Assembly (NCBI GenBank): GCA_043381765.1
Contig: JBHJMP010000434.1
Span: forward strand, 1-38,298
DNA from: Collodictyon triciliatum
Lineage: Eukaryota
Length of the DNA stretch: 38,298 bases
Direction of reading: 5' to 3'
The translations under genes were made by a program, and so were the position numbers. Of this stretch, positions 1 to 38,298 are shown one piece after another. Within the stretch, counting starts at the first letter, position 1, and every line of letters begins with the position of its first letter. The notes under the pieces were generated by a model. That model worked only from the letters and a program-made list of their open reading frames with translations, made no database searches and had not been told where the DNA came from.

Positions 1-639
1 GCCTGTTTCTCTGGGGATAAGTTCCACTTTACAGCTCATATTACTACAAGATTATCATGTAGGAAAGCGATGCTTGCTCTGATTGAATAAAAACATATCC
101 TGTTACTATTGTAAGCAAAAAAATAAGACAAAATAAATAAAAGTAGCAAAGGGATAGAGGACAACCTTGATATGTACCGTTCAAATGAAATACCAAGACC
201 AATACACAACTAATAATCTTTAAGCATCAAGGGCGTGTGCAACAAAACCAATCTGTTATCTATGCATTACCAAAATAGTATTCATTGATCAATAAGATAT
301 TTCAAATGATTTATTATTCTGAGAGACTTAAGCATAGTACGTTAGTTTTTTTTTGGAAAAGGTTTACGAGGAAGCATCTTTGTGAGTTGTGAAAAAACAA
401 TTAGGGAATTTTTTTGCTTTTGTGAGTGTAGATATTGTGATTCGTATTAAAGAAAAAAAGAGTGAAAAATAAAAAGAACGACTGTGTCATAGAGAAAAGA
501 AAGTAATCTCATAAGAGACAGAGAAATACAAAAACGGGAATGCAAATAATCTTCAAATAAAAGAACGGGTTTACCTCTATATAAAACATATCACTAAATA
601 TTTAACTATTGGATGTAATTCTAATACAAAGACCCAAAT

Positions 640-1470
640 CTCCGCAATTCTCGATAGCCATGGCGTACTCCAAATTCTTTCGATATAAAATCATCAGCCC
701 GAGTCCTTACAAACTGGAGAAGATGAGTCGTTGGCCGAAACTTAGGCATTATAGACCCGCCGATAGTCAAAAGCTGGAAGCAAGCCCGCACATCCCAGTT
801 ACTCCCGAAACACTGCGCCGTAATGCTCAATATCTCCAACAGAGAGCTGTGGATAGGTGCGCGTGTAGTCCATGCAGCAACGACCTCTCCAGAATGCACC
901 ATGTGCCATAATGGGGATGACTCTATCGAACACACATTTGTGAAGTGCTCCCTTGCTCAAAAAGTGACAGAGTCTACCCACAAGATGCTCTCTGAGCTTG
1001 ATTATGCTCCCAACCGTCTCAGTGCGTCTGACATCCTGTTTGGCCCACAATACCAAATGACCCACGACTCTAGAATACTCTGGATAGTCACAAGGGACTT
1101 ATGCTGTGGTTCCTATGGAGTGTGCGCGCATTCTCTCGCTCTAATGACTCAACCGAAACAGAAATCAATGTATCCAGGCTTGAGAGCCTCGTGCAATACA
1201 GCTTCCTGAACAGCCTGCTGAAACACGCTCGCATTCTCCGCTACTCTGACCGCAAGCGAAGAGAGATATGGGAATGTGTCGTGCGATATCTCCCACAGCA
1301 CATCCAACCCCTGCTTTCCCACGCAACCAATCAACCAGTTGGGACGCCCGCCTGACCAACTCGCTATCACTGATTTCTTTCCAGTGCTAGTCTCTTTCCA
1401 GTAGTGTCTTCCCCTACTCGCGTCTTCCATAAATTATATGTGCCTCACTCGCTACGTACATGACTCAACT
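640..1470 (+). mobile_element. Degenerate, 5'-truncated non-LTR retrotransposon (L1/Tx1-like): ORF2 C-terminus with zf-RVT-type zinc knuckle, plus 3' UTR
   Basis: Reads SWKQARTSQLLPKHCAVMLNISNRELWIGARV...CTMCHNGDDSIEHTFVKC (C-x2-C...H-x4-C), then after a frameshift near 1100 LWFLWSVR, matching the W-x-x-W-x-x-R motif of L1-clade ORF2 ends. Another frameshift lies near 740 and the stop is at 1353-1355. It is intronless and GC-richer than its flanks. No RT core is visible. Confidence 0.75.
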
Positions 1471-1780
1471 TGTTTAAGCTTTGGCTGCAATTAAGAACTA
1501 ATGTCACATCTAAAACTTGTTAAGCACACCGCGATGTCGGCGTTTGCATCAACTACTCGACAGCTGTATTTCACCAAAGGCTTGACGGAGGCTTTGGATG
1601 ATTTTTTCTTCTTACCACTCGTACTTTATGTCTTCTTGGATTTTTTTTCTTCTCGTTCATACGATCACAAATATGAAGCTACCAGAGGAAAAGTCGGGTT
1701 CTTCACGTTTGTTTATTCAGTTAGAGAACCCCAAACTTTACGAAGGCGAGCTTTCGGTGTTTGGTCTCTACCGACATACC

Positions 1781-7461
<5,681 letters not shown>

Positions 7462-7721
7462 TCCTCCTCTCGCTTCTGCTTGTTTCTTGCTGCGGAAATC
7501 GTGTCCGTGTCGAAGGCCGATGTTCTCCGCACAAAGGTAAGAACAAACCTAATATTCCCAGTTTCTGATAAACGCTGTCCTTTGGTCTGTGGTATTTTTT
7601 GGCCTCTTTCTTGCAACGCGCAAAGACCTCTCTCCGAGTGGTGGGCTTGTTAACAAACAGTCCTCTTCTTCCCACGCCACTCTTGCAAAGGACTAGGATA
7701 ACCTCTGGAATGTGAAATCGG

Positions 7722-7921
7722 AGATGAAGACGAAGACGAGGATGATGATGATGATGATGATGAAGATGATAAAGGTAAAGATAAAGGTAAAGATAAAGAT
7801 ACAGATACAGATACAGATAAAGATAAAGATAAAGATAAAGATAAAGATAAAGATAAAGATAAAGATAAAGATAAAGATAAAGATAAAGATAAAGATAAAG
7901 ATAAAGATAAAGATAAAGATG
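7722..7921. repeat. (GAT)n and (AAGATA)n hexamer microsatellite between DPH5 and XPC
   Basis: Seen directly. Confidence 0.95.
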
Positions 7922-8064
7922 AAAAATGACGATAACAAATATATTACTATAATATTTGATATATAAAGGGATCATGTATTATGTGGATTTGGATAACTTT
8001 GAAGATAGGTCGCATTATCATATTCCTCTCTAGTCGATGGGGTTCTCTTTTCCTTTCTTAAATT

Positions 8065-9991
<1,927 letters not shown>

Positions 9992-10344
9992 CTTTCTCCA
10001 AGACCCTGTGCCAATCAAAGAGAGCAACTAAGCAACTTTCCAGCCCTCTTTGACGCGCGGACAGCCCACGAGAACCGCGTGAAAAGCTGATTCGTGGTCT
10101 GCGCTGGGGGTGTGGGAAGGTAAGTAAAGAAGTTTTGATCGCGGTAGCCAAAAATATTTCCGCTTTATATATACCGTATAAAAAATATGGTAATAATAGA
10201 AAATGTCATATGATAATTTTCTCGGTTGCCTTCACAATCGGATCCCTTATTTTCTCTTTTCTTTTCTCCCTTATTTTCTCTTTTTAATACTTTTTTCACA
10301 TTCTCTATTTTCTCTTTTCTTTTCTCTTTTTCTTTTCTTTTCTA

Positions 10345-10506
10345 TTTTTTATTTCATTTTGTTTTGTTTTGTTTTGTTTTACTTTATTTTACTTTATTTT
10401 ACTTTACTTTATTTCATTTTATTTTGTTTTGTTTTGTTTTGTTTTGTTTTACTTTATTTTACTTCACTTTATTTCATTTTACTTTATTTTATTTCATTTT
10501 ATTTTG
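10345..10506. repeat. Degenerate pentamer tract (TTTTG/TTTTA/CTTTA/TTTCA)n in the divergent DPH5-kinase intergenic region
   Basis: Seen directly. Confidence 0.9.
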
Positions 10507-10614
10507 ACTCTCAAATGGCTCAGACTTTATGAGATTTATTCCCACAACGTGTCGCTTGACGGAAAGAGTCAGCGCGTGATCCAGACAACTTCTAAGCTGC
10601 AAATAAACTTGCAG

Positions 10615-14545
<3,931 letters not shown>

Positions 14546-14764
14546 AGACTCTGTGCAAAGCAAAGCAGAGATATGCAGAGACAGACAGAGACAAAGACAA
14601 AACAAAACAAAACAAAACAAAACAAAGCAGATTCGATCAGTATTAAACAAAGCCATTTATTCGCAACAGCCAAAACAGCAAAACTCCACCCAACGAGTAC
14701 TCCCTTCTGCGCGCTTGATCACTCACTGTCCCATTCTTCAAACACAAGCGGGCTCGCGGCTCTT

Positions 14765-14986
14765 CTAAGGCATGGAAAAGCGATCGACAAGTCTCCCACA
14801 GAGCGTTGCTGTAGCAATCATTGTAACAAAGAGCGCAGCGCGTGTGATTGCAAGGCTTTCTAGTCTTTGAGACTCGCCTTCCTCTTCAAAGAGCTGAAAC
14901 ACCCGGCGCAGATACACGGTCTTGTTTTCCTCCTTGTCTCTCAGGTACTCGCGGTTCGGGTCCAGGCTGATATTCACGCGACTCAT
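14765..14986 (-). CDS. Possible small intronless protein (73 aa) with a C-terminal hydrophobic helix
   Basis: ATG with A at -3; about 50% GC; charged N-terminal half followed by LAITRAALFVTMIATATLCG. No family recognised. Confidence 0.4.
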   Translation of the reverse strand: MSRVNISLDPNREYLRDKEENKTVYLRRVFQLFEEEGESQRLESLAITRAALFVTMIATATLCGRLVDRFSMP

Positions 14987-15266
14987 GCTGTTTGGTCTGC
15001 GTCTGTGTGCTTGTGTCTTTGCGCCCCTGCGAAGCGGATGGGCCGGCTGAAGCGCGTTCGAACCGGGCCTCTGAGCGTGTGAGCGAGTGAGTGGTTATGT
15101 GGGGGGAGTTATCGTGGTGTTAGTGCTTGTTTTGTTATTATTATAGTTTATGATTTGGTTGTTTTTTTCTTTGGCGCAGAGAGAGAAGCAGGTCTTGTAA
15201 TTGTGTGTGGGTTGGGTTTAGTTGTCGGGATCGTCAGAGGGTGGTTGATTGGCGCTGTTTGCAGAT

Positions 15267-18200
15267 TCAACAGCCGCGACAAAGGAGGCGTCGTCCATTG
15301 GTTCGTCGTGCTCGCCTTCTGTGTTTGCTGCTGTTGGTGGTGGTTGTTGCCAACGTGTCATTAGGAAAAGAAGGCGTTTTGGTGTCGCACATTCTGAAAA
15401 GAGACCCCAAGATAGAAAGATGAAGAAAAAAAGAAAAAGAAGAGTCATGCTGCTTCCTATTTTTTTGATTTTGTATATTGTCAGATTGTGAGATATATAG
15501 TGAAAACATAAAGTCCATACCATCTGCGCTCTCACCTGGAAGGTCTATTCTGGAGCTCCCTATGTGCATTTTTTTTGTTTAAGTTTGTGGGATAACACAG
15601 GTACATCATGATGACAAAAAAAAAGCAATATTTTATGTTGAAAGATATTATAAGATGATGAATGTTGGCAGTTGTTTCCTTTTTTGCACCTAGTTTCCCA
15701 AGTGATTCGCCCTTCGGCTATGGAGCGAAAGGCAGGTGTGGTATCAGTAAAAAGTTTTTGGGTAGTAGGAGTGATACCTTTTCAAAATAAGAAAAGGATA
15801 ATTAGACTAATGACCCTACATACCTTTTTCCCGTGGTCATCCCTAGTGATTGGTCAAGTTACGAAACAGTTTAGTGATGCATCAAAGAGAAATATTTGTA
15901 CGAGTATCAGTTTTATATATTTCTTGTATTTTTGTATAACTTTCTTTAATAATGCTGTTAAACGAGTGTCCTTTTTTTATTAAAAAAAAACCATAACAAC
16001 AAATCTTGTCGTACTTTGAGCGTTTTGGGTCTACAAGGGAGCGAATATTCAACTTTTCCACAAGTGTTTTAGCTCTACTGACTGACTCATCTGACGGACC
16101 CGGTACCAAGGGCTTCAGGGTGTCTCGAAAGAGGTCTGACTCGCTGGGCTCAAAAATACATATCTGGGCACATGACTTTCCTTTGTATCTAGCCGAGAAG
16201 AGTTGGTACTGTATATATGATACATTATCAACTAAATTCATCTCATTATCGGTTGTATTTTAGGTCAATAAGCGAATCACTAAATGTATAGCGAATAGAT
16301 ATACGTAAATACATAAATAAAACAAACATCGCGGTCTAGTTCGTCGTTGTGTGCGTTTGGTGCCTCTTGTGCGGGTGGTTGGACAGGAAGAGGTGGCGGA
16401 TTGAATGAGGACGAGTTGTTTGCCAGGAGCTTGATTGACTATATTCGTCTAGTTCAGCACGTATGCGTTTTTTCCGTAATATTATTTTTTTTCGAGAGGA
16501 ATCGATGTTTATGATTGGATGCTCAATATTTTTTTAAGATTCTACTCAGATATTGCAATACATATGTAATTAAAGTAGTATATGAGGTATGTATCCGGTT
16601 CCATCATCATACTTACCACCAGGTTGATATCGTATGTCAAAGTACTCATTCTCCTGGGCATGGGGATGGAAGCCTTCAAGTCAGCTTTGCTGCTATCGTC
16701 AATACTCAGCTCTCGGATGAGACCCTGGTCAAAATATTATGAAATTCGATGCATATAGATACGTCGAATCATGTCGTACATAAAAATAGTATATTGTTGA
16801 ATATTACTGGAAGTCTTTTCACTATCGGAGCAAAGGCCATAACTTCAGGCATTCCAGGTCTTTTCGCCGGGTCAAGGACTGTCTCATACGTTCATTAATT
16901 TTTTTAAAAAAAAAAGTGATTTTTTATTAGACTTTGGTATTAATGAGAACGAGGATACTATTGGTATTATGAAAAATTAAATAGTGGCATTTGCTAGTTA
17001 GTGGTATTCAACATGACCATTGCAATACATAATTCATGTCCATAAAAGCTTCGCTATGTTTGTCAAAGGAAACAAACCCAGCATATCAGCGATAGCCTGG
17101 GTTAGTTCCTTGCTATATTGCTTGGGAAGTTTTGCGTATTGCCCCTTAATGACCTTTTTCGCCAGATCCTAGACATGTGTGAACCATTGTGGCCGTTAAG
17201 CGTTATAAAATTAACAGTGTATGGCTTGTTGCCTTCCCATCCATGACGGTTTACAATGATTACCTTAACATTAGCAGCGTCGAATGGGTACTTCAGACAA
17301 GCAATCTCATACAATATGATACCTGCTCATGTATGGCGATTGCGTTGATATTTTCTTGTTCATAAGTTTAAAAATACATCATGCGCTTTTTTTCTGTATC
17401 TCACCTAGGGCCCAAACATCACTTTTGTGGTTGTACTCTTGACTTTGCCAAACTTCTGGGCTCAAATAATACGGTGTTCCTAATTCATTCATTATTTTCA
17501 GGCTAAACGGTGATAGTTGAAAAACGTAAACATAGGTGAGTTCCTTTTCTTTTCTTCTTTTCCTCTCAAACCCACCAATTCTGGTCTTTGCCATTTCCTC
17601 CTTGGATTTCAAAAGGCGGGCCACACCAAAGTCGGCCAACTTTGTCTTTCCGTCTGACATTAGTAGTATATTTGCAGATTTCAAGTCGCGATGTAGGATA
17701 TTTTCAGAATGAAGCACATCCACTGAGAGGGCTATCTTTTGATTGCGATTGGCATTTAGTACACAAAGAGCCATACCGTACATTTAAAGTGGAGAAATAT
17801 TGAATACTTTCTTTTCCTAAAGATGCTAAGAAATGGAAAAATGTATCGAAAGCCACACAGGCAAAAAAGAAAAGAAAAGAAAAGAAAAGAAAAAAATGAG
17901 ATAATATATGTAATTACTTTTTTTTCCTTTAAATATATGTAATTACTTGAATGAAGAGTCTCCAGACGTATTCTTCGTCAAAGTAATTTGATGCCAACTT
18001 TCTCGTCTTGATTTCTGACTCCAAGTCTCCTTTATCAACATATTCCATCGCCTAGTTTGTATTTGTAAAGGACGACTTGAACACAACTTAATGATGGAGC
18101 ATTACATCTTGTTACTGTCTTCTTTACTTTTCTTTTTTCTTTTTTTGAATAGAAATGGTACGATGTGGAGATGTCCATGGTCAACGAAGGACTGGTAATA

Positions 18201-18780
18201 TCTCATCACGTTTGGATGCTGCATGGACCCGAGAAGACGAATTTCATTCAGAGTGTCCTTTCTAATTACGTCAATAAAGTAGATAGATATTTTGCGATAA
18301 ATAAGAGGGGATTCCGTTCATGAATGAAATTCGTAGCTGATGATGGCTTCAATTGGACGATAAAAATCGTGTGGTGGGTAAGATGCAGCTGGTCGATACC
18401 TCTGTTTTTTGTTCAAGTCTCGCACATCAACGACTTTCAAGGCACATCTTTTTTAAAAAATATATTTAAGAAAATGATTGACTATTCATAAAATCATCAT
18501 CGTATTCGTTTCTTTGGAGTATTTCACGAGTAACAATTATATCTTCTAGAGAAAAGAAAATTTGATTTTTAGAGAAAAGAGGGGGAAAAGAAGCATAAAT
18601 GAACCATATTCACTTCTGAAGCAAGATGCTCAGTTGCCTTCGCATTAGGAAGGAGGAAAGGGAACAAGCTATTGCCGTGGGTATTTACGTGAGATTATCC
18701 GACAGTCTGCGGGCAAGGTACACAGCACCATAACTTCCCTGACCGAGCAGTTTGATGACTTCAAAGTCGCGGATGATCAT
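15267..18780 (-). CDS. NIMA-related (NEK) Ser/Thr kinase, multi-exon; 3' end uncertain (about 15218-15720)
   Basis: MIIRDFEVIKLLGQGSYGAVYLARR; CALKVVDV; DTLNEIRLLGSMQHPNVMRYYQSFVD; AMEYVDKGDL...FDEEYVWRLFIQ; ILHRDLKSANILL; LADFGVARLL...[50 protein letters not shown]. Non-catalytic exons follow at ~16618-16734, ~16329-16438 and ~16015-16210. The phases of the last exons could not be resolved unambiguously. Confidence 0.9.
17903..17948 (-). mobile_element. 12-nt retroelement 3' end (TAAAGG-A6) flanked by a 17-bp target-site duplication at a NEK splice donor
   Basis: AATATATGTAATTACTT occurs at 17903-17919 and 17932-17948. The insert 17920-17931 reads TAAAGGAAAAAA on the minus strand. Confidence 0.65.
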
Positions 18781-18836
18781 TTAATTGTAGTTTGGTTTTT
18801 GGTTTGGTTCTTTTTTTTTTTTTTTTTTTTTTTTTT

Positions 18837-18936
18837 NNNNNNNNNNNNNNNNNNNNNNNNNNNNNNNNNNNNNNNNNNNNNNNNNNNNNNNNNNNNNNNN
18901 NNNNNNNNNNNNNNNNNNNNNNNNNNNNNNNNNNNN
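18837..18936. other. Assembly gap (100 N, probably a placeholder of unknown size) next to a poly(T) tract
   Basis: Seen directly. Confidence 0.98.
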
Positions 18937-19032
18937 TTCTCCTACTCGCGTTTGCTCTCTCCCATGCGCTCCCATCCCGCCCCTTTGTATGGCATAACCT
19001 CGCTACACTTTGAATCGAATAAAGGAAAAAAA
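18937..19032 (+). mobile_element. Retroelement 3' UTR with AATAAA and A-tail, emerging from the assembly gap
   Basis: Ends CTTTGAATCGAATAAAGG-A7 followed by (TTA)n. Shares CCTACTCGCGT and CTCGCTAC, in the same order, with 1413-1455 downstream of the LINE ORF. Confidence 0.7.
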
Positions 19033-19474
19033 ATTATTATTATTATTATTATTATTATTTTGTAGTGCTTGGGTGATAAATAATCAAGAATGTAAAACAG
19101 ACGGAAGGTACAGCAGATTCGGACGGGACACTGTTGAAAAAGCATCACGGAGTAACTGGTCAGATATGATAAATGTGGCGAATAGATTGAAAATGCTAAT
19201 AAACATTCAGACACACGGGCTGTAGACCAGTAATATTTGAGTCAACCACGGAGATAGATATGGTTGATAAAAGGAACACTTATGAATGAAAGAATGGCAA
19301 ATTCGCATATCATAACTTATGATTGTCATCTCATTGAACGATATCGACAACCCCATGTCATACCCCACTCGTTCAGTCAGCCTTCGTCGCCTTCTCTCTT
19401 TATTTTCTAGTGAACTGGATTGTTTTCTTTTTCTCTTCTTTTTTTCTCCAAAGAAGAGATGACCCGCAATATGG

Positions 19475-20306
<832 letters not shown>

Positions 20307-20601
20307 TCTTCACAACAATACAGAGTCTGCAGATCTGTCATAAAGGACGTTCCACACATTAGCCGGAGAGGCAAAGAGGATGTCGTCAGCAAACAGGCAG
20401 CTGGACTTAAAGATACTCCGCCTTCCATGGCGCACGACGGCAGCCTTTTTCTTCTTTCATTAACAAACAAAAATAAAAAAAAAATACTTCTATTATTTAT
20501 GTTTCCTTATCGCTTGGTTGTGTCTCGAACAGAAGAGCTCAATAATAGTTTTTTAACTTTTTTTCTTTTTCCGTCTTGATGGGTGGCATAAAACACGTCT
20601 T

Positions 20602-20784
20602 GAATTAATGACGCATCATTTTTTTTTTTTTTGGTTTCTTTTCAACAGTTTATTGAGAGAAAACAAAGCCGAGGAAACCGCCTTCGCCTCTAGGACAAGA
20701 AATGAGCTGTGGACGAGACAGTGGAAAACCCCGGATTGTGTGGTTGGAGTTTTTGTGTTTTGGGTGGAATTAATGACGCATCAT
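20602..20784. promoter_or_regulatory. Two exact copies of GAATTAATGACGCATCAT in the divergent intergenic region; candidate bZIP-type sites
   Basis: Copies at 20602-20619 and 20767-20784. Each contains a TGACG half-site within the near-palindrome ATGA-CGCA-TCAT. Function is inferred only. Confidence 0.4.
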
Positions 20785-21075
20785 AAAGCATTCTAGCTTG
20801 TTTGGCAGAATACAACACAGTTTCCCTTCTCTTCTTTTTGGCAGAGGGAAGGGAGAGGTGATCTTTGAGTCTGACCGGTCATGAGTTTGATATAGGGTCT
20901 CGCTTTTTCTCTCTACTTCTTGTTACCTTCTCGCAAAGTATTCTAAACTGCAGCGTTGGCACACACACACATACACCTCCCCCGATACGCTTGTCTATTT
21001 GCTTTCCTTTTCTTACTTTGCGTATGTATTGCTTTCCCATGTCCATTAGCTTGTTTTCCGAACCTTTAGCTTAGC

Positions 21076-22768
21076 ATGTCAGACAGTCTGCGCCTTCGCG
21101 TAGAGGTCAGTTCATTTCATGTTTTTTTTCTTTATTTCTTTATTTCTTTATTTCTTTTTTTCTTTTTTCTTTTTTCTTTTTTCTTTTTTTCTTTTTCTTT
21201 TTCTTTTTTCTTTTATATATATATATATATATATCATTTCCCCCATTTCTCTATCATCATATTCTGAATTAGCCACCAACATTCTATCAGCTCTTTGAAT
21301 ACAACATGAATGTATCACAAGTGTGTTTTTGTAGTTGTATATTATTCAGAGCTTTTGTTTTTTTTCGCGTAATCATCAAGGTTGATCCCATACTCGAAGA
21401 GTTCAATTGCCCTATCTGCTACCGCTTGGTAAAAGATTGCACAATGACATTATGTGGACATAACTTCTGCCAGCAATGTTTGTTTATTTGGACATCAAGG
21501 TTTGCAATTGAATTTTGCAAAGTTTACAAATTATTATGAACTTACATAAAAAATCGAAAAAGAAAAATTAAGTAAAAGACGTAGAGCCTGAAATAATTCT
21601 TCTTTTGGCTAATAATTCAAATAAAATGCCTTTCAGCAAGTTGACCTGTCCATGTTGTATGCAGCCTATAAAGAAAGAAGAGCTTGTAAAGAATCACCAC
21701 TTTGACCATATTGTCGAAACAATCATGCAAGAGAAAAAAAGAGCAGAAAAATCATATTTTGAAGAACTCATACAATCTGGCCAGGATTCCGGTGAGCATG
21801 TAGTTGACGGGCAAAAAGGTGGCTTTTTTTTTTTGTTAACTTATAACGATGAGGAAATTAAAGCATGGAAAACAAAATATAGCATCATGTATAAAGAAGA
21901 TGTGAAAAAAAAAAGAAATCAAAACATTCTTGATAGTTGGATTGAGCATCTTTCTTAGGATTTGGGAATATAAACTGATACAGATACAAAAAAAAACTGA
22001 TAATTATAATGATAATGATAATGATAATCACATTAAATAAATTAGTCTAGAAAGCTGATTTTTTTGTTTATTTCTATTTTACCTTAATAAATGATACATC
22101 AGGGAAAGCAGCAGCAGTCCGTTCGATTGATACAATTTTTCAAGTTCAATTAAAGCGTCATATATCCAAGGCTAAAGGAATCGAGCAGGCAAACTTCATT
22201 TAATATCCTAGTGACTCAAGACTTTACTCGTGTGCTGACCGATCAGTGTATTTCTTGTTATTAAAATCATGAAATGATTCCATTATTGATTGTCATCATA
22301 CTTTTATGGTGGCTTACAGGAGCTAATCAGTCAGCAACGCACAATATCTTCTAAGCTTGATGACGAGCGAAAATCAAAAATCAAGCAAATAACCGAGGCA
22401 AATCATGGAGCAGCCGCTGGTACTTATTCATCTATAATTCATGAGCCAAAATATGTTTTTTTAAAAAAATCACATACTATCATTAAAAAAGAACTTTTGA
22501 TTGCCACTTTCTTTTACATTTAATACTGCAATAGAAAAAAGAATAAATGAAATATTAGGAAGAAAAAGAATATTGCTATGTTTTTTTTCCAAAAAAAAAA
22601 AGAAGAATGAATGCCGATTTTGCTAACATCCACTACATATCGATGATGATTATTCTTAATAAGGCGAGAAAATACAGGAAATCAACAGTAGTTATGATAG
22701 AAAGATGAAAGAAATTGAAGAACATTATAATATCTCTAAAGAAATGTTACTCAACGGATTTGATAGGT

Positions 22769-22811
<43 letters not shown>

Positions 22812-23303
22812 TTCTGTTGATTAATGTCTCCATAAATTGTGTTAACATAAGCATCGCACTAAGCAAAGTGTTGAAACAATGGAATGTTTTTCTCAAAACT
22901 GCCTAATTTTAATATTTTTTTATACTGTTCTAGTTAATTTTTTCTCTACGTAATAGTAATAAATTAACGCATAATTATTTTAACAATTTTACATTTTATA
23001 ACTTATCCTGTCGTAGTGCATTGCAAGATTTTAGCCCAGAGCCTATCGATATGCAGTTCTCTGTTGATTTCTCTATCGAAGTGAGGCCAAACATACGATT
23101 CCCACGGGTTGCTGTAAAGGGGTCTTACACCAAGAGGGATGTTTTTGAGACATTGAGGCGGTTACTAGCTGAAAAGGACAATCATATTGAGCCTTTGTCT
23201 TTACATAATCTATTCGTATTGAAAAGGTTTGTGAATTTGCTGTGTGATTCGAAAATTTCGAGATTGGCTTTTGTTTTATTGAAATGAATAATATGCTTTT
23301 TTT

Positions 23304-23399
<96 letters not shown>

Positions 23400-24326
23400 T
23401 TTTTAATTCTGCTTTCATTTTTGCTTCTCCTTGTTTTCCTCCTCTCACTTTTCATAGCCCATACGAGCAACAGAAGGAGATAGTCATGATGGAGGATGTT
23501 GCTACGCTTTCATCACTCAGAGTGATGCCAGGATACAATATAATGCTTAAAGGCGAGGTAAAGCTTAAAAGGTAGGGATATACGAATACACCACGAATAT
23601 TTCCTAGATTACTCTCTGTGAGCAGGCAGCTGTTTAACATTTTATTTATCAGTTATATTTATCACATGGTTACTTCTTGATTGTATTATCGGCTCCAATT
23701 TCATTAAATTTATTGTTATCTTGAAAATATTTTTTTATATGGATACATTGTGACCAATTTTAAATTATCTTAGTGATATCCCGAAGGCTTGCCTGTTGGA
23801 GACGTGGAAAAAAGGAGATAAAACAAATTATTACCAATGCATACCATGCGGTATAAAATGTAAGTATGACTAAATGTATATGTATAGAGAGAGAGATTTA
23901 TGGTGCGCATTTATTTATTTATTTTTTCTAAATATTAAATTAAATGATAAAACGTATGCGCTAGGGATTTGTACAAACTGTCTGACATCCTGCCACAGTG
24001 GTATGTCTCCCTACGAGATGAAATCCGACATTTTCATAAATTAATGTGCTTTAATTTTAATTTTAATTTTATTTCTCCTCTACGTTTACATATATATTAT
24101 TCGCATAAGAGACTTAAAAATGAGAGACACTGATTGGAAAAAAAAAATAGAGGTATATTTATGAATGCACATAATCCGGATAGGCCACCAAACAGTCTTA
24201 TTCCTGTCTCAACACACGCCCAACTACGCGTGCTGCTATTGCCCGCGCAAAAAGTGTATGATTCCCTGCAAGGACAAAGGCCCGTCAGCCGCTTCACCAT
24301 CGCAGGCATCGTCGTCCTCATCATAA
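21076..24326 (+). CDS. RING (C3HC4) E3-ligase-like protein with coiled coil, possible ubiquitin-like domain and C-terminal UBR-box-like zinc finger
   Basis: MSDSLRLRVE|VDPILEEFNCPICY...CGHNFCQQC...|KLTCPCC; helical, charged middle exons; FSIEVRPNIRFPRVAVKGSYTKRDVFETLRRLL...TLSSLRVMPGYNIMLKG; YYQCIPCGIK|WICTNCLTSCHS|GHQTVLFLSQHTPNYACCYCPRKKC. TAA is at 24324-24326. Confidence 0.85.
23300..23400. repeat. (TTTC)n microsatellite in an intron of the RING gene
   Basis: Seen directly. Confidence 0.95.
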
Positions 24327-24552
24327 GCCAACGTGGCATCACCCCCAACCTTACTTTCACACAAACTCAATGCACAAGATAAAAGAGAAAAGGAGAGAAT
24401 GAGAAGCAGAGCTGGACAGAGACCAGTGCAGTTCACTGTCTGTCTAATTATTTATTGCCAACCCTCTGCGAAGGTTTATGAGGGGAAGGAAGGGAGGGAG
24501 ACGAGTAATACACAGCGAGAACAAGGAGAACAAGGAGATGGGGAAGGAAAGG

Positions 24553-26577
24553 TCAGAGGGCGTCGCGCTCTGCAGCGAGGGCGTCGGCAATGACGAGGAG
24601 TGCGGCGCGGACGTGGGAGATGGGGAGGTCGAAGGGGGCGGAGGCGAGGGTCTCGTGGTCGAAGGCGACAAAGTCCCTGCCGGCGACGTCGTTGTCGCGG
24701 ACGGCAGCCACGAGGGTGTGGTGGAGGCCCTTGTCGTGGAGGAAGTCGGCCAGCTGGTCGCAGGTCATGGCGCGGAGGGGCGTGTGGCTGTGGTCGTGGC
24801 TGTGGTCGTGGCTGCTGTGGCTGTGGCTGCTGTGGTCGGCGGCGGGGCGCAGGCGGGGGTCGGGGTCGGGGTTGTCGGCCAGGTCTGCGAGGCGCGGGGC
24901 GAGGTCGAGGGCGGTGGGCCTGCGGTGGGGGTCGGGGTGGCAGCAGTCGCGGATGATTGCGGCGAGGCGCGGGGGGCAGCGCGGGGGGCAGGGCAGGGGC
25001 CGGGCGGCGGTCTTGTGGGCCATGATTGCCGAGAGGGCCAGGCCGTCGTAGGGGCGCGAGCCGGTCAGCATGGCCCACAGGACGCAGCCGAACGAGTACA
25101 TGTCGCTGCTGGGCCCGCACGTGCGGAAGTCGAAGGCCTCCGGGGCGACGTAGTGGTACGTGCCGGCAAAGCCCGTGGTGCGCGAGACGGTGTGGCGCGC
25201 CGTGGCCATGCCGAAGTCGGCCAGCTTGGCCACGCCGCCGGCGCACACCAGGATGTTTTCCGGCTTGAGGTCGCGGTGCTCGATGGGCGGCGTGCGCGCG
25301 TGCAGGAAGGCCAGCGCCGCGTTGACGTGCCCCGCGTACAGACCCGCCAGGCCCAGCGGCAGCGCGCCGATCGCGTCCAGCAGCCCCTGCACGCTGCCGC
25401 CCTCCGCGTACTCCAGCACGTACAGCACGCGCCGCTCCTTGAAGCCGTACGCGTGCAGCCGGATGATGTGCTCGTGCGTCAGGCCCAGCAGCAGCCGCGC
25501 CTCCCGCGTCAGCTCCTCGTACTCGGCCGTCCCCGGCCGCGTCTCCTTCTTGGGCACCTTCACCGCCACACGCCCCCGCCGCACCTCCACCACATACACC
25601 TCCCCGAACGCCCCCTCCCCGATCTTGTCCTCCGCCCCAAACGCCGTCGTCAGCACGTCCACGTACTCCCCCTCCACGCCCTCGTGGAACTCCACTGCAG
25701 CATGCCGGGCGGCTCCGCGTTAGTCGGCCGTGGTATTTGCTCTGGGGCCATGCCCGTATGTGGAACGTAAACGGCTTGGGGAAAGGGTTTGTGGATCGAG
25801 TCACTCACGCGGCGCAACATCCACTGCAATCGACGTCCGCGATCCGGTCCGGCTCAGCTGCTGGCTGCTCTCTGCATCCGCCGCCGTCTGTGTTGGGGCA
25901 GAGAGAGAGAGAGAGTCGGTGAGTGCGTCTGTGTGTGGCATGCCCTCCGGCGGTTCAGTCATGCCGGATTGGGAGGTGGGGGTGGGGGCACGACACGCAC
26001 CGCGTAGTAGAGCTCCAGGCGTCGCAGGGAGTGCGCAACTACAATCTCGCCGTGCTTCTCCAGGCAGTGCCAGCAAGGCAGCGTCGTGATCCCCGTCGGT
26101 GCGCGCTTCAGCCCAAACTTGCCCCCAGTCTCTGCCACAAGCATCTTCAGCTCCGTCAGCAGTGGCAGCCACTCTGGTAGCTCCTCAATCTTATTTCATC
26201 AACAAAAAAAAAAAGTGGCAAAAGTTTGTAAGAAAATAATCTGCTAGCCACGCCTCCTTTTTCTCACTCACTAATTCTCTACTATTTTTTCTTTTTCTCT
26301 CTGTTGCAAAAGAAAACTGTGCTTGTGTACGTACCAAGTTCTTGTTGATGTTCAGGAACGTCAGGTGGAGCAGGACAGACATGTGGTGCGGCAGGAAGTT
26401 CAGCTGGTTGTTTTCCAGAGACAGGTGGAGCAGGGTGGTCAGTGAGCCCAGCCCTTGGGGGACCGTCTTCAGTCCACGCCCGTTCAGCTCCAGCTGTGTA
26501 CAGTTCAGCAACGACGACGCGGGCGAGTACGTCGGCTTCAGTGCCTTCAGATCTTTGATCTTGAACTCTGACGACAT
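24553..26577 (-). CDS. LRR-protein kinase (TKL-like)-SAM protein, copy A, 550 aa; exons 26335-26577, 26001-26189, 25809-25887, 24553-25694
   Basis: Three 23-aa LRRs plus one degenerate repeat. The kinase has IGEGAFGEVY, VAVK, HRDLKPEN, DFG, GTYHYVAPE, SDMYSFG and RRPT. A His/Ser linker is followed by the SAM-like MTCDQLADFLHDKGL...VRDNDVAGRDFVAFDHETL. GT-AG introns have phases 0,0,1, with a branch-like GACTAAC in intron 3. Confidence 0.9.
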
Positions 26578-28048
26578 GTCTGTGTGTATATTGGTTCTTT
26601 TTTTTTTTTGTTCGGAGCCCTCTTCTGAGTCTTTCCTTGGCTCCCTTGTTGCTCTCCTTGTTCGAGTGCAAGTCCGTGCGCTTCTGCTTCGGCAGTGCTA
26701 CCTCCTGCTAGGGCGTGAGAGTGCTAGGGAATGTGTGTGGGGAGGCGTTGTTTAGTGAGGCAAAGCACTTTGTTTTCTTTTTTTTTCTTCTCCTAGTTAT
26801 GTGAGCTCTCGTTCCCGTGTGCGGGGAAGAGTTGTAGGCTAGTAAGTATTGGCAGTGTTTCTTGAGGGTTTTCCACATTCTTGATTGATCTTTGCAGCCT
26901 CGCAATGTCGTTAGAAGGGCGAGTTTGCTCCGCATGATTGTCTCTCATTGCTTCACAAGCTATGAAGCGAGGGCTGGATTCCAAAATGTCCCTGACGCGA
27001 GGGAGAATTCATGATTGAGATGAAAACAACGGATCGAAATTCGGCCTTATATTCTCCTGTTTGCCTTGCGCTAAGGGCGGCCAAAGAAGTTGTGGATGTT
27101 TTGTGTTGAAACGGAGATCGACTACCTCACACAAGCGCCACTGCCATAAACGTGCGGGAAATCGGCCTGTCGTCTCTAGTCGGCAATCTTGTACGTTTGT
27201 GGAAAACGAAACAGCTGCTTTTTCAATGGAAGTTTTGGCATACTCGAACGTTCCTTTACTTAACCAGAAAGCCAGACACAACACCCACAACAACTCAGCA
27301 ACTCTAATCATCCTTTTGCAAGCAAAACATGTGGATTATGTAGAGTTTTTTCCCTCCCACAAGTCGATTAGGACTATCGAATGAGGCACTTTGACATTTT
27401 CTGATTCTCGTTTGAAAGGAAAAGAGCCACACAGGTGTTTCAAAGAACGAGACCCGAATCAGAAGTTGCACGTGAAGGTTCTAGAAGACTGATGGAACTT
27501 TCGATTTCAAATGTGGAACAGAAAATTCGCGGCAACTTTGGTCCACATTAGTGGAAATTCAATGAAAGGACCAGCAATTAAAGAAAAATCTCTGTCCGTC
27601 TCCTTCTGGAATTATATTTGTGCGAAAGACGGTATAAAAGCGCATTCATTCCTTGTATTTTTTTACCACCCATCTTAGCCACGTCACAGCGAAGGTTAGC
27701 GGAACGAGCTCGGTGCAGGGGGATTGATTGTGATCGGTTCGTGAAGGCCAACCAAACCCAACGTCTCTAAGCAGGAGCAAAGGATCAACTTCACAGACAA
27801 CGACACAACAAACCTCTGCAGCACAAGAGCCATCCGACAGACTGTACGCCTGGCCAACAAAACAAAGCCATAAGGCACAACACCGCTTCTGCCACACCTT
27901 TTTGTCCACAAACAAATCTCCCTCTCGCTGTGCCTTCAATCACACAGCTCTTCAAGATTCTAACGAATAAATCTTCCCATCTTCAAGGAACACGCTGCGG
28001 AGAATCAGCCACTAGTAAACCAAAGAGCCTAGACACTCGAAACTCAGA
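26578..28048. promoter_or_regulatory. Shared 1.47-kb upstream region of the divergent LRR-kinase pair (candidate bidirectional promoter)
   Basis: Lies between the two start codons. No convincing coding sequence was found, and no specific motifs were identified. Confidence 0.45.
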
Positions 28049-30257
28049 ATGGGGGCCAACCAGTCACTCAAAGGGTTGTCGTCAGAACAGAAAGAGCAGT
28101 TCAGGCTGCTCAAGAAACTGGACCCGGGATTCTACCCCGACGACCAACCGCTGATAAAAACCTCACAACTTTGCCTTAACAACAAGAACCTACGCACTGT
28201 CCCACCCGGGATCTCCCTTCTCACAAACATGAACGCCCTGTGGCTAGAACAGAACCACCTCTCCAGTCTCACAACGACAATCACCTGCCTCACAACACTC
28301 ACCATGCTCCGCATTTTCAACAACAAATTTTCGGAAGTGCCCAGCCAGATCTCATTCCTGACTGACCTCCAGCACCTGTTTCTTAACGTCAACTCAATCA
28401 GCTACTTCCCTGAGTGGTTCACGACGCTAACCAAGCTGTGCCATCTCTCTGCGGAGTCCAATAACCTCTCATGCGTCCCTCCTCAAGTCTCTGTCCTCAC
28501 CAAGCTGACTTACTTAAATATACACAGCAATCCGGTAATCATTACTATTACTTTCTCTCTGCTTCTCTGTTTTCATTTGGAAGTTATTCCCAACTCGATC
28601 TTCACCCAACCCCAATCATCCATAGATGGAGGATCTGCCCGACTGGATTGTAATGTTCAAGCAACTAAAAGTCCTGCTTGTAGAAAGCCTTGGCAAAGTC
28701 AACGTCAAACACCTGCCCCGCCCGATCTCAACGCTCCCATGCTGGACCAACAGAGATAAATACAGCGGTATAATTGTGGCTGAATCCCTTCAGAAACTCA
28801 ACCTCCGCGACATGGTAAGCTGGACTCCTTTCTCTCATGCTTTAGTTTCAGTACTTGCATAGACACGCGCCTCACCGGGTTCTTTTTTTCTGGCTCTTTA
28901 CTCCAGTATGAGTCCATGGAAGAGCTCGAAGAAAAATACAGGCCCCCTGTGACCATTTCTGTGAATCCCTCCCTGCTGAGTAGCAGCATCAGCCTCTACA
29001 CACCGTCGGGAGCCTTAAGATCCTTTGCAGATTTTATTCCTGATAACGGTATGTCGAGCTCACCTTCCTATAAAACTTCACTCTCCGTCTGGCAGAGAAC
29101 CTTTCACTTGACTCTTGGCGAACCACATGAACATAGACCTAACCCAAATATATCTCTCATGTAAACTAGGTGAAAATGACGAACCGGTTGTAGGAGACTA
29201 CGCAGACGTCATGTATGCAGATTTCAACGAAACAAACAAGCTCGGGGAGGGAGGCTTCGGAGATGCCTACAAGGTCCAACTGCAAAAAGGCGTTGTTGCA
29301 GTAAAGGTCCTGAAGAAGGAGACCAAGCCAAAGACACCCGAATATGAGGAGCTCACCCGAGAGGCTCGCCTCATGATCCAGCTCGACCACGTGAACATCA
29401 TTGGGATGTATGGCTACGGGTGTAGAGCAAGGAAAGTCCTATATGTCATGGAATATGCCGACGGCAAGAGCATCGAAGACCTCATTAAGGCCGGCGGCCC
29501 GCTCCCATTCGACAAGCTCATGCTGTACACAATCCAAATTAATGCTGGCCTAGAGTATCTGCACAGCCGAAATCCGCCTGTGGAGCACCGCGATCTGAAG
29601 CCCGAAAACGTCCTTTTGTGCGGTGGTGTGGCCAAGATATGCGACTTTGGGCTTTCCACAGCGCGCGAGACTGTGTCCCGCGCCACCCAGTTTGCCGGCA
29701 CCTACCACTACGTGACTCCAGAGTCCTTCGACATGAAAGCCTACGGGCCCATGAGCGACATCTACACATTCGGCCTCGTCATCTGGTCCATGCTGACTGG
29801 CTCGCGCCCGTACGATGGCATGACCTTGCCGCAAATCATGGCCCAGAAGACCAAGAAGAAGACGCCGGAAATACCGCCCACTTGCTCAGCCAAGCTCGCT
29901 ATGCTCTTAAAGAATTGTTGGGAGCTTGACCCTCGTCAGCGCCCCACGGCTGCACAGCTGACTCCGAGGCTGGAAGAAATCCAGAGAGACCCTGGCCCAT
30001 CGGTAGGGCAGCAGCCACGGTCCGTGGTTGGGATGAGCAATGCCGACCTGGTGGTCTATCTGACCGAGAAGCGTGTTTATCCTTCCTTTGTTGCAGCCGT
30101 CAAAGACAGCGGGGTGAGCGGCACAGACTTCTTGGCATTCACAGAGGAAGACTTACTCAGCTCCCCGTTCCTACTCTCAAAGTTCCAAGCCAAGTTTGTT
30201 CTGAAGCTCATCAACGAAGCAAAAGAGGTTGCGAATGAATCATCCGATCAGGGGTAA
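28049..30257 (+). CDS. LRR-protein kinase (TKL-like)-SAM protein, copy B, 634 aa; exons 28049-28534, 28626-28814, 28907-29048, 29170-30257
   Basis: MGANQS start (G2, S6); six 23-aa LRRs plus one degenerate repeat. The kinase has FNETNKLGEGGFGDAYK, VAVK, HRDLKPEN, DFG, GTYHYVTPE, SDIYTFG and QRPT. The SAM-like tail reads MSNADLVVYLTEK...VKDSGVSGTDFLAFTEEDL...VLKLI. Intron phases are 0,0,1. Confidence 0.92.
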
Positions 30258-30882
30258 GGTTCTCACGCCTTTTTTTTCTTCCTTTCCGTTTCATTCGGTC
30301 TTCGCATTCACTTTAGGCTAATAAGCCATTTTTTAAGTGCCTTACCTTCTCATATACAATCTGTACCAATGCAACATTCTTGTTATTTGTCGAAGGATAA
30401 TAAGCACTTTGGTAAACTGTGTTCTCACTTTTTTTCTACCGCGCGTTCGACAGTGACAAGGAGTAAAGGTCGTATCTCCAAAACAAACACCCACGAATCC
30501 AGTCTATAGTAAGTTGAACCCCGTAAAGGCCCCGTTATCATCATCATCTTTTCTTTTCTTCATCCCATCATACTCCTGCAAAACAAACACTCCAAAGCCA
30601 CCACACTTTCTCTCATTCTTCGTCCCTTGATGATTATTCGTACACAGCAGAATAAAGCCTACCAGCCCAGTACCCACAGCCTTGTCCTGTTGTGTTTTGT
30701 CTCTTTGCGCACCAATCGAAGTTTGAGAAGAGAAAGAAAAAACCAACGCCTCTATCCTGTCCTTCTCCTTTGTGTTCTCCTTATTCTTGGCCTCCTCTCT
30801 GTCGCGAACAAAGGATCAGGCTGTCTCGTCCAGGCCACGGCGAATAATTGCGACTTCATACCCACACAAGCCCCAAGACAGG

Positions 30883-33547
30883 ATGTTGGGCAAAAGAGTG
30901 AGTCTTCTCTCTGTCTGTGTCTGTGTCTGTGTCTGTGTCTGTGTGTGCCGCTTGCGATCGGACTGGGCTGCGAGCCCGAGACATCCTCCTTTTCCCAACG
31001 CACGCGGAGTCGCCAAACCCGAACCCAGATGCGAAGGCGACGCAGCAAAGAAATTATTTACACAAAGCTCTTTCTCTTTTTCTCTCTTTTTTCTCTCTTT
31101 TTTCTCTCTTTTTTCTCTCTTTTTTCTCTCTTTTTTCTCTCTTTTTTCTCTCTTTTTTCTCTCTTTTTTCTCTCTTTTTTCTCCCTTTTTCCCCTTTTTC
31201 CCCTTTTTTTTTCTCTTTTTCTGAGACAGAACTTGGCGAAAGAAAGCTACCACGGGAAGGCAGAGCAGATGGAGCCACACGGACGCGGTGCGAGTGGGGG
31301 TGTCTCTGTTGCAGTTCTATCCACGCCGACTGCGGTGCATGACATCAACGACGCAAACGAAAGCCGATCTGAGGCGGCAAAGCAGCGCAGGAAGCTGGAG
31401 GGCATTCGCCAACTCACAAGGCTCCAGGGAATGAACGTGAAGGTATCTGCAACACTCACGCACGTCACAACCGACCTGCATGATGGCGCCCTGCGAAATC
31501 GAAGAATCTCAAAACTGATGGAAACCAACGGGGAATTCGTTTGTGCATTCATTTACCTCTGTGTTTATTTATTTATCTATTTGTTTGTCTATTTGTTTTG
31601 TTTGTTTGTTTGTTTGTCTGTTTGTTTATCTATTTGTTTGTTTTGTTTTATTCGTCTGTGAATCGAACGACGTTGGACTCGATTGCAATTTGCTCAGCAA
31701 CAATCAACTTCCGAATAGCATAGCAAACCAAGTGAATAATACAATCAACTTGTAGTTGGACTCTAGCTTTGATGCTGCAGACCAGGACATCACGACAGAG
31801 TTTGCTCGAGTATCCCATTTCATAAACACCCTGGAATCGACCCTCATCGAACAGGTCTTGTTGAGATAACTATATATATCCATAAAAAAAAAAAGAAAAG
31901 AAAAAGAGGAAGATAAATCTATTTCTTTGTCCGCGCGCCTTCCTCCCATTATGTATGTGATGCTCATATGCATTTCCCTACTCAAAAATCTAGTGCAAGA
32001 GCATGCGCCACCGACTCAACAAAAGCTCCAACATGGACGAGCAGATATACCTCATCCACATGACACGATTGCGATACATGTCGGCACACGCACAAAGGAG
32101 CATCCAAACTATGACAGGAATCGAGCGTAAAATCGAAAAATCACAGCCCTTCTGTGTACAGACGCGCAGCCAAGTCCGCCACAGCGGGCCAGCATCAGAG
32201 CCCAAACGCTCGAAAAACACACCTCCCGAGACGGCTGCGCCCATCGGAGAAGCCCCGCTGGAAACGCCTTCTACGCCCACTACACCGAAACTCTTCCATC
32301 TTGCTCATCTTTGTACTATTGTCACACAAGTCTCCACTTCTCCCGTCCCCGCAATGACATCACGCTCTATTGCATCCTTTCAACACACCCAGCATCAGTC
32401 GCAGATTCCGCAATCACAGAGCCTCAAAAGCAGTGCTCATCTCCACAACCATCGTCCCCACCCCAATCATCCTTGTCACTCATCAGAGCAGCAGCAAACA
32501 GTGGACGAGATTCGGCTTCTGCTCTCTCGCAAAGTGAACAACCCCATCCGCATCGCGCTGCCCGATGTGCTTCAGCTCAACACTCTCCACCAACAAATGG
32601 ACCTCCTTCCTTTTATCTTCCTTGGGCGAGACTTTATTCCTCGACCAATGGGTTTACGCACGCTTGGAAGGCAACGACCCAGCCAGACAATCCAGCTGCC
32701 TCCAGACCAGCTCATGAGCCACGGCAGCATCTGCATCCACCCAAAGACCCACGAGATTCTTGTGCCAAATGCAACGCGCGGTGTGATTCTGTCCATCAGC
32801 CCATTCAGTGGCGAGAATGGCCTTTCAAGCATGATGAATCCTGTAGCTGCAGCCGCTGTTGCTGTTTGGGCTCCACTTCCGAGAGCCACCTGCAGTCAGA
32901 TTGCATTACCCACGCGCATGTGCATCTCCAACGATGGCCACTTCCTCGCTGTGGTAGACTCTGCCTCGCGATGCGTACATGTTTACGACTTTGTGTCCCG
33001 CCAAGTCTCTCACTCTATTCACGTGCATGAGAGACCGAGTGACTCGTTTCATCAGACGCCGGTGGATGTTGCCTTCGACTCGGAAAACAATCTGTATGTA
33101 GCATCCCCATCTGCCTGCGCGATATTCAAGTACGACCCTTACGGTTTGTTTCTGATGCGATTAAGCGGGGTGGAAAACAGGGCGTGTGTCGGAAATGCTG
33201 CGAGTGTCTTGGTCAACGATACAGACGAGATTGCAACTGTGATGGCGCATGGCAATCGGCTCAAAGTCTGGAGCAGCGAAGGTAAATTCTGCAGGTCATT
33301 TTTTGTGCCACCAACACTGCCGGATAATGCCCTTGGTCGTGGGTGGAATGGCGGAATACTTCTGGCAGACTCGTGGAATAATGTTGTTTATCATGTCTCT
33401 CGTGATGGTGCGGTGGAGCGGCTTCTCGAGGTGGCCCATCCCCGGGCTGCTGCGGTGGATTCACACGGCTTTCTCTTTGTGCTGCACGACGTGCATCCGA
33501 TGCTTTCTGTCTGGGCCGGTGGATTCGATGCAGATTTCATGCAATAG
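30883..33547 (+). CDS. Coiled-coil + NHL-repeat (beta-propeller) protein; exons 30883-30897, 31230-31538, 31756-31854, 31994-33547
   Basis: Phase-0 junctions throughout. C-terminal blades: LPTRMCISNDGHFLAVVDSASRCVHVYD, PVDVAFDSENNLYVASPSACAIFKYDPYG, GNRLKVWSSEGKFCRSF, GGILLADSWNNVVYHVSRDG, HPRAAAVDSHGFLFV. The 15-nt first exon (MLGKR) is tentative; an alternative start is at 31269. Confidence 0.82.
31070..31221. repeat. (TTTTTTCTCTC)n pyrimidine minisatellite in NHL gene intron 1, with a (TGTCTG)n tract nearby at ~30912-30945
   Basis: Seen directly. Confidence 0.9.
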
Positions 33548-33775
33548 CGTCACTTTTCGGTGACTCCTTAGCAATAGATCCGCATCTGCCGAATTCGCGG
33601 AATTATGATTGGGTAGCATTTATCAGTTTACGGCTGTTTTATTTTTCTTTTGTTTTTTTTTAATATGCCCTAGCATTAAAATATTCCCTTAATCCACAAA
33701 GACGAGAATACACAAACTTGATTGCCAGATGTCATTTTCCTAAACATTTCATTCTCTATCACACACTTTTTTTTT

Positions 33776-33806
<31 letters not shown>

Positions 33807-34116
33807 GAAGCAAAATCCTGGCCAAAAGGAATAAATATGCAATCACATTGATAATACATTAGAAGTAGTGTATTGTTTGTTCAATCACGTTTCTTTCTCT
33901 CGTGTATTTTTTTGTTTCTGTCGTTCTGCTGTTGTAATTTATTATTATTTTCTTGTTTACTTGGTCGCATACAGATTATTATTGACAGGCACAATACCAC
34001 ATAACGAAAGCAATCAATAAGACCCCGAGTCATTAATATATAGATTTGGTGTCAAGCACCTTTCAAGAAGATAAAGGAAAGAATAAAGTAAGCGTATCAC
34101 TCCAAACAATTACCCA

Positions 34117-37100
34117 TCACGGGAGAAAGAATCGAGAGCGCTGACGGCCATTGATGGAGACTTTTGTTGGCTGTGTTCTATGCTGGTTGCTTTTTGATGA
34201 AGATATAGTTGCAATGTTTTCGGGCAAATCTTGAATCTGACTGGACTTGCTGGACCTGCTGGACCGCCGGTAATCCGCGCTACTGCTAGGATTAATGTAT
34301 TGGTAAGTGGGTTAAATCACATGAAACAAACACCAATCAGCATAACCATTTTTTATACTATATGCTTCTTATCCTCCAGCCTATAAAAGTCACCGTTTTT
34401 TGGGGGGAGACCTACTATATGTTTACCTAGTTTGTGAAAAGGGACTGGGTAAGCGCAGCGGCTTCTCTGAATCCTTGTTTTTTGATGAAGTGTGAATCTC
34501 CGGTGTTGATGGATACCGCGGCTTTGGAAGTGACACTATCAAAGGGACTGCCGGACGAATGAATTGAGCCTGGTGAGAGGGAAATAGAACCTTGCGAGTA
34601 TCACTCTCAGCTGACAAACGTGAAGCTGCCGGACTTGATGTGGCAAATGTCTTTGATGAATGTGGGCTGTGTTGCGCACTCTGACGCGAGTCACCTTCTG
34701 TCGGATTTTTTGCATAAAGTGCTCTTTGATTCTGTGATTGCGTATGCATTTGAGTATTCGAATGGGGGCGCTGGGGAGAGTGTAAGTGAGATGTGTTTGT
34801 GTCATCATTATTTGATTCGACCATTAGGCTCGGGTGACTCGAGTGGAATCTCGGTGAATCGCGAGTTACATGTGAGTAAAAAGAGGCTGATGAAAACGAG
34901 CTTTGTCGAGAATGGCTTATTGGCCGTATCTGATCTTTCAGTAAAAATCCTCTGGTTTGTGCATCGCGACCGACACCTTCATATTCCACTGCTTCGTCGC
35001 TAATTTTTTTCGTTTCGTGGGACGCAGCCTCATCTTGGTGTTCTGAGGAGACAATAAATTTATCCCCATCTAGAACCAGGATTTGTTGGATATTTGAACC
35101 ACTCATTTGAGTGCCTCCTTCGTTAAATGATTCGTCATTTTCACTTCCATCTTCACGTCTATATCCATCTTCACCGTCGAACTCACCAGACTCTCCATCT
35201 ACTTCATCTTCAAACTCTTGCTCATCTTCAAGCCCTTCTTCGTAGTATTCGTCACTGTCATCGCCATATTCTTCTTCAAATTCTTCTGAATTTGATCTCG
35301 TCTGTGGTCGTGACGCGATTCTCAAAAGAGGAACAGAAAGAGGACCGGGAAGTGGAGCAAGGGGACCATCAGCTTCGGGCTCATCTCCAAAAAGTGACCA
35401 TTCTTCGTCGCTCAGGGTAGGCTCTTGATATTTCTTGAGCTGGGCCTCAACTCTCTTTTCAGGGGACTTTGTTTGTGACCGACGTTTGTGGTACCGTAAT
35501 GCAATTCTTTTCCATTTATTGCGCTCCTGCTTCTCTTGGTCTCGTTTCTTTTCAGACGAAGCGAGTTGGAGCCGCAAGCTCTATGTTGATAAAAGTTGAA
35601 GAATTTAAATAAATGATGAGAGGTTACATTCAGGTACCAGGCCATTATGTAACCTTGAATAGTCATAGCGGGATAAGCATTACAATTTACATAAAATGTT
35701 GTTGAGATACATGAGTTAAATGCTATTACTTCCTTCTTTTTCTCTTTTCTTTCTTTTTTATTTATAAATTGAAAAAAAATTACTTACTTTTGCTTGCTGT
35801 TCTAATTGTTGATATAGCACATTTAATTCGGATAGCCCACGGTCTCTCATCTCCCTCTCAATTAACTGTACTCTATCCAAAACATATTAGCATGCTTACA
35901 AGAAGTAGGATGAATCTTTATTTTCGAATGCTGATAGGAAAATAAAATGGTCTTCCTTACAAAAAATAAAGTGGACAAAATGAATATCAACCCAATATGA
36001 GGTAAAGTGTTTACAATAAAAATGTCGTATATCATGAAAAGATATCATTTTTATGATCATATTACCGTCGTTGCTTTGCAGCTGTCGAGTATGTATTTAG
36101 TTCGTTTACAACAAGGTCTCTGTCGATTTTCTTGAAATGATATTCATTAGAGAGGCCTTCGAAGGAGGCATGGGCAAGGCGAAAAGAGAAGAAAAAACTC
36201 ACTTATGAATTTGTAAAATAAAATGCGTAGTGGAAAAATGAGAGAATTTTACTAATTTGTTGGATTCCAACTGCAGATTCCGCTGTTTCACTAATAGTGT
36301 TTTGATTTGGCGTTCTTGTTCAATCAGTCGTTGCTTGAGAATGTGATTTTCTGTGACTGCTGTGCTGACTTCATCTTCTACATCCTGGAGAACTTTGCTT
36401 TTGATTTCGTGCTTCGCTTGCCCGAGTGTCTTTCGGAAGACCTTACCATCCAAAAAAAAATAATTTGATTTTGCACATTATCTTCAAAATGACCTCTTTA
36501 AAGTGAACCAAACTATGAAAAAATTTCAATGAAGAGATTTTGTTAAAGACAAAGTCAGTAAACCATATATATTAACATATTTCAGTCAATGAACAACAAA
36601 GCCCCAACTAAAAAGAAAACTATCGTAATTACCCTGGATAATTCAATTTGTTCCTGAAGATTTTTGTTCATCACTTGGCTGAGATGGACTCTGTGCTTTT
36701 CCAAAATATCAATTCGCTGATTCTTCAAACTGAATAGCTTATCTGATAATTGGTTTGCTTCTTCGTCAGCTTTTTTCTGTTACAATAGAATGATTTAGAC
36801 GATTGTTAATCTTGGAAGTATTGGAGAAAAAAAGTAAGATTAGTTCATTTGTGAATCACTTGGTAATAATCGATTTCGTCATGAAGAAGCTCGCTCTCGA
36901 GTTTTAAGTTTCGTATCTATATAAAAAAAAACCCACGAATAATCTGTTAGAATAGTTAATAGCGTTATATGAAAAAAAAAGTAGAAATAAAAGCGCCAAC
37001 AGAATGTGCTTCATCATCACCATCGAATTGCGTCATTATTTTAAAAAAAATTATCAAATAGGAGCGAAAAACGATAGTAATCACAAAATGAGAGAAATAT

Positions 37101-37606
37101 AGCAATCTTGATTTAAGAGACTATATCGTACCTTATTGGCCTGCTCAGCTTTCCTAAGCAGAGACTTGAAGTCGGTTGTATTTGTCAGACGCTCTTGTCC
37201 ATCGAAGGAGCGGATGTTCTCTTCCAAGAGCCTACCAATAAGCATGTCTTGTCTCCTCAGTTGGCTGCGTATGCGCTCCTCCTCAGTCTGATTTGTAACC
37301 GATTATGTGTTTCAGGTTGCGAAATATGAGTACTAACAACATCAAACAATATAGTTTGACTTTTTCGTAATGTTTATATAAAGACGTATATATATAATTA
37401 AATAAATAAATAAATATGTGGGAACAATGAGAAGAATCGGAAGAAAATTACAAACAGGAAAATACATCAGCGAGTCTTTACCAATAGCCGAGCTTTTTCT
37501 TGTTTGTGACTATTATTATATTTCTTCAAGAAAATAAAAATAAAAAAATAACCTTTCCCGAGGCCAAAACAAGTTTGTCGCCCAGGCTGCTCATTCTTGC
37601 CTGCAT
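34117..37606 (-). CDS. Uncharacterised protein: N-terminal coiled coil, acidic tract, Ser-rich disordered tail; 5' end uncertain (may extend to about 38170)
   Basis: Heptad-rich exons at ~37132-37287 (TEEERIRSQLRRQDMLIGRLLEEN), ~36633-36776, ~36253-36442 and ~35788-35870. A large exon at ~34427-35579 is followed by a terminal exon at 34117-34285, which is in phase and ends in TGA. Confidence 0.7.
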
Positions 37607-38204
37607 TCCTCTGTGCTGCTCGATCGTTCTTTTGCTCCTGACTATCTGTCATTTTTGAGTAGAAGTGAGGATGTCTCTGCAGACTCACAAACTGTGAAGC
37701 TTCTTCCAGTCCAACCGGCCTGTGCTGCGCTTAACAAAAGGATGCTTGCTTGCTGACCAGCCCTCCAGGCGATCGACAAAGGCCTTGTCCTATATATTCC
37801 ACATTTATGAAATTATATGCGGAAATTATAAAAATTACTTAAATTGACAATCATGTTAGCTAAAAACAAGTAAACCCGAATGTAAGATTTTCGGTTATGA
37901 TTTTCATAAAATATGTAGGAAAAGAAGCTGGGTATATTCTTTGACTGCCAGTTAGGGACGTATATTACAGAAAAACACATGGTCACGAGAACTTACAAAG
38001 TATACATCCCAGTAAGGAAGGTTTGAACCTGCCAACGAACGGCAAACGCGCAGCAGAGCACCGCGTCCTCGTTTTTCCTCGGCCTTGCGCCTTGATTCTC
38101 GAGTCTCGTCTCACAAACCAGCGCCCAGACGCATGAGAACTGCGCTTTGCGGCCGTCGTGAAATGGTCCATGGCAAAAAGCAAATCTTCGCAGAGTGTGA
38201 TTCT

Positions 38205-38209
<5 letters not shown>

Positions 38210-38298
<89 letters not shown>
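38210..38298. repeat. (AG)n microsatellite running off the window end
   Basis: Seen directly. Confidence 0.97.

What the first reader, a model, noticed from the sequence alone, without database searches (positions are those of the whole stretch)
24553..30257. Head-to-head pair of paralogous cytosolic LRR-kinase-SAM genes: candidate paired receptor/immune signalling system
Seen: two genes are transcribed divergently from a 1.47-kb spacer. Each has 4 exons, intron phases 0,0,1, an exon 2 of 189 nt (IEELPEW...TLPCW vs MEDLPDW...TLPCW) and the order LRR - kinase - SAM. The kinases are roughly half identical by eye and share unusual signatures (EYEELTREARL, EHRDLKPEN, FAGTYHYV, MLTGSRPYDG); all catalytic motifs are intact in both. 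I see no signal peptide, TM helix or Roc/COR GTPase. Known: divergently paired receptors (plant sensor/helper NLR pairs such as RPS4/RRS1) are co-regulated, SAM domains drive head-to-tail oligomerisation, and the kinase entry FNETNKLGEGGFG resembles IRAK/Pelle/RLK kinases. Inference: an old inverted duplication retained as a two-part intracellular sensor, in which LRR binding triggers SAM-mediated hetero-oligomerisation and trans-phosphorylation. I do not recognise this architecture as a named family.
Basis: partly seen in the sequence, partly recalled or inferred. Interest (0 to 1): 0.85.

Follow-up and report, generated by a model that had tools for sequence, protein, structure and literature searches.

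The report
Divergent pair of LRR-kinase-SAM genes
Two neighbouring, oppositely oriented protist genes are expressed duplicates of an unnamed signalling-kinase family that joins a leucine-rich-repeat binding module, a MAP3K-like kinase and a SAM oligomerisation domain; nothing yet shows that they act as a paired immune receptor.

Summary
Gene A (minus strand, 550 aa) and gene B (plus strand, 634-637 aa) diverge from a 1471-nt spacer. They share intron phases 0,0,1 and a 189-nt exon 2, and are 42% identical (E 3e-155). RNA contigs confirm all six predicted introns, and both genes are present in the same runs.

The C-terminal tails get no Pfam SAM hit, but AlphaFold models of both tails are five-helix bundles whose nearest solved folds are almost all SAM domains. 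The kinases are TKL. The nearest solved kinases are CTR1, MLK, TAK1, RIPK4, ZAK and Roco4, not IRAK or plant RLK. B's LRR is closest to SHOC2.

B, and a Diphylleia rotans relative, start with a myristoylation-type MGxxxS/T motif. The only relatives sharing kinase plus tail are Diphylleia rotans transcripts and three environmental fragments.

A and B are sisters (support 93/95), so the duplication is lineage-specific. A evolves about 4.7 times faster, has GC3 of 0.96, has lost N-terminal LRRs and carries a His-rich linker.

Best reading: an inverted tandem duplicate of a new LRR-MAP3K-like-SAM architecture. The paired immune-sensor idea is untested. Verdict: new variant of a known kind, moderate interest.

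The parts
26335..26577 (-). Gene A exon 1 (81 codons, starts MSSEFK; about 2.5 LRRs)
   Evidence: Gene model. An in-frame stop lies upstream at 26698-26700. RNA contig X2 record 13 is continuous over 26335-26725 and is spliced to exon 2.
26001..26189 (-). Gene A exon 2 (189 nt; last irregular LRRs plus the conserved TLPCW cap motif)
   Evidence: The joints 26189|26335 and 25887|26001 are seen in X2.
25809..25887 (-). Gene A exon 3 (79 nt linker, ends in phase 1)
   Evidence: The joint 25694|25811 in X2 has two letters between its sides, which places the exon end at 25809.
24553..25694 (-). Gene A exon 4: kinase (about 24904-25632), His-rich repeat linker (about 24781-24837), SAM-fold tail (about 24559-24762), stop at 24553-24555
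   Evidence: Pfam Pkinase E 9.6e-49. AF2 tail model: pLDDT 81.9, five helices. The best Foldseek rows are mostly SAM domains.
24437..24552 (-). Gene A 3' UTR, ending at a poly(A) site near 24437
   Evidence: X1 record 1 covers 24437-25261 and has a run of T as a loose end before 24437.
26578..28048 (.). 1471-nt spacer between the two start codons; largely transcribed
   Evidence: Contigs cover 26497-27239 in X1. There is no contig cover over 27405-27858.
28049..28534 (+). Gene B exon 1 (162 codons): MGANQS myristoylation-type start (28049-28069), then about 5.5 LRRs
   Evidence: Pfam LRR_14, LRR_4 and LRR_8, E 1e-11 to 8e-10. The nearest solved LRR is SHOC2, E 1.7e-44. Motif test.
28626..28814 (+). 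Gene B exon 2 (189 nt; last LRRs plus the TLPCW cap motif)
   Evidence: The joint 28534|28626 is seen in X1 and the joint 28814|28907 in X5.
28907..29048 (+). Gene B exon 3 (142 nt linker, ends in phase 1)
   Evidence: The joint 29048|29170 is seen in X5.
29170..30253 (+). Gene B exon 4: kinase (about 29226-29960) and SAM-fold tail (about 30039-30239)
   Evidence: Pfam Pkinase E 6.7e-55. AF2 tail model: pLDDT 86.3, five helices. The Foldseek rows listed are almost all SAM domains.
30454..30466 (+). Gene B exon 5, coding part (completes a Gly codon, then D K E and the stop)
   Evidence: The joint 30253|30454 (GT..AG) is seen in X1 and X2. Translation.
26302..27239 (+). Spliced plus-strand transcript antisense to gene A exon 1 (pieces 26302-26526 and 26797-27239; intron 26527-26796)
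   Evidence: X1 joint 26526|26797 has GT..AG on the + strand only, with side 30 letters and depth 3.1. The donor GTACGT and a pyrimidine-rich acceptor are read.

Best explanation
A and B are two expressed paralogues made by an inverted tandem duplication within this organism's lineage. They belong to a small, unnamed family with this architecture:
- in some members, an N-myristoylation-type start;
- a SHOC2-like intracellular LRR with a conserved LPCW cap;
- a short variable linker;
- a TKL Ser/Thr kinase of MLK/RAF-like (MAP3K-like) type;
- a C-terminal SAM-fold domain.

Likely mechanism (inferred): the LRR binds a protein partner at or near a membrane. Head-to-tail association of the SAM domains then brings kinase domains together for trans-autophosphorylation, as shown for the kinase-SAM MAP3K ZAK.

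The copies have diverged asymmetrically. B is conservative, myristoylatable and has about 7 LRRs. A evolves about 4.7 times faster, has GC3 of 0.96, about 4 LRRs, no myristoylation motif and a His-rich linker, but keeps all catalytic motifs and the SAM fold.

The head-to-head layout is most simply the footprint of the duplication. A hetero-pair function is possible but not shown.

Shown here: gene structure, paralogy, expression and splicing, domain content, narrow distribution, sister relation, rate asymmetry.
Inferred: membrane anchoring, LRR ligand, SAM oligomerisation, trans-phosphorylation.
For: - Gene models and 42% identity, E 3e-155.
- Six of six predicted introns are confirmed by spliced contigs. 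A has a poly(A) end. Both genes are present in X1 and in X2.
- Pkinase in both genes; LRR in B.
- Nearest solved kinases are CTR1, MLK1/4, RIPK4, TAK1, ZAK and Roco4.
- Nearest solved LRRs are SHOC2, LRRD1 and RSU1.
- Tail models have pLDDT 86.3 and 81.9 with five helices. The best Foldseek rows are SAM domains, with target-normalised TM 0.7-0.87 and rmsd 1.4-2.4 A.
- Six of 11 weak profile hits in the PDB are SAM domains.
- The nearest Atlas clusters are SAM, at 0.76 and 0.75, which counts as a lead only.
- Of the best 150 representatives, 5 match kinase plus tail in one stretch: 2 Diphylleia rotans transcripts and 3 environmental fragments.
- P0270 and P0126 have LRR plus kinase, and P0270 also has an SH3.
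- B and P0270 both pass the N-terminal myristoylation pattern.
- A+B are sisters at 93/95. End branches are 0.99 (A) against 0.21 (B).
- A departs at 15 of 83 otherwise invariant family positions and B at 4 of 72, and A's changes are mostly conservative.
- ZAK precedent for SAM head-to-tail dimerisation licensing kinase activation: PMC12823453, passages read.
Against: - Pfam SAM models do not hit either tail. No Foldseek match reaches E 0.001. The SAM assignment therefore rests on predicted structure from a 7-row alignment.
- The kinase class comes from the ranking of solved chains, not from a phylogeny with curated TKL references.
- Myristoylation is a motif match only.
- No ligand, substrate or oligomer was shown.
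- A+B sisterhood is not starred, the AU p-values of 0.03 are marginal, and A's odd composition (flagged) can distort branch lengths and placement.
- Family size and neighbour orientation in this genome are unknown, because no assembly is held.
Confidence: 0.6

Rival explanations
1. Paired two-part intracellular sensor. A and B are co-regulated from a shared bidirectional promoter and act only together. LRR binding in one triggers SAM-mediated A:B hetero-oligomerisation and trans-phosphorylation, in an immune-type role analogous to sensor/helper NLR pairs.
For: - Head-to-head order with a 1471-nt spacer.
- Both transcripts are present in the same two runs, X1 and X2.
- Both keep the SAM fold and the catalytic motifs.
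- Asymmetric evolution, with A fast and B slow, recalls a sensor/helper split.
- Head-to-head paralogue pairs whose products co-assemble exist, for example the COL4 genes (PMC12141075, search listing and abstract start only).
Against: - No immune-type domain (TIR, NB-ARC, death, decoy) was found.
- Presence in the same runs is not co-regulation.
- The spacer is itself transcribed, and a plus-strand spliced RNA overlaps A's first exon. This fits interference as well as sharing.
- The A+B duplication is lineage-specific, and the two Diphylleia LRR-kinase-SAM genes are not their one-to-one counterparts.
- Conservation of the pairing is untested.
Confidence: 0.1
2. A is a derived soluble modulator of B, or a copy under relaxed constraint. 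After duplication A lost the myristoylation start and about three N-terminal LRRs, and it drifted under regional GC-biased conversion. It now either titrates B or B's partners through its SAM or LRR, or it has an unrelated new role.
For: - A is 84 residues shorter, starts MSSEFK and has an in-frame stop upstream of its ATG.
- End branch 0.99 against 0.21.
- 15 of 83 departures at invariant positions, against 4 of 72 for B.
- GC3 is 0.96 in exon 4, and introns 2 and 3 are also GC-rich (0.65, 0.61). That points to a regional process and not to codon selection.
- The His-rich repeat linker and a 12-nt in-frame indel vary between strains.
Against: - A keeps every catalytic motif, and its departures are mostly conservative.
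- A is spliced, polyadenylated and expressed.
- Between strains, A's coding part shows 3 listed substitutions in about 700 nt, against 27 in 438 nt of spacer (X1 records 1 and 4; table 3, where 29 further rows were not shown). Of the 4 coding changes I could score in A (3 from table 3 and one read from the letters at a splice joint), 3 were synonymous.
Confidence: 0.15
3. Antisense-coupled pair. B's transcription unit, or a non-coding RNA, starts inside gene A and runs antisense across A's first exon. The layout would then enforce reciprocal expression instead of joint expression.
For: - The X1 joint 26526|26797 has GT..AG only on the + strand.
- The same contig path keeps A's intron 1 sequence (26302-26334) unspliced.
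- A good donor and a pyrimidine-rich acceptor are present.
Against: - The evidence is one run, depth 3.1, with a side of 30 letters. That equals the overlap of assembly-graph contigs.
- No contig links this RNA to B's coding exons, and 27405-27858 is uncovered.
- The library strand is unknown.
- Both mRNAs occur in the same runs.
Confidence: 0.1

Closest known systems
ZAK / MLTK (MAP3K20) and the MLK-type TKL MAP3Ks
   Same: - The kinase domain is among the nearest solved chains (ZAK E 1.4e-32 for B alone and 2.6e-43 for the family profile; MLK1/4 and TAK1 rank higher).
- A SAM domain lies C-terminal to the kinase.
- In ZAK, head-to-tail SAM dimerisation on a scaffold licenses kinase activation (PMC12823453, passages). 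This is the mechanism I infer here.
   Different: - ZAK has a leucine zipper and ribosome-binding regions and no LRR.
- Here an N-terminal SHOC2-like LRR and, in B, a myristoylation-type start precede the kinase.
- The tails are not recognised by the Pfam SAM models.
- No orthology is shown.
ROCO / LRRK kinases (LRRK1/2, Dictyostelium Roco4, GbpC, Pats1)
   Same: - Intracellular LRR of the same repeat style lies N-terminal to a TKL kinase.
- Roco4 is among the nearest solved kinases (E 1.7e-31 for B alone and 2e-42 for the family profile).
   Different: The defining Roc GTPase and COR domains are absent. Only about 50-65 residues separate the LRR and the kinase, with no Pfam hit. ROCO proteins have no C-terminal SAM.
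SHOC2-MRAS-PP1C / RAF module
   Same: - B's LRR is most similar to SHOC2 among solved chains (E 1.7e-44, 5 stretches; the E-value is inflated by repeats).
- The kinase is nearest to the Raf-like CTR1.
- The fusion resembles a scaffold-plus-MAP3K joined in one chain. This is my inference.
   Different: SHOC2 is a separate protein of about 20 LRRs, while here there are about 4-7 LRRs fused to the kinase. No GTPase or phosphatase partner is known.
Plant LRR-RLKs and animal IRAK/Pelle
   Same: LRR plus a TKL-group kinase. Plant RLK-like proteins appear among sequence hits at about 30-36% identity.
   Different: - No signal peptide or TM helix, so the LRR is not extracellular.
- No death domain.
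- No IRAK or RLK kinase is among the best 60 solved chains.
Paired head-to-head NLRs (RPS4/RRS1 type; recalled, not searched)
   Same: Divergent orientation of two paralogous LRR-containing genes with asymmetric divergence.
   Different: There is no NB-ARC, TIR or CC domain and no integrated decoy. No interaction is shown, and conservation of the pairing is untested.
Eph receptors and Acanthamoeba SAM-containing kinases
   Same: Kinase followed by a C-terminal SAM. Eph kinases appear in the family-profile ranking. Six Acanthamoeba tyrosine kinases carry SAM (PMC4053784, passage).
   Different: Those are tyrosine kinases, and the Ephs are transmembrane. Here the catalytic loop is HRDLKPEN (Ser/Thr type, from recall), with no TM helix and with an LRR.

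Membership tests
Protein kinase superfamily, TKL group (MLK/RAF-like) | Complete eukaryotic protein kinase domain with catalytic motifs | tested here: met
   Pkinase E 6.7e-55 (B) and 9.6e-49 (A). The G-loop, VAVK, HRDLKPEN, DFG and xPE motifs are read in both translations.
Protein kinase superfamily, TKL group (MLK/RAF-like) | Kinase domain groups with MLK/RAF-like TKLs in a phylogeny with curated references | tested here: inconclusive
   Only a ranking of solved chains was available. CTR1, MLK1/4, RIPK4, TAK1, ZAK and Roco4 lead. No curated TKL reference set was on hand.
SAM domain | Five-helix bundle of about 70 residues with SAM topology | tested here: met
   AF2 models of both tails have five helices, with domain pLDDT above 90. 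The best Foldseek rows are SAM domains (PHC3, Ph, Scm, SAMD1, L3MBTL3, Shank, CNK2, SARM1), with target-normalised TM up to 0.87. This is predicted structure only.
SAM domain | Match to the Pfam SAM_1 / SAM_2 sequence models | tested here: not met
   0 families for either tail at E up to 10. The PDB profile search gives only weak SAM hits, E 0.03-1.1.
SAM domain | Self-association or hetero-association | not testable with these tools
   This needs purified domains (SEC-MALS, co-IP).
ROCO / LRRK | Roc GTPase and COR domains between the LRR and the kinase | tested here: not met
   No Pfam hit. The linker is only about 50-65 residues.
LRR-RLK / RLK-Pelle-IRAK | Signal peptide plus TM helix with an extracellular LRR (RLK), or a death domain (IRAK/Pelle) | tested here: not met
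   Maximum hydropathy is 1.57 and 1.16, against 2.95 in the TM control P0274. No death domain.
Paired sensor/helper immune receptors | Head-to-head paralogues | tested here: met
Paired sensor/helper immune receptors | Immune signalling domains (NB-ARC, TIR, CC) or an integrated decoy | tested here: not met
Paired sensor/helper immune receptors | Physical and genetic interdependence of the two products; pairing conserved in relatives | not testable with these tools
   No genome is held. The metagenome scan gave only generic kinases.
Intracellular SHOC2/RSU1-type LRR | Tandem repeats of about 23 residues, LxxLxxLxLxxNxLxxLP, without a signal peptide | tested here: met
   Pfam LRR_14, LRR_4 and LRR_8 in B. 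SHOC2, LRRD1 and RSU1 are the best solved matches. The repeat pattern matches 5 times in B and 2 times in A. A's exon 1 alone has no Pfam hit.
N-myristoylated proteins | M-G-x-x-x-S/T type N-terminus (PROSITE-style pattern, recalled) | tested here: met
   B (MGANQS) and Diphylleia P0270 (MGQSQS) match. A and P0126 do not. The modification itself was not tested.

The most novel reading that the evidence does not exclude
A and B form an obligate hetero-oligomeric signalling pair. Membrane-anchored, slowly evolving B would act as the executor. Fast-evolving, soluble A would act as the specificity or sensor subunit, recruited through SAM-SAM contacts. Expression of the two would be coupled through a partly overlapping divergent transcription unit. 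This would be a kinase-based analogue of paired NLRs in a deep-branching protist lineage.
Probability: 0.1. Interest if true: 0.7.

Novelty: new variant of a known kind. Interest (0 to 1): 0.4.

Why it matters
LRR, TKL kinase and SAM are all common signalling parts. This order, without a Roc-COR GTPase or a membrane span, is not a named family in anything I could search.

Its only detectable relatives are Diphylleia rotans transcripts and a few environmental fragments, so it comes from a poorly sampled part of the eukaryote tree.

It adds a case of independent assembly of LRR-kinase signalling proteins. It also offers a compact natural fusion of a SHOC2-like scaffold with a MAP3K-like kinase and an oligomerisation domain, which could serve as a simple model for proximity-activated MAP3Ks.

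The asymmetrically diverged head-to-head duplicate, with one copy at GC3 0.96, is also a clean case for studying GC-biased evolution after duplication.

Tried and rejected
- **Complex prediction on the two SAM tails:** score 0.27 against a mark of 0.34. No verdict, so it is not used either way.
- **Whole genome of the window:** not held, so no family census or neighbour-orientation count was possible.
- **The search for related loci in metagenome contigs:** the patterns chosen were generic kinase motifs. The 80 loci kept of 554 are 27-38% identical generic kinases and were not examined further. This gave no test of conserved pairing.
- **The search for homologous proteins:**
  - Search for longer proteins with B exon 4: only generic or multi-kinase proteins at 25-38% identity.
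  - Profile of kinase plus tail: of the 120 listed, only P0123, P0129 and P0202 (which carry the tail) and P0275 and P0277 (kinase only) are family kin.
  - Profile of the tail alone: 4 hits, all of them input sequences.
- **Pfam on the tails:** no SAM hit.
- **Rfam on the whole window:** 0 matches.
- **Gene-conversion idea:** a 232-nt inverted DNA match of 75% (25009-25240 against 29621-29852), and raised third-position identity at 29679-29849 (27 of 35 sites, permutation p 0.002). This loses significance once B's local GC3 is allowed for (p 0.12). Left open.
- **Strain variants:** A has 3 synonymous and 1 non-synonymous change; B has 3 and 3. This is too few to conclude anything, and 29 further rows were not shown.
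- **RNA cover:** the uncovered part 27405-27858 and the small contig pieces at 25247-25285 in X3 and X5 (conserved-motif matches with loose ends on both sides) carry no claim.
- **Paper searches for the architecture:** no paper in the held library describes LRR-kinase-SAM. Supplementary domain tables of the kinome papers (PMC3019232, PMC1420674, PMC4053784) were not seen and could list such combinations.

Full report
**What is there.** The window is eukaryotic DNA, AT-rich between genes, with two assembly gaps at 4094-4759 and 18837-18936.

Gene models read from stop-to-stop frames and GT..AG borders:

| Gene | Strand | Exons | Length |
|---|---|---|---|
| B | + | 28049-28534, 28626-28814, 28907-29048, 29170-30257 | 634 aa |
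| A | - | 26577-26335, 26189-26001, 25887-25809, 25694-24553 | 550 aa |

Intron phases are 0,0,1 in both genes, and exon 2 is 189 nt in both. The two start codons lie 1471 nt apart. blastp of A against B gives 42% identity over 551 columns, E 3e-155. The kinase parts are 55% identical over 273 columns. No other paralogue lies in the window; tblastn finds only an unrelated NEK-like kinase exon at 17379-17783.

**Expression and splicing.** One search of public runs found nine that hold parts of the stretch. I laid four of them, all kept as assembled contigs.
- Spliced contigs confirm all three introns of A (X2: 26189|26335, 25887|26001, 25694|25809).
- They also confirm all three predicted introns of B (X1: 28534|28626; X5: 28814|28907 and 29048|29170).
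- An X1 contig runs from A's coding region to 24437 and then into a run of T. This marks a poly(A) end and a 116-nt 3' UTR.
- X1 and X2 each hold contigs of both genes. X3 and X5 are labelled as freshwater and aquaculture metatranscriptomes, and they hold pieces with no differing letters.
- A new finding: in X1 and X2 a further GT..AG intron, 30254-30453, removes B's TAA. The protein then ends ...QGDKE with its stop at 30464-30466. B therefore has five exons.
- Contigs show presence, not level, so nothing is said about co-regulation.

**Domains.**
- Pfam finds a complete kinase domain in both genes (E 6.7e-55 and 9.6e-49).
- Pfam finds LRR only in B exon 1. A's shorter N-terminus aligns to B's last LRRs and matches an LRR pattern twice, against five times in B.
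- Among solved chains, B's LRR is closest to SHOC2, then LRRD1, bacterial LRR proteins and RSU1. This is the intracellular LRR class.
- Neither protein has a TM-like stretch (maximum hydropathy 1.57 and 1.16, against 2.95 in a TM control).
- The LRR-kinase linker of about 50-65 residues leaves no room for Roc-COR.
- B begins MGANQS, and the longest Diphylleia relative (P0270) begins MGQSQS. Both fit the N-myristoylation pattern, which I recall from PROSITE. A and P0126 do not fit.

**The SAM question.** Pfam gives nothing for either tail, even at E up to 10.

I aligned seven tails: A, B and five relatives. The alignment shows a conserved pattern, and a profile built from it hits 11 PDB sequences weakly (E 0.03-1.1). 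Six of the 11 are SAM domains.

AlphaFold models built on this alignment give five-helix bundles for B (pLDDT 86.3) and for A (pLDDT 81.9, with a low-confidence His-rich linker in front).

Foldseek against the PDB returns SAM domains in almost every row listed: PHC3, polyhomeotic, Scm, SAMD1, L3MBTL3, Shank, CNK2 and SARM1. Target-normalised TM reaches 0.87 and rmsd is 1.4-2.4 A. No match reaches E 0.001, which is usual for so small a domain. The nearest ESM-Atlas clusters are also SAM, at scores of 0.76 and 0.75, which is only a lead.

I accept a SAM fold for both tails, on predicted structure.

**Kinase class.** For B alone, and for a family profile, the best solved kinases are:
- CTR1 (Raf-like)
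- MLK1 and MLK4
- RIPK4
- TAK1
- ZAK/MLT
- Roco4

Tyrosine kinases follow. In both lists a 678-residue chain named EGFR, matched in two stretches, stands first; I set it aside. No IRAK or plant RLK kinase is in either list of 60. The kinases are thus TKL, with a MAP3K-like flavour. The suggested IRAK/Pelle/RLK likeness is not the closest.

**Relatives.** An exhaustive HMMER search of 1.84 billion representatives lists its best 150. Only five of these match kinase plus tail in one stretch, at 44-58% identity:
- two transcripts labelled Diphylleia rotans in EukProt: P0123 (its longer isoform is P0270) and P0126;
- three short environmental fragments: P0129, P0138 and P0202.

P0270 has the order LRR - SH3 - kinase - tail, and P0126 has LRR - kinase - tail. 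The LPCW cap motif is shared. Diphylleia kinases of the same clade without the tail include an FG-GAP transmembrane receptor kinase, P0274.

Word-based searches with the family profile and with the tail profile added no further tail-bearing members. The window's own proteins are not in the collections. The family is narrow in public data and, as far as five paper searches show, undescribed.

For context, LRR-plus-TKL combinations have arisen repeatedly in protists (PMC3019232, passages). ROCO kinases are defined by Roc and COR (PMC1420674, passages). Some Acanthamoeba kinases carry SAM (PMC4053784, passage).

**History of the pair.**
- In a 24-row kinase tree the family forms a clade (93/96), and A+B are sisters (88/61).
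- With kinase plus tail and 10 rows, A+B has support 93/95.
- AU tests disfavour B+P0123 (p 0.032), B+P0138 (p 0.032) and A+P0126 (p 0.005). A+B+P0138 is not rejected (p 0.14).
- The duplication therefore happened in this lineage, after it split from the sampled Diphylleia genes, but it is old. The path between A and B is 1.2 changes per column.

Divergence is strongly asymmetric:
- End branches are 0.99 for A and 0.21 for B.
- A departs at 15 of 83 positions that are invariant in the other family members; B departs at 4 of 72. A's changes are mostly conservative.
- GC3 in exon 4 is 0.96 for A and 0.67 for B, against 0.34-0.55 in four other coding stretches of the window.
- A's introns 2 and 3 are also GC-rich (0.65 and 0.61), while its intron 1 is 0.33. 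This points to a regional process such as GC-biased conversion, not to codon selection.

A nonetheless looks constrained. Against the X1 strain, its coding region shows 3 listed substitutions in about 700 nt, while the spacer shows 27 in 438 nt. The table was truncated, with 29 rows not shown.

**How it most likely works.**
- Shown: two active-looking, expressed LRR - TKL kinase - SAM-fold proteins, one of them with a myristoylation-type start.
- Inferred: B sits at a membrane. The LRR binds a protein partner, and the SHOC2 likeness suggests a small GTPase or a phosphatase complex. SAM-SAM association then brings kinase domains together for trans-autophosphorylation.
- The closest solved precedent is ZAK, a kinase-SAM MAP3K. 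Its head-to-tail SAM dimer, formed on a scaffold, licenses activation (PMC12823453, passages).
Its specific claims of an A:B hetero-pair and an immune role have no support yet.
- The head-to-head order is what an inverted tandem duplication leaves behind.

**An odd extra.** In X1 a contig path joins 26526 to 26797. GT..AG is present only on the plus strand, with a GTACGT donor and a long pyrimidine tract before the acceptor. The same path keeps A's intron 1 sequence unspliced. This suggests a spliced plus-strand RNA antisense to A's first exon, possibly a long 5' leader of B. The evidence is thin: one run, depth 3.1, a 30-letter side, and no link to B's exons. If real, the two transcription units overlap, which bears on how they are regulated.

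**Verdict.** This is a new variant of a known kind: a domain shuffle within TKL signalling kinases, in an under-sampled protist lineage, present as an asymmetrically diverged inverted duplicate. Interest is moderate.

Noticed in passing
window 26302-27239 (+): A contig path in run X1 joins 26526 to 26797, with GT..AG only on the plus strand, and keeps gene A's intron 1 sequence. This looks like a spliced RNA antisense to A's first exon, possibly B's 5' leader. A loose end at 27234 looks, from recall, like a template-switch oligo of a SMART-type cDNA library.
   Followed up: partly
window 30254-30466 (+): B has an extra 200-nt intron that removes the annotated TAA and adds three codons (D K E) from a fifth exon. 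It is seen in two runs.
   Followed up: yes
window 24553-26000 (-): Gene A's exon 4 has GC3 of 0.96, and its introns 2 and 3 are 0.61-0.65 GC. The surrounding window is 0.28-0.45 GC, and other coding stretches have GC3 of 0.34-0.55. This is a regional GC shift after the duplication, and its cause is unknown.
   Followed up: partly
window 24781-24837 and 24967 (-): A His/Ser/Asp-rich repeat linker (HSSHSHSSHDHSHDHSH) lies between A's kinase and SAM. The repeat, and a 12-nt in-frame indel in a PCPPRCPPR stretch, differ between the window and the RNA contigs of X1 and X2. Insertions of 18 nt occur in the 3' UTR.
   Followed up: partly
window 25009-25240 vs 29621-29852: A 232-nt inverted DNA match of 75% lies between the two kinase exons. 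Synonymous-site identity is locally raised at 29679-29849, where B's GC3 also rises to 0.83-0.87. This may be an old conversion tract, or merely composition (p 0.002 falls to 0.12 when conditioned on composition).
   Followed up: partly
window 17379-17783 (-), 8829-9176 (-), 31994-33547 (+), 34423-35580 (-): Other likely coding pieces: a NEK-like kinase exon (Pkinase E 1e-23); a weak tetrapyrrole-methylase-family hit (E 8e-4, below Pfam's cut-off) that by eye looks like diphthine synthase; an NHL/SGL beta-propeller-like ORF (NHL just above its Pfam cut-off, SGL below); and a long acidic ORF without a Pfam hit.
   Followed up: no
P0274 (Diphylleia rotans transcript): The same kinase clade in Diphylleia includes a transmembrane receptor kinase with five FG-GAP repeats outside the membrane and no SAM tail. 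One kinase lineage is thus combined with quite different sensor modules.
   Followed up: partly
window 3900-5000, 7040-7950, 9560-9830, 23290-23400, 30990-31230: There are many long simple-sequence tracts (ATT/TAT, CT/GA, TTTC-type). They read as poly-I/Y/L/S frames in the ORF list. One flanks the 666-N gap at 4094-4759.
   Followed up: no
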